This document shows positions 1 through 64,000 of a stretch of 64,000 bases of DNA, in pieces; position 1 is the first letter of the stretch; each line of letters begins with the position of its first letter. The notes under the pieces are model-generated. The model was not told the DNA's origin, ran no database searches, and was given only the letters and a program-made list of their open reading frames with translations. Location: assembly GCA_963833985.1 (NCBI GenBank), contig CAWIAD010000002.1, positions 256,001 to 320,000 on the forward strand. Reading direction: 5' to 3'. The stretch is from an uncultured Planctomycetaceae bacterium. Lineage in GTDB: Bacteria > Planctomycetota > Planctomycetia > Isosphaerales > Isosphaeraceae. A program made the position numbers and the translations under genes.

Positions 1-38
1 TGCGGACCGTGGCTTGACAAGCCAAGGTTGGGCCGTCG

Positions 39-236
39 TTAAGTTCCGATCGTATCTTTTTTCCTTTTTCGCGCCTGGAAGCGACCAAACGTGGCTCCAA
101 CGGAAAACCCGATCGTTCCAAGGATGCCCATGTAATAGAATAGATCAAACTCCCCATTTAGGAACTGAGAGGGGAGGATCAGAACTGAAAGTAGGCCGAC
201 GACGGCTCCGACGAAGGCCGGCGTGACTGTTTTCAA
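39..236 (-). CDS. Small two-TM membrane protein, candidate immunity protein
   Basis: TTG start after GGTGGGAG gives MKTVTPAFVGAVVGLLSVLILP...YYMGILGTIGFSVGATFGRFQARKRKK: two hydrophobic helices and a basic tail. Lies directly downstream of the Rhs toxin gene. Start uncertain. Confidence 0.5.
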   Translation of the reverse strand: MKTVTPAFVGAVVGLLSVLILPSQFLNGEFDLFYYMGILGTIGFSVGATFGRFQARKRKKDTIGT

Positions 237-280
237 GCCAGGCTCCCACCTGAGGATCAAGGGGGGGGGATGCCTACTGC

Positions 281-1004
281 TTACCAGATTAGTTGAGGCA
301 TGTGGCCGGTGGAGTTGCTTTGGATGGGATAGGTGACCGGGGTGTTTGTGGGCCAAGGGTCAAGAATCAACGGTACGGGGTCGGGCCTTCTACCTGTGGT
401 AAGGCCCGTCAAGTCGTAAGGCATGGGGGTCACGATATTCATTTGGTGCTGGAGTCCACGGATTCGTGTACGTTCCCCATCTCACATTGAAGTATTTCCA
501 CTGCCTCGTGGACAGTGCCATGTTTACAGCGGTCGCCCAGTTGTCACAATCTGGGGTCCGCTCGTTTCGCAGAATTCGAGTGGTGCAGTAGCCTGGGGAG
601 GCGTCCGAGTGCGTCTTTAGAAAGTTTTGCACAGCATCTACGTAAAGCCTCGCTATCTCGGCTGCCTCGTCCTTGGCGTCTTGGGGAATGTCGTCGGGGT
701 CTAGCCGTCGGGCATTCTTTCCGAATCCTGTCTGAGGGTAACGCTGTAGCATTTGTATCAATTCACTTTTTACGGTTCCGACGTAGCCGTTGTAAAGCCA
801 TTGGATATTCTGAAGGTTCTTTTGTGCCGGAGTAATTCCGGACAGGCCGTCGTAGCCGCCGGGGGGCGGCAACTCAAGTAAACCAGTCGGATCAACCGCC
901 CACGTTGGTGCGTTGCCGACGTAGCGGTAAAGATTGGCGTCCCCGCCCTCGAAGGCGATCGGGTCTTCGGCGGTCCATCGACCAATGGTCGAGTCGTACG
1001 ACAT
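281..1004 (-). CDS. Stand-alone Rhs-core protein with C-terminal papain/transglutaminase-fold toxin domain (frameshift near 457)
   Basis: Begins MSYDSTIGRWTAEDPIAFEGGDANLYRYVGNAPTWAVDPTGL (Rhs core). The called ORF stops at 390, but another frame continues GLQHQMNIVTP...PLILDPW...QLIW* to 281. Confidence 0.8.
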
Positions 1005-1016
1005 GGAAAGCCCCCC

Positions 1017-1976
1017 CTAGCTAGGAACGTAACAGGCAACCTGTTCCACATCGGGGATTGGATCTCTCATCAGACGTTCGAGCACCTCTAGGGCGATGAC
1101 GTGTCGCTCAGTCTCAATCGGTAGGCCCGGGTAACGACGCCGAGCCGGAAAGTAGATTCTCAACTTCGGTGTTGCCGCCGGGACCCCGCCGCACAAGGTC
1201 ATTCTCCGCTGCTTGAGCAGGCCCCAAAGGCAGAGGTCGAGAAGTTGGTCGTCTGTCACCACGGAGCAGGCCGTTGCGAAGCAATCGACCGCCTCCCTGA
1301 GCCGTCCATTCGCCCGCAGATTGTGACCACGCTTCGACCAGGCGCGGGCAACTTCCTCACGAGGCGTAAGCGAGCGGAGGAACCTCGCCCCGGTCTCCCA
1401 GATCGTGCCACGGATGTCGACCGGCCAAGCGAGATAGTACGCATCGGGATGTGTATTGAGCCCCGTGTTGTTGATCTCGATGTTGAATCGTTCGCCGGAG
1501 GGGTCGTCCCACCGTGCGAACAAATGGCGGGCCGTCGTGACAAGCTTGAGCGGATAGCCGAGCCGCCGACCCACGGCTACCAGCAAGACCGGCAGCGAGG
1601 CGCACGTACCGCCGCGACCCTCGATGATCCCGTGAATAAAGTCGTCACGGGAGTCAGTGAACGACTCAGGATCGTCAACCCGTTCCTTGTTGTAACGGAC
1701 TCCCAGGCCGCGCCAGAGGACGTTCATTATCGCCACGACGCGAAAGATGCCCTCGGAGTTGTCATAGGCCTCGGGGCGACTACGGAACTGATCGAAGGCC
1801 CAAGCGGTCTGGCGGCGTGCCCACGCGGTTGCGTGATCCAACCAGGCGAGACAGGATTGGATATTCAGCCGCTCTGACCCCTGCAGCCCAACGGCTAAGG
1901 CCAGATCTACCGCCGCTATGTCGAAGGCGTCACACTCCGAGTCCATCGGATTGCGCAGCATTTCAAGAGTCAGCAT
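1017..1976 (-). CDS. Transglutaminase-like (SirB1/Transglut_core2-type) protein with TPR-like C-terminus
   Basis: Motifs GGTCASLPVLLVAVGRRLGYPL, RHLFARW and FNIE, followed by the TPR-like segment KRGHNLRANGRLREAVDCFATA. Confidence 0.8.
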   Translation of the reverse strand: MLTLEMLRNPMDSECDAFDIAAVDLALAVGLQGSERLNIQSCLAWLDHATAWARRQTAWAFDQFRSRPEAYDNSEGIFRVVAIMNVLWRGLGVRYNKERVDDPESFTDSRDDFIHGIIEGRGGTCASLPVLLVAVGRRLGYPLKLVTTARHLFARWDDPSGERFNIEINNTGLNTHPDAYYLAWPVDIRGTIWETGARFLRSLTPREEVARAWSKRGHNLRANGRLREAVDCFATACSVVTDDQLLDLCLWGLLKQRRMTLCGGVPAATPKLRIYFPARRRYPGLPIETERHVIALEVLERLMRDPIPDVEQVACYVPS

Positions 1977-2179
1977 GCATCTGCGCCCCCGGGTCAGAGA
2001 TGCGTCAAATCAGCAACTTTGATAAGCCAGAAATCAAGGAAGGCGAGCAATTGCCGTGGGTTTCGGTCGCTTGCCTTATGTTCTGTGAGTCCGGCAGGGC
2101 GAAAACCAGAGTCGCAAGTTGGCCGCGGCCTGGCTGAAGATCCCGCCAGCCACGTTCGATATACAATGTGATTTCGGAC

Positions 2180-2209
2180 GCTATAACACGCTCCGGCCGA
2201 CATCGTCAA
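2180..2209 (-). promoter_or_regulatory. Possible sigma70-type promoter for the transglutaminase/Rhs operon
   Basis: Minus strand TTGACG-N18-TATAGC with an extended -10 TG and an AT-rich upstream tract. Confidence 0.35.
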
Positions 2210-2242
2210 GGAAAAAACCGAACGATTATTATTTGCTCTCGT

Positions 2243-4519
2243 TCAGGGTATCGGGCCGGACGGGAGATTCTGTTCGAGAAAGCGGGTCATGAGCTCGAAG
2301 AGATGGCGGCGCGTGCCCTCGCCCTCGCTGATGGCGTGGGTGCGATTGGGGTAGGCCATCATCGAGAAGGGCTTGTTCAACGCGATCAGCCGATCAACGA
2401 GCGCCTCGCAGTTCTGGTAGTGCACGTTGTCATCGCCCGTGCCGTGAACCAGCAGCAGGTTGCCTTTCAGTCCCCCGGCATGAGTGATGGGCGAGCCGTC
2501 CTTGTAGCCTTCCGGGTTGTCTTCGGGCAGGCCCATGTAGCGCTCCTGATAGATCGTGTCATAGTAGTGCTGGTCGGCGACGAAAGCCACGGCCACGCCG
2601 GTCTGGTACAGGTCCGGGTAGCGGAAGAGGCAGTCGAGGGTCATGGAACCGCCACCGCTCCAGCCCCAGATGGCCACCCGCCGGCGATCCAGAAAGGGCC
2701 AGCGATCGAGCAGCGCCTGGAGCGCCTGGGCCTGCTCGCGCGGGGCCAGGATGCCGACCTGGCGGTACACGCATTTTCGCCATTCGCGCCCTCGCGGTGC
2801 CGGGGTTCCACGGTTATCGACGCTGAGCACGATGTACCCCTTCTGGGCCAGCATGCGGTGCCAGAGATACGTGTCTCCGCCCCATTCATCGACGACGTTC
2901 TGTGACGCGGGCTCGCCATAGACGTGCACGAGCAGGGGATACTTTCGGGTCGGGTCGAAGCCGGGGGGCTTGATGCACCAGCCGTCGAGCGCTGCACCGC
3001 CGGGAATTTCCACCCGGAAGAACTCGCCGCGGTCGCCCACAAGGGCGTCAAGCTTGCCCCTGAGCTTTGCATTGCCCACGAGTGTCCGCACGACACGGTG
3101 ATCGGGCATGCTCACCAGCTCGGTGACCGGCGGCCGGCCGAACGACGAGAAGGTGTGGAAGGCCCAGGCGCAGCCCGGTGCGAACCCGTAATGATGCGTG
3201 CCGGGCTGATCCAGCGGCGTGACCCGGCGGGCCTGCCCGGAGCCATCGAGCGGTACCCGGTATAGGTAGCTCTGGGTCGGGTTCGCGGGCGAAGCCATGT
3301 AGTAGGCATGCTTGTGCTTCTCGTCGACGGCCACAACCCGGATGACGTCCATGTCGCCTGTCATGAGCCGCAGGGCGCGATTCTCACGGGTCCGCACGGT
3401 CTCCAGCCTGCGCCAGCCCTCCCGATCAGCCGTCCAGGTGAATGCCTGGCCGTGGTCGAAGAAATGGAGGTCATCGGCCACGTCCACCCAGGCGTCGTCC
3501 CGATCGGTGAGCACGCTCCGCACGCTGCCGTCGCGGGAATCCGCACGCAGCACCTCCAGCACATTCTGGCGGCGGTTCAGGTGCTGGATGAGCAGCTCGT
3601 GCGAGTCCGGAACCCAGCTCATGCGGACGATGTAGTTGTCGCGCGGGTCGCCTGGAACGGCGATCCACCGGGTCGCGCCGCCACCAACCGGAACCACGCC
3701 GACGCGCGCCGACGAGTTCTTCTGGCCGGTGCGCGGATAGCGCACGGGAACGACCCTGGGGTAGAGCCCGGCCGCGGTATTCAGGATCGGATATTCGGGA
3801 ACGCCCGTGCTGTCGAGCTGCCAGTACGCGATCGACTTGCCGTCGGGGCTCCAGCGGTACCCGTTGCGCAGGAAGAGTTCTTCCTCGTACACCCAGTCGA
3901 ACGTGCCGTTGACGAGGGTTGGTGACCTGTCGGTCGTGAGCGCCGTGATCTGGCCGGTGGCGGCCTCCTCGACATACAGGTTGTTGTCGCGCACGTAGGC
4001 GACCTTCTGTCCCGCCGGGTCGAACGTTGCGAACATCAGCGAGGCCTCCGGCGCCTTGCCGCCCAGCTTGCGCAAGGTCCGGGTCTCTCGGTCGAACAGC
4101 CAGTAGTCGCCGCGCGTGTTCATCCGCCAGACCTTGCGGGTGTTCGTGAACAACAGCAGCTTGCGGCTGTCCTTGCTGATCGCAAAATCGGCGGGATGGA
4201 GCGGCTCACGTGCCCCGCTCGAAGTCAGTTCGGTGGTGGAAACGAGCACCTCGCGCCGGCCGCTGGCCGGATCATGGCGGACGATCTCCGGCCGTTTCCC
4301 GTCCTCGGACGCTTCCAGCGCCAGATACGCGGAGCCGTCCTCCAGCCAGTGATGCGTGGCGGAAGACTCACCGTCAAACTCTTCGGACGTGATCCGGGCC
4401 ACCGTGAGTTGCGCGGGTGATACCGGCGGCGCCTGGGCCATGCCCCGGTGCGGCACCAAGAGCATTATCGCGAGAAGACTGGAGGCCTGCAACCGGCAGC
4501 AACGAGGTGAAAGCAGCAC
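2243..4519 (-). CDS. S9B dipeptidyl peptidase IV family serine peptidase
   Basis: GTFDWVYEEEL, nucleophile motif GWSGGG, DDNVH and THAI catalytic residues. Signal peptide; GTG start at 4519 follows GGAG. Confidence 0.93.
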   Translation of the reverse strand: MLLSPRCCRLQASSLLAIMLLVPHRGMAQAPPVSPAQLTVARITSEEFDGESSATHHWLEDGSAYLALEASEDGKRPEIVRHDPASGRREVLVSTTELTSSGAREPLHPADFAISKDSRKLLLFTNTRKVWRMNTRGDYWLFDRETRTLRKLGGKAPEASLMFATFDPAGQKVAYVRDNNLYVEEAATGQITALTTDRSPTLVNGTFDWVYEEELFLRNGYRWSPDGKSIAYWQLDSTGVPEYPILNTAAGLYPRVVPVRYPRTGQKNSSARVGVVPVGGGATRWIAVPGDPRDNYIVRMSWVPDSHELLIQHLNRRQNVLEVLRADSRDGSVRSVLTDRDDAWVDVADDLHFFDHGQAFTWTADREGWRRLETVRTRENRALRLMTGDMDVIRVVAVDEKHKHAYYMASPANPTQSYLYRVPLDGSGQARRVTPLDQPGTHHYGFAPGCAWAFHTFSSFGRPPVTELVSMPDHRVVRTLVGNAKLRGKLDALVGDRGEFFRVEIPGGAALDGWCIKPPGFDPTRKYPLLVHVYGEPASQNVVDEWGGDTYLWHRMLAQKGYIVLSVDNRGTPAPRGREWRKCVYRQVGILAPREQAQALQALLDRWPFLDRRRVAIWGWSGGGSMTLDCLFRYPDLYQTGVAVAFVADQHYYDTIYQERYMGLPEDNPEGYKDGSPITHAGGLKGNLLLVHGTGDDNVHYQNCEALVDRLIALNKPFSMMAYPNRTHAISEGEGTRRHLFELMTRFLEQNLPSGPIP

Positions 4520-5022
4520 GTATGACTCCCTGCGAGCGTGAGGAACGCGGTCCACTGCCGCCATGAAATCCGACAGCACGATCCATGTCATCCGTATAAC
4601 CCGGCCCCGACTTTCGGCCCGTAACGATTAAACCGCCGGGTTTTCCGTAATCCTGTCAAATACTGTGGAGAAGGGAGCTACCCTTTGTGTATCCAAGTTG
4701 TCTCGCCATTGTCCCGACGGCCCCGAGGCCGGGCAAGATAGCTGCATCCCGGGATTGCTGGCAAAGATCTCGGGATGGTGTTCATGGCAAGGGACGGAAA
4801 ACTGGGTCGGCATCGCTGCCGCCCGATCATCCCCGCTCGAGGAGGAGAAAGACAGAAAGGATAGGAGGCCCCGCCGGTCGAGTCTGGGGGGCGACGTCAG
4901 GGAAGGTTGGTTCTCCGTGGGCACTTGCATGTGCGAGTGCCAACCGGACGGCGAGCGGCGAGCGCCCAGCGCAACCAGCGCGCCGGACACCTTGATACGC
5001 CCAACATGCGCCGGAGCCTGCC

Positions 5023-6636
5023 ATGCCGTTCTACACCATCAGGTCGCTTGGAGAGCGTCTCGCTGTCGTCTGCAAGGAAGTGTGTGATGGAGCCAGCGGA
5101 AGTGGCGGTGCACGGGAACTCCGCAAAGGACGACAGCGCCGGCGACCGTGTTGCGACCCGCTCGAAGGACGCTTGCTCATGACCGTCACGCCGGGCTACG
5201 ACTACGTGCTCTCAGGATATAGCTGGCCGGATCCCGCACACATCACCTACAGCATCGCCCCGGACGGCGTGTTCTGGGACCACGGCACGAATAACCTGAA
5301 TGCAACCTTCAATGCCAGGTTCGGCACCAGCGGCGCATGGCAGGCTCAGATCGCTCAAGCCCTGGCGACCTGGGAGTCGGTCGCCAACATCAACATCGCG
5401 CCGGTGTCCGACGGCCCGTACGACCTGAACACGCTCGGGCTGTCCCAGGGAGACCTGCGGTTCGGTGATATCCGGGTCGGCGGCTATTCCTTCCTCGACA
5501 CGACCATCACCCTGGCGCAGACTTACTTTCCACCCCCGAATGGCGCGACGGCCGCGGGAGACGTCGAGCTGAACACGTCGATGAGCTTCAATATCGGATC
5601 GACGTATGATCTCTACAGCGTCGTGCTGCACGAGACCGGCCACTCGCTGGGGCTGGAGGAGGCGCCCAATCCGACAGAGGTGATGGCCATCAATTACGCG
5701 GGCGTCCGCTCGGGCCTGCAACCCGGCGACATCGCGGGCATCCAGGCCATTTACGGGGCAAGAACGCAGGACGCGTACCAGGCGCAGGGCATCGGCAATG
5801 CGTTCTATGCTCCCATCGAGATCTCCAGCAAGCTCACCACCTCGAACCAAACAGTGATTTCGGGGGTCTCGCTGGCGACCATCGGGGATACCGAGTACTA
5901 CTCGTTCGTGGCTCCAAGCTATGCCTCGGGACGGCTCCAGGTCACGGCTGCCGCGGCCGGCGTGAGCATGCTCAGCCCCCAGGTGAGCCTCTATAATGGC
6001 TCGGGGGCACTGCTGGCCCAGGCGAGCAACCCGTCTGCCTGGAGCGACAACGTGACGGCCAGCATTGCCAGCCTGACGCCAGGCCAGCGCTACTTCGTGG
6101 CAGTGACGGGCGACACCCACAACGTCTTCGACGTGGGCGCTTACCAGCTTGTTGTCTCGCTGCCGCAGAGCACCCCGCCCGTTCCGCAGTCTCCGACCCC
6201 ACAGCCTCCCGTCACGCCCACGCCCACGCCGACACCAACACCGACTCCGACACCGACTCCCACGCCTACGCCGCGGCCTACAGCCACGAATACCACTCCG
6301 CAGAGCGCGCTGCGGCTGGGCCGGATCACGCAATCGACTCTGCCGAACCTCGTCTTCAGCTCGGGCCCATCCGTCGAGTACTTCAACTTCCAGGCGGGCG
6401 GTGCGGGGACGGTCCAGATCAGCGCGGCCGGGGCGCTGGTTCAGGTGTTCAATGCGCGCGGCAGGCTGATCGCCCAGGGCACGAACCAGGTGAACATCGC
6501 GGGAGCAAAGGCGGGGACGGCGTACTCTCTCAGGATCAGGCCGGCGAGCAATCCTCCCTTGGCGTCCTACAGCCTCTCGATCGCAATCAAGCGTCCGCTG
6601 CCCGCCGTCCGGCGCGCCACGCGGCCCAGGCGATGA
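5023..6636 (+). CDS. Exported matrixin (M10-like) metalloprotease with PPC-like domains and a PT linker
   Basis: RRRPCCDPLEGRLLM export motif, ALATWE, GDIRVG, HETGHSLGLEE and Met-turn EVMA. The true start is probably slightly downstream of 5023. Confidence 0.85.
   Translation: MPFYTIRSLGERLAVVCKEVCDGASGSGGARELRKGRQRRRPCCDPLEGRLLMTVTPGYDYVLSGYSWPDPAHITYSIAPDGVFWDHGTNNLNATFNARFGTSGAWQAQIAQALATWESVANINIAPVSDGPYDLNTLGLSQGDLRFGDIRVGGYSFLDTTITLAQTYFPPPNGATAAGDVELNTSMSFNIGSTYDLYSVVLHETGHSLGLEEAPNPTEVMAINYAGVRSGLQPGDIAGIQAIYGARTQDAYQAQGIGNAFYAPIEISSKLTTSNQTVISGVSLATIGDTEYYSFVAPSYASGRLQVTAAAAGVSMLSPQVSLYNGSGALLAQASNPSAWSDNVTASIASLTPGQRYFVAVTGDTHNVFDVGAYQLVVSLPQSTPPVPQSPTPQPPVTPTPTPTPTPTPTPTPTPTPRPTATNTTPQSALRLGRITQSTLPNLVFSSGPSVEYFNFQAGGAGTVQISAAGALVQVFNARGRLIAQGTNQVNIAGAKAGTAYSLRIRPASNPPLASYSLSIAIKRPLPAVRRATRPRR
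6211..6282 (+). repeat. Coding Pro-Thr (PT)n linker repeat
   Basis: Encodes VTPTPTPTPTPTPTPTPTPTPRPT with varied codons. Confidence 0.85.
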
Positions 6637-6690
6637 CGTCGATGAGCAGCGGGAGACCGCGTTGTTCCAAGCTCCGGGCTCTCCAACCGC

Positions 6691-7158
6691 TCAGTGTGGC
6701 CGGACCTGGATGGTCGTCGGCTGGACGCCACGAACATCCGTACTGACAACCAGGCGTCCTGCCGGTGCTCCGTCGCGGCCGAGGTTCGACTGTCCGTTCC
6801 AGGTGGCCGAATGCGTGATCGATTCGCCCGGCTGGAGCGTCTGGAGCTGGACGAACATCGGCTGCATTCCCGTCTTCGAGGCCCACAGCGCGCGGCTGCC
6901 CCGGGCCACGAAGAAGCCGCCCAGGCTGGGCCCCGAAGGCACGGCGACCGCCTGCTGGCTCGTGTTCGTCTCCGTCAGCGTCATGATGACAGGCTCGCCG
7001 CGGTGGTAGACGTGGCGGTCGGTGGAGAGCCGTACGACGAGCCCCTGGCTGGCTGGTGCGGGGGAGGGTGCCGGCGCTGTCATGATCGGCGCTGACATCA
7101 TGGAGAGCAGGGCCCTGGGCTCCAGCGGTTCCAGCACAAGGGCACGCAAGCGTTTCAT
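6691..7158 (-). CDS. Small exported protein with BsuPI-like (proteinase inhibitor, Ig-fold) domain
   Basis: GGAG RBS and MKRLRALVLEPLEPRALLS export motif. LSTDRHVYHRGEPVIMTLTETN...LW...TLQPGESITHSATWNG resembles BsuPI-type domains. Confidence 0.65.
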   Translation of the reverse strand: MKRLRALVLEPLEPRALLSMMSAPIMTAPAPSPAPASQGLVVRLSTDRHVYHRGEPVIMTLTETNTSQQAVAVPSGPSLGGFFVARGSRALWASKTGMQPMFVQLQTLQPGESITHSATWNGQSNLGRDGAPAGRLVVSTDVRGVQPTTIQVRPH

Positions 7159-7328
7159 GGGAGGGACTCCTTTCCCGTTCCGGACCGGCCGGCGCATGCA
7201 ACCGGCGTCCGGTTCCAGTGGGTGCTATATAGGGTTTTTCCGGGAAGTCGTCCAGAAGAACCGGGCGCAGCGGAATTCCCCAGAATGTCATGCGTAGCCG
7301 ATATTCCGGCTTCCGCGCGGCCCCGCGC

Positions 7329-7586
7329 TCACGCGCCATGGGGGTCTACCACGATCGCTGGATCGGCGGTTTCCTTCATCCGACCGCATCGCCAGCCGCC
7401 GATCGCGGCAGCAGGCGCCATGAGGGTGATGACCAGCACCTCGGTCCGGATGACGCCCTTTCCCAGCGTTGCCGCCAGGGACACCGAGGGACCAACGGCC
7501 AGAATCAACGCCACTGCGGCCACCTGAGTGAACGGGCGGCAGCGGCCCGCTTGCTGAGATAGCCGGCCCGGAGCGCGGAGCGACAC
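7329..7586 (-). CDS. Possible small membrane protein
   Basis: Two hydrophobic stretches (VAAVALILAVG, VLVITLMAPAAAIGG). Start unclear. Confidence 0.3.
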   Translation of the reverse strand: MSLRAPGRLSQQAGRCRPFTQVAAVALILAVGPSVSLAATLGKGVIRTEVLVITLMAPAAAIGGWRCGRMKETADPAIVVDPHGA

Positions 7587-7604
7587 CGTAACCCGTGAAG
7601 CCGA

Positions 7605-8175
7605 TCATGGACGGCAGGGACGCCCGGCCGTGCGGGCATACTCAGGGTTATCGATCCGAACACGTACCCGCTCGTAATGGTGGGCGTCATGATATCCCTG
7701 CACGCGGAGCCATTGCACCAGGTTGAGCGCTCCGATCACCGGATCAGGGAGCACGACGTGGCCGAGAAGCTGCTCGTCGCGCGTGGTGTAGAAACGACGA
7801 AAAGCGGCATGCTCGGCGCAACGCTTCGTGCAGGAATTCCAGGCTCACCGGCCGCCGTGGCGTGTATCTTGGCGGCCAGATCCAGCCTACGTTCATGGGG
7901 AAGCCGGGACGTTTGTAGACGTCGTCGATCTCAGCCTGGTACGGCTGGCGGTGGAACGGGAGCGCGAAGATCGACGCGAGCGGGAAGTACGCGATCATGA
8001 GCCGGCGCGCGCAGCAGTTGATCACGCGCGTATGGTCGAGATGCTCACCGATCGACCAGACCTTCGGCCCGGGCCGATACCAGAGCACGGCGTCCGGGAG
8101 CTCGTTCAACCGCTGGAAGATGGCCTCCCGCTGGTCGTCGAGCAGCTCGAGGTATCGCATGATTATATTAAACAT
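7605..8175 (-). CDS. DinB family protein (frameshift near 7815)
   Basis: RPGPKVWSIGEHLDH, then after the frameshift AEHAAFRRFY...DPVIGALNLVQWLRVQGYHDAHHYERV, the typical DinB His motifs. Confidence 0.8.
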
Positions 8176-8343
8176 GCGTAAATGACCTCACAAATAGACC
8201 ATGGCTTCTCTTGCAGTTCCTGATTCGTCGCCGCTCACCCCGGCGCTGAGGCGCAGCAACCAGTAAGGCATTGAGAAATAAGTGATTGAAGAGGCTGTTA
8301 TTATCTATGTGTGAGCGTATACTGCGGCTGCTCCAGCGCCAGG

Positions 8344-8805
8344 TCATTTGGGCTTGTGCTGCTCGTACGTTTCCAGACAAGCCCTGGCGCGGGCCAGATC
8401 TTCCCGGAGCACTCGAACGCGTGGCCCGAAATAAGGGTTGCCCAAGGCCAACGGATTCGTGACAGCGGCCCCGGCTCCTCTCAAGCGGAGGTCCTGACTG
8501 TCGGCGACGGCCGGGATATCCGCCTCGATCAGTCGGGCTGCAAGGTGCTCCGCCTCCATGGTGTCACGCGCCCAATAGCATTCGACAAGGTCCGAGGGGT
8601 GTGCTGCGGCCAGCTCCGTCGCCGGCCCGCCCTCTTTTCCGGCCTCGGCCGCGAGGCCGGAAAAGAGCCGCGGACCCTCGATCAGTGCTGCCGTGTCTGC
8701 CGGGACGAAGTTCAGGTCCTCAACCCCCTGCGGCGTGGTCCCGCAGCGCCAGCAGACCTCATACGCAGGATCAACCTTCGCGGTGCATTTCGGACAGGTC
8801 CACAT
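8344..8805 (-). CDS. Zinc-ribbon plus DUF2007-like protein
   Basis: GGAGG RBS; MWTCPKC...VCWRCG; EAEHLAARLIEADIPA...PRVRVLREDLARARACL. Confidence 0.75.
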   Translation of the reverse strand: MWTCPKCTAKVDPAYEVCWRCGTTPQGVEDLNFVPADTAALIEGPRLFSGLAAEAGKEGGPATELAAAHPSDLVECYWARDTMEAEHLAARLIEADIPAVADSQDLRLRGAGAAVTNPLALGNPYFGPRVRVLREDLARARACLETYEQHKPK

Positions 8806-9114
8806 GACTCGGCCTCCCGAGGGGACGCTTGGATGACTCTCTTGTGGATTCGGACGGCCTCCTGCGATATTCTCGCCGCCGACTAGCCAGGAGGTCCCCT
8901 GCCACCACACCTGGTCAGAATCGACCAGATTACGGAGCCGGATTGGTAGATTGCTCTCATTCGCCTGGGTGGCTACAATCTCCGCACTACGCGACCCGGC
9001 TTGCAATCGGGCTGTCGGGCTGCCGATGCTCCGCTCGCTGGCACGTTCAGCTCGAACGCATCAGCGTGATGCTGCGCGAGAAACGTCACAACAGGCAAAT
9101 CGGAGGCCTCGCTC

Positions 9115-9786
9115 ATGATGAAGCAACTTTTCGTCTGCTCGATCCTGCTCGTCGCGACCTTCCCGCGTCAGGTGCATGCCGGCACAGTCGACTTCCGTTT
9201 CTCCGGGCCGGGTGTGAGCGGTACCGTCCAGTTGACTTACGGCCCGGCGACAGACGCGAAGTATTCTCAAGCCTTCGAGGTGACTGCGATTAGCGGTACC
9301 TTCTCTGACACGAACAGTGGCTTGAGCCTGGTCAATGTACCAATCGGCCCGCTCGAGCCCATCAAGCGCGACAAGCCGGAACCCACCAACTTACTGGCAC
9401 CGAACGATTTCAGCAGGTTCGCGGTCGCGGCCGGCCTGCCCCCGCAGAGCCACGGCTTCATAAGCTACAGCAACCTGTATTGGCCGAGCGGATCGCCGAA
9501 AACCGCCTCAGACTACCCGTTGCACGGCGGATTCCTTGATATTTACGGTCTGTTGTTCGATATCGGTGGCGGCATGGCGGTCAACCTGTGGAGCAACGGC
9601 GATCTCAGCGGGACTGCCCCCATCGATTACGGAGTCGCTGTCGTCACTCAAAACAACGCATTAGATTATGTCTCTAATGGTGTGTCCATCGTTCCGGAGC
9701 CCAGCGGGTTTATCCTGCTCGGCATCGGGCTGGCAGGATTGCTCGCTTCACGTCGTGATCGTCTTGGAGCCGGCTTCAAGAGCTGA
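9115..9786 (+). CDS. PEP-CTERM sorting domain protein
   Basis: Signal peptide and C-terminal VPEPSGFILLGIGLAGLLASRR. Confidence 0.9.
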   Translation: MMKQLFVCSILLVATFPRQVHAGTVDFRFSGPGVSGTVQLTYGPATDAKYSQAFEVTAISGTFSDTNSGLSLVNVPIGPLEPIKRDKPEPTNLLAPNDFSRFAVAAGLPPQSHGFISYSNLYWPSGSPKTASDYPLHGGFLDIYGLLFDIGGGMAVNLWSNGDLSGTAPIDYGVAVVTQNNALDYVSNGVSIVPEPSGFILLGIGLAGLLASRRDRLGAGFKS

Positions 9787-10186
9787 ACCATCGTAAGCTC
9801 CGCGATAATCTTTCTTGCCGAGCCACGTTGCCTGCGGGGTGACCAGACGGTGCGGACGGGGCCGCTCATACCCGGGCATCTCGAAGGCTCGGTGAGCCCA
9901 AGAAACGCTCCAGGAGCCCTTCTTGTCCTTTCCTGAAGGCCCCTGATCGGCCCCAAGGGGCCACCGCCGTGGAGACTCCGACGGAGCTGACCGCGGAGTC
10001 CGTATTCCGCACGAACGAAAGTGGTGCGAGCCGCTTCCGACCAAGGCGGTGGCCTGGAGACCTGCTTATGAAAGCTCTTGTGCCACAACATCTGGCCAGC
10101 TTCGACCAGCGTGCGGAATCGCTCCCCGACGGGACTCGAAGTTGCAGGACGTGTCGCCAGGGACGAAGATCTCAATCAGGGGCGCC

Positions 10187-10765
10187 ATGCGAAGCGAACG
10201 CGACAAGATGCTGGCCGGCGAGCTGTACGACCCGATGGACGGGGCGCTGGTTGCAGGTCGCGAACGGGCCCGAAACCTCTGCCAGGCCCTCAACGCCACT
10301 CGCGAAGGCCAGCAGGATGAGCGTCGGCGCATCCTGATCGAGCTGTTCGGGGCCGGCGGCGGCAATGTCTGGATGCAGCCGCCGTTCTTCTGCGACTACG
10401 GGTCGAACATCTCTCTGGGCGAGCGGGTGTTTTTCAACTTCAACTGTGTCGTACTCGACGTCTGCGCGGTCCGCATCGGCGACTTCACGCAGTTCGGCCC
10501 GGCGGTCCAGATCTACACCGCCACGCACCCGATGAACGCTGATCTGCGGAGGAAGCAAGAGTTCGCCAGGCCCGTTGCCATTGGCTCCGACGTCTGGGTC
10601 GGCGGGGGTGCCATCCTCTGTCCCGGCGTCCGCATTGGCTCGAAGTCGGTGATCGGGGCCGGGAGCGTGGTCACGCGAGACATCCCCGCAGGGGTCTTTG
10701 CGGCCGGCAACCCCTGCCGGGTCATCCGAGAGATTACCGAGTCGTCCGATCCTCCAATGGCATGA
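10187..10765 (+). CDS. maa: Maltose/sugar O-acetyltransferase
   Basis: SERDKMLAGELYDP, PPFFCDYGSNI, hexapeptide repeats and AAGNPCRVIR. Confidence 0.92.
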   Translation: MRSERDKMLAGELYDPMDGALVAGRERARNLCQALNATREGQQDERRRILIELFGAGGGNVWMQPPFFCDYGSNISLGERVFFNFNCVVLDVCAVRIGDFTQFGPAVQIYTATHPMNADLRRKQEFARPVAIGSDVWVGGGAILCPGVRIGSKSVIGAGSVVTRDIPAGVFAAGNPCRVIREITESSDPPMA

Positions 10766-10972
10766 CTCCATGCTCTTGATACCGGAACGGTCACCGTCGC
10801 CGCGGACGGAACCCGGCCAGGCAAACCTCGGGCATGGAGTTTTGGTTCTGCTGCCACGGAAGCGCGAAACCAAAGCGGCCTGTCAGGGACGAGGAGACGC
10901 CGCGAGCGGGGCGGGAGGCGGCCTGGCCTCCTGACTTTTGACGACTTCACCGTCGCATGGCAGCTACGATAA

Positions 10973-11545
10973 TCAGGACCGGGCTGCGGCCGGGGTCGCT
11001 ACGGGGAGCGCCGGGGCTGGCTGAGAAGCCGGCGTCGGCGATGGCACGGGTGAGGGCAAGGGCGTGGGTCTGGCTCCGGCGCCAGGGCCGGGCGGCGGCC
11101 CAGGAGTCGTACGTGCCGGACTTGACCCGGCAGCGGGTGATGATGGAGCCATGGGAAAAGGCGAGCCCGTACGAGTTGGCGCGGCAGTAGACGGTGGCAC
11201 AGCAGGAGCCGGGTTTTCGGGCGACGTTGCGTGTTCCGACGAGGTACCCGGTGCCGCGGTCGGCGGATAGATGGGCGGCAGCATGTTCGGACTGTTGTAG
11301 AGCGACAGTTCGCGCTGGCTCATCCACTGGTTGCGAGTCTGCATGACGTCTCGGAGAGCGTGATCATCAAGCCCGGCCAGAGCGCGGGCATGTTCCACGC
11401 TGTGGTCAGCGGCTCTCAGGTCGGGCAGGTAAGGGTCGGGGCAATCCCACCAGTAAGCGAACGAGACAGGCCAGATGTTCTGAGCCCGCGCCGGGGCGGC
11501 CAGGAAGAGCACACAGACCAGGCCAAGAAGGCGTGACGCTCTCAT
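10973..11545 (-). CDS. Secreted proline-rich hypothetical protein
   Basis: GGAGG RBS, signal peptide MRASRLLGLVCVLFLAAPARA, low-complexity Pro/Ala tail. Confidence 0.55.
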   Translation of the reverse strand: MRASRLLGLVCVLFLAAPARAQNIWPVSFAYWWDCPDPYLPDLRAADHSVEHARALAGLDDHALRDVMQTRNQWMSQRELSLYNSPNMLPPIYPPTAAPGTSSEHATSPENPAPAVPPSTAAPTRTGSPFPMAPSSPAAGSSPARTTPGPPPGPGAGARPTPLPSPVPSPTPASQPAPALPVATPAAARS

Positions 11546-11741
11546 CTCATCCTCCCGGTGGACGCCGGGCCAGCCGGCCCATTCCACACCGAAACAGTGA
11601 GCCTTCGGTCGAGCAAGGCGGATCCTCTCATCTCGATGATCGGCACGGCAACCTCCGGCAGGAGAGTGAAACGGGTTGCAGCCCTGGATTTCGCCGGCCA
11701 TTTGCCACCAGGCTCAGGGCCGTCCTTCCGCTCCACGCGGC

Positions 11742-12539
11742 TCAGTTGTAATTGGGATCGATCGGGTTCTGGGCGCCCGAGGTGTTCAGCAGCCCCTGGA
11801 CCATGATGATCACCCTGCCCGAGCCCAGCGACCCTTTCTGAGGATGGGGGTCGGGCTGGTACTTGAACGTGATGTCGCCGAAGCCCATGTTCCAGTTGTT
11901 GACGCTGGAGGGCGGGCCGCCCCCCGGCGAGCCAGGCGGCGGGTTCGCCGGTGCACCCTGGCTGTTGATGTAGCTACCTGGAAAGTTCCCACTGCCCGGC
12001 AGGGTGTAGCCCGAGCCGGTGAACACCACGCCGCTGGAGATGTCGTGGGTCCAGTAGAGATGAGTGGGCAGGCCGTTCACCTCGGTCCCGGTTGGCCCCT
12101 GCAAGTCCAGGATAACATTCGCCCCGCTCTGGAGCGTGTCCGCGGGAAGCATGTTGAACTCCCCGTACACCGGCTGCGAAGGGCTCGCGGGTTCGAAGAG
12201 GATGTACTGGAAGTGGGACTTGAGCGAGACGTTGCTGGTGGCCGGCTTGCCGTAACCGTGGATCGTGATCGCCTGGGTACTGAACCGTGGATCGCCGATG
12301 ATGTAGCGGCCAACCGCCTTGATCACGAAGGTCTGGCGGCGGATTTCCGCGGTGGACGGCTGGGGCGTGCCGGGCGGGTAGAGCACGGAGACGAATTGCT
12401 GGACATTCGCCGCGGCCGGAATGGCCGCCTGCGGAGCAGCCGCGGCCGGATGCGCCGTGAGCAGCTCGCGAGACTCCAGGGTCTCGAACCCTGGCCGGCT
12501 GCGGCGCGACCTGCCCTCCCGCGGCGTATTCCTACCCAT
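11742..12539 (-). CDS. Exported hypothetical protein, paralog C of tandem trio
   Basis: RRSRPGFETLESRELL export motif; shares PRF, LPTHL, YxPDPHPxxGxLGSG and QGLxN motifs with its neighbours. Confidence 0.85.
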   Translation of the reverse strand: MGRNTPREGRSRRSRPGFETLESRELLTAHPAAAAPQAAIPAAANVQQFVSVLYPPGTPQPSTAEIRRQTFVIKAVGRYIIGDPRFSTQAITIHGYGKPATSNVSLKSHFQYILFEPASPSQPVYGEFNMLPADTLQSGANVILDLQGPTGTEVNGLPTHLYWTHDISSGVVFTGSGYTLPGSGNFPGSYINSQGAPANPPPGSPGGGPPSSVNNWNMGFGDITFKYQPDPHPQKGSLGSGRVIIMVQGLLNTSGAQNPIDPNYN

Positions 12540-12595
12540 CGTCCTGGACTCCTCTCCTCTTGACCCTCGACGGCCTGTGTCTGCTCTCGATCGGC

Positions 12596-13339
12596 TCAGT
12601 TAATCGGCTTCGAGATGGCACTGGTGACCTGGCTGGTATTGATGAGGCCCTGGAACGCGGCGACGAAGTGGCCCGACCCCAGGGTGCCGCGCTGGGGATG
12701 CGGGTCGGGGAGATAGCGGATGTCGACAACTCCCGCCCCCTGGTAGAAGTCGAGCGTCAGGCCCGTGTACGGCCCCGCACTGGCGAACGAGTCATAGGTC
12801 CAGTTCAGGTGGGTCGGCAGCGCCTTCGGGCCGGATCCCGGCGCGGGAGTGGCGTTCATGTCCAGGATGTTCAGGCCACCGGTCTGGAGGTAGTTCTGGG
12901 GGATCAGCGAGGCGATGCCGGTGACCTGGTTGGCGTAGGGATTGCCGGGAGTGGGTGTCGCCCCGGGGTTGGCCGGCGGAAAAATCACCATTTCCAGCTT
13001 GCCCATGAGGAACTGGTTCGAGCCCCCCGTCTTCGATGAGGCATCGATCGTCATCGAGCGGTCATTGAAGCGCGGGGGGCTGATGGTATAGGTTCCGATA
13101 TACTTGGCCGTGAAGGTCTCACGCTTCACCTCGGAGGGCGTCGGCGTGCGCGGAGTGGCGGAGTTGGGGCCGTACAGCAGGTTGATGGAGCTGGCGATGA
13201 CGGCCGGGTTGGGGAACGGTGGTGCGCCGGCGGCGCGGCTTGCCGCGGGCAAGGTCGAGAGCAGGTCGCGTGATTCCAGACCCTCGCATTGCGGCCGCTG
13301 ACGCCTGGGAGGCCTCTCCTGCCGGAATCGCTCGTGCAT
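12596..13339 (-). CDS. Exported hypothetical protein, paralog B of tandem trio
   Basis: AAAGGAG RBS; RRQRPQCEGLESRDLLS; same conserved motifs. Confidence 0.85.
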   Translation of the reverse strand: MHERFRQERPPRRQRPQCEGLESRDLLSTLPAASRAAGAPPFPNPAVIASSINLLYGPNSATPRTPTPSEVKRETFTAKYIGTYTISPPRFNDRSMTIDASSKTGGSNQFLMGKLEMVIFPPANPGATPTPGNPYANQVTGIASLIPQNYLQTGGLNILDMNATPAPGSGPKALPTHLNWTYDSFASAGPYTGLTLDFYQGAGVVDIRYLPDPHPQRGTLGSGHFVAAFQGLINTSQVTSAISKPIN

Positions 13340-13358
13340 CGACGACCGCTCCTTTCGC

Positions 13359-14252
13359 CTAGTTGATCTGGGGGGCGATCGCATTGGTCGCTCCGGTCGA
13401 GTTCACCAGAGCCTGTACGGTGACGACGGCCTTGCCGGACCCGCGTGTACCGGCGCGGGGATGAGCGTCCGGAATGTACTGGATATCGAGCACTCCGCCA
13501 CCGCCCAGGTAGCCGACGGCGCCGCCGGTTCCGGGAATCAGGGGGAACGAAGCGCCGGTCGTGGCATCGGTCTGCACGGCCGGGGTCGAGGTGAACTGGG
13601 GCCCGGCGTAAACTCCGCCGCTGATGGGGTCGGGAGTCACCTGGAGGCGCGAGGGCAGGCCGTGGTCCAGGGCGCTGGGGTCGTTGCTGGCAACGCCGGG
13701 CAGGTTCGTCACGTTCATGATCAAGTACGTGGCCGAGCTCAGGTAGCTGAGCGGGAACGAGCTGAGCAGACCGACCACCTGGCCGGCAACCGGATCGTTC
13801 GTGGTGGGCCGGGCCGTGGGGTCTGCCGGGGTGAAGAGGATGAGCTGCGAGCGTGCGTGCAGGAACTGGTTAGACATCGCGTTGGCACCGTTGCTGTAGA
13901 TGTGGATCGTCGCAGACTGGTTGGAATAGCGCGGGGACCCGATGACGTAGCGGCCCACGAACCGCTCGACGAGCGTCTCGCGCTGGATCTCGCCCGCGGT
14001 CGGCTGCGGCACCGCGTAGGTCCCCGGCGCGAACACCTGGTTGCCGATCTGGATCGGGAAGGTGGTCGTCACCGGAGCGTAGACGGTGCTGACAAGCTGC
14101 TGGATCACGGCGGGGTCCGCGGGCTTGATCGGGGTGGAGAAGACCTGGGGGATCGCGACCGCGGGCACATCGCGCCGCTCCAGCCCTTCCACGCCCGGCC
14201 GGCAGTAACGCCGTGAGCTGCCTTTCGGTTCCCGCCGGCCAGGTCGTCGCAT
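13359..14252 (-). CDS. Exported hypothetical protein, paralog A of tandem trio
   Basis: RRYCRPGVEGLERRDVPA; same conserved motifs. Confidence 0.85.
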   Translation of the reverse strand: MRRPGRREPKGSSRRYCRPGVEGLERRDVPAVAIPQVFSTPIKPADPAVIQQLVSTVYAPVTTTFPIQIGNQVFAPGTYAVPQPTAGEIQRETLVERFVGRYVIGSPRYSNQSATIHIYSNGANAMSNQFLHARSQLILFTPADPTARPTTNDPVAGQVVGLLSSFPLSYLSSATYLIMNVTNLPGVASNDPSALDHGLPSRLQVTPDPISGGVYAGPQFTSTPAVQTDATTGASFPLIPGTGGAVGYLGGGGVLDIQYIPDAHPRAGTRGSGKAVVTVQALVNSTGATNAIAPQIN

Positions 14253-14309
14253 GAGCGAAAGGTCCTGATTGAATGATGGGGCACGCAGCGGAGCCGCCCG
14301 GGCTCTGGA

Positions 14310-15923
14310 CTAGGGCAACACCCGCTCGCCGACGGCCGTGTTCAGGTCGAGCATGGCCCGCCGGTGGCGGACCAGACCATCGCGGTAAGACCGGACCACG
14401 TCGTTGAACGCTCTCTGGGCCTCCAGGTAGTCGAGCAGGCTATCGTTCCCCTGCTGCCACCGGCGGTAGGCAGCATTGCGTACTTCCTTGGCCGCGGGGA
14501 GGACCACGGTCTCGGTTCGCACGACATTCTGGAGACTCAGGTTGAATTCCCGCACGGCGTCGAAGACATCGTCGTTGACATGGCGCTTCGCACTTTCACG
14601 CTGAAGTTCGGACTGGAACACATTGATCTTGGCGCGGCGAATATTTCCCTGGTTGCGATTGAACAGCGGCACCGTGGCGGTGACACCGAGGGTCCAGGAC
14701 GTCGGGCTTTGAACTCCCAGATACGAGTTGTTCTGGTAAGTGTAGGGCTGCCAGAGCAGGTAGACGTCAGGATAGCCGTTGGCCTTGCCCAGTTGCTCGT
14801 CGGCATGGGCGCGCTCCACGGCCAGCCGCGCCGCATGGAGATCCGGCCGCGCCGCGTAGGCGCGCTCCAGGAGCTCCTCGCGTGAGACGGGCAGGGGCCG
14901 GACGTCGCGAATGAAATCGCGCACCTCGATCCGGGCTGCCTCGGTGAGCGGCATGTTCAGCACCAGTGCCAGGTTCTGCTGGCTGGACTGGAGCGCTCCT
15001 TCGGCGTCCTTGATGGCCAGGTCTGCCTGTTCGAGCTGAGCCTTGATCGTCAGCACCTCCGGCGGTGTGACGAAGCCGGCAACCTGCTTGCCCTCGGTCA
15101 GGGCCAGCAGCTTGCGCAGGCCCTGAGCGTACACCTGGGTAAAGGTCAGCGTCACACGCGCCGCGACATTATCAACATAATAAGTATAAAGTGTATCAAC
15201 CTGATTTCGCACCGCGTCGATCATCTGGGCCTCGGCGACGTGCTTGGCGCGCTGGGCCACGATGGTCCGGAACCGGCGCTTGCGCGTGACGTCCAGAGGA
15301 TAATTGAGGTTGAGGTCGTACTGCCCGGGACCGCCGGGACGCCGAAAGCTGTAATGGCCGTAGGGCACAAGCTGGTTGTCGGCGTAAAAGATCGGGTTGC
15401 CGCGCAGGCTGGCCGTCAGGATGTCCGCGTCGGCCATGGAGATTTCCAGCCGCTGGGCGTAGAGATCGATGTTCTGCTTCACGCAAACGTCAATCGCCTG
15501 GTCGATGGTCATTCCGTTCGCGGGACCGACCTCGAGCGAGCCGACCGGAACATCAAGGCCTTCGCCGTAGCTTGGTACCACCGCCGGCTGGACCGAGGTC
15601 CTCTGGAACAAGGCGGCGGTCTGCGGGCGGATCATGGGCGTGTTCGTGGTGGTCACTCCGGCCAGGGGGGCATGGCTGCCTTGAGGCCCGGCCCGGCCCG
15701 CGACCGGCCGCGGCGACACCGGTGACCCTTCCTCGACAAACCCCGCTTGCCCCAGCGCCGGCCCAAGCATACTGTTGCCTTCGGCGGCGCCGGAGGGCTG
15801 GTCGATATTGAACTGGGGGCCCTGCGCCATGGCGGCACGATCCGCAAGCGCCAGCCAGCCGATGACCAGAGCAAGCAGCGCGCGTCGCTGAGCGGCTCTC
15901 AACTCCGGTCGAAGGATACTCAT
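14310..15923 (-). CDS. TolC/CzcC-family outer membrane efflux protein
   Basis: Signal peptide; RPDLHAARLAVERA, VPLFNRNQGNI, SLLDYLEAQR and LNTAVG are typical OEP repeat motifs. Confidence 0.9.
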   Translation of the reverse strand: MSILRPELRAAQRRALLALVIGWLALADRAAMAQGPQFNIDQPSGAAEGNSMLGPALGQAGFVEEGSPVSPRPVAGRAGPQGSHAPLAGVTTTNTPMIRPQTAALFQRTSVQPAVVPSYGEGLDVPVGSLEVGPANGMTIDQAIDVCVKQNIDLYAQRLEISMADADILTASLRGNPIFYADNQLVPYGHYSFRRPGGPGQYDLNLNYPLDVTRKRRFRTIVAQRAKHVAEAQMIDAVRNQVDTLYTYYVDNVAARVTLTFTQVYAQGLRKLLALTEGKQVAGFVTPPEVLTIKAQLEQADLAIKDAEGALQSSQQNLALVLNMPLTEAARIEVRDFIRDVRPLPVSREELLERAYAARPDLHAARLAVERAHADEQLGKANGYPDVYLLWQPYTYQNNSYLGVQSPTSWTLGVTATVPLFNRNQGNIRRAKINVFQSELQRESAKRHVNDDVFDAVREFNLSLQNVVRTETVVLPAAKEVRNAAYRRWQQGNDSLLDYLEAQRAFNDVVRSYRDGLVRHRRAMLDLNTAVGERVLP

Positions 15924-16262
15924 GCCAGACCGCCTCCCCTTGACCCTCTTGCACCTTCCTGGACCGGTTCGCACGAAGCGATCTCTCGCGAGAACTGGTA
16001 AAGGGCGGAATTTGCGAGGGTCTGGTCTTTCGTGACGGGATGGGACGTGAGGCCGCACCGGTGCTGGACCGGGCGTGACCGTCCCTTTTATCGGAACAAC
16101 CGCTACATTCCCTGAAGTCTTTCTCGGCAGGAGCAAGATCCGCTCCCCGCGCGAATCCTGTTCACCAGTCCATGCCGACTTGCCACTGGACGGTGGATGG
16201 AGCCTGGCTTACGATCTGGCTTGGAAGCGGCAGTGTGACGGACCGGCCTCGGGAGACCCATC

Positions 16263-17750
16263 TTGGCGACGCACGCCGGCGATGCATCTGGAAGCGATCC
16301 TGAAACCTCCCCGGATTCACCCGCGCACGTTCCGCCCCAGGCAAAACCCGGAGTCCTGACCGCCCGCTGGGCATGGTCCATCTTCGCAGTCCTGTTCCTG
16401 GTCCACCTGCTGGAGTCGCTGGATCGCTGGCTGCTTCCCGCCGTCCTGCGGTCGGTGAGCCAGGAACTGCAACTCACCGATGCGCAGGCGGGCTGGCTGG
16501 CCACGGTGCTGCTTGCCAGCTATGCCGTCTGGGGGCCGCTCGTCGGTTACCTGGCCGACCGGCTCAGGCGTCCCCGGCTGATGGCGGTGGGAATTGCCGT
16601 CTGGAGCCTGGCCACCGTTGGCACCGGGCTGGCACGGTCGTACAATGAGCTACAACTGGCTCGCGCACTGGTCGGCATGGGAGGATCGACGTTTGGCGTC
16701 ACCGCACTGTCGATCCTGATGGACCTGTTTCCGCGAGGCGTGCGGGCGCGCTTGTTATCGGCCTATTACCTGGCGATGCCGCTGGGCGCCGCACTGGCCT
16801 TCTCGCTGGGCACGATGCTTGCCCAGGCCGCCACCTGGCACATGGCCTTCCTGGTGGCAGGCGCGCCGGGGCTCGTGCTCGCCCTCTGGATTCTCACCCT
16901 CCCCGATCCGCTGCGCGGCACCAGCGAAGGCGTCGAGGAGCAACGGTTGCGGCTGCACGAGCGCGTCGGCCCCAGCCGCGAGGACTATGTCGACCTCATG
17001 GTGAATTCCTCGTACACCTACTCGGTTTTCGGCCTGGCTTTCTCCATGTTCGCCATCGGCGGGTTGATCGTCTGGCTGCCGACGTTCCTGGTCGTGGTCC
17101 ACGAGGTCCCCACGGCCCGGACCAACTTCTGGCTGGCCTTCGTCGTGCCGGCTGCCATGGTGGCAGGCATGTCGGTTGGCGGCTGGCTGGCCGACCGTTA
17201 TTCACGGATCAATCCCCGGGCACTGTTTCTGGTTCCCGGCCTGGCGATGCTGGGCGCCATTCCTTGCCTGTTGATGGCGATCTTTGGACGGGGCGAATCC
17301 TTCGTACTCGCCTGCGTGTTCCTGACTGTCGCCTTGCTCTTCACGAACGCCGGCCCTTGCCACGCCATCATTGCCAACGTGGTGCTGCCGAACATGCGGG
17401 CGGTCGCCTACGCCGTGGCGCTGGCGGCGACACACCTGCTGGGCGATCTCTGGTCGCCCACGGTCATGGGCTGGGTCTCGGACACCTTCGGCCAGGATGA
17501 TTCCATGGCCACGCCGTTTGGGCGGGCCCTGGCCGCCATCGGGGCAACGCCCCGCGCCCAGCCCGGTCACGACCCGGAGAACCTGATTGCCGCACTGCTG
17601 ACTGCCGTACCCGCACTGCTGATTGCGGGAGCCGTCCTGCTTGCCGGCTGCCGGCACCTGCCGCGCGAGATGGCGCTGATGATCGCCAAGCTGCGGGCAT
17701 CACCCGTACGCCGTTCGACCGGCCGGCCCCCGCCTGGACGCCGGGCTTGA
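16263..17750 (+). CDS. MFS transporter (spinster-like)
   Basis: Multiple TM helices, LDRWLLPAVL and motif A GYLADRLRRPRLM. Confidence 0.88.
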   Translation: MATHAGDASGSDPETSPDSPAHVPPQAKPGVLTARWAWSIFAVLFLVHLLESLDRWLLPAVLRSVSQELQLTDAQAGWLATVLLASYAVWGPLVGYLADRLRRPRLMAVGIAVWSLATVGTGLARSYNELQLARALVGMGGSTFGVTALSILMDLFPRGVRARLLSAYYLAMPLGAALAFSLGTMLAQAATWHMAFLVAGAPGLVLALWILTLPDPLRGTSEGVEEQRLRLHERVGPSREDYVDLMVNSSYTYSVFGLAFSMFAIGGLIVWLPTFLVVVHEVPTARTNFWLAFVVPAAMVAGMSVGGWLADRYSRINPRALFLVPGLAMLGAIPCLLMAIFGRGESFVLACVFLTVALLFTNAGPCHAIIANVVLPNMRAVAYAVALAATHLLGDLWSPTVMGWVSDTFGQDDSMATPFGRALAAIGATPRAQPGHDPENLIAALLTAVPALLIAGAVLLAGCRHLPREMALMIAKLRASPVRRSTGRPPPGRRA

Positions 17751-17846
17751 TACACCTGAGACTCAAGCATGAGCGATCACTGATTTCACTTTCCTTGGAA
17801 TCTCATTCGCACCAAGCCAAGCTTGTTCACAAAAGGAGAACCTACG

Positions 17847-18842
17847 ATGGCAACCCCGATTCGCGTGGCGGTAACCGGAGCGGGCGGTCAAATTGGCTAC
17901 GCTTTACTGTTCCGTTTGGCATCCGGGGCGGTCTTTGGCCCGGAACAGCCAGTCGCGCTGCAATTGCTGGAAATCACACCGGCCCTGCCCGCCCTGGGCG
18001 GCACGCTCATGGAACTGGAAGACTGCGCCTTCCCGCTGCTGGCCGACGTCAAGGCCACGGACAAGGCCGTGGAGGCATTCGCGGGAGCGGACTGGGTGAT
18101 ACTGGTCGGCGGCCTGCCCAGGAAAGATGGGATGAGCCGGGGGGACCTGATCCGCGCCAATGGACCGATCTTCACGGGCCAGGGCAAGGCGATCAATGAT
18201 GTGGCGAGCCCGGACGTGCGAGTGGTCACCGTGGCCAACCCATGCAACACCAACTGCCTGATCGCGCGGTCGCACGCGCCCAAGGTTCCTGCCGATCGGT
18301 GGTTTGCCATGACGCGGCTGGACCAGAACCGAGCCGCTTCGCAACTGGCGAGGAAAGCCGGCGTGCCCGTGGCGTCGGTCAAGAGGGTGACCATCTGGGG
18401 CAACCATAGCGACACCCAGTATCCCGATTACAAGAACGCCGAGATTGCCGGGGCGTCGGCGACGACCGTGATCCCTGACGCGGCCTGGTTCACCGAGACC
18501 TTCATTCCCACCGTGGCCAAGCGTGGCGGCGCCGTGATCAAGGTGCGCGGGGCGTCATCGGCGGCCTCCGCGGCCAATGCCGCTCTGGACACCGTCCGGT
18601 CGCTCCACTTTCCGACGCCCGTGGGCGAATGGTTCAGCGCCGGGGTGGTCTCCGACGGCAGCTACGGCATCCCCGCCGGCCTGATCTACAGCTATCCGCT
18701 GGTGTCCAAGGGCGGAGCGCACTGGTCGATCGTCCCGGACCTGCCCATCGACGACGAGGCCCGCAAGCGGCTCGACGCCTCGGCCGCAGAACTGGTTTCC
18801 GAGCGCGAAGCGGTGCAGGATCTGCTCGGCCCGGCGGCGTGA
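17847..18842 (+). CDS. mdh: Malate dehydrogenase
   Basis: [44 protein letters not shown] and SSAASAA. Confidence 0.96.
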
Positions 18843-18937
18843 TGCGGCCTGCCTGGAACGGGTAGAATGTTGAGAGCTCGCAATCAAGCCCTGCGCGGAG
18901 CGCCGTTCTGCGCAGGAGTGGGCCCGGAGGACTCTTC

Positions 18938-19648
18938 ATGGCAGCTCAGCTATCCTCTCCCGCGACGACGGACGACCCGCCGGTCGACTACCCCACCGGC
19001 GATGGTCAGCCGATGGCGGAGACGCCTACCCATCGCGACAACATGATCGTGATGCTCGACGTTCTGAGATCCCGGTTCGCCCCGGACCCCATGGTCTATG
19101 TCTCGGGTAACATGTTTCTCTACTGGGTGCCGGGCAAGAAGCGCAGGCACGTCTCTCCGGACGTTTTCCTGGTACGAGGTATTCTCAACAAGGACCGTGA
19201 TGCTTACTTCGTATGGCGCGAAGGCAAGGGTCCGGACGTCGTTTTCGAGTATACCTCCCCATCGACGCGGGATGAGGACCTCCACAAAAAATATCTCCTG
19301 TATCAGCATGTGCTTCAGGTTCCCGAATATTTTCTCTTCGATCCTAAGGAGGAATACCTGAGGCCATCGCTCCAGGGGTTCCGGCTCCGCTCCGGGCGCT
19401 ATGCGGCCATCGAACCGGTCGCAGGCCGCTTACCCAGCGAGGTGCTGGGCCTGCACCTCGAGCGAGAGGGGGCTTTCCTGCGGCTTCACGATCCTGCCAC
19501 CGGAACCAGGCTCATGACCTCATGGGAGTCGCTGAGCGCCGCGGAAGCCGCCCTACGTCGAGCCGAAATCGAAAAAAGGCAGGCCGAAGCGGAGCGTGAG
19601 GCCATGCTACGCGAGCTCGAGGAGCTGAGGCGCAAGCGCAACCCGTGA
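18938..19648 (+). CDS. Uma2 (DUF820) family endonuclease-like protein
   Basis: YPTGDGQPMAETPTH, SPDVFLV, PDVVFEYTSPST...K..LY and VPEYFLFDP, with a coiled-coil tail. Confidence 0.9.
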   Translation: MAAQLSSPATTDDPPVDYPTGDGQPMAETPTHRDNMIVMLDVLRSRFAPDPMVYVSGNMFLYWVPGKKRRHVSPDVFLVRGILNKDRDAYFVWREGKGPDVVFEYTSPSTRDEDLHKKYLLYQHVLQVPEYFLFDPKEEYLRPSLQGFRLRSGRYAAIEPVAGRLPSEVLGLHLEREGAFLRLHDPATGTRLMTSWESLSAAEAALRRAEIEKRQAEAEREAMLRELEELRRKRNP

Positions 19649-19694
19649 GCCGGAGGTCTTCTCCTGCACGATTCTGGGAGCTTCCCGATCCACC

Positions 19695-21605
19695 TTACCG
19701 GAGGGGACGACCGCCGGGTCCGTCGCCTGCGCGGGCGTTCGGGTCCAGGCCAATGATCCGGCTGCGCGGGCGGCTGCGATCCACGATCACGGGCGCGGAG
19801 TCGGTCGTCTCCGCGCCGCCGCGGTGGCCGACGGAGTCAACCGCCTCGACGCGGATATGAAACCGGGCCGGGAAGCTCGGCGGAACCGTCCAGATGTACT
19901 GGCCCATGTTCTCCTGCGTGTCGATGATTGGCTGCCAGGCCGACCCGGGCTGGTCGGGACGCCACATGAGCGCGACCGAGCGCGGCGCAAGGTGAAGATC
20001 GCTGGCGCGCCAGGTGATTGCCACCTTGCCGGTGTGCGGCCCCGTACCGATCTGGGGCGGGTAGAGTTGCACCGACGGCGGTGTCGTATCGACTTCAACC
20101 CATGTCTGGGGAGGGTCCCCGGGGGCAGGCGGCTGATCGCCAAGGCCCGAGGCGGAGCGTGCAACCAGGCTCAGGCCATAAGTCCCTTCACCACTCAGGT
20201 CCACGTCGAATGGTGAGACCCGGTCGGGGTCCTCGCCGCGGCGGATCCAGGTCCGGCCGCCGTCCTGCGTGAGCCACAGTTCCACGACTGCCGGGCCGTC
20301 GGGTCCGGCATCCTCGATGGCATATTGAAGCTTAAACCGAGGGCTGGGGACCAGCATCGAGCGATTGCCTCCGGCGCTCACGCCGCCCGGTGCGGGACTG
20401 GCTCCCGGTCCCCCCCCCGCGAAGCCATTGGCTCCCCCCGCGCTGTTCGCGACCGGGAAGGGATTGGAGAACGCCGGCGGCAGCGCCGCGAACGAGCCGG
20501 CGGTTGCCGGGCCGCCGGGCCGCTGGTTTCCCGCCGTCGAGGTTTCGTCCCCACGCTGCCACTCGTAAGGTGTGGGTGAGGGGCGCGCGGCTGCCGCCGA
20601 TGGGGCCTCGGTGGCGCGTGGGCGGCGTGCGAGGGTGCGCTTCGGCGCCTGCGCCCGGGCACTGGCGTTCGAGGCTGAGCCCGGATCTTCCTGCACTGCC
20701 GGGAAGCCCGGTCCCGCGGCGATGGCGGAGCTGGGGTCAGAGATGCGCTCGACGGCGGGCGGTACCGCGCCGGCGTCGGCATTCGCGAAGTCACTCTCTC
20801 CTGCCGCGCCTTCGGCCATCACGAGCTCGGCGTCCACCAGGTTCCCTGCCTTGTCGGCCACCGAGGCGCGCACCCGCAGGGGGTCGGCTGTGCCGGCATC
20901 CCAGCGCTGGGCACCGAGCAAGGCGGATCGGCGGATGGGAACGGTTCGCCAGGACTTTGCGCCGTCCACCTGGTACTCGAGCAGCAGCGACTTCAGGTCG
21001 AGATGCTCGTCCTTCACTTCCCAGCGGACGCCGGCCACACTCCCTCGCCGCCCGTCGGGCTCGAGCACGATCGACGGCGGCAGGGTGTCCACAACGACCT
21101 TCATGCTTGGCTCGACCGTCTGGTCCATGGGGGGCGAGTACTCGTCGTTGAGCGTGACCGTACGGGTAGCGAACCAGAACTCGCCATCATGCGAGGTGCG
21201 GAAAGTGAACTTGCCCAGCTCCGGGGTGGTCTTGCTCTTGGGTTCCCAGTGAAAGCCGGAGTCCTCAGAGACCCAGAGCTGGATCTCCTTGAGCCGCGCC
21301 CGGCCTTCGGCGTCGATGTGGAACGGGATCCGGAACGAACGCTTCTTCTGGTAAATCAAAGGGACCTTGGCGGCCTGCGGGCGTGATGGAGGGTCGGCCG
21401 CACGGCTCGGATCGGCCCGGAAAGTCATGGCGAAGCCAAGCGCAAGGACGCTCGCGGCCAGAGCCTTCAGGCTCCAACCACCGCGACTTCCCTGCGCTCG
21501 ACAACTCGTTCGCCACACGAGACTGTTCTCCCTACCCGAGATGCCGACATCAGGCCGGCCCCAGACCTCCGCCCCGCCTCGCTGACTCGCTGGCGATGGC
21601 ATCAC
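19695..21605 (-). CDS. Exported hypothetical protein with duplicated Ig-like modules and a low-complexity linker
   Basis: Two similar modules (LWVSEDSGFHW..VDTLPP and LWLTQDGGRTW..VDTTPP) and a hydrophobic N-terminal segment. Start uncertain. Confidence 0.7.
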   Translation of the reverse strand: MMPSPASQRGGAEVWGRPDVGISGRENSLVWRTSCRAQGSRGGWSLKALAASVLALGFAMTFRADPSRAADPPSRPQAAKVPLIYQKKRSFRIPFHIDAEGRARLKEIQLWVSEDSGFHWEPKSKTTPELGKFTFRTSHDGEFWFATRTVTLNDEYSPPMDQTVEPSMKVVVDTLPPSIVLEPDGRRGSVAGVRWEVKDEHLDLKSLLLEYQVDGAKSWRTVPIRRSALLGAQRWDAGTADPLRVRASVADKAGNLVDAELVMAEGAAGESDFANADAGAVPPAVERISDPSSAIAAGPGFPAVQEDPGSASNASARAQAPKRTLARRPRATEAPSAAAARPSPTPYEWQRGDETSTAGNQRPGGPATAGSFAALPPAFSNPFPVANSAGGANGFAGGGPGASPAPGGVSAGGNRSMLVPSPRFKLQYAIEDAGPDGPAVVELWLTQDGGRTWIRRGEDPDRVSPFDVDLSGEGTYGLSLVARSASGLGDQPPAPGDPPQTWVEVDTTPPSVQLYPPQIGTGPHTGKVAITWRASDLHLAPRSVALMWRPDQPGSAWQPIIDTQENMGQYIWTVPPSFPARFHIRVEAVDSVGHRGGAETTDSAPVIVDRSRPRSRIIGLDPNARAGDGPGGRPLR

Positions 21606-21792
21606 CTTGCAGAAAGGACCAGGTCCGGGCGCGGACCCGAGCTTATGCCTTGTTTATCGACCCGTGCTGCGGCTCAGCTTGAAACGATTCCGCGGAAGAA
21701 TCCGGTGACGCGGGAAGTTCCGGCGGAATTGATCGCACCAGGCAAAATGGGCAAAATAAGAGAAGACCGATTGAGACTGGTGCAACAGATGT

Positions 21793-22443
21793 TTAGTGGA
21801 GCTCACGCGTCCTGGCGATGATCGCGGCGAACTGGCGGGCCAGCTCGCGGATGTGGGCAAAATCGCCTGCGGCGATGGCTTTTGCCTCCACCAGCGCACC
21901 GCCGACGCCCAGGCAAGAGGCGCCCGCTTTGAGAAAGGCTTCGGCCGTGCTGAGATCCACTCCCCCGGTGGGCATGAGCCGCACCTGGGGCAAGGGCCCG
22001 CGAAGTGCGCGAAGATAGTTTGGGCCGCCCACGTCGGACGGGAAGATCTTGACGATATCGGCGCCGGCCTCCCACGCGGTCACAACCTCGGTGGGAGTGA
22101 ACGCCCCGGGCATGACAGCCTTGTCGTAGCGGCGACAGAGCCGGATGACCTCCAGATTCACGATCGGCGAGACGATGTACTCCGCACCGGCAAGCAAGGC
22201 CGCGCGGGCGGTCTCGGGATCGAGCACCGTGCCCGCGCCCAGCACGACCGCATCGCCCACCGTGCGGCGAACTTGGCGGATCACCTCCACGGCATCGGGC
22301 ACAGTGAACGTGATCTCCGCCGCCGTGACGCCTCCCTCCGCGAGCGCCTCGACCACCTTCACCAGCGAGTCGCTCGACTCGGAACGGACGACCGCGACGA
22401 TGCCGCCCTTGAGGATTCTCTGAAGAATGGTCTCTCGATTCAT
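21793..22443 (-). CDS. eda: KHG/KDPG aldolase
   Basis: AEITFT, GAGTVLD, PGAFTPTE, VKIFP and MPTGGV. Confidence 0.93.
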   Translation of the reverse strand: MNRETILQRILKGGIVAVVRSESSDSLVKVVEALAEGGVTAAEITFTVPDAVEVIRQVRRTVGDAVVLGAGTVLDPETARAALLAGAEYIVSPIVNLEVIRLCRRYDKAVMPGAFTPTEVVTAWEAGADIVKIFPSDVGGPNYLRALRGPLPQVRLMPTGGVDLSTAEAFLKAGASCLGVGGALVEAKAIAAGDFAHIRELARQFAAIIARTRELH

Positions 22444-22526
22444 GGGAACCGCCTCGAGGAATGGTGTGAGTGGACCAGGTTTTCGATCCGGACACCGGCG
22501 TCACCGCAATGCCTGCCAGATCTTCC

Positions 22527-23807
22527 TCAGAAGAGCCTGCCCGTGGCGGCGCCCGGCTGCACGAAGGTCTCGAGCAAGCCGGCCAGTTCCGGGGCGCTGG
22601 GGATCTCCTTGAAACGGAGGATCGGCCCGGACAGCTCGTCGAGTGCGGCTTCGTCCACCTTGAGCTTCTCGGAGATCACCAGAATGTACCGGGGCGGGCC
22701 GAGCCGGGGCAGCAGCTGAAGCAAGCGATCCAGGCTCGATTTCTTCCAGAAGCCAAGCACCTCCACGAAGACGTCGGTCCCGCTGGCCCTGTGCACCGCG
22801 CGATAATCGGGCACCCAGACGCCCTCGCGGCCCAGCTCGAGCACCTCGGTGGATTCGCTCAGCTCCCAGGCCGGGGCGACCTGGCGGAACCGCTCAACGA
22901 AGGCCGGGATCTCGGCGGGAACGTAAACCCCGGAATCGAGCTGGTGCGTGTGCAGCCCGGCGCTCGGGTCCAGGTGGAAGCTTCGCGGCTCGCGCCGTGG
23001 GCCCCAGCGCAGCTCGGCATCGAGGCGAAAATCGTGGCAATGCAGCAAGGCCGGCACGAACAGCGCCATTTGCAGACCGTACTTCGTCGTGGCGCTGAAG
23101 AGGCTCAAGGGTCCGTCGATGTGAATGGTGTAGCCGTCGGCCATGGAGCCGAGCACGCGGTACACCAGGCGATGAAACTTGAGCCGGCGAAAGAGCTGGC
23201 GATAGCGCGCGGGACCCTCGCTCCGAACTTCCGCGTCCACCCGCACCGAGCGCAGCAGCACTGCCTGGGCCAGCGCCACGTTGTAGCGATCGACGAGCCG
23301 CTGGGCCGTCATGTCCTGGAACTTCAGCAAACGGTTCTCATCGCGGAGATCGGCGAAGAGTGCACTGATCAGCGTTTCCGCCGGCAGCTTGAGCTCGCGG
23401 GCGACGGCGTCCAGCACCTCCTCGCGGCGAAACGCGGGCCGCGCCGCAAGCTTGACCCCGCTGTCCTGTGCGGGGCGAGCCGCGCGTAACTGCCTGCGCG
23501 CTTCGGCGGCGGCGGTGAAGACCTTCTCGCGCACCTGCTCTGGAGGCACGTCGGCGACGATCTCGAACTCGGCGAGATCTTCCAGCACCTTGGCGATACC
23601 GCGATGCACAAGTGTCGCCTTGCCACCGCCGCCGAACAGGTCGTCGATCTCCTCCTCGATCTCACCGCGGCTCATCCCCACGCCTTCGCGGAAGATGGCC
23701 AGCAAGCTCTCGGCCGCCTCCAGCCATTGCGGGCTATTGCGGTTGAGATAGAGCGGAATGATCCGCTCCTTGGAGGTCCGGACACGAACGAGATCACCGG
23801 TGAGCAT
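22527..23807 (-). CDS. DUF790 family (Bax1-like) PD-(D/E)XK nuclease
   Basis: MLTGDLVRVR start, RYNVALAQAVLL, DGPLSLF...KYG and WVPDY...VFVEVLGFW. Confidence 0.88.
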   Translation of the reverse strand: MLTGDLVRVRTSKERIIPLYLNRNSPQWLEAAESLLAIFREGVGMSRGEIEEEIDDLFGGGGKATLVHRGIAKVLEDLAEFEIVADVPPEQVREKVFTAAAEARRQLRAARPAQDSGVKLAARPAFRREEVLDAVARELKLPAETLISALFADLRDENRLLKFQDMTAQRLVDRYNVALAQAVLLRSVRVDAEVRSEGPARYRQLFRRLKFHRLVYRVLGSMADGYTIHIDGPLSLFSATTKYGLQMALFVPALLHCHDFRLDAELRWGPRREPRSFHLDPSAGLHTHQLDSGVYVPAEIPAFVERFRQVAPAWELSESTEVLELGREGVWVPDYRAVHRASGTDVFVEVLGFWKKSSLDRLLQLLPRLGPPRYILVISEKLKVDEAALDELSGPILRFKEIPSAPELAGLLETFVQPGAATGRLF

Positions 23808-23817
23808 CAAATACCTC
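23792..23817. repeat. 26-bp degenerate direct repeat, copy 1 (DUF790 RBS and start)
   Basis: Minus strand GAGGTATTTGATGCTCACCGGTGATC; 22/26 identical to 32499-32524. Confidence 0.65.
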
Positions 23818-24028
23818 ACACGACGGCTTGCAACTGGGCCCCGAGTGCTCTGAGCCCCTTTCATTCTCACACAGAGAGACTCTGCCGGTCTGCCCCGAAC
23901 TTCCCCGGGTCACGAGCGTTGCGGCGTACGGACTGGAAATGGCACCGCGACGAACACTCTGTTCGCCGCAGGCGAGCGCGTCGCTCCGCGGCTTCATCAT
24001 CTCCGGGTCCGGCCAGCGGGGCATTGCT

Positions 24029-24690
24029 TCAGAGGGGATGAGCCTGGTCTGGATCTCGTTGCCGTCCACGGTCTCCGCGGCGAGACGAAAGATGGCGGCC
24101 GAGAAGCGGGTAAAACTTCCCCGTCCGCAATGCATAGGCCCGATACTCGTCGCCGAACCTTTCGGCCAGCTTCTCCTCCTCGATCCGCGTGCGATTGACC
24201 AGCATACCCATCGCAGCAACGCCCAGGATGAACAGAAGCCAGTTCGCAGTCAGCAGGGTCAGCGAGAGCCCCCAGAAGAAGATGGTGACATAAAAGGGAT
24301 GACGCACCCAGCGGTAGGGGCCGTGAGTCACCAGGATATGCTCGCGGCGGGTGACCACCGTGTCAGTGAGGTTTTTCCCCAAGCAGTGAAATGTCCAGAA
24401 CAGAAGTGGCGGCACGAGGAGAAGGCCGAGAGGCGCACCTGTCCAGCGGAGCCACGTGGGCAGTCCCAGACAGGTTCCTGACACCCAGGCCGGATGGATC
24501 AGGTAGGCGGCAAGAAAGCCCCAGGCCAGAACGCCGCATGCCCGCAGGCCGACCATGACGAAAACACCTTCTTCGCCACGGGCCAACTTCTCACCGCTTG
24601 CTTGCGACCTGATTCGGTGATAAAGGCCAATCGGCAGACAGAGCACAGGTTGGCGATCAGAACCGCCCGAAAAGTCGATTCGGTGGCCAT
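24029..24690 (-). CDS. Isoprenylcysteine carboxylmethyltransferase (ICMT/PEMT) family membrane protein (frameshift near 24645)
   Basis: LGKNL, LVTHGPYRWVRHPFY and EEEKLAERFGDEYRAY. The N-terminal MATESTFR is in another frame. Confidence 0.85.
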
Positions 24691-25032
24691 TTGAGTGATT
24701 TGATCCGAACGTTCCTCTGGATTGTCTCAACGCGAGCTACCATTCCGAGCCCCAGATGCCACGCGCAAACGCAGGCAATCTTCTGAATCCACCAGATCCC
24801 ATCCATTATTCCATGCGGCGTCCGAGTGTCACTGCGCATCCGCAGATGAGCCGGACTTCAGGAAGTCGATCGTCAGCTTCGAGCACCACCCTGTCTGGTC
24901 GAGCCGTGAATTGTTCTTTCTGAGCAAACGAGCCCCTGCCTGCTACAGATTTGCTGTTTACTTGCAGCACCACGAGATCTTTGCGGCTCCGTATTGCTGG
25001 CCCGCCTGGAGTTGTCGACATGATCATAGGCA

Positions 25033-25066
25033 GAGAGGCGGCCCCACCTTTCAGGGGCCGCCTCTC
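25033..25066. terminator. Perfect 13-bp GC-rich stem-loop
   Basis: GAGAGGCGGCCCC-8 nt loop-GGGGCCGCCTCTC downstream of the 25184-26050 gene. No clear U-tract. Confidence 0.4.
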
Positions 25067-25183
25067 CGTTGCGAAGTCGGGCGCTCGGGCATCTGCCAGG
25101 ATGCAAGCGACAACCGAGTCTCAGATCAGATTCCTCGAGGGCCACCCGTCCTGACCTCGCGGGAAGTGAAGTGAAAACGCGTC

Positions 25184-26050
25184 TCAGTGGACAGGCACGC
25201 CAATGTAGCCATGAGTCACTCCGCCAGAGTCTACGAACGACCCGACGATTTCCTCTGGCTCGTTGACGGAGAAGACGCCGGTAGTGGACTCGCCGGGCAC
25301 CTCGACCGTCGAGTAGACGCCGTGCCACAACACGAACCCATGTTGATTGCCATCCGCATCAACAGAGAGTCCGACGATCTCGCCGCGGTTGTTGATTCCC
25401 TCGGCTACCGTCAGCAGGGCATCAGGGACGTCGAGTGTCGTATAGACGCCCTTGCTCTGCACGAACCCGTGGCGGTTGCCTGCGCCATCCACGTAGGTGC
25501 CTACGACGTCTCCTCGGTTGTTGATCCCGAAGCCTCCGGTCCCAGACGGTGCCGCCGAGCCGGGCGCGTCGAACGTTGTGAAGACTCCCTTGCTCCACAC
25601 AAAGCCGTGACGCGTCTGGCTGGCATCGCGATAGACTCCCACCACCTCGCCGTGCGCGTTGAGGAACTCAGCCTGGGTGTGAACCGAGCCGGGCGGGTCG
25701 AGCGTGGTGAGAACGCCCTTCTTGCTCCGGAAGTAGCCGTGGTAATTGCCTTCGGCATCAATGGTGATTCCTGAGATCTCGCCGCTGGCGTTGATCCCGT
25801 TGACGCTGGTAAATACCGCGCCGGGTACATCGATCTGGGTGAAGTCGCTATGGTTCAACACGAAGCCATGCGTATTGCCGCTGGCATCATCGAACTCTCC
25901 CGCAATCGCGTGCGGACTATTCCCGTTGACTGAGGTCCGGGTCGAGCCCGGCACGTCGTACGTGGTAAAGCTGTACTGTGCCTTCGCCGGCCCCGGAAAA
26001 GCCAGTGAGAGGCCCATCGCCACGGTCGCGAACAGACTTTGAGTCGTCAT
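25184..26050 (-). CDS. Secreted HAF-like repeat (probable beta-propeller) protein
   Basis: Signal peptide and about six repeats of GINxxGEIVGxxxDxxGxxHGFVxxxGxxTTLDxPG. Confidence 0.85.
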   Translation of the reverse strand: MTTQSLFATVAMGLSLAFPGPAKAQYSFTTYDVPGSTRTSVNGNSPHAIAGEFDDASGNTHGFVLNHSDFTQIDVPGAVFTSVNGINASGEISGITIDAEGNYHGYFRSKKGVLTTLDPPGSVHTQAEFLNAHGEVVGVYRDASQTRHGFVWSKGVFTTFDAPGSAAPSGTGGFGINNRGDVVGTYVDGAGNRHGFVQSKGVYTTLDVPDALLTVAEGINNRGEIVGLSVDADGNQHGFVLWHGVYSTVEVPGESTTGVFSVNEPEEIVGSFVDSGGVTHGYIGVPVH

Positions 26051-26298
26051 CGGTGCACTCCTTCGTTGGGCGGTCGTTGCCGGGAGACAAGGGAAACGCT
26101 CCCACGTCCTGGCCGGCGTGTCGGTTTCGTGAGTCGCTCGATTCGTCGGCAGTCTCCTGGATGGGCCCTCCGGATCTGCATTGCCAGGAACCCGGCTCTC
26201 ACCGACGGCGCGCAGACCGGGCGCCCGGGTCGTGAGGGCACTGCTCGAAGGCAGAACTTCACTGGCACTACTGGTTGCTTCCGACGGCTATCGGGGTA

Positions 26299-26520
26299 TT
26301 ACTGGTCCGGGTTCCGGTCCCAACGTTTCGAGTCCCCGATTCTTATTTCGCCCTTGCTACGGTAGCCGCTGGAGGACGCAAGGCGTTTGCCGTCCTGGCT
26401 GAATGCCACTCTGAAGATGTAGCCCACGTGTCCGCTCAGAGTTGCGATCGATTCCCCTGTTGCTGTATTCCAGATGCGGACAGTGTTGTCCCAGCTCGAC
26501 AGCCCGCCGGCAAGGAGACT
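26299..26520 (-). pseudogene. Orphan WD40 C-terminal fragment
   Basis: SSWDNTVRIWNTATGESIATLSGHVGYIFRVAFSQDGKRLAS with no credible upstream coding part. Confidence 0.65.
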
Positions 26521-26780
26521 TCGACGGGTGGATCCGCCGATGTGTTTCACAATTATTCCTGATTCCTTTTGAGCGGCTTCCTGCCTCGGCTGCACGAATG
26601 TGGAGAGCCCGGAGAGTTTCGGGATAAGCTTGATCTGAAGCTCAGGCTCGCTTTCTCGAGGCAGGTCGGCGTGACAATGATCCCCTTGCTTCAACGAGTA
26701 ATGCGCCAGCGCTGGTGACATGTAAGGCGACGCCTTGGTCTCGAATGAAGCAAAGGGATTGCAGCTCTTGAGCAACGCCG

Positions 26781-27734
26781 TCATGAAAACAGATCGACCA
26801 CGGAGATGAACGCGAGCGTGGACGACATTTGAAACTTACAGAAGCTGCCGACGGGATCGCCGAAGGTTCCCAGAACCTCGCCTGATTGGTCGGCATGGCC
26901 CCACAGCCATACCCAGACCTGATACGTTTCGCCGGGAACCATGATCAGAGGGACTCCTTCTCCATTCGGCATGTACGAGGTGATGCGAGCCGATCCGTCA
27001 ATATGTGTCCATGGGTCTCCCTGCCCGGTGCGATCCCACATTTCAGGGCTCTGGCTGGGAACGACCTGGGTCCCCCCCTCATAGACCACGTAACCAAACC
27101 CGCCACGCGTGTTCGTGTTGTACAGATACGAGTAGAAATCGTATGAAAAGTCACATTGCATGAACGGCTGGATTCTCACCGTCCTGGCCACAGGGGAGCT
27201 GAGAAACAGGCTGAAGCCCGCCGCACCGAAGCCGCTTGCCGAATCATTGCTGCCGAGACATGACACGGCCATCGTGCTCTCGGTGTCCGTGAAACCCTGC
27301 ACGAACTGCGTTTCGTCATTCGGAACATTCCAGTGCGTGTCCCACGGCGGAACGAAAATATTCGTGCCCGGATTCACGTTCGCGAACTTCGTAATGCTTG
27401 AATCGAGGAAGCTGGCATGATCATGATCAAATGGATTCTGGCTCGCCTGCGCCGCATTCTGCGCAGTGCGAAGAGCGGCGAACCTCGCCGCACCAGACTT
27501 GTCCTTCTTGAGCGCTTCCAGCGACGGCGTCAGCAGCTCATTGGCTAGTCCGTTGGCCAGCTTGACCCTCTCGAGTCTCTCTCGGAGGTCGGCCGAGACG
27601 TGGCTGATGATCTGCTTCCTGGAGGACGACACAAGTTCCGGAGTCGGCACGACACGATGCACGCGGTTCCTGGCCGCGTTGATCATGGCCTGGCTTCTCT
27701 CTTCGGACCTGGACATCGTTGCAGTAGTACTCAT
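26781..27734 (-). CDS. Hypothetical protein (helical N-terminus, aromatic beta-rich C-terminus)
   Basis: Long ORF with protein-like composition and an AAGGA RBS before MSTTATMS. Confidence 0.7.
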   Translation of the reverse strand: MSTTATMSRSEERSQAMINAARNRVHRVVPTPELVSSSRKQIISHVSADLRERLERVKLANGLANELLTPSLEALKKDKSGAARFAALRTAQNAAQASQNPFDHDHASFLDSSITKFANVNPGTNIFVPPWDTHWNVPNDETQFVQGFTDTESTMAVSCLGSNDSASGFGAAGFSLFLSSPVARTVRIQPFMQCDFSYDFYSYLYNTNTRGGFGYVVYEGGTQVVPSQSPEMWDRTGQGDPWTHIDGSARITSYMPNGEGVPLIMVPGETYQVWVWLWGHADQSGEVLGTFGDPVGSFCKFQMSSTLAFISVVDLFS

Positions 27735-28139
27735 TTCAGAATCCTTTGTTCTGGCATGAACAGCAAGCGATTGTCGAAGTGACGCACTCACCCTCACACC
27801 TTGGGGAAGAAGCACAACGAACGCGACGCCTGTTGGCAGTACCATGAAGTCCTGGCTTGCCCTTTCCGGTACGCCAGGTCCTCTGGTTCCCCCTCTTTGG
27901 TGCGTTGCTCATCGAGAGGCTGGCTTGCCAGCGCGCACTCCGATCGATCAATGTGCTTCCGCGCCGTGACCTTCGTATGAGCTCGGACCCGCCACCGCTC
28001 GGCCTCGTCACCCTAATAAACGAGGCCCGCGGCTCGAACGAACAATGGGATGATAAATTGTTGCTCTTGTGCTTTCGCCGGACATCGGCTCTGGTGTATG
28101 GAAGAACGTTCACGCGCCCACTTCTCGAGGATCAGCGAC

Positions 28140-28721
28140 GTGGCGGAAGAGACACCTTTTCTGGACCTGGTGCGGAAGGTTCGTACCGGAGACGAGGCCG
28201 CCAGTGCCGAACTCGTCCGCCGCTATGAGCCCGCCATCCGGATCGCGGTGCGGGGGCGTCTGACTGATCCGAGACTGCGCCGGCTCTTTGATTCGATGGA
28301 TATCTGTCAGTCGGTCTTCGCCATCTTCTTCGTGCGGGCTACTGCCGGGGAGTTTGAGCTCGACCAGCCCGAGCGGCTGATTCAACTGCTCGCCAGGATG
28401 GCCCGCAATCGGGTTACCGACCATGCCCTGCGGCAGCGGGCGGCCCGGCGCGACTATCGCCGGACCGAGCGGACAGCCGACGATGAGAGGAAGTTCGTCG
28501 ACCCCGGCCCCAGTCCGAGCGACGAGATCTCCCGAAAAGAGTTGATTGAAGCATTTCAGAGCAGGCTGTCCACGGAGGAGCGGTACCTTGCCGACCAGCG
28601 CGCCCGGGGACGGCCCTGGGGTGAAATTGCCGCCGAGGTTGGCGGCAAGCCGGATGCCCGGCGCGTGCAACTGGAACGAGCGGTCAACCGCGTCACTCGT
28701 GAGTTGCGACTGGAAACGTGA
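28140..28721 (+). CDS. ECF sigma factor (kinase-associated type)
   Basis: GDEAASAELVRRYEP, DSMDICQSVF, region 4 GRPWGEIAAEVG; lies directly upstream of a kinase. Confidence 0.88.
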   Translation: MAEETPFLDLVRKVRTGDEAASAELVRRYEPAIRIAVRGRLTDPRLRRLFDSMDICQSVFAIFFVRATAGEFELDQPERLIQLLARMARNRVTDHALRQRAARRDYRRTERTADDERKFVDPGPSPSDEISRKELIEAFQSRLSTEERYLADQRARGRPWGEIAAEVGGKPDARRVQLERAVNRVTRELRLET

Positions 28722-28821
28722 CAGGGATTTGTTGTTCGGTTCGGCCACAAGTCTCGTTCCTGCTCATGGGGAGGCCTGCGCCAACGCCTGACGCATCGCT
28801 GTCTCCACGTGGAGCACTTAG

Positions 28822-31800
28822 ATGGCACTCGAAGAACCGGCCTGTTCCGATCTGGTGGAGTTGCTCCGCGGGGATCAGCAGCGGCGCTGGCAAGAGGGTG
28901 AGGGGGTCATTGTCGAGTCCTATTTCGCGACCCACCCAGGCCTACTCGCCGATGAAACCAGTGCGCTGCAAATGGTGTACAACGAGGTTCTCCTGCGCGA
29001 AGCCGCTCACGAATGTCCCCGGCTCGAGGAATATGTGCGGCGTTTCCCTCAGTACAGGGATCAGTTGCGTCCCCTCTTTGAAGTTCACCGCGCGCTCGAG
29101 TCGGATGAGTTGCTCGGTGCGCTTGCCGACCAGGGGTCGCTGGCGAAGACGATACACGAAAACAACGACCCGAGGGCCCGATCCTGGCCCACCATCGCCG
29201 GACACGAGATCCTCGGCGAGCTAGGGCATGGTGGCATGGGAGTGGTGTACAAGGCCCGGCAGATCGGTCTGAACCGGGTGGTCGCTCTGAAGATGATCCT
29301 GGCCGGAAGCTGCGCCGACGCGGGCCAGTTGAGCCGCTTCCGTGCCGAGGCTGAGGCCGTCGCGCGCCTTCAGCACCCCAACATTGTCCAGATTCACCAG
29401 GTCGGAGAGAGCGACGGCTGTCCTTATTTCTCCATGGAGTTCGTGGGCGGTCCGAGCCTGGCCCACGAACTCGACGGCACTCCCCAGCCGGCACGGCAGG
29501 CGGCAGACTTCATCCGGACACTGGCCTTCGCAATGCATACGGCCCATGAAAGGGGCATCGTCCACCGTGATCTCAAGCCTGCAAACATATTGCTGAAGAA
29601 ACTTGAAGTGTCAGGTCCTCGACCGCGAGTTCGAGCTTCCGAGTCGGAAGCCTCAACCGCTTCCGATTCAGGTCTTCAGACTCTGGAGTGTCTTCCCAAG
29701 ATCACAGACTTCGGTCTGGCCAAGCATCTCGACATCGACGTCGGCCAGACCGGCAGCGGCGTGATCGTGGGTACGCCGAGCTACATGGCTCCCGAACAGG
29801 CAAACAGCGGGATCGGCAGGATCGGCCCGGCTGCGGACGTGTATGCCTTGGGGGCAATCCTCTACGAACTGCTCACCGGTCGACCGCCGTTCAAGGCCGG
29901 GACGCCACTGGATACGTTGCTTCAGGTTCTTGCCGATGACCCCGTACCCCTGTCTCGTTTTCACTTGAAGGTGCCGCCCGATCTGAGCACGATCTGCATG
30001 AAGTGTTTGCAGAAGGAGCCACAAAAACGCTACTCGAGCGCGCTCGCCCTTGGCGAGGACCTGGATCGCTTCCTCCACAACCGATCGATTCACGCCCGGC
30101 GAACAAGCTTTTCGGAACGCCTCTGGCGATGGTGCAGGCGTAACCCGGCCCTGGCCGTAATGATCATTACCGTCGCAGGCCTTCTGATACTTCTTGCCGG
30201 TGGTGCTTCGGTCGCCGCGTTCTCCCTGCGCAGGCAGTTGACACGAGCCGAACAGGCGGAACATGTAGCCCAGCTCGAAAAAGACTCCAGGACCGAACAG
30301 CTCTGGAGAGCCTCGTTCGCTCAGGCCCAGGCCCTTCGCCTGAGCGGCCGAATGGGCCAGCGTTTCGAGAGCCTGAAGGCAATCGAGGAGGCAACTCGAA
30401 TCACTCGTGCACGGGGTGCTCCGGAGCAAGAGGCGCTTGACCTTCGTGGGGAGGCGGTTGCTTGCCTGGCTCTGACCGACCTGCGGGTGGAAGCCCAATG
30501 GCGAATTCCGACCTGGAGACTGTCCGCGACTTTTGATGCAGCACTTGATCATTTCGCTTATGCCGATGACGCGGGCGACATTCATTTGAGACAAACAGCC
30601 GGCCGCGAACCAGGCACTCGCCTGCCAAGCCCGGTTCAGCATCCGGATGAGGTCTGTTTTCAGTACAGCGCGGACGGCCGTTTCTTCCTGGGTTGCTTTG
30701 TCCTCAAGGGGAACCGCTCCAATGTCGTGTGGGACCTGACCACCCAGAACGGTCCACAAGAAGTTCTCCGCCTCACCGATGGCTCGGCTTACTTCACTCC
30801 GGACGGTCGCTCGCTCGCCTTTGCACGCGCAGACCGAACTCTTGGGCTTTACAATCTGGTGCAGGGCCAGAGCAAGACCCTCTGCACTGACCTCCGAGTG
30901 AGTCAAATCGCTTTCCGGCCCGACGGCAAGCAACTGGCCTATTCCGACGATCGTAAACCCGAAGTAGCCATCGTGGATGCAGCGACCGGAAAACAGATGC
31001 TGTCCTTGCCCGACCCGGACTGGAACACGGCTCTGACCTGGAGCAGCGACAGCCGGATGCTTGCTTCCGCATCGAATAATCATAATATCTATATTTTTAA
31101 TGGAACCACGGGTCGACGGCAGGCTGTGCTGGCAGGTCATCAAGGCAGGGTCATGGCACTCGCATTCAGCCCGACAGGAAATGTGCTGGCATCAAGTGGC
31201 TGGGAGGGTATCACGCGTCTCTGGGACGTGTGGAGCGGGAGAGCCCTGGTCAGCGGTGCGGGTCGCATGTTGAGCTTCAGTCCCGACGGACGGCGACTGG
31301 GTTTCATCGACGGTGACCGGATCGGGATCTGGGAAGTGGAGGAGGGGCGGGAATGCCGCTTACTGCAACCTCACTCCGCGACGACGGAGGCATGGAACAG
31401 CTACAGGGGACACGAGAGTATTGACTACAGCCCGGATGACCGCCTGCTCGCTTCTGCGGGCGGAGATGGGGTTCGGCTCTGGGATTTAGCCACAACTCTG
31501 GAACTGACTCACCTGGAGATCGGGTACCACGAGGCCGTCCTCTTTCACCCGACTAGCGGCGAGCTGTTCACCTATGGCAGATCGGGACTGAAAAGCTGGC
31601 CCATCGAGCGCGACCCCGCAAGACAGGGCATTCAAGTCGGTACACCGCAAACGTTTGATGTGAAGTTCAATCGGGGCTGGTTCCAGGCGAGCTGTAGCCT
31701 GGATGGCCGCGCGCTCGCCGTGACGGATGACCGCCATGCCCGGATCATCGTGATGAAGCTGGACGCGCCGTCCGAACGAGTCATGGTGACCGGCTGTTCC

Positions 31801-32397
31801 GATGTGGTCTCCCTCGCCCTGAGCCGCGATGCCGCATGGGTCGCCGCGGGCATGGTCAAGGGGGATGTGGGAGTCTCCATCTGGGACGCTCATACTGGCC
31901 GAAGGGTACACCACCTACCCGCCGAAGAGGACGGCACCATGCAGTCGAACGTCGCCTTCAGTCCGGACGGCCAATGGTTGCTGACGGGTGGGCAGAGCAA
32001 TTACCGCTTCTGGCAGGTCGGCTCCTGGAAACCAGGATCCGTGATCCGGCGAGAGAACCCGGGGGCGTACCATGGACCCATGGCATTCTCCCGGGACGGC
32101 CGGATGCTCGCGATTGCCCTCTCGCAGCAGCAGATGCTCCTGATCGATCTGATCAACCGGCGCGAGCTGACCACCCTGACCGCTCCCGACGCCCGTCCGC
32201 TCTCTCGTCTCTGCTTCAATCATAACGGCACCGAGCTGGCGGCATCGAATGACAATCACGTGGTCCAGCTCTGGGACCTGCTCATGATCCGTCGTCAATT
32301 GACGAGCATGGGCCTTGACTGGGATCTCCCGCCGGAACAGTCTCTCGCTCAGGAGTTCCAGCCACCCCACTCTCGACCCCGCCGGGAGAGCTGGTGA
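28822..32397 (+). CDS. Hanks-type Ser/Thr protein kinase with TM helix and WD40 repeats
   Basis: LGHGGMGVVY, VALK, HRDLKPAN, DFG, GTPSYMAPE; TM helix PALAVMIITVAGLLILL; many WD40 repeats. Confidence 0.95.
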   Translation: MALEEPACSDLVELLRGDQQRRWQEGEGVIVESYFATHPGLLADETSALQMVYNEVLLREAAHECPRLEEYVRRFPQYRDQLRPLFEVHRALESDELLGALADQGSLAKTIHENNDPRARSWPTIAGHEILGELGHGGMGVVYKARQIGLNRVVALKMILAGSCADAGQLSRFRAEAEAVARLQHPNIVQIHQVGESDGCPYFSMEFVGGPSLAHELDGTPQPARQAADFIRTLAFAMHTAHERGIVHRDLKPANILLKKLEVSGPRPRVRASESEASTASDSGLQTLECLPKITDFGLAKHLDIDVGQTGSGVIVGTPSYMAPEQANSGIGRIGPAADVYALGAILYELLTGRPPFKAGTPLDTLLQVLADDPVPLSRFHLKVPPDLSTICMKCLQKEPQKRYSSALALGEDLDRFLHNRSIHARRTSFSERLWRWCRRNPALAVMIITVAGLLILLAGGASVAAFSLRRQLTRAEQAEHVAQLEKDSRTEQLWRASFAQAQALRLSGRMGQRFESLKAIEEATRITRARGAPEQEALDLRGEAVACLALTDLRVEAQWRIPTWRLSATFDAALDHFAYADDAGDIHLRQTAGREPGTRLPSPVQHPDEVCFQYSADGRFFLGCFVLKGNRSNVVWDLTTQNGPQEVLRLTDGSAYFTPDGRSLAFARADRTLGLYNLVQGQSKTLCTDLRVSQIAFRPDGKQLAYSDDRKPEVAIVDAATGKQMLSLPDPDWNTALTWSSDSRMLASASNNHNIYIFNGTTGRRQAVLAGHQGRVMALAFSPTGNVLASSGWEGITRLWDVWSGRALVSGAGRMLSFSPDGRRLGFIDGDRIGIWEVEEGRECRLLQPHSATTEAWNSYRGHESIDYSPDDRLLASAGGDGVRLWDLATTLELTHLEIGYHEAVLFHPTSGELFTYGRSGLKSWPIERDPARQGIQVGTPQTFDVKFNRGWFQASCSLDGRALAVTDDRHARIIVMKLDAPSERVMVTGCSDVVSLALSRDAAWVAAGMVKGDVGVSIWDAHTGRRVHHLPAEEDGTMQSNVAFSPDGQWLLTGGQSNYRFWQVGSWKPGSVIRRENPGAYHGPMAFSRDGRMLAIALSQQQMLLIDLINRRELTTLTAPDARPLSRLCFNHNGTELAASNDNHVVQLWDLLMIRRQLTSMGLDWDLPPEQSLAQEFQPPHSRPRRESW

Positions 32398-32498
32398 TGG
32401 CGCCCGGTGTGACTCAGTGCGAATTCCCGCCACGACACGGACCGACAGAAAGCGAACCGCCTGAACCAAGCCCACCTTGTCGCGGTCTTTGAGCCTTT

Positions 32499-32524
32499 GA
32501 TCACCGATGGGCATCAAACTCCTC
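32499..32524. repeat. 26-bp degenerate direct repeat, copy 2 (relic DUF790 start downstream of the helicase)
   Basis: Minus strand GAGGAGTTTGATGCCCATCGGTGATC, encoding MPIGD versus MLTGD in DUF790. Confidence 0.65.
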
Positions 32525-32604
32525 GGCGTTCGTTCTCGCAGCCAGCTCCTCGTGGGGGCCGTTGGTCACCGACCTGGGTGTTGCTGTTTTGCCGAGCACG
32601 GCCT

Positions 32605-34012
32605 TCAGTTGCCATCATACGCGTCGTGCTGACGGCGGCGGTTGGACGTGAACTCCTCGACGGTGCCGCGCGTGATGACTTCATACAGGATGGCTTCCTT
32701 GTCGCCCGACTTCCGGAGGATGCGGCCCAGGCGCTGGACGTGCTCGCGGACCGAGCCCGATCCGGAGAGAATGATGGCCACGTTGGCCTCGGGAACGTTG
32801 ACCCCCTCGTTGAGCACCTTCGATGTCGCAACGATGGGGTAGGCTCCGCTGTTAAACCGGAGCAGGACCTCCCTCCGCTCCTTGGTCTTGGTCTGGTGCG
32901 TGATCACGGGCACGAGGAACTGGCGGGCGATGGTATACACCGTTGCGTTGTCGTGCGTGAAGATGATCACGCGGTCGCCATTGTGCCGCTCCAGCAGGCG
33001 GGCCAGCAGGCTCAGCTTTGCCGGCGCGGCCAGGGCCAGCGTGCGCTGTTCGCGATAGGCATGGAACGCCTCACGCCCCTCGGGTGACCGAAAGGCCAGG
33101 TAGAGGAACCGGCTCCAGCCCTCGGGCTTGCTCATGCTGATGCCCGACTGCTGCACAAAACCCCGGTACAGCTCACGCGCACGCTCGTAGCGGATGCGTT
33201 CCTCCTCGCCGAGCGCGACATACAACGTGATCACCCGGTACTCGGCCAGGAACTGGCCCTTCAGCTCGCTGATCTCGCGGCGGAAGACGGTCTCGCCGAT
33301 GAGCTGCTCGAGATGGGTATGGGCGTGATCGGCGCGTTCCGGAGTGGCTGTCAACCCCAGGCGAAACGGGGCAATCGCGGAGGTGGCCGCCAGGCCATAA
33401 GTCGGACCGGGAAGGTGGTGGCACTCGTCGAAGACGATCAGGCCGAAGCGGTTTCCCAGCCGCTCCATGTGCAGGTAGGCCGAGTCGTACGTGGTCACGG
33501 ACAGCGGTCGCACGTCGTAGTAGCCGCCGCCGATGAGCCCGACCTCGGTACCGAAACTCATGGCCAGCTCGTCGTACCACTGGTTCATGAGATCGATGGT
33601 GGGCGTGATCACGAGCGCAGGGCGGCCAGCTTTCTCGATGGCCAGGCTTGCCAGGTGAGTCTTGCCGGTCCCCGTGGGCAGGACGACGACGCCGCGGCCG
33701 CCTCGCTGCCACCAGGCTTGCAGACCCTCCACCTGGTGTGGAAAGGCTTCCTTCGATACCTGGAGCTTCCAGGGAACCGGGGCGTAGGCGCTGCGCCTCG
33801 TCACTGTAGGCGATACCCTGCTTGCGCATCAACTCGACGAGCGGGCGGTACCAGATCGCCTCGGCGCGAAAGACCCTGGTGCGGTTGTCATACTTGAGTC
33901 CAGGGAGCCCTGGCTCCTCGTCCTGGTCCAGCCCTTCCACCACAAGCGTGCCGGCGTCAAAGCTGAGCCGCAGGGGGGTGCCGGCAGCGGGTCGAGACGC
34001 GGCAGCCGTCAT
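32605..34012 (-). CDS. XPB/Rad25-like SF2 helicase (frameshift near 33793)
   Basis: LPTGTGKT, DECHHL, GLTATPER, VLNEGVNVP and QRLGRILR. The N-terminal LRLSFDAGTL..YDNRTRVFRAEAIWY domain is in another frame. Confidence 0.9.
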
Positions 34013-34408
34013 GAGCCGGAAGCTCCCGGATCGGCCGCGGCCGGTCTCGTGCGCTGGATCGGGCCGGCCGTGGATTCCAGGCAATCCCGGGCATCGTGCT
34101 CCGGCCGACGGTGGAAGTGCTTCATCGTCATTCCGGCGCCAGCCGGGGATGAGGTGGCCATGAAAAGAACCCTGTCCTCGCAGCTCTCTGCAAGCGCGGA
34201 GCGGGCGGCACCAGCAGCAGCAGCGAACGACCGCCTCGACAGCGATGCAACACTCCGAATCTTCGAGTGTACCCGGGTTCATGACATTCCGCGAGGCCGC
34301 CCCGAAAGCCTGCTGAAAACAGAATCGGGAGGGCGGCCAAGGCGGAACGCCGGGGCCGGCGCTCCCGATAGCCTGCATGAGCAGGAATCTCCATCTGCGA
34401 CCGCTGCG

Positions 34409-34922
34409 TTAACGCCTGCGGATCCAGCGCAGGGATGCCACGGCGGCGATGCCGATGCCGCTCAGGACGATCGAGGCAGGTTCAGGAACCGCAGGGCCGT
34501 TGGACGTTTCCGAGCTCGGAGTCGACGCGACGACCACAGAACCGATCGGAGGCGCTGATCGGGGAGCCCACATTGCTCAACCACACGGCCGAGCTGAGCG
34601 TCACCGGGTTTGTCGTCTCGAACGTGAACGTGAGAACTCCAGTCAGGTAAGGCAGAGGACTGGCGAAGCCGATCTCGACACCGGTGCCGCCGTCGATGGC
34701 CTTCGTGGTGGTCGCGATGCCAGAGCTGAAGAGGACCGTGATGTCGGCGACCGTGCCGCCTGTGTTCAGGAAGGTCGCGTCAAAGCCGGTCGCGGCCTTG
34801 CCGGACTCATTGATGGTCGTGACGGTCGTCAGCGAGCCCGCACGTACGGGGGCCGCCAGAGCGAGACTGCAAGTGATGACCATGGCCAGGGCCAGGGCCA
34901 CTGCAAACGGGCGACTGAGCAT
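34409..34922 (-). CDS. PEP-CTERM protein (frameshift near 34547)
   Basis: Signal peptide MLSRPFAVALALAMV; another frame ends VPEPASIVLSGIGIAAVASLRWIRRR*. Confidence 0.8.
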
Positions 34923-35371
34923 TCTGAGCCTCCAGGAGCCTGTGGCGGGGACGAAAGTCGGGCGGAGAGGAACCCAGGCGGATTCCTCGCGCCGACTCCG
35001 CATTCCACCGCGTATGTCCTCCGCAACGCCGAGGATCACATCCGCGGAGCAAGCCCGCCGCGTTGCGCTGTCGATCGACACCATGCCGATCTCGGTTGCG
35101 CTTCTTCATCCCACGGACTTTCCGTGTGATGATTTCAGCCGCTCACGACACGCAGGTCAATTTCTCGATGTCAAGAATGTACAAGGTTGCATCTGGTGAA
35201 CCGAGATGATGGTTTGCTGCATCGCAGGCGCTGCGATTGTGCACCCGTTGTCAGCCCGCGCGGCACCGGATCGAACACTTTCGCCCTTCCAGGGTGCAGG
35301 CTAAGATCGAACTGGCTCATCAAGGTCGGCACGCGCTGCCTCCGCACTCGCGGTCCGGATAGGAGTTGAAC

Positions 35372-38300
35372 ATGTTGCTACTGGCGCCCTGGCGCTGCTG
35401 ACGTTGGCCGTGGCGTTCGACCCCGCGATTCCGCTGACCGGGACGGTCGAGGACCGTACCGGCCGGCCGGTGGCCGGGGCCGTGGTCTGGCTGGGCGACA
35501 CGAATGCGACCCGGGACGGTCCCCAGGTCCTGGCGACGGGGATCACCGACAGCCGTGGCCGGTTCCGGCTGGAACGGGCCGCCGGGCTGGCCGGCCGGGG
35601 CACGACCTGGTCGCCCACGCTCTGGGCTTACAGCCCTGGCCTGCGCGTCGCCTTCCTCGAGTTCAAGGCCCGGTTGCCGGCAGCCGGAGACTCGGTCCAC
35701 CTGGTGCTCGGCCCGCCGGCAGCGGCGGCGCTGCGGGTGCTGCGGCCCGACGGCACCCCAGCAATTGGCGTCAGGGTCTGCCTCGTGGATACCTGCCTGG
35801 AGGCTCCCAGACCGCCGGACGGGTTGATCGAGAAGCTGGCCGTAACGACGGACGCCCTCGGCCGGTGCACCATCGACGGCTTCGCCCAGACGGATATCGA
35901 AGCCGTCGACGTCACCGCTCGGGGCCAGCTCGTTCAGTGCCTGCCCATCGATCCGGTAACCGGAACCGTCACGCTCCGCCCGCTGGGCCGGCTCACCGTG
36001 CAGGTCATCGCGGACGATCCCGCGGCGCTGGCGGGCTGGAAGATCACGCTCTGGTCGCAGGCGACCGAGCCGGGCGAGTCTGGTCCGGCGAGCACTCAGT
36101 GGCGCAAGAGTCCACCGGGGCGGACGGCCGTGCCAGCTTCCCGCCGCTGGCCGCCGGCCGGGTCCTCTGGAAGGTCGAGCCCCCCGCCGAGACGAACTAC
36201 CTGGTCGCGGAGCTGCCGCGGGCGACCATCCGCCCGGGCGCGACCGAGGCCGTGGAGATCAAGACCCTGCGCGCCGTCCGGGTGGAAGGGACCGTCGTCG
36301 AGGAACCGGGGGGCGTGCCCGTTGCCGGCGTGACCGTCGAAGTCAATTCGCTCAAGCACCTCACCGGCGCTGCCCATTTGGTGGTCACCGACGCTCACGG
36401 GCGCTTCTCCACTGCGGTCTTGCCTGGTCCCGCACGTTTCAGCTTCTGGGCTGATCGTATGCCGAAGACACACTTCCTGCCTCCGAACATCCCTGACTGG
36501 GTCGATTTCCAGGTGCCGGAGGGCGCCCGGCGGCAGGAGTTTAATCCTCCCCGGCTTCATCGCGCCGAGCAGGTGCGGGGCCGCGTCGTGGACGAGGCGG
36601 GCAAGCCGGTCCCCGGCGCAGTGGTCGCGGGAACCTGGATCTCGGGCGAGTTTGGAGCCAACCCGAACTCGATCCGCGTCCAGAGCGATGCCCACGGCGA
36701 CTTCGTGCTGGGCAGCATCGCACCGAGATCGAAAGTCGAGCTCTCAGCGTCGACCGGCCTGACGGCGGAGTCGGAACCTCTCACGGTCCTATCACCCGCG
36801 GCGGATCAGCGGGTCAGCCTGGTCCTGAGGATGCGTCCGACCCTGGCCCTCGACGGCCGCGTACTCGGAACCGACGGCCGCCCACTGGCCGACGCCGTGA
36901 TCCACGTGATGATCCGGCCGGCCAACCAGCCATTCCATCTGGTGAACGAATTCGCATTCTTTCGCGCAGGGCCGATCCGGACGGACCGCGCCGGTCGGTA
37001 CAGGACTCCCGATCAAATCCCAATGGATTGCGACTACCGGGTCGCGGCCCGTGCACCAGGATATGAGCCCGGGGAATCACCCTGGGTGACCGCGCCGCGC
37101 ACCGAGGTCCCAGACGTGAAACTTCGCCCGGCCCCTGCGCTGCGTATGCTCACCGGGCAGGTGGTTGATTCCTCTGGCAAACCGCTTACCGGGGCCGAAG
37201 TGTACCAGTCGGGTGATGGTCCCAGGAAGACGCGGGGGAGCACCGGCAGCGACGGCCGGTACCGCGTGGCCGGCGTGGCCGGAACGCCGGCGTTTCTCTT
37301 CGTGGCGAAGGAAGGTTACCATTTCGTGGGCCGGCTGGTCGAACCGGCCGATCACTCGGCCGATTTCACTCTGCGTCGGCTCGACGAGCCATCCGGAACG
37401 GTGCTCCACCAGGCGGCCCGGCCGCTCGGTCGCGAGGAGGAGCGCGCCATCGCCCGGGCCCTGATCGCCGAGACGCGCAAGGCATGCGGCAATAACAAGC
37501 GCGCGCTCGAGCAGTATCGTGTCCTCGAGATCAATGCCCTGGCCGATCCTGATTCGACCATCGAGATGATCGAGAACCAGACGGTCGAGGCAGGGAAGGC
37601 CGTACTGGTGGCCCTGGCGATTGCCCGGTTCGAGGACGACCCGAAGAAGTCACTCGAGATCCTGGAGGCCATCGATGCTCCGGACACCGCGGCCGCCGTC
37701 GCCCTGGGCGTCTTTGACCGGCTGGGAGCCAGCGCCACGCCCGGTTTCCGCCGTACCCTGCTGGATCGCGCGGCGAGCCTGGCCCGCGCGGCCAGCGATT
37801 CGGGCCAGGCGGCCGGTCTGCTGGCGCAGGTGGCCGATCGCCGGTTCGACCTCGGCGAGGCCGAGCAAGGCGCGGTCCTCATCCGGGCGGCGCGTGCGCT
37901 GGCGGACAGGCCACAGGATCGATCTCAGGTCGGCCCTGCCGCGGACCTGGCGCCAACGCTGTCACGCATCGACCTGCCCTCGGCCCTCAAGCTGGTGGAG
38001 CATCTGACCGGAGACCCACAGCGGCTGAGCGCGGTCAGGATCAAGATCGCCGAGCGCATCGCCGCCACCGACCCGGCCGGGGCACGGCACATGCTCGGCC
38101 TGATCGAGGACCACGAGCAGCCCGCAGCCCGGTGGCTCGTATGCCTGCGGATGGCGGCACAAAATCTGGCAGCGGCCCGCGCCCTGGCGTCCGAGGACCG
38201 CGATCCGGAGCTGAAGGCGCTTCTGCCGGCCGCGGCTGCCCAGGCACGCGTGAGCACCGATCCCGAGGGAGCCAGGACCCTGCTGCGCCAGGCCGTGAAA

Positions 38301-38867
38301 CAGCTCGAGCAGATTGATGCAGGGCAGGAACTCCGAGTCTCGCCAGCCGTGGCTCTTGCCCGCCTGTTACCGCTGGCGGTCCGTGTCGACCCCGAGCGCG
38401 CGGCGGACCTGCTCTGGCTCGCTCTGGCACGACGGCCCGCGGTCAGGGAGCTTCCCGAGTCGACGTTCATGCGCGACAATCTCCGCCGACAATACCTGGA
38501 GCGGGCCGAGCTGGCGGCCCTCGTGGCCCGTTTCGACCGGCGGGCGGCCGAGGCCGTCCTCGCGCCCGTGGCTGCCCGGCTGGCCGGGCTGTTCGATGAA
38601 ACCTGGGGGCTGGGAACCGAGGGCCCGGCGATCTTCCGCGCCGCGGGAGCATTCGACGCCCGGGCTGCCAGGCACCTGGTCGAGGCCGTGCCGGAAGATC
38701 CCCCTGCGGATGACAGCGCCGCGAACAGCGGAACCATCGTTCGCCACCACAGCAAGACACAGTCCCGACTCGCCCTCGCCGAGGTGATCGCCCTGCCCGA
38801 GAGCCTGCGGCTGCGGTTGCTCTTCCCGGCCAGCGGTCACGGCACGTGGATCGATCTTGAAAACTGA
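35372..38867 (+). CDS. Large secreted protein with repeated carboxypeptidase-regulatory-like domains and helical C-terminus (frameshifts near 35375 and 36101)
   Basis: AGGAG RBS; repeated GxVxDxxGxPVxGAxV...TDxxGRF modules across two overlapping ORFs. Confidence 0.8.
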
Positions 38868-38918
38868 TGTCCGTGTCCGCCGGGCAGCACCCTCCAGACC
38901 CCGCAAAGGAAGCTCGCC

Positions 38919-41359
38919 ATGCTGCCGTTCGACAGTTCGACCGCTCTTCTCCGGGCCGCCCTCGCTGCCTTTCTGTGGACGATCGTATCCGCCGGCCGCG
39001 GTATGGGTGCTCCGGCCGAGGAGACAGCCCTGCCCACACCGCCGCGCCAGGGCGCGCCGTGGGCCTCTCCCCGGACGAACCTGCCGAAGTTCGTGGTCTC
39101 CGCCACCGCGATCCTCTGCGAACAGGGACTCGCCGACCCCCGGGGTTGCGAGTACCGGACGATTCACATCGTGGCGGGCACCGTCTGGGGTCAGGGGCAA
39201 GAAGCTGTCACGCGGGGCTGGGTCCTGCCGGTCGCTTCCGGCAAGAAGCCGACGCACGCGGTTGCCTGGAATGGACTGGTTTACCCGCTGAGTGCTGTGG
39301 ACGAGCCGGCCGACCTCGACGCCGACGCCTGCTCGATCGCTCACGCCGCCACGGCGCTCCGGGCCAGTGGTGCTGCCGGGACGCGGCCGGCCCATCAGAA
39401 CCTGTTTCTTGGCTTCGGCAGTAACAACGAGGGTTCCGCGGTGGATGTCACGTCGCTGCACCCGATCAAGGTCTGCCTGCTGCTCCGCCTTGGCAGGACC
39501 GACCTCGCCGAGCTGGTCTGGAACGAAGTGACGGGACGGCCGGCCCGACCCCGACCGCTCGGCGCGGGCCCGAAACTCGATCTCAACGCGCAAGGGCTCT
39601 CCTACCTGAGCCTGGCCCGGGACCTCGCCTGGTATCACTTCGACCGCGCCATTTGTGCGCACATGCGGGGTGATGACAGGCTCGCCCTGGCCGACGTGCG
39701 CGCACTCGACGCCCTCGCGCTGGCCGTTGATACCAGGGCCGAGGCGATGGGCTTTGGCCGACCGGACCGGCCAGTCCCGCCCGGCCAACAGGCGCCTTAT
39801 ATTGAATTCCTCGGCCAGTTGCCCGAGTTTCGCGATGACCAGGAGCGGCGGGCTCGGGAGCGAGCCAGCCCGCCGCCAGCCGTCGCGGGCGCTGGCCCCC
39901 GGGCGCGTGTCGAAAAACTGGTCCGAAGCCTGGACCAGGTGGCCGTGCGCCAGTTCAGCCAGCCCGGAGGCGTGTTTCTGGGCCAGTCGCCGATCGTCCA
40001 GGAACTCACCGCGCTGGGAGACGACGCCGTCGAGCCGCTCCTGCGCACCCTGCGATTCGACGACCGACTCACCCGATCAGTCAGCTTCCATCGCGATTTC
40101 TCCCGCAACCGCACAATCCACCCTGTCGACGAGGCGGCGTACCTTGCACTTGTGGGAATTCTCAGGACCAGCAACTTCGTCCCGCCCGATCTGGACCAGA
40201 AAGGGAGAGGCCAGCTCAACCGCGAGCAGCTCGCGGACCGGATCTGGGCCTACTGGCAGCGGAATCGCGACGTACCGGTCACCGAGCGCTGGTATCGCAC
40301 CCTGGCCGATGACCAGGCCGGTGCCGCAGCCTGGCTCGAGGCGGCCGGGAACATCATCCAGCCTGATCATGTGCGGACCATCCCCGCCAGCGGGCCGCTT
40401 TCCATGACCGTAACCGCTCCACTGAAGCCGGGCACCAGGCCGCGGATGCGGGGCGAGCCGCTCCGTGGCAAGCACGAGCCGACGGTCGCGGCGATCATGG
40501 CCGGGCGCATCGAAACGATGCTGCGGACACCCGAAGGACAGCGCTTTGAGCTCATGCAACCGTGCCAGATGGCAACGCTCCTGGCCCGGTGGGATCCCGT
40601 CGCCGCAGTGCCCACACTCCGCGAGCTCTCCCGGATCTGCCGTGAGCGATTCGCGCACGCCGGCGCGAGCCATGGCTGGCCGACCCAGAACCTGGCCGTC
40701 TGCATCGCCAGCTTCGCCCTGGCCCGGGACACGGCCGGCGACGCCGGTGCACTGCGCGAGTATGCCGGATGGATCCGGACCGTTTCCCCGGATTGGCTCG
40801 AACACCATCTCCTCGACGTGCTCGAGCCGTTGCATCGCCGGCTGGACGATCCAGACCTTGCCGCAACCGCAGCTTGGCTCTTCAATAACCCGCAATCCCC
40901 CTGGGTACCTCTACTCGGACCTCCGGGATCGAGAAATTCATCGAGTGTCGAATTACTCATCCGATCACCGATGATGCAAGTGCCAGCGTTTCGTGGGATG
41001 CTCCTGCGAGAGTTCGCCGACCGCACGCTCGTCGGCACGGCCGAAATGGCCGAGAACGGCCTTGTGCGCGTCGAGCTTGACAAGGGATACTCCATCGGTC
41101 GCAGCGCGGCCCGGGAAGACCACGATCCCCCGGCCCGGGGCACACGAACTCCAGTGCGGACATGCGATCTTTACGCCTGGGAGCTTGCGACACTGCCAGG
41201 GCGCCAGCGTTCAATCCCTGCTGGCCCGAAGCCAGGCGCAATGCCGCTTGCGAAGAGATGACGGGCTTCCTGAAGCGTCGGGAGCCTCCTGAAAAGAATC
41301 CCAACATCCCGGGTCGAGCCCATGAAGATAGCCCAGGAAGTAGCACCCGAAGGGGATGA
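38919..41359 (+). CDS. Large secreted helical hypothetical protein (frameshift near 41200)
   Basis: Signal-peptide-like N-terminus and a HEAT-like segment ELTALGDDAVEPLL. The tail PAFNPCWPEARRNAA is in another frame. Confidence 0.7.
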
Positions 41360-42967
41360 CTCGCTCTCCTCACACCCGACGTGCACGATCTCCGCTGAGG
41401 GTCGTGCAAGTACGGCTGGCGATGCTGTGCTCTCCTGCTCGGTATTCCTTGGTGCGCTGTTGTTGATGCTCCTCAAGGCACCTGGACTGGATCATTTCCT
41501 CACCGATACAGACCACGGTATCCAGCTCTGCATGGGGACGCAGATTCTTCTGGGCAAGATCCCCAGTATCGATTTTGTGAACGCTTACGGCCCCATGGCC
41601 ATGTACACAAGCGCTCTGGGGCTTCGGCTCAGCGGTTCGCTGATCGGCGAGACCCTGCTGTGCGTACTGGGCCACGCACTTTGCCTGTTCCTCTTGTACT
41701 GGCTGGTACGCCAGCACTCCACCCGGAGCCTGGGATTGGCGGCTGCGGCAGCAGGTTTTTTTCTCCAGGCTCGCTATTACAAGTGGTACGTCTGGCTCAT
41801 CCCGCTGGGAACTCTCTGGGCGCTTCATCATTACGTGAACAGTACCAACTCCAGTCGGCAGCGGTGGGTGGTGGTCACGGGGATGGTGCTGGGGCTGAGC
41901 TGGCTGTATCGCCTGGATATGGGCACGCTGGGTTTCGCGGCCACGTTCGTTTTTCTAGCCGTTGTTGAATCTGGATGTTCCCTGCGCAGGCTGCCAGCTT
42001 GCTGGCGGATTCTAACCTTGTTCTCGGCGTCCTTCGCATGCGTACTGGCGGGCTGGTTCGCTTACCTGATGATCGCGGTGGGAATCCGAGCACCGCTGGT
42101 CTTCTTGCAGACAACCCTCGATGGAGCGCTCATGATATCACGCGGCATGGCACTGCCCCTGCCCGTGGGACGCATATTCTTGGTTGTCTACATGCTCGCG
42201 CCAGTCTTCTCGGGCTGGCCATCGCGATCGGGCTGGCCCACGAATGGTCCGGGCGAGCAGAGCCTTGTACGCGGTTTCTGCTGGCGACAGGTCTGATCGG
42301 CCTGAGCGTTTTTCATCAGGCCATGCATCGGCGGGATCCTGCCCATCTCCTCCAGGTGATGCCGCCGGTGATCGTGTCGGCATTTCTCCTCGTAGGGATG
42401 TTCCTGAGACGCAGTGCGTCGCATCGCTCCTTCCATCCCAGGCAGCTCGCGTTCGTTTTCTGCGGGGTTCTCTACTTCCTCCTGGTGCTTTACTGTGGCA
42501 TCAGGATTGCACACTGGGGGCGACAGGACCTCGCCAGCCTTTCCAGGTTTTCCACGAAACGCTACGTGGACCTGGCCGATCCGCTCGCAGCCGAGGGGCT
42601 CTCGCGAGTCAAGGCCATGCGTGCGATCCGCGAGCTGACCCAGCCCGGCGACCCGATCCTGGTTTTTCCGATCGATTGCCAGTACTACGCACTGACCGGT
42701 CGCAAGGTGAGCGGCAGGCACTGTTTCTTTTATGCTAATGTGTTCAACGACCTGCGTTTTCAGGGTGATACAATCGAGGCCATCTCGAGGGAGATGCCGG
42801 CCCTGGTCGTCGTGCCATCGATCTGTATAGATGACTTGATGGTTGGGGGAGAAGATACATTGACCGACCGTAGCCGGCTCTCGCACCAGTACCTCGAAGA
42901 TTTCATCCACGAGAATTACCCGCGAGCGGTCTTCGATGATGGAGACATCGCGCTGCTTACTCGATAA
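41322..42967 (+). CDS. Polytopic membrane protein, GT-C fold glycosyltransferase-like (frameshift near 42205)
   Basis: TDHGIQL...GKIPSIDFVNAYGP, many TM helices and a periplasmic tail TQPGDPILVFP...YYALTGR. Confidence 0.65.
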
Positions 42968-43059
42968 CGGCGGGTGGACTACTTCAGGGACAGCCACGAC
43001 GCCGATCCGAGCGCCGGGCCTTTTGTTCTGAAGCCGGGACGGCATCGACCGGCGGGCGG

Positions 43060-43896
43060 CTATCGGCTGGCGGGCTCGCTGGCGGGCTGGTGGTGTGGCA
43101 TCGCACCGCTGCCGGTAGGCCTGCGTGCCACCGCGAAGAGTGAAGTACCGCGCGGCAGACAGCCCCACAGGGCGGGCGTCTGCTCCAGGGCGAAGGCCAG
43201 CCGCGCCGCCCAGGTGATTGGCCAGGCAGGTAATTGAAGATAACGGCGATAGACTTCCGAGGGTGATTCGCCGGGCCGTCCACGACGCGCTGCCCGCTGC
43301 CGTTTCAACGCTGGCACCAGCCACCAGCCCCACCAGAAGACACGTTCCACGACCAGCCCCGTCTGATCGAACGCGCCTTTGAGCCTTTCGGGAAGATAGC
43401 GCCTGCGGTGCCCCTGGACCTCGTCGAACTCCGTGAAGAATTCGGGCAAGGCGGGCACGCTCACGACGACGGCTCCGCCGGGACGGACCAGGTCGCCCAG
43501 TCGCTCCACGGCCGCTCTGTCGTCGTCAAGATGCTCGAGCACGTCAAGCGCCAGCACGGCATCGAAGGTCTCGACCCCCTCCGGCAGCGGCCTGGACAGG
43601 TCGGCCTCGACCAGTTCCCTGCCGGGACGCTCCAGCATTTCCAGTGCGCGACGAGAAATGTCGAGTCCGACGGCGCGGTAGCCCCGTTGTTCGAGCGATT
43701 CCAGGGTCCGGCCCCAGCCGCAGCCCACGTCGAGCACGCGCATCGGAGGCCGGATGCCCAGCCGGCGGAGCAGGGCCAGCGTCAGCTCCGCGCGCGCCTC
43801 CCACCAGGGATGGACCGCGATCAGGCCGCCGAGATCGACCAGGATATCCTCGGCCATGTTGGCGTCGGCGATGCCGTCGGACCAGCGCGTGATCAT
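43060..43896 (-). CDS. Class I SAM-dependent methyltransferase
   Basis: HPWWEAR, VLDVGCGWG, ALDVLEHLDDD, VSVPA and GHRRRY. Confidence 0.9.
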   Translation of the reverse strand: MITRWSDGIADANMAEDILVDLGGLIAVHPWWEARAELTLALLRRLGIRPPMRVLDVGCGWGRTLESLEQRGYRAVGLDISRRALEMLERPGRELVEADLSRPLPEGVETFDAVLALDVLEHLDDDRAAVERLGDLVRPGGAVVVSVPALPEFFTEFDEVQGHRRRYLPERLKGAFDQTGLVVERVFWWGWWLVPALKRQRAARRGRPGESPSEVYRRYLQLPAWPITWAARLAFALEQTPALWGCLPRGTSLFAVARRPTGSGAMPHHQPASEPASR

Positions 43897-44912
43897 CGAT
43901 CGTCGTCCCCCCGGGCGATCTCTACGGTTGATTGGAACTCCCGGCCATTCTCCAGATCATCCGTGGATGTGCGATACTCACCGACGATGTAGGACGGCCG
44001 GCCCTTCGATTCAAGGAAGATCAGCCGCACATATTCGCCGATAATTCCCATGCCTACCATCTGGATCGAGCCCAGGAAGAGCACCGTCACGATCACGCTC
44101 GCCCAGCCTCTGGGCGCCGAGTGGTTCATGAACGCGTCCACGAAAACCCAGGCAGTGAGGAAGGCCGCCAGCAGCGCGATGCTGATTCCGACGTAGGTCA
44201 TGAGCCGGAGAGGATAACTACTGAAGCTTACCAGCCCGTTGATCGCCAGTCCGACCAGGGCCCGGAAGGTGTACTTTGGCCGGCCCGCCGCACGCGCCGC
44301 ACGCTCATAGACAAGGCCCGTCTGCCGGAAGCCCACGAAGGTACGCAATCCCCGGACAAACCGGGTCCGCTCGGGAAGGGCTTTCAGGGCGTCGACCACC
44401 TTGCGGTCCATGAGGCAGAAATCGCCGCTATCCAGCGGGATCTCGAATTCGCTGATCGCATTCATGAGCCGGTAGAAAGTGAAGTAGCCGATCCTCTTCA
44501 CAACCGTTTCCTTGCGCTTCGCCCGTACCGCGTAGACGACATCGAAGCCCTCCTCCCAGCGGCGGACGAACTCCGGCAACGCTTCGGGTGGATCCTGAAG
44601 GTCTCCATCCATCACCACAACGGCACGGCCCCGCGCGTGGTCGAGGCCGGCCGAAACCGCCGGCTGGTGGCCAAAGTTGCGGCTCAAATGAATGACGGTG
44701 ACTCGCGGGTCCTTTTCCTGGATCGCGTCGAGCAGCCGCGGTGTCGCGTCGCGGCTGCCGTCGTCCACGAAAAGCAGCTCATGAGGCCCGCCCAGATCTT
44801 CCAGAGTCGTCACGAGGCGATGATAGAGTTCATGAATATTGAGCTCTTCATTGTAGAGCGGAACGACGACGCTCAGAAGTGGAGCCGCGGAGATCGATTT
44901 GGAGGAATTCAT
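43893..44912 (-). CDS. GT2 polyprenol-phosphate glycosyltransferase (GtrB/DPM-like)
   Basis: SVVVPLYNEE, VDDGSRD, SRNFGHQ, MDGDLQDPPE, SGDFCLMDR and two C-terminal TM helices. Confidence 0.93.
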   Translation of the reverse strand: MNSSKSISAAPLLSVVVPLYNEELNIHELYHRLVTTLEDLGGPHELLFVDDGSRDATPRLLDAIQEKDPRVTVIHLSRNFGHQPAVSAGLDHARGRAVVVMDGDLQDPPEALPEFVRRWEEGFDVVYAVRAKRKETVVKRIGYFTFYRLMNAISEFEIPLDSGDFCLMDRKVVDALKALPERTRFVRGLRTFVGFRQTGLVYERAARAAGRPKYTFRALVGLAINGLVSFSSYPLRLMTYVGISIALLAAFLTAWVFVDAFMNHSAPRGWASVIVTVLFLGSIQMVGMGIIGEYVRLIFLESKGRPSYIVGEYRTSTDDLENGREFQSTVEIARGDDDR

Positions 44913-45270
44913 GTTGGACGAATACTCCAGATGGTGATTCGGAACCATCCGCAGCGAAGCGATCAGCTCAAATGCCACGGGGCGTGGCATCCGTCGTTGA
45001 GGGACACGATGAGTTGCCTTGCGATTCAAGCCGTTAATATCCAAACATCCGGGCCAGCCAAACACAAGGCGATTCCACGGCGGCCGCGCACCGTACCGTT
45101 CTGATGACAGGCCAGACGGGCACGGGAACGACCATGGGATCCTACCGGCAGGCATGGAACTTGACCATACCCTGAACCTCGAGGGCCCGGCGGCGCACCC
45201 GCTCCAGGCCGGTTGACCCGAGCCCGGGATTGCGGCCGCGGGAACCGCGGATTTCTGGGACCGGGAATTC

Positions 45271-45903
45271 CTACGCCCGGCCGCGCAGGGCGGCAAGCGC
45301 AGTGCGTTCCTGGTCTGTCAGCTCACGCCACTGGCCGGGTGACAGGTCGCCCAGCTCGATGGGCCCGATGGCCACCCGCACCAGCCTCAGAGTCGGATGG
45401 CCGACGGCCGCGGTCATGCGCCGGACCTGGCGGTTGCGTCCTTCGCGCAGAGTCATCCGCAGCCAGGCCGTCGCCACGTTCTTGCGGAAGCGGATCGGCA
45501 CCGGCCGCGCGGGCAGCGTCGGGCTGACCTCCAGCATCTCCACTGCCGCAGGCAAGGTCGGCCCGTCAGCCAGCAAAACACCCCTCCGGAGCGACTCCAG
45601 CGCTGCCATGTCGGGAACACGCTCCACCTGCACCAGGTACGTCCTGGGATGAGCGAACCGCGGATCAGTCAGGCGATGAGCCAGCAGCCCGTCATCCGTG
45701 AGCAGGAGCAGGCCCTCGCTGTCACGGTCGAGCCGGCCAGCCGGGTAGACCCCTGCGATCGGAATGTAATCCTTGAGCGTCGACCTTTCCTCCCCGCCGC
45801 TGAACTGGCAGAGGACGTCGAACGGCTTGAAGAATGCAAGGTAACGCCACGCGCCGGGCGGCTTGTGCGTTCTTCGTGGCCCGCGCTCCCGGTGTGGGCG
45901 CAT
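45271..45903 (-). CDS. rluE: rRNA pseudouridine synthase (RluE-like)
   Basis: FKPFDVLCQF, AGRLDRDSEGLLLLT and EGRNRQVRRMTAAVGHPTLRLVR. Confidence 0.85.
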   Translation of the reverse strand: MRPHRERGPRRTHKPPGAWRYLAFFKPFDVLCQFSGGEERSTLKDYIPIAGVYPAGRLDRDSEGLLLLTDDGLLAHRLTDPRFAHPRTYLVQVERVPDMAALESLRRGVLLADGPTLPAAVEMLEVSPTLPARPVPIRFRKNVATAWLRMTLREGRNRQVRRMTAAVGHPTLRLVRVAIGPIELGDLSPGQWRELTDQERTALAALRGRA

Positions 45904-45937
45904 CGTGATCGACCGCTCCTGTGCCACGCTTCGTGCT

Positions 45938-46798
45938 TCAGCTTCCTTCGGGGGTCTTGACGCGAAACTCCAGCACGGAGAAGAGGCATGCCCCCAGCAC
46001 GGCAAGGAGGCCCGCGGCGCCGGTCAAGGCCAGCAGGCAGGTGGTCGCACTCGGGGCCTTGTCAAGATTGATCGACCAGTCGCTCACCGGCAGGTCCAGC
46101 CAGCGGATGCAAAGCGTGCGTACGTAGTACATGACCGTGGCATGGCGAATCATGAAATCGATGTTGGCCACCACGCCCTCGAGCAGGACGATGTAAAGCA
46201 CACCCACCACCAGCGCCCGTCGAGTAACCAGCCCCAGGCAGCCAAAAAGGGTTGTGTACGCAAGCAAGCCCAGCGCGAAGGTCGCGCCCAGGGTCCCGGC
46301 ACGCTGGGCCAGGGCGTGGCCAGCCAGCGCATCGGTCCCCCAGTAAACGGTCACGAGAGCGGCCGCGGTGAAGACGGCGCTGAGCAACGAGAGCACCAGC
46401 CAGGTCCCTGCCAGCTTCACAAGGTAGATCAGCCAGCGCGGTATCGGCCGGATCAGCAGATAGGTCAGCGTCTGCTCCTCGACCTCATCCTGGACCATCC
46501 CGGCCGCCAGCAGCAGGGCCGCCAGCGGCAGGAAGGCATTGGGAATCAATCCCAGGATCACGACGGCCTCGACATCCTCGAGCTGGTACGGATCTTGAAA
46601 ACGATGGGCCAGCACGGCAAAGACCAGCGGCAGTGCAAAGAGCACGCCAAGCATCAGCAGCCGACGGCCGCGGACCTGCCGCGCCGCGGTGATGCTCAGC
46701 AAAGTCACGATTGCACTTGCGGGAACCCAGCGCGCGAGCGGCACCGGCCAAATCGTCTCATCGGTCAATGCGGATCTTTCTATGGGTAGCAGACTCAT
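45938..46798 (-). CDS. ABC-2 type transporter permease
   Basis: DEVEEQTLTYLLIRPIPR and TM helices. Confidence 0.85.
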   Translation of the reverse strand: MSLLPIERSALTDETIWPVPLARWVPASAIVTLLSITAARQVRGRRLLMLGVLFALPLVFAVLAHRFQDPYQLEDVEAVVILGLIPNAFLPLAALLLAAGMVQDEVEEQTLTYLLIRPIPRWLIYLVKLAGTWLVLSLLSAVFTAAALVTVYWGTDALAGHALAQRAGTLGATFALGLLAYTTLFGCLGLVTRRALVVGVLYIVLLEGVVANIDFMIRHATVMYYVRTLCIRWLDLPVSDWSINLDKAPSATTCLLALTGAAGLLAVLGACLFSVLEFRVKTPEGS

Positions 46799-47769
46799 GG
46801 ATTCACCAGATACTTGAAGACGGCTTCCAGGTTGTCGTCATCGGAGTAGACCTCGTCAATCGGGGTATCGGCGTCCAGGGCCAAGGCCGGCAGGCGGCTG
46901 TAGAACTGGTCAGGAGCGCGCGTCTCGATGACGATCGCTCCATCCGCCCTGCGCAGCTCGACTCCCACGATGTCGTCCCAGCGCACCAGCTTGGCGGCCA
47001 GCGCCCGCGCATCGGGACTGCGCAGGACGATCCGGTGCGGATGGGCGTCGATCAGATCACGCACCTGGCGCACATCGCCGAAGGCCACCAGGCGCCCACG
47101 GTTCATGAGCACGACCTGCCGGGTGAAGGCCTGCACCTCATGGAGCACATGGCTGGAGACGAGGATTGTCCGGCCGAGCTCGCCCAGCTCCAGAACCAGG
47201 TCAATGAGCTCGCGCCGCGCGACCGGGTCTGTACCGCTCAAGGGCTCGTCCAGGAAGAGCACGCGCGGCTCGTGCACCAGCGCCTGGGCCAGCTTGGTGC
47301 GCTGCCGCATCCCCTTGGAATAACCTCGCACCGGCCTGTCCGCATGCTCGGTCATCCTGACCTGTTCCAGCACTCGCTCGGCCGCGGTGCGCGCACCTTT
47401 CCGTCCCAGCCCGCCCAGTCGTGCACATGCGGTCAAGAACTCGCGGCCGGTCATCCACTCGAAGAACGCGTCCTGCTCCGGGCAAAGGCCGATCAGCCGG
47501 TTGAGTGCGGCGTTGTTCCAGGGCCGATGACCGAGCACGCGGACCTCACCCTGGCTGGGCCGGAGCTGACCGGTCGCCAGTTGCAGGAGCGTGCTCTTCC
47601 CCGCACCGTTGGGCCCGAGCAGCCCGGTGACTCCGGTACCGACCTGGAGCGACAGGTGGTTCACGCCGATCACCTGGCCGTACCACTTCGAGACCGAGAC
47701 GAACTCGACTGCCGCCGGCCGGCGCGCCTTGGTATCAAGTTCCGCCTCGGTTTGCTGGGCCGTTGTCAT
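46795..47769 (-). CDS. ABC transporter ATP-binding protein
   Basis: GPNGAGKS, YSKGMRQR, FLDEP and SSH. Confidence 0.93.
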   Translation of the reverse strand: MTTAQQTEAELDTKARRPAAVEFVSVSKWYGQVIGVNHLSLQVGTGVTGLLGPNGAGKSTLLQLATGQLRPSQGEVRVLGHRPWNNAALNRLIGLCPEQDAFFEWMTGREFLTACARLGGLGRKGARTAAERVLEQVRMTEHADRPVRGYSKGMRQRTKLAQALVHEPRVLFLDEPLSGTDPVARRELIDLVLELGELGRTILVSSHVLHEVQAFTRQVVLMNRGRLVAFGDVRQVRDLIDAHPHRIVLRSPDARALAAKLVRWDDIVGVELRRADGAIVIETRAPDQFYSRLPALALDADTPIDEVYSDDDNLEAVFKYLVNP

Positions 47770-47825
47770 ATTTTCGCCGGGTCAGTCTGCAAGTTCCGGT
47801 GCATCAAATCACGAAATCTGCCTGC

Positions 47826-48911
47826 TCATCTCAGCCGGTCGAGGGACCGCACTCGTGTGGCGAGGGTCAACCCCGAGAGCACTCCCAGGCCGGCGAGGAC
47901 AGCCGCCGACCAGCGCCAGGGGTATGCGGGGGGCTGCTCCGATCCCGGTGACCCGGACACCGAGCCATTTCCGGGGCCAGACTGGCCTGGCGGCGGACCG
48001 GCCGGTGCGAGCCAGCGGCTTCGCCGCCGTGCGGGCGGGCCCGGCCGCATGCCTTGCCGGAACTGGTCCTGGCCGGCCCGGAACAACGCGGCAATCTTCT
48101 CGCGCTCGGTCGGGGTGTCGAGCAACGCGTCACGCACCCGGGCCAGGTTCTCCGTGTAGGAGAGCAGGGGAGCCCATTCCTCGTGGATGGTCCGGTTCAC
48201 CACGGTGGAAGCGAGGCCGCTGATCAACCAGATGCAAATCCAGAGAGCCCCCACGAACCGTGAGCTGCGCGAGAGCGATGAGATCGCCAGCATGAGAAAG
48301 CCAGCCGACAGGACCACGACCAGGGCGTAGGCCAGCGAGCCGGCGAGCACCCGCCAGGTGTCGCGAAACACCAGAGGATCGAGGCTGAAAGCGATGCCCA
48401 CTCCATAGGCCAGGAGCACTGGCAGAATCATGATCGCGCCCAGGAACGTGGCGATCACGCCGAGCTTCCCCGCAAAGTAGTCCAGCCTGCGGACAGGCCG
48501 CGCGAAGTAGAGCGGCATGGCGTTGAAGCGCAGGTCCTGGCTGATCAGCTCGGGCCCGACCAGCAGCACCAGCGGCATGGTAAAATACAGCTCGACGTCC
48601 AGAAAGAAGTTGAAGGCGAGGGTCCAGAACGTCGTGCGATAACCGCGCGGGCCGGCGCGGATCTCCTCGGGGAGACTCTGGAAGAGGAACAGGATCGAAC
48701 TCAGGAGACTGGATTTCTGCTCGAACAGGCCCCAGAGCATGAGGAACCCGGCAAGGATGACGGCCGGCACGAACGCGCCCAGGATCAGCAGCCCGACCCA
48801 GCGATTCTTGGACTGGGCGCGGACTCCCTGGAGCGAGATGGTCAGCCAGCGCCAGGCGGGGCCTCGTAGCCGGCCGTTCCAGTGCTGATAGCCCTGGTCG
48901 AGAATCGGCAT
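47826..48911 (-). CDS. ABC-2 type transporter permease
   Basis: MPILDQGYQHW, LISQDLRFNAMPLYFARP and TM helices. Confidence 0.85.
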   Translation of the reverse strand: MPILDQGYQHWNGRLRGPAWRWLTISLQGVRAQSKNRWVGLLILGAFVPAVILAGFLMLWGLFEQKSSLLSSILFLFQSLPEEIRAGPRGYRTTFWTLAFNFFLDVELYFTMPLVLLVGPELISQDLRFNAMPLYFARPVRRLDYFAGKLGVIATFLGAIMILPVLLAYGVGIAFSLDPLVFRDTWRVLAGSLAYALVVVLSAGFLMLAISSLSRSSRFVGALWICIWLISGLASTVVNRTIHEEWAPLLSYTENLARVRDALLDTPTEREKIAALFRAGQDQFRQGMRPGPPARRRSRWLAPAGPPPGQSGPGNGSVSGSPGSEQPPAYPWRWSAAVLAGLGVLSGLTLATRVRSLDRLR

Positions 48912-49822
48912 CAATCGTCCTCCACCAGCGCGCTCAGAAAAACTTCTTCGAGCGTGCTGCGCCGCGGGCGCAGGGAACGCACCTGTTCGCCGGCCGCATC
49001 GGCCGCTTCCCAGAGCACCGTCCTGGTGGCGCCTGCCGGCAGCCGCACCAGGACGTGGTCATCCACGGGAACGCAGTCGATCGAGCGCGCGGCCAGGCAG
49101 CCGGCGAAGGCAACGGCGTCACCTTTGACCCGCAGCTCGAACTGCCCGTCGTGGGCCTGCTTGAGGGCGTCGATGCGCCCTTGGGCCAGCAGCCGGCCGC
49201 GGCCGAGCACGACCACATGATCGCAGACGGCCTCGACGTCCGGCAGCAGGTGGCTCGAAAAGATGAGGCTCATTCCCTTGGCCTGCGACAGGTCTCGGGC
49301 CAGGGCGAGCACCTCATCGCGACCGGCGGGGTCCATGCCGTTGGTCGGCTCATCCATGATCAGCAGTCGCGGATCGTGCACGATGCCCGCGGCAATCTTG
49401 ATGCGTTGTTTCATGCCCGTCGAGTAAGACTCGACACGGCGGTAGCGCGCTTCTTGAAGGCCCACGTAGTCGAGCACCTCGTGGGCGCGCTGGAGGGCGT
49501 CACGCGGCTGCATGCCGACCAGCTCTCCCGCGTAAGCAACGAACTGGACACCGATCACCGACGGAAAGAGACACTCGTCCTCGGGAACAAAGCCAACCGC
49601 CTGCCGGATCTTCATGCTGTTCTTGCGGATATCCATCCCCAGCACACGCCCCGACCCGGCGTCCAGGGAGATCAGCCCCAGCACGCTACGGATCATCGTC
49701 GTCTTGCCGGCTCCGTTCGGGCCGAGCAGGCCGATTGCCCCCTCCGGCATCGTCAACGAGAGCCCGCGCAGGGCTTTGACCTTGCCGTAACTCTTCGTGA
49801 GGCCGTCAAGTTCGATGAGCAT
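48911..49822 (-). CDS. ABC transporter ATP-binding protein
   Basis: GPNGAGKT, YSTGMKQR, MDEPTNG and SSH. Confidence 0.93.
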   Translation of the reverse strand: MLIELDGLTKSYGKVKALRGLSLTMPEGAIGLLGPNGAGKTTMIRSVLGLISLDAGSGRVLGMDIRKNSMKIRQAVGFVPEDECLFPSVIGVQFVAYAGELVGMQPRDALQRAHEVLDYVGLQEARYRRVESYSTGMKQRIKIAAGIVHDPRLLIMDEPTNGMDPAGRDEVLALARDLSQAKGMSLIFSSHLLPDVEAVCDHVVVLGRGRLLAQGRIDALKQAHDGQFELRVKGDAVAFAGCLAARSIDCVPVDDHVLVRLPAGATRTVLWEAADAAGEQVRSLRPRRSTLEEVFLSALVEDD

Positions 49823-49969
49823 CAATCGTCCTGTGGCCGATGCGGACCCGCCACTCTTGCATATCGGTTCCGGGAAGGCAGGCGTGGGCTCTTGCCAACC
49901 AGGCTATAAAGTAACAGATTCTGCCGGGAAGCGTACCCGGGAGGACAATCCAAGCTTGGGAGCTCTACC

Positions 49970-50674
49970 ATGACGACGCCGGGTCCCCACATTCGCTCAC
50001 TCTCCCGTTTCGCCTGCGCGACATTGCTGCTGCTGGCCGGCTGCCAGAACCCGGCAGACGATGTTGCCGGCGCCAAGGTCTCCGCACCCCGGACCGATGC
50101 GGCCCCGACGACTTCCGCCAGCACACCGGCAGCCGCGCCGGCCGCGGTGCCAAAGGACGCCGTTCCCCTGCATATCAGCCCCGAGAACTCCAAGATCGAC
50201 TTCGTCGGCTCCAAGGTCACCGGCAGCCACAACGGCAGCTTCAAGTCGTTCGAGGGCACCTGGAACCTGGTTGCGGCAAAGCCCGAAGCCAGCACCATCA
50301 GGGCCGAGATCGCCATGGACTCGGTCTGGACGGACAACGACAAGCTCACGGGACATCTCAAGTCCCCCGACTTCTTCGACGTGGGCAAGTTCCCCAGATC
50401 CACCTTCGAATCGACCGGAATCAAGTCCGGCAGCAGCGACCCCAAGGCCAGGGACGCCACTCACACGGTCACCGGCAACCTCACATTGCACGGTGTGACC
50501 AAATCCATCGAATTCCCGGCGAAGATCACCACGACGGCCGACTCGGCCAGCCTGGACAGCGAGTTCTTCCTGAACCGCAAGGACTTTGGCATCAGCTATC
50601 CCGGAATGGCCAACGACCTGATCCGCGAAGAAGTCGTCCTCAAGCTGGCCGTCCACGCGGCGAAGACTCCCTGA
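49970..50674 (+). CDS. YceI family lipoprotein
   Basis: Lipobox LAGC; HLKSPDFFDVGKFP, GNLTLHGVTK and RKDFGI. Confidence 0.9.
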   Translation: MTTPGPHIRSLSRFACATLLLLAGCQNPADDVAGAKVSAPRTDAAPTTSASTPAAAPAAVPKDAVPLHISPENSKIDFVGSKVTGSHNGSFKSFEGTWNLVAAKPEASTIRAEIAMDSVWTDNDKLTGHLKSPDFFDVGKFPRSTFESTGIKSGSSDPKARDATHTVTGNLTLHGVTKSIEFPAKITTTADSASLDSEFFLNRKDFGISYPGMANDLIREEVVLKLAVHAAKTP

Positions 50675-50802
50675 CAGGAGACACAATCTGTTCATCTGGA
50701 CAGATCCGGCCCGGTTCGTTAGGATCCTGGTATCGAGCCATGCGCCGCGAGCCGCTGTTTCTCGTGGCGATTGGCTCGCGGGCCAGGACCTGGGTTCCTT
50801 TC

Positions 50803-51898
50803 ATGAGCGATGCCGGGCGATTGCCACCCAGGGGTCGTGGCGCGGGGTTCAACCCGCCGAACCGCTTCGAGACCAGCCATCATGAGCTGGAACTGGAGCA
50901 GGTCGAGGATGACGCCGAGTATCTCGCGGCGCTGGGACGGCCGGCCACCGAGTTCCTGCCCGACCGCTCACGCAGCGTGATCTGCTCGAACGACAGCCCC
51001 GACGTCGGTTTCGAGGTGAGCCTCAACCCGTATCGTGGCTGTGAACATGGTTGCATTTATTGCTATGCCCGTCCGACCCACGAGTTTCTGGGACTTTCGG
51101 CGGGGCTCGATTTCGAGACGCGGATCCTGGTGAAGCACGATGCGCCGGACCTGCTTCGCCGGGAGCTCGAAGTCGCCACGTTGGAAATCGCGCGTGCTCG
51201 GGCTGAGCGGCGTGACCGACCCTTATCAGCCCATCGAGCGGAAGCTCAGGCTCACCCGCCGGTGCCTGGAGGTGCTGGTCGCGTTTCGCCAGGCAGTGAC
51301 CATCGTCACCAAGAACCGCCTCGTGATGCGCGATATCGACCTGCTGGGCGAGCTGGCGCGGCACGGGGCGGCCGGCGTCATGATCTCCGTCACAACGCTC
51401 GACGCGAGCCTGGCACGCCAGCTCGAGCCGCGCACCAGCTCGCCGGCGGGAAAGCTCGAGGCGATCGCCGCGCTCAGGCAGGCGGGCATTCCCGTGGGCG
51501 TCATGGTGGCACCGGTGATCCCGGGACTGACCGAGCACGAGCTGCCGCGCATCCTGGAAGCAGCCCATGAGGCGGGCGCTGCGCACGCCAGCTACGTGCT
51601 GCTGCGCCTGCCGCTGGCCGTCGCCGGACTGTTCGAGGAGTGGCTCCAGCGACATCGCCCCGATGCCCGGGAGAAGATTCTGGGACGGATCCGAGCCACT
51701 CGCGACGGCCGCCTGAACGATGCGCGCTTCGGCGTCCGCATGCGCGGCGAGGGTCCACTTGCCGACCTCATCCGCCAGGTCTTTCACGTCAACTCGACGC
51801 GGCTTGGGATGAACCGTCAGCCATGGCCCGTTGCGACGGCAGCATACTGTCGCCCCAGCGCCCATGCCGGCGAACTCCAACTGCGCCTCTTTGACTGA
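50803..51898 (+). CDS. PA0069/Rv2578c-family (SPL-like) radical SAM protein (frameshift near 51170)
   Basis: NPYRGCEHGCIYCYARPTHE, then TDPYQPIE, EPRTSSP and APVIPGL in the next frame. Confidence 0.9.
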
Positions 51899-52267
51899 GA
51901 GCCCCAGGACGAGCCCGCCAACTTACATAAATTAATGTATCCGCATGTTAATATATTTACTATTGTAAATTTCACACTGCATCCGCCGCACCAGCTCGCG
52001 GGAAGCACGGCGTTCAGCGGCCATGAAGACGAAGAAGGGCAGATTCTTCTCCAGTCAATGGAATAAGTTTTCAAGATTCGTCATTCCTTTTGATTTTCAA
52101 TTCTGTTACACTTCAATAGGTTGGTCTGACGATAGAGTGAATACCGTGATTTTCATGGAATCACTCTCTGATTACCCTCCCGCCTCCTGGGCTCCTTGGT
52201 GTGCCCCTTTCTCATCGACCCAGAAAGCAGTCAACGGGTCGAAAGTCTTTGCCACAGGGAGTTTACC

Positions 52268-52537
52268 GTGGGAAAGAAATTGTATGTTGGAAATTTGACC
52301 TATGCGGTGACCCACGCGGATCTGCAAGATTGGTTCACCCCGTTCGGGACCGTGCAGAGCGCTCAGGTCATCCAGGACCGTGACATGGGACGCAGCAAGG
52401 GGTTCGGTTTCGTCGAGATGGATACCGACGCCCAGGCCCAGGCTGCGATCCAGGGACTCAATGATCAGGAACAAGACGGCCGGCGGCTCAAGGTGAGCGA
52501 AGCCAAGGCCCGGGTTGCCCGTACCAACCCCGTGTAG
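52268..52537 (+). CDS. RRM-domain RNA-binding protein
   Basis: GGGAG RBS with GTG start; RNP2 LYVGNL and RNP1 KGFGFVEM. Confidence 0.93.
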   Translation: MGKKLYVGNLTYAVTHADLQDWFTPFGTVQSAQVIQDRDMGRSKGFGFVEMDTDAQAQAAIQGLNDQEQDGRRLKVSEAKARVARTNPV

Positions 52538-52723
52538 GGTAGACCCGCGGCGGTCAGCGGAGTCGCTGTCCTCCACCTGGGCATATCCCCAGAAACCACT
52601 CCCGCGGCTCGTCGAGTCCTCTGGTGCCGCCGGTGCGTCGGCCAATGATGCGCGACCTCTGGCTTGCCAACCATGCAAGCCGGAGGGATGTGAATCACTC
52701 ATCCAGGGCGGGTCAGGGCTGGT

Positions 52724-53248
52724 GTGACGACGCGTTCGACATGCTGGCGTCCGGTCGTGAGCCAGTCAAGTTCATGCGAATTCACCTCTGTTTCTATCTC
52801 CATTCCCCACGACTTGGAGCCTGAAGTGAACGCTTTCCCCGCCAGCGAGCAACGGATCTCGGAGATCGAGAGAGGTCGAATCTGCATGGCGACCCTGCCG
52901 ATGCCAGCGGGCAAGACGCTCTGCGCTGGAGATTCCATCCTCTTTGCCGTTGTGGCTTCACGAGGCGGTAAGGAGAGCCGTTACGTGCAGGATGGGGATT
53001 CGGTTTGTGTCTCGCTCACCCGGGTCACCGATCTTGGCGCAACTGATCCCGCTACTGGACAAGCTCTCTTTGAACTCTCCTGGAAGCCGCTCGGTCAAGG
53101 CACTCCCAGCGGCAAGACCGCGAAGCGTGTCGTGAAGCCCCGTGTTGCTCGTGGAGCCGCAGCGCCAGGCACCCTGCTTGCACCGACCGAGGCGCCGCAG
53201 AAGGCCCCCGACTTCGATCCGCTCTCGGTGACCCTTGTGAGCGACTGA
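52724..53248 (+). CDS. Hypothetical protein, possible ASCH/DUF3850-like fold
   Basis: Pattern ISEIERGR...AGDSILF...GDSVCVSLTRVTD...LFELSW. Start uncertain. Confidence 0.45.
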   Translation: MTTRSTCWRPVVSQSSSCEFTSVSISIPHDLEPEVNAFPASEQRISEIERGRICMATLPMPAGKTLCAGDSILFAVVASRGGKESRYVQDGDSVCVSLTRVTDLGATDPATGQALFELSWKPLGQGTPSGKTAKRVVKPRVARGAAAPGTLLAPTEAPQKAPDFDPLSVTLVSD

Positions 53249-53722
53249 ATCGGTCTCTCTTCCAGTGCCCGTTCTCTCTCTCATGATGGGACCCTGTCAG
53301 AGAGATCCCACCTCACGCACATATCTCATTATCTCGATGCGCTTGTCCCCACTTTCTTTCATGTCCTTGCCATTGAACTGACTCCCGTTCCCACCTGAGC
53401 CAGGGTCAGATCCCCTCTGCCTGTGTTCTCGCTGGTTCCCTGGCCTGCCTGACCTCGAGAACCGGCTTCGTGGTTCGTGACGTTGCTCGGTCCGCAACGA
53501 GGGCCTTCCCGGGTCGTCGAGCCTGGTACGGAGAGCTGGGCGGTCCAGCGCGGCACCGGGATTCACCGACGTCCAGAGCCCCGAGGCGTTTGCTTGCCCC
53601 TGCGTCCCCTGCCAGGAGCGACGGCTTCGGCTTTTTGAGTGAAGCGCACACCGTCTCCAGGCGGCTCGTGACTGGACCGAAAGAACTTCCGATTCGCGCG
53701 GGAACCCCTTGATCTCGTCTGC

Positions 53723-53751
53723 TAACTGTATTAGGATGCCTAGTACAGTTA
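53723..53751. promoter_or_regulatory. Palindromic operator, YtrA/GntR-type
   Basis: TAACTGTATTAG-GATGC-CTAGTACAGTTA (11 of 12 bp pair) just upstream of the GntR start. Confidence 0.75.
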
Positions 53752-53765
53752 ATCAAGGTGCTCTC

Positions 53766-54170
53766 ATGCAGTATGAAATCAACAGCGCGAGTCGCCTGCC
53801 GATCTACCAGCAACTGGTGCAGCAGGTGCGCGAGGCGGTGGCACGCGGCGACCTGAAGCCGGACGAGCAGCTTCCGTCGGTGCGCCAGCTCTCACGTGAT
53901 CTCGTGATCAACCCCAACACGGTGGCCCGAGCCTATACCGAGCTCGAACGCGAGGGGTTGCTCAACAACCGCCCCGGGCGCGGCGTGTTCGTGGCCGAGC
54001 CGAAGGACGAGCTGACCAGGGACGCCCGGCGCAGGCGGTTGCTGGACGTACTCGACAGGTTCCTCACCGAGGCCGTGCACCTGGCGTTCTCGGAGGAAGA
54101 GGTGTTGCGGCTCGTGGCGAGCCGGTCACGGCAGTTTCAGTGGAACCCGGCCAGGGCAAGCTCGAAATGA
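53766..54170 (+). CDS. GntR family regulator, YtrA subfamily
   Basis: PIYQQLVQQV, LPSVRQLSRDLVINPNTVARAYTELE and GRGVFV; short C-terminus; precedes an ABC ATPase. Confidence 0.93.
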   Translation: MQYEINSASRLPIYQQLVQQVREAVARGDLKPDEQLPSVRQLSRDLVINPNTVARAYTELEREGLLNNRPGRGVFVAEPKDELTRDARRRRLLDVLDRFLTEAVHLAFSEEEVLRLVASRSRQFQWNPARASSK

Positions 54171-54185
54171 GTGCGAGGCGACAAG

Positions 54186-55142
54186 ATGACGCATGCCATC
54201 TCTACTGATCATCTCACGAAGTATTACGGTACGCGATGCGTGGTCAACAGCCTGAACCTGCAAGTCCCCGCCGGGACGGTGTATGGCTTCCTGGGGCGGA
54301 ACGGGGCGGGCAAGTCGACGACCATCAAGATGCTGCTCGGGATGGTCCAGCCCAGTTGCGGCAAGGTCGAGCTGCTCGGGCACGAGGTCGCCAGCCTGCC
54401 TTCCGAGCTTCGGGGACGCATTGCTTACCTGGCGGAGGGGCATCCGCTCTACGGCTGGATGACCGTGGCCGAGGCGGCACGGTTTGCCCGCGCCTTCCAT
54501 CCGGCCCGCTGGAATCAGCAGTTGCTGGACCAGATCCTCGATCATTTTGAAATCCCACCACAGGCGAAGCTGCGCCGCCTGTCGAACGGGCAGCGCGCCA
54601 ATGTCGCCCTGTCGCTGGCCATCGCCCCCGATCCTGACCTGCTCATCCTGGACGACCCCACGCTCGGCCTGGATACGGTGACTCGCCGTGATTTCCTGAT
54701 GTCCATGGTCCACCTGGTTCAGCGTCAGGGTCGGACGATCCTCTTCAGCTCGCACATCCTGGCCGACGTCGAGCGCGTGGCCGATCGGATCGGCATCCTC
54801 GTCGACGGCGTGCTGCGGGTGGACTGTCCGACCGAACACTTCAAGCAAGGCGTCCGCAAGGTGGTACTCGAGTTCCCCGGCCCGCCGCCGCCGTTCCCCG
54901 GCTGTGCGGGGCTGGTCCAGGCGTGGCAGGTGGGCCACCGTCTCGAGCTGGTGATCGTCGGTTTCGGGCCGGACCAGCGCCAGGTGATCGAATCACTCTC
55001 GCCCCTCTCCTGGGATGTCGCTGGGCTGAACCTGGAAGACGCCTTCGTCGCGTACACGCGTGGCCCCCGGCGGTCGTTGCCCGCGTTCAGTGAGGAAACG
55101 ACTCCGGATCCCCAGGTCTCCAGCGATCGAGGAGCCGCATGA
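54186..55142 (+). CDS. ABC transporter ATP-binding protein (YtrB-like)
   Basis: GRNGAGKS, LSNGQR, LILDDPT and SSH. Confidence 0.92.
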   Translation: MTHAISTDHLTKYYGTRCVVNSLNLQVPAGTVYGFLGRNGAGKSTTIKMLLGMVQPSCGKVELLGHEVASLPSELRGRIAYLAEGHPLYGWMTVAEAARFARAFHPARWNQQLLDQILDHFEIPPQAKLRRLSNGQRANVALSLAIAPDPDLLILDDPTLGLDTVTRRDFLMSMVHLVQRQGRTILFSSHILADVERVADRIGILVDGVLRVDCPTEHFKQGVRKVVLEFPGPPPPFPGCAGLVQAWQVGHRLELVIVGFGPDQRQVIESLSPLSWDVAGLNLEDAFVAYTRGPRRSLPAFSEETTPDPQVSSDRGAA

Positions 55143-56609
55143 TCATGAGTGCTTTCCGCGTTTCTCTGGTGCGCCGGCTCGCCTGGGGGGCGACCCTGGC
55201 GCTGGGATTCGGCACCGCCTGGATGTTCGTGCTGATCCTGCTCGCCACCTGGGTTCAAGAGGCGTGGCGAGTCGGTGACTCCAGCCCTGTCGAGAGGCTC
55301 GTGGTCAGATCGGACGGTACACTTCTGGTCCAGAGCTACCCGACCGACCATCCTGGCGAGTGGACCTTTCGCGACCTGGAAGGCCGTCCGCAAGTCGCTC
55401 CCGATCATGACGATCAGATTCCGGCGGTGTACCTCTCCGGAGAGCCCCGGAAGGCAGGCTACTTCACCACGCGGCCCGACTGGAATTCGAGGATGAAGCC
55501 CTTCTTGAATGAGAAAGCGCCAGACATCAACTGGTTCTTCGTCTACGACGGCAAGCCGGATGGCGCGGGTTACTTCGTCGCCTATGACCGCCCAAGCAAA
55601 CGGCGCATCGGCTTTCTTGGGATGTCGGGCTTTCACGCGGAGCCCGTGCCACCCGCCGACTGGATCCCGGTACACGGGCTACCGGCAAGCTCGGTACCGC
55701 TGTCCATCTACTCAAATCGCTGGTCGATGAATCCCGGACTCCACGACATCCCGCCACGCTGGGCTTACGCGCCGGCTGGAAATGTACTGCGCAAGGTGGA
55801 TCTCGCCGCGCGGTCTGTCACGACCGTGCTGGAGGATCAGGAGCCGATTGTCGCGGTGGGCGTTCCCGGGATCAGCTCCTGGTACGGCGGTAGTCCGACG
55901 AAGGAAAGAACCGTTCTCGTGCGGACGACACACCAGATCCAGGAACTTGATCGGAACGACCATGCTGCCAAGGTTTTCACGATTCCATCCGGGGTCGACC
56001 GGCAGAGCCAGGTGGAATGGTACGAGCTGGAGAACGGCCAGGCGATCGCGGTCATCGACATGGTACGGCCGACCGGAGAAGAGAACAGCCTGCCCAGGCG
56101 GATGGTCTACCGGATCAGTAGCGACCGCACCATCCAGAATGAATTCGAGCTGCACTTGCAGTTCGGATCATCGGGCCCAGGTCAGCCAATACTGGCACTG
56201 GAGACCGGCCTGTCAGTACCGTCGCCTGTGATGCTGTCTGGCCTTGCGCTCCTCTTCGGAACCGAGTCCGGACCGCCTCAGAACAGTTAGGCGACTGCCA
56301 CCTCGCTTTTGAATGTTTTCTTGCCTTCCTTGCTGGCCGCCCTGGTGTTGTCGCTGATCCTGGCCGGCCTGGCCTGGCGGCGCAGGCCGTGCATTCGGGC
56401 TTTCCCGCCGGGAGCAACTCTCCTGGGCAGTCTTCGTGCTCCTCTTCGGCCTGCCGGCTTATGCGGGCTTTCGACTCCATCGCCGCTGGCCGGTCCGGCT
56501 GGGTTGTCCGCTTTGCCATGCCCGGGTTCCTCGCGACCGTGAAACCTGCGCGGATTGCGGAGCACGCTTCCCGGATCCGAGTCTCCAGGGGATCGAGGTC
56601 TTCGCCTGA
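55139..56609 (+). CDS. Membrane protein with large periplasmic domain and C-terminal zinc ribbon (in-frame TAG at 56288-56290, frameshift near 56385)
   Basis: The frame stays open and hydrophobic after the TAG; the shifted tail reads WAVFVLLFGLPAY...CPLC...CADC...GIEVFA*. Confidence 0.7.
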
Positions 56610-56702
56610 GCTGAAGGCAAGGCAAGACATCAGTAAACGTAATGCCATTAAACCAAGCTCGCTCGTTGTTCTTTGCGGTGCACTGTTGCGGGAGCAATCC
56701 GA

Positions 56703-57384
56703 ATGGTCCTGGCCATCGTCCGGAAAGAGCTGCGTGAAACCTGGCTGTTCTCCGCACTCGCGCTGGGGCTGTACGCGCTTTACCTGTGCAGACTCACGGG
56801 GACATCAAACTTCCTGCTCGATCGACTTGGCGGGTGGATCCCGGGGATGAATGTCGAGACGCCCGAAGTTCCCTTTGTCCAGGGTAACTTCTCGACCATG
56901 TTGTTCTTCATCGGAGCCGCGCTGGCGATTGCGCCTGGGGTTTCGCCAGTCGGCCTGGGAGCCAAGCCAGGGGACAGCGCTCTACCTGCTGCACCTTCCT
57001 CTCACCCGCCGCTCGCTCTTCTTGAGCAAGCTGCTCACGGGGATCGGTCTGCTGCTCGCCTGCACACTCTTGCCGATCCTGATCTATGCGGCCTGGGCCG
57101 CACTGCCGGGAATGCATGCCGGTCCGTTTGAATGGTCGATGGCCTGGCCGGCGTTTCAAGTCTGGCTTTTCATGCCGGTTGTTTACCTCGGAGCCTTTGC
57201 CAGCGGCATCCGCCCGGCGCGCTGGTACGGCTCGCGGCTCCTGCCCCTGGTCGCCGTGGCACCTGCCGGTTCCCTGATAATCGCACCGATGCCGTGGTGG
57301 CTAATAGTCGCCCCGCTCGTTCTGCTCATGGCGCTGGCTCTGATAAGTGATATCCTCTGTGAAGCAGCAACACGCGATTTTTAG
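56703..57384 (+). CDS. ABC transporter permease (frameshift near 56932)
   Basis: MVLAIVRKELRE, then GFRQSAWEPSQGTALYLLHLPLTRRSLFLSKL in the next frame. Confidence 0.8.
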
Positions 57385-57414
57385 GATACTGCATATACTT
57401 GCCCATCCCATGAA

Positions 57415-57840
57415 TCAACCGACGCCCAAGACTGTAGATCCCGTGGCGATCACCGGCGACCTCGGAGGATCGCGCTGGGTGGCAGGGTGGTCGCGATGCT
57501 CGCCGAGGAACGCCGGGAGGCCGGCCGGCCCTTTGTCGAAGCCGTAGACCCGGATGGCGACGCCCATCCTCTTCTCGACGGCCGTGGCCTCGCGCTCGAG
57601 AACCAGCGGCCCGTCGCCCCCCGCGACACCGAACTCGATCACGGATATCGCGCCGACTCCCGCTCGCACCGCCCGCCGGGCATCTTGATGCACCCCGACG
57701 AGATACGCCGGACGCTCGGAGATATCCCACAGGGCGCGCATCGAGGCCGGCACCGCGAAGCCCTTCAACAACGTACGGACGAAGACACGGAACGGCGGTT
57801 CGAATGCCAATCTCTTCAACGGTCCCGCCAGTGCATTCAT
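57415..57840 (-). pseudogene. Truncated TylF-like methyltransferase fragment
   Basis: ISVIEFGVAGGDG...IRVYGFD..GLP...RDHP, after which the ORF degenerates and stops. Confidence 0.55.
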
Positions 57841-57973
57841 TGCGGTTGTCGATACCAGAATCCGGCTCCGTGCGGCTCGTGCCGTCGCGATGCTCCGACC
57901 TCAAAGCAGGTCCGCAGAAGTCTTCGGTCAGGATTCGACAGACTGATGCGATACCGAATGGCTGGGCAGCCTG

Positions 57974-58201
57974 CTCGTGGGACAAGATTGCATTCTTGTC
58001 ACTTCTTCTATCTGATGAACCTGGAATTGCACGATTGGAATCGTACCCTGCGAGAAGAGCATCCGGCCGCTCCTTGTGGGCCACGATACCCGATCGTGTC
58101 ACTGCTTCGATCTCCTTGTGGGGCAAGATTCCATTCTTGTCACTTCTTCTATCTGATGAACCTAGAATGGCACGATTGGAATCGTACCCCACGAGAAGAG
58201 C
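57974..58201. repeat. REP/BIME-like cluster: two 87-bp direct repeats plus a central half-unit
   Basis: 57974-58060 and 58115-58201 are 80/87 identical. Each is bounded by inverted ~28-bp GTGG-headed palindromic units. Confidence 0.85.
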
Positions 58202-58540
58202 GGCCAGGCAGGCGGGCAAGAAGCTGCTGGAGCTCTCAGCCCCGGGCAAGCGACCTGTGATCCTGTCCAGAGACTTCTGCGGACCTGCTTGGATAATGCG
58301 GCAGCCGGAATTGTTCAATCCAGACCGTGAACGGATCGTTCCCGCCTCATGATAGCCATCTCCCCGGCACGCACACTTTCGGGTAGAAAGAACGGCAGGC
58401 GCTTCCTGGTAAGGCCCAGATCATTGCGCTGACGGTCCCAAAAGAATGCGAGCACTCCATCGAATAGCTCCCGGCTCGGCGATTCCGCGCGATCGCTGAT
58501 CTTGCCGTTTTTCCGCGCGAAGACCCCCGAGGATCAGACC

Positions 58541-60439
58541 ATGGTGCGCATGCAGTTGATGAACGCCGTCCTGACGCTACTTGCCGGCTCACTTCTCGGA
58601 TCAGGAGTCGCCGCACAAGAAAAGCCCAAGGAGGCCGCATCCGGGCCGGCTCAGCACGCCAGCAGCACGTCGGCCAGAGATGAGAAGAAAGCTCCCGAGA
58701 CACCCAAACCTCGGATCGCCGTCTTCCGGCTGGCCGGACCCGTTCAGGAGACACCCAGGGAAGAGATCTTCAACTTCGGCGGCGACACGGGAATTCCGCT
58801 TCAAACGCTGGTGACTCGCATGGACAAGGCCGCCAAGGACAGCGCCGTGAAGGCGGTCGTGATCCTGCTTGACCAGCCGGCCATCGGCGCGGCCCAGGTC
58901 GAGGAGCTGAGGGCGGCCATCGCGCGGCTGCGCGCGGCGGGCAAGGATGTCATCGCCCACGCCGATACGATCGGCACCATGGGCCAGTACGTCCTGCTCT
59001 CGGCAGCCTCGCACCTGAGCGTCGTTCCCACGGCCGACCTCTGGATCACGGGCGTCTACGGCGAAGCCCCCTACCTGCGCCGCCTGCTCGAGAAGATCGG
59101 AGTCAAGCCGGATTTCATGACCTGCGGCGACTACAAGAGCGCCGCCGAGATCTTCCTGCGCGAAGGACCCAGCAAGGAGGCTGAGGCCATGCAAAACTGG
59201 CTGCTCGACAGCCTCTACGACACCCAGGTAAAGCGCATCGCGGCCAGCCGCAAGGTCAGCCCCGAGCTGGTCAAAGCCTGGATCGACAGCGGCCCGCATT
59301 CCGCCGAGAAGGCCAGGGAGCTGGGCATGGTCGATACGGTCGAGCAACGGCAGGACCTGGAAGCGCGCCTGAAGGGGCGGTTCGGTAAAGACGTCGTGTT
59401 CGATCGCAAGTATGGCGGCAAGGCCGAGCCCAAGCTCGACGCCTCGTCGCCCTTCGGGCTGCTCAAGTTCTGGGGTGAGCTCCTGGGCGCTTCACGGCAG
59501 GCCGCCTCGAAGAAGCCGGCGATCGGCATTGTTTACGTCGAGGGGCCGATCACGCTGGGCGGTGAAGCGGCTTCGATGTTCCAGGACGCTGTCGCATCCA
59601 GCGCATCGATCCGGAAGGCCCTGAACGAGGCCGCCGATGACGATACGGTCAAGGCCGTCGTGCTGCGCGTCGATTCGCCGGGCGGCTCGGCGCTGGCGAG
59701 CGAGATCATTCTTGATGCCACCCGCCGCGTGAAGGACAAGAAGCCGTTCACCGTTTCGATGGGCAACGTGGCGGGGAGCGGGGGGTATTACGTGGCGTGT
59801 GCCGCCGACACCATCTTCGCCGACGACGCCACGATCACCGCCTCGATCGGCGTGGTCGGCGGCAAGCTTGCCACCAGCGGTCTGTACGACAAGCTGGGAG
59901 TCACGTTCAAATCGTACCGCCGCGGGCAGAATGCTGGGATGCTGGCTTCCAGCGAGGTTTTCACCGCCGGCGAACGGCTCAAGATGCGAACCTGGATGGA
60001 CGAGATCTACGGGGTGTTCAAGGGACACGTCACCGCCAGCCGGGGCAGCCGGCTCAAGAAGCCGATCGACGAGCTGGCCGGCGGGCGCGTCTTCACCGGC
60101 CGGCAGGCCCTCGAGCTCGGACTGGTCGATCGGATCGGCACCTTGCACGATGCCATCGGGCATGTCGCCTCTCAGGCGAAGCTGACCGACTACGATGTCC
60201 GCGTCATCCCCAAGCCAAAGTCGTTCCTGGAACAGCTTCTCGAAGATGGGAATGACAACGATGGCCGCAAGGGGCTGGACGTGGTTCACAAGCCGAACCT
60301 GCTCGAGCTGGCGCAGCCGTTCCTCCGCGCTTTCGACCCCGCGCGCGCCCAGCTCGTGCGCGTCGCACTCGGACGCCTGGAGCTGCTGAACCGCGAGGGC
60401 GTCATCCTCATGATGCCCGAGCTGGGCCTGGAACGCTGA
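58541..60439 (+). CDS. sppA: Signal peptide peptidase SppA (protease IV, long form)
   Basis: Two S49 domains; [29 protein letters not shown] and [17 protein letters not shown]. Confidence 0.92.
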
Positions 60440-60584
60440 ACGCCAGACCAAGGTGGTGGGCCGTGCCTCCCGCGGGGCCTGCCACCAATCTCCGCGACAA
60501 CTTTCAGGACTGTGGCGAAGGGTCCTCGACGACGCTAGGATCTGGGATGATCCGATCGCTGTCCTTCTCCAGGAGCCTGAAGTA

Positions 60585-61778
60585 ATGACGACGACGCAAC
60601 CCTTTCGCATTGCAATCTTGCTCTGCCTGTTCGCACTTTCCACCACGGCGCTTCCCCGCGCGGAGGCCCAGCCCCCGAGGCGGCCGCGCACGCCCAACGA
60701 CACGCTCAAGTCGACCGAGGTCGCGGACGACCACAAGGTCACATTCCGCATTTACGCTCCGAAAGCGGACGAGGTTTCCGTGGGTGGAGACTTCGGCCCG
60801 GGCGGCAAGCTCACCAAGGACGAGCAGGGCGTCTGGTCGATCACCGTCGGTCCGCTCACGCCCGACTTCTACAGCTACACGTTCAACGTCGACGGCGTTC
60901 GCACGGTCGATCCCAAGAACCCGATGATCAAGCAGGGAATCGGCAGCCTGGACAGCATGTTCCTGGTCCCAGGCCCGGAGGCGGAGTTCGAGGAAGCCCG
61001 CGACGTGCCCCACGGCGAGATCCGCACCGCCTGGTACCACTCGGGCACGCTCGACGCCCAGCGCCGGCTACACATCTACACGCCGCCCGGCTATGAAGGC
61101 AGCTCGGAGAAATACCCGGTCTTCTACCTGCTTCACGGCGCCGGTGATGAGGACTCGGGCTGGAGCACGATCGGCCGGGCCGGGTTCATCATGGACAACC
61201 TGCTGGCCGCGAACAAGTGCAAGCCAATGCTGGTCGTCATGCCCAACGGCAGCCTGCCGCGTCCCGCGAACATGCCCCAGCGGCCTCCCGCGGGCACCAC
61301 GCCAACGCCGGAAGCACGTGCGGCCATGGAGGCGTTCCAGAACCGGTTCACCAACGAGCTGCTCAAGGAGATCGTCCCGTTCGTGGAGAAGAACTATCGC
61401 GTGCTCTCCGGCAAGGACAATCGTGCTCTCGCCGGCCTCTCCATGGGCGGAGGCCAGACCCTGCGCGTGCTGGCGACCCATCCGGATCAGTTCGCATATG
61501 TGGCGATCTTCAGCGCGGGGATCTTCGGCGGCAACGCCGAGGAATGGGAGAAGCAGAACGCCGAGTTCCTGAATAGCCCCGACACGGTCAACCACGCAGT
61601 CAAGCTGCTGTCGATCAGCATCGGCGACAAGGACTTCCTGGTGGATGCGACGAAGGCGCTGGAGAGTGTGCTCGACAAGCACAGCATCAAGCACGAGTCG
61701 CACACCAGTGGTGGCGGCCACACCTGGGTGAACTGGCGGCACTATCTGTACGACTTCGCGCCAAAGCTCTTCCAGTGA
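60585..61778 (+). CDS. Secreted CE1-type esterase with N-terminal Ig-like (CBM48-like) domain
   Basis: [29 protein letters not shown] and GGHTW. Confidence 0.9.
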
Positions 61779-62096
61779 GTCCCGCTTGCCGCTGAGCAAG
61801 TGGGCCATCGGGCGTTCTCGAGCCGTCCGTCGCAGCCGCTTCCGGCGCTGCGGGCCCAGGCCAGACAGTGCCAGGGTCAGCACTGCCGGAAGCGCGCTAC
61901 GGGGCTTTTCATCATCGTTCCGGCCGTTGCTTTGTGAACGAGCGAGACAGAGAGGCAAAAAGACTTTTCATGCACGTGACCATTCGCCAGAATGATGCGG
62001 CCTTCAATTCGGATCCTGTCGTAGCGGCAGCCCATGAGGCGAGAACCACACGTCCTATACTGCGATCTGAGCAGGCAGGAAAGCGAGTGCCGATCC

Positions 62097-63428
62097 ATGG
62101 CGATTACGTTTCAGTGCGAGTGCGGAAAAAAACTGTCGGCACGGGATGACCTGGCGGGACGGTCAGTGCGCTGTCCGTCGTGTACACAGGTCTTGAAAGT
62201 GCCCACACCACCCGCGGATCGATCCGACGAGAGCGAGCCGATGTACGCCCTCGAAGAGCCGTTCGTCCCCGACCCGGTGCCATCGCCTGACGCCGGATCG
62301 CAACCACAGCCTACGTTTCAGACCGAGTTCAGGCCGTCCCCGGTTCACGAGCTCACGGCAGTGCCTGCTGGGAGTCAAGTCCGCCACTCGCTCCGGGAAT
62401 ACCTTTACCTGGCCATAGGATTGGCCCTGATTCCCCTGTTCATCTCCCTTTGGCCGTCCAGGCAAACGCCGATCGAGGAGCGACTCGAGGCGACCATGGA
62501 GCGGGCCGGCGAAGAGACGCTGGCGCGCATCAAGGCCCTCGAAACTCAGGGCGGAGTGGACCTTGACGACCTGCTCGCGGTCCTGCCGGAAGGGAAGATC
62601 GACGCTTCGGCGCACCTCCCCCGCGCCACCTGGGTTCACTGGATGTACGGAGCGATGGCCGCGGCCGGCTTCTGGGCCTTCGCCCTGTTCCTCTTTCCCG
62701 CAGAGAAGCGCACGCCGTATCACCTGCTGCTGGTCGGGCTGTTCACGGGGACCTGCGGCATCATCCTTTTGCTTGGGTTCCAGTACGCTGCTTCGGCGAC
62801 CCAGGGCGTCTGGCTGCGCGGCCGCGGCGTGGTCATGGTCCTGTTCTACCTGGTGAAGTTCATTGGCTGGTCGTACGCCTCGGCCAATGATCCCGATTCG
62901 AACCTGTTCCTGAGCCTGGTTGGCTTCACGTGCGGAGTCGGACTCTGCGAGGAGCTCTGCAAGGCCTTGCCCCTTCTGGGCTACTATCGCCGCGATGCCC
63001 GCATGGGCTGGCGCGGCGCCGCGCTCTGGGGCCTGGCCTCGGGTGCGGGTTTCGGCGTCGCCGAGGGCATCATGTATTCCTCCCGCTATTACAACGGCAT
63101 CTCGCCGGTGGATATGTACCTGGTGCGGTTTGTCTCCTGCGTGGCCTTGCACGCCATCTGGACGGCCTCCGTGGGCATCACCATGTGGCGCAGGCAAGAA
63201 ACCGTTCAGGGTGACCTGGACTGGACCAGCTATGCCCTGGCGATCCTCCAGATCATCGCCGTGCCGATGGTTCTCCACGGCATCTACGACACCTTGCTGA
63301 AGAAGGACATGGATCTCTGGGCGACCGCCGCCGGCGTGGCCACGTTCGCCTGGTTCGCCATCCAGGTCGAGATGGCGCACCATGGCGAACGGAATCCAGG
63401 CACCGAGCGACGTCTCGCCCTGCAATGA
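62097..63428 (+). CDS. PrsW family intramembrane protease with N-terminal zinc ribbon
   Basis: CECGK...CPSC; GLCEELCKA, GFGVAEG, HAIWT and HGIYD. Confidence 0.88.
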   Translation: MAITFQCECGKKLSARDDLAGRSVRCPSCTQVLKVPTPPADRSDESEPMYALEEPFVPDPVPSPDAGSQPQPTFQTEFRPSPVHELTAVPAGSQVRHSLREYLYLAIGLALIPLFISLWPSRQTPIEERLEATMERAGEETLARIKALETQGGVDLDDLLAVLPEGKIDASAHLPRATWVHWMYGAMAAAGFWAFALFLFPAEKRTPYHLLLVGLFTGTCGIILLLGFQYAASATQGVWLRGRGVVMVLFYLVKFIGWSYASANDPDSNLFLSLVGFTCGVGLCEELCKALPLLGYYRRDARMGWRGAALWGLASGAGFGVAEGIMYSSRYYNGISPVDMYLVRFVSCVALHAIWTASVGITMWRRQETVQGDLDWTSYALAILQIIAVPMVLHGIYDTLLKKDMDLWATAAGVATFAWFAIQVEMAHHGERNPGTERRLALQ

Positions 63429-63587
63429 GGCATGACGTCGCGACGGATCGTGGCGTCGTCCCCGGCCAGAGCACCAGTACCGCATACGGCGGTGTTCTGT
63501 CAACCCGGCATACCTGCATGGACCAGCTTGTCGGCGCAGCATGTATCGATTTGCATCACCAATGTTCCAGGTCCAGGGAGTCTCTTG

Positions 63588-64000
63588 ATGAAAGCTACGA
63601 TTTTTGGTCTCGTTCTCCTGGCCGCCTTTCCGGCCCTGTCTCAGACCACTCAGCCCGCGGCCGAGGACTTCAAACCGTCGTCACTGAACCAGCGCGGCAA
63701 GCAGTATCCGCAGGTCAACTCCGAGAGACGCGTCCGCGCCCGCGTCGTCGCGCCGCAGGCTCAGAGCGTGTTGCTCGATCTGGGCGGCGTCAAATACCCG
63801 CTCACCAAAGGCGGGGATGGTGCCTGGGCCGGTGTTTCGCGGCCGCAGGACGAAGGCTTCCACTACTACCAGCTCAGCATCGACGGCGCCTCGGTTCCGG
63901 ACCCCGGCAGCCTCTACTTCTACGGCGCCAGCCGGTGGGGCAGCGGCCTGGAAGTCCCCGCCAGGGACCAGGATTTCTATGCCCTGAAGGAAGTGCCTCA
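63588..64000 (+). CDS. Second CE1-type esterase, 5' part (runs off the window)
   Basis: MKATIFGLVLLAAFPALS...NQRGKQYPQVNSE...GFHYYQLSIDGASVPDPGS...WGSGLEVP. Not in the supplied ORF track because it has no stop in the window. Confidence 0.85.
   Translation, partial: MKATIFGLVLLAAFPALSQTTQPAAEDFKPSSLNQRGKQYPQVNSERRVRARVVAPQAQSVLLDLGGVKYPLTKGGDGAWAGVSRPQDEGFHYYQLSIDGASVPDPGSLYFYGASRWGSGLEVPARDQDFYALKEVP

Follow-up and report, generated by a model that had tools for sequence, protein, structure and literature searches.

At one end of the window, as we call the whole 64,000-nt stretch of DNA that was analysed, lie three genes that are co-oriented, as stated in the preliminary description of this DNA; all are read from the minus strand. 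The first (positions 1017-1976) encodes an enzyme of 319 aa. The 12-nt spacer (1005-1016) between its TAG stop codon and the ATG of the second gene indeed carries the G-rich, ribosome-site-like run that had been reported. The second gene, which we call mini-Rhs, is an ORF of 204 aa (390-1004), and consists of an Rhs half-core leader (residues 1-42; 879-1004) and a toxin-like C-terminal domain. The first piece of this domain, with a conserved Cys153, occupies 452-878 (its boundary at the break is approximate), and a second piece, with a conserved His and an Asp-Pro-Trp motif, lies in another frame at 281-451. The third gene (39-236, inside ORF 39-356) would encode a hydrophobic protein of 65 aa from a TTG start, and is a candidate immunity gene by virtue of its position only. 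It gave no Pfam or NCBIfam match and no homologue in the single search made, and shares no similarity with the membrane protein encoded behind a related toxin (locus L292).

The cassette lies in an islet of lower GC content (1-2250), with a GC content of 0.53-0.63 versus 0.65 for the genome, and a third-position GC of 0.56-0.72 versus 0.84 in the neighbouring gene on the same strand (2243-4591). This neighbour encodes a dipeptidyl peptidase IV-like (S9) enzyme (Pfam DPPIV_N and Peptidase_S9), and its 3' part contains the right copy of a 151-bp direct repeat (2268-2418). The left copy, which is 97% identical, is found immediately beyond the edge of the window (G000:C2:255840-255990) and includes an alternative 3' end for that peptidase gene. 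The cassette is flanked by 151-bp repeats of the peptidase gene end, and the peptidase gene is the insertion target and lies outside the system; its DNA gave no blastn match in the other 86 enzyme loci. The ORF list of the islet contains no integrase-sized unexplained ORF, and in the search for an empty insertion site the left-hand genes were absent from the 1.5-kb flanks of all 14 peptidase loci, one of which is the genome's own. Carriage by a phage or plasmid was considered and rejected, as there was no match among viral contigs, phages and plasmids, and a scan for promoters and terminators gave results no better than chance. Further toxin/immunity pairs, which the preliminary description suggested looking for to the left of the window, were not found; the 16 kb on that side contain a BlaI-like repressor and an M56 peptidase gene instead.

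The enzyme is composed of a helical N-domain, a transglutaminase-like core (Cys125, His151, Glu167) and TPR-like helices, and this copy has no N-terminal membrane segment. Its initial identification as a Cys-His-Glu transglutaminase-like/TPR protein holds: in Pfam, Transglut_core2 (PF13369) matches at 31.7 bits (cut-off 23.5), and TPR families match weakly. C125, H151 and R216 are kept in all 149 aligned relatives, position 167 being E in 144 and D in 5 of them, and the Transglut_core2 profile matches 75 of 94 aligned members at E <= 0.001. The top fold match of the structural model (pLDDT 94) is menin (Z 13.7, rmsd 9.2, 246 aligned). Other matches are the transglutaminase 4xz7 (Z 9.3, rmsd 4.3, 150 aligned, a match of the fold), a second transglutaminase (Z 8.3), LapG (Z 7.2), arylamine N-acetyltransferases (Z about 6-7) and an amide synthase. 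A Foldseek search gave no match at E <= 0.001, and Peptidase_C93 (LapG) and Transglut_core3 (McjB) are absent from the nine families matched by the 94 members. An ordinary Transglut_core2 member is also present elsewhere in the same genome, and three enzyme matches, which we take to be SirB1-like, have no adjoining Rhs core. The Rhs-linked enzymes are a separate subfamily of Transglut_core2, and the partner enzyme is probably a protein-cutting enzyme. It shares the combination of a transglutaminase-like core and TPR helices with Transglut_core2 proteins (SirB1/YchA, FBXO21) and menin; the available text of one source gives the function of Transglut_core2 as unknown (PMC10318531).

The linkage between enzyme and Rhs core was surveyed in the best 160 of 842 enzyme relatives. 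In 113 of the 126 scorable ones (72/81 and 41/46 by set) the next gene is an Rhs core or the enzyme is fused to one; the other 13 have no core in the next gene, and only 1 of 22 distant enzyme matches has a linked core. This linkage is far above chance. The linked pairs are spread over several phyla, natural enzyme-Rhs fusions occur in 6 of 150 representatives and at L057, and 17 loci carry two to five cassettes per enzyme. The flanks of 87 loci (median locus length 8.4 kb) contain no conserved third gene, and no conserved transporter, cyclase, regulator, donor, carrier or secretion gene; the most frequent unrelated neighbour families are found at 5 of these loci at most, and YD-repeat ORFs near only 3. 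The expectation that homologues would adjoin Rhs cores with variable C-termini is also borne out on its second point, since 105 C-termini of linked genes fall into 89 clusters. In one case, two loci (L141 and L144) have upstream genes in common and different C-termini.

In structural papers, the Rhs core is described, in the portions available, as the self-cleaving plug of a cage, and R650, D663 and D686 of YenC2 are the residues of autoproteolysis (PMC8455502). The core profile TIGR03696 matches the mini-Rhs at residues 3-42, and does so with its second half only (positions 38-76 of 76). The leader profile, aligned to YenC2 651-690, starts at residue 651, so that the upstream Arg (YenC2 R650) is missing; in this copy, there is no Arg 13 residues ahead of the first Asp. 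Both aspartates are present (Asp14 and Asp38; DPIA-X20-DPTG) with a spacing of 20; the published spacing between the two Rhs aspartate motifs is 18-19. Both are invariant in a 50-row alignment (A2), the first DP is kept in 80 of 85 leaders and the second Asp in 148 of 149. The leaders of L014, L016 and P0153 have lost the first Asp and retained linkage to the enzyme. As described earlier, the ATG is placed at the Rhs core, where the profile match begins at residue 3, without a YD barrel. Like the mini-Rhs, Rhs/YD toxins (Rhs1, RhsA, Tse5, Tc C subunits; PMC10684867, PMC8636562, PMC8765631) have two DPxG-type motifs ending the core, followed by a variable domain, and one C-terminal family is common to both: that of this copy also occurs on an ordinary Rhs orphan in genome G482. 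In contrast to these toxins, the mini-Rhs has no YD barrel, PAAR or plug, retains only the last ~40 core residues, lacks the equivalent of YenC2 R650, and is preceded by a dedicated partner gene with an intact active site.

Most linked genes begin one residue past the Arg required for Rhs self-cleavage, and they do so in two ways. Class I genes, including this copy, have a start Met at this register (53/149 loci), and class II genes have a signal peptide before the core (51/149 loci); hydrophobicity served as the rule for calling signal peptides, and 14 loci were reassigned by eye. A set of 64 signal-type cassettes was chosen for hydrophobicity and a Met upstream; directly before the core, 62 of them have A or G, and at -3, 61 have A, S, G or V. 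The first leader residue varies (M 42, Y 15, F 11, and others; n = 85), and there are seven Met-Ser/Gly starts; the initiator Met is removed before small residues. A few linked leaders, four fusions among them, begin elsewhere or retain the upstream Arg. As a control, only 4 of 70 Rhs cores of related genomes start at the register, and all four adjoin the enzyme (0/66 elsewhere). A ribosome-site-like motif precedes 48 of 50 Met-start genes versus 14% of random ATGs, and in close relatives an AGGAG overlapping the enzyme stop codon stands at the spacer position. The enzyme has an N-terminal hydrophobic segment at 41 of 51 class II loci versus none of the 53 class I loci, 19 of which have no upstream in-frame stretch for such scoring, and the classes are never mixed within a locus. 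This match of compartments was discarded as phylogenetically independent evidence, because the tree provides too few independent pairs (3 to 5; sign test p 0.5). Co-folding of enzyme and leader (score 0.09, mark 0.32) speaks neither for nor against binding.

The preliminary description proposed a dedicated, cage-less Rhs with a core that works as a leader and is handled with help from the partner enzyme. This proposal withstood the refutation set out in that description: the linkage, the missing cage and the ribosome-site motif agree with it, and it is strengthened by the finding of a signal-peptide class and a fixed N-terminal register. Not all of it stood, as this copy is frameshifted and the suggested read-through into a fusion is unsupported: over 50 relatives the frames are spread 18/15/17 (stops TGA 25, TAG 14, TAA 11), and the in-frame TAG seen here is thus due to chance.

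The view that the 204-aa product is a complete toxin had to be abandoned. Three natural homologues extend past its end, and the rest is found in the other frame, where window positions 284-451 match residues 103-158 of P0154 (44/56 residues identical, 79%). By this comparison, the toxin gene is split near position 450 by a frameshift, which may be a mutation or an assembly error. A small share of one sequencing run, compared with this place, gave no reads over the break. A profile of the toxin domain matches twice in the window (450-752 and 284-472), and piece 1 is 65% identical to P0153 over residues 15-179. The Cys and the Asp-Pro-Trp are invariant in four homologues of the domain; the His lines up in three of them, and also in the fourth on inspection by eye, the aligner having shifted it there by two columns. 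We take this order of motifs to be that of the papain-like/transglutaminase family, which would make the domain a putative Cys-His-Asp papain-like one. It gave no Pfam, NCBIfam, PDB or Atlas match and no match in a metagenome scan, and its model (pLDDT 34) was unusable. More generally, toxicity is something we infer for these C-termini, because 81 of the 105 have no Pfam match. Class II C-termini are richer in Cys (3.2% versus 1.8%) and include phospholipase A2-like, M35 peptidase and HINT domains. By a permissive rule, 97 of 99 cores have an ORF of at least 55 aa behind them, and 59 of these ORFs are hydrophobic. The search for a T6SS sheath gene was positive in 12/28 class I and 7/30 class II genomes, most of unknown completeness; the gene is present in the genome studied here (G000) and was not found in G040 (99% complete).

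Taken together, the locus very probably represents a dedicated, mobile, cage-less Rhs system of Planctomycetota and Verrucomicrobiota, in which the substrate gene joins an Rhs half-core of ~40 residues to a variable C-terminal domain and is usually followed by a small ORF. The enzyme would bind the half-core as a leader, both proteins being in the cytoplasm in class I, and outside it with the enzyme membrane-anchored in class II. Acting as a cysteine peptidase, it would free the C-terminal domain at or near DPxG-L, a cut that would substitute for cage-dependent aspartyl self-cleavage. If the system is a dedicated one, we lean slightly towards peptidase activity as the main chemistry of the enzyme; for the explanation as a whole, leader recognition and release included, the chances are close to even. 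Precedents are LapG, a transglutaminase-like protease that cuts an N-terminal module (in the available part of PMC10990149), and McjB, a leader-processing one (likewise in part of PMC10318531). By analogy, in LapG/DvhG and McjB a transglutaminase-fold Cys protease cuts off the N-terminal module of a dedicated substrate, and DvhG is likely membrane-bound, as far as the accessible text of these two sources goes (PMC10990149, PMC10318531). Unlike LapG and McjB, the partner enzyme lacks their family profiles, its flanks have no conserved regulator, transporter or cyclase, and its substrate is an Rhs half-core. Two features sit less easily with the peptidase reading: most leaders retain the two aspartates, which would be expected if self-cleavage still took place, and the transglutaminase-like fold also supports acyl transfer.

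A more tentative possibility combines cutting and transfer: the Rhs plug may have turned into a RiPP-like leader, with the menin-like transglutaminase recognising the 40-residue half-core and cutting after DPxG, and the leader's precisely placed N-terminal (or another) amine resolving the acyl-enzyme, so that interchangeable toxins would be armed, tagged or anchored with no need of a cage. Alternatively, the enzyme might be an acyl- or peptidyl-transferase that uses the leader's free N-terminal amine as acceptor, leading to N-acylation, head-to-tail ligation after a cut, or attachment to a carrier or to the envelope. This is favoured by the register at which start Met, Met-Ser/Gly and signal peptides hold the N-terminus, because a pure leader peptidase would have no need for one, and by the matches to transglutaminases (Z 9.3, 8.3), arylamine N-acetyltransferases and an amide synthase. 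We nevertheless consider it rather unlikely, as the first leader residue is variable, a small number of linked leaders have another start or retain the Arg, the register may mark only the start of the bound leader, and the flanks contain no conserved donor, carrier or third gene.

It is less probable still that the enzyme serves mainly as a chaperone or pseudo-cage, which folds the half-core and gives the missing Arg in trans so that the aspartates cleave themselves, with a secondary role for the Cys. The retention of both aspartates in most leaders would fit, as would the invariant R216, which lies outside the search pattern, and the best fold match, menin, a peptide-binding scaffold without the catalytic Cys in humans (in the available part of PMC10318531). 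On the other hand, the role of R216 may be structural, linkage persists where leaders lack the first Asp, and Cys and His are invariant in 149/149 relatives, unlike in the inactive transglutaminase domains of Rhs toxins. As the accessible part of PMC3482391 describes them, those domains are also tied to Rhs toxins and sometimes follow a signal or membrane helix, but their triad is lost and they are joined to RHS repeats that come after them, whereas the partner enzyme has an invariant triad, a usually separate gene and no repeats.

We give little credence to an intracellular toxin-antitoxin or defence module without delivery, with the mini-Rhs made in the cell like the Salmonella internal-start Rhs modules (a precedent in the available text of PMC7043789) and regulated by the enzyme. 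The missing export signal in class I, the finding of a T6SS sheath gene in only 12/28 class I genomes, the unrelated flanks of the loci and the position of the cassette between direct repeats are in line with it, but a toxin-antitoxin pair has no use for a fixed-register leader, and class II has signal peptides and Cys-richer C-termini with such domains as the phospholipase A2-like one. Like these internally expressed type II modules and other orphan rhs-CT/rhsI (in the same partly available source), the mini-Rhs has a short core, a variable C-terminus, a small downstream gene and, at some loci, arrays. It differs from them in that it does not stand behind a full-length rhs, the genome's full-length loci being > 4 Mb away on the contig, and in that a ribosome site or signal peptide of its own marks the exact start of the core. 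An origin in the Rhs loci of the same genome was also rejected, their cores being only 38-54% identical to that of the mini-Rhs. Finally, a chance deletion relic or an ordinary orphan cassette beside an unrelated gene is very improbable, even though this copy is frameshifted, its C-terminal family occurs on an ordinary orphan and the genome contains two full-length Rhs loci with orphans, because homologues are linked across phyla and start at the register, YD ORFs are near only 3/87 loci, and ordinary orphans in related genomes retain the upstream core and the Arg.

The pairing of the enzyme with a cage-less mini-Rhs points to an undescribed toxin maturation route; our literature searches found no description of such a pair. 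The Rhs core survives without its cage over several phyla, mostly at one register and paired with one enzyme, and this implies that polymorphic toxins in the poorly studied Planctomycetota and Verrucomicrobiota rely on another chemistry and another delivery route. It also offers Transglut_core2, and a bacterial protein of menin-like fold with intact catalytic residues, a candidate substrate that is short and defined. If the RiPP-like leader reading is true, polymorphic toxins would mature by a new route, and a first activity would be known for bacterial Transglut_core2/menin-like proteins. The question is directly testable with two small genes, and a leader and enzyme that accept very different cargo could serve as a processing or ligation tool.

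The mini-Rhs gene is a regular partner of the transglutaminase-like enzyme. A search of cluster representatives yielded 2255 relatives of the enzyme at E <= 0.001 and 668 at 1e-30. Genome matches numbered 308, and the best 80 of them gave 78 loci; with further loci the set reached 123. Removal of 9 duplicates left 87 loci rated strong, at 150 bits or above, and 27 rated weak. A Rhs core lies next to, or is fused with, the enzyme in 72 of the 81 strong loci having 350 nt or more downstream, versus 1 of 22 weak loci. In a metagenome set (the best 80 of at least 534 matches; 80 loci, 17 duplicates dropped), 41 of 46 scorable loci were linked. Over both sets, linkage holds in 113 of 126 scorable relatives and is spread through the whole enzyme tree, kin among these not being independent. 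YD-repeat ORFs occur near the enzyme at just 3 of 87 loci, and these two results support the earlier view of a dedicated, cage-less Rhs. Several unlinked enzymes have a mini-Rhs directly upstream, and no third gene is conserved beside the pair in the flanks of the enzyme loci. Among the best 80 of the 308 genome matches, the hosts that have a name belong for the most part to Planctomycetota and Verrucomicrobiota. The closest named enzyme relatives are from Isosphaeraceae (69-84% identity), so this is probably also the family of the present host. At one locus (L143:737-3981), inspection by eye placed transposase-, ATPase- and resolvase-like ORFs immediately before an enzyme gene with 81% identity. 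Loci L105-L125 distantly match the core and the TPR portion of the enzyme, mostly within reading frames of ~500-1100 aa; all but L110 lack an Rhs core, and the group is a further uncharacterised subfamily.

Cys125, His151 and Arg216 of the enzyme are kept in all 149 aligned relatives, and position 167 is Glu or Asp; these four positions lay outside the search pattern, which forced Arg137-138. The enzyme model is confident (pLDDT 94), and menin heads its fold matches (Z 13.7, rmsd 9.2, 246 aligned), followed at Z 6-9 by bacterial transglutaminases, PNGase, LapG and acetyltransferases; Foldseek also ranked menin first, E 0.001 not being reached. Three relatives (P0004, P0007 and P0013) have two tandem enzyme domains, the first of which, judged by eye, apparently lacks the catalytic Cys in P0007 and P0013. 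Enzyme-core fusions were found in 6 of 150 representatives and at L057, some stop-loss-like and four with the upstream Arg kept; the read-through of the enzyme's TAG into a fusion, once suggested, is not conserved among relatives.

The leader has a fixed N-terminus. Once 14 loci had been reclassified by eye, the 149 strong loci comprised 53 with a Met at the core (class I), 51 in which a hydrophobic signal-like peptide precedes the core (class II) and 11 whose leaders are divergent or shortened (class III). Of the remainder, three have an ordinary upstream core, one is a fusion and 30 have no core, many of these 30 being on short contigs. The preliminary description had placed the Rhs ATG exactly at the core start, with an RBS-like run, and this recurs in class I, where a ribosome-site-like motif accompanies 48 of 50 parsed starts versus 14% of random ATGs. 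Counted from the G of GRW, the Met of class I occupies -6, or -7 if Ser or Gly is next (7 cases, six in one close group); a start Met before a small residue is generally removed. Of 64 signal-type cassettes, 62 have Ala or Gly at -7 and 61 have Ala, Ser, Gly or Val at -9, which fits the signal-peptidase rule. Since the Met position, Met removal and the signal-peptidase-like sites agree, every route puts the predicted mature N-terminus at -6. Ordinary Rhs cores have Arg (or Trp) at -7, and the leader profile aligned to YenC2 651-690; R650, D663 and D686 of YenC2 are given as autoproteolysis residues in the relevant section of PMC8455502. As a control we took 70 core matches from 61 related genomes, namely 30 loci and 40 short-ORF matches picked among 150 listed, with 126 more beyond; among the matches listed, a start one residue after the Arg position was present in 4 of the 70, all adjoining the enzyme. 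Divergent leaders include one group (L032, L037, L046, L070 and L183) that starts Met-Tyr and keeps just the second half of the core, and another (L014 and L016) in which the first Asp is gone. Of the class II enzymes, 41 of 51 have a hydrophobic segment at the N-terminus, versus 0 of 53 in class I (19 without scorable upstream), a match that amounts to 3 to 5 independent pairs on the tree (p 0.5) and is suggestive of enzyme and substrate sharing a compartment that may differ by class.

The C-termini are polymorphic: 105 of them, including a few ordinary orphans, fell into 89 clusters. A Pfam match at E <= 0.01 was obtained for 24, among them HINT (4), phospholipase A2-like (4), TGL (3), M35 peptidase, AMOP and a sub-threshold HNH, and 81 had none. 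The HINT domain behind the leader at L040, L049, L054 and L071 would constitute a second self-processing site. Two to five cassettes are present in 17 loci, classes never being mixed, and L141 and L144 have upstream genes in common and different C-termini.

In the genome under study (10.2 Mb, 65% GC, two contigs), the three ORFs, co-oriented as first described, are all on the minus strand. The enzyme (P0001, 1017-1976, 319 aa) proved transglutaminase-like, with a passing Pfam Transglut_core2 match and weak TPR matches. The mini-Rhs (P0002, 390-1004, 204 aa) matches TIGR03696 positions 38-76 with residues 3-42. The start of the candidate immunity gene (39-236) is 44 nt past the end of the toxin's second piece, and neither a homologue search nor comparison with a related locus found a homologue. 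Copies of a 151-bp direct repeat, 97% identical, flank the cassette. The sequence comes from the 3' region of a dipeptidyl peptidase gene, in which the right copy (2268-2418) lies; the left copy (G000:C2:255840-255990, just left of the window) carries an alternative end of the gene, giving two alternative C-termini. The pair resembles attachment sites around a 2.3-kb islet without integrase, and islet GC is 0.53-0.63. We infer an insertion of the cassette, itself lacking an integrase, into the end of the peptidase gene. Left of it, where more toxin/immunity pairs had been envisaged, no further toxin genes were found in 16 kb; a BlaI-like repressor gene and one for an M56 peptidase are present there. 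The genome also encodes a T6SS, a second, ordinary Transglut_core2 gene and, far from the cassette, two ordinary Rhs loci (~2000 aa, with 550-620-aa orphans; G000:C2:4673763-4684709 and 5611009-5625539) with one C-terminus common to both. By eye, the ORF at 5023-6636, which has a linker of Pro-Thr repeats and an HExxH motif, is secreted-metallopeptidase-like.

P0002 had been taken for a toxin; its Rhs core stands, but it is not the whole toxin. Three homologues (P0153, P0154 and P0155) extend beyond its end, and the rest lies in another frame at 284-451, with 79% identity to the end of P0154; a profile search gives two matches. The toxin family conserves Cys, His and Asp-Pro-Trp, an order suggestive of a papain-like or transglutaminase toxin; profile and fold searches gave no confirming match. 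A distant member with the same residues is on an ordinary Rhs orphan in genome G482. Because the second piece encodes the conserved His and Asp, the protein from the gene as assembled would be without both. Judged from sequence, the toxin gene is frameshifted as assembled, possibly through assembly error, because other split genes lie within 11 kb: a DUF7133/cytochrome c gene broken into three (L001:5590-9181) and the M56 peptidase (L001:12924-15330), which is split between frames and whose match begins at profile position 194. Indel errors may therefore be frequent in this assembly; a small share of the reads of one run gave no coverage at the break.

Pairing, register, polymorphism and intact catalytic residues occur together, with no cage nearby. 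In the proposed mechanism, enzyme and leader would meet in one compartment, and the enzyme would stand in for the cage, releasing the C-terminal domain. The chemistry that we favour, at close to even probability, is Cys-dependent cleavage at or near DPxG-L, because the Arg is absent, some leaders have lost the first Asp, and LapG and McjB offer a precedent. Transfer by the enzyme onto the leader's free N-terminus would best explain the fixed register, and we consider it rather unlikely. Less probable again is a pseudo-cage, the enzyme lending the Arg, which would account for the retained aspartates. An intracellular toxin-antitoxin module is a poorer fit and improbable. A chance deletion relic, which had been named as the refuting case, also fits less well and is very improbable given the linkage in 113 of 126 scorable relatives. 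As to how class I toxins might be exported, a T6SS sheath gene was detected in 12 of 28 genomes with class I and in 7 of 30 with class II, mostly genomes of unstated completeness, and was not found in G040, a 99% complete genome.

The pair works like Rhs polymorphic toxins, without their barrel and Arg, and differs from orphan rhs-CT cassettes in position and in start. Where PMC3482391 treats transglutaminase domains, these are just inactive ones, fused ahead of RHS repeats; the pertinent part of PMC7043789 concerns internal starts inside ordinary rhs genes, and a passage of PMC10318531 calls Transglut_core2 function unknown. The aspartyl motif is defined in sections of PMC10684867, PMC8765631 and PMC8636562, and LapG is treated in part of PMC10990149. 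No description of the pair was found in the literature searched, on which the neighbourhood tables supplementing PMC3482391 could bear. We conclude that this cage-less Rhs system, in which a transglutaminase-like enzyme is the dedicated partner, is real and apparently undescribed, and it possibly brings new chemistry to Rhs toxins.
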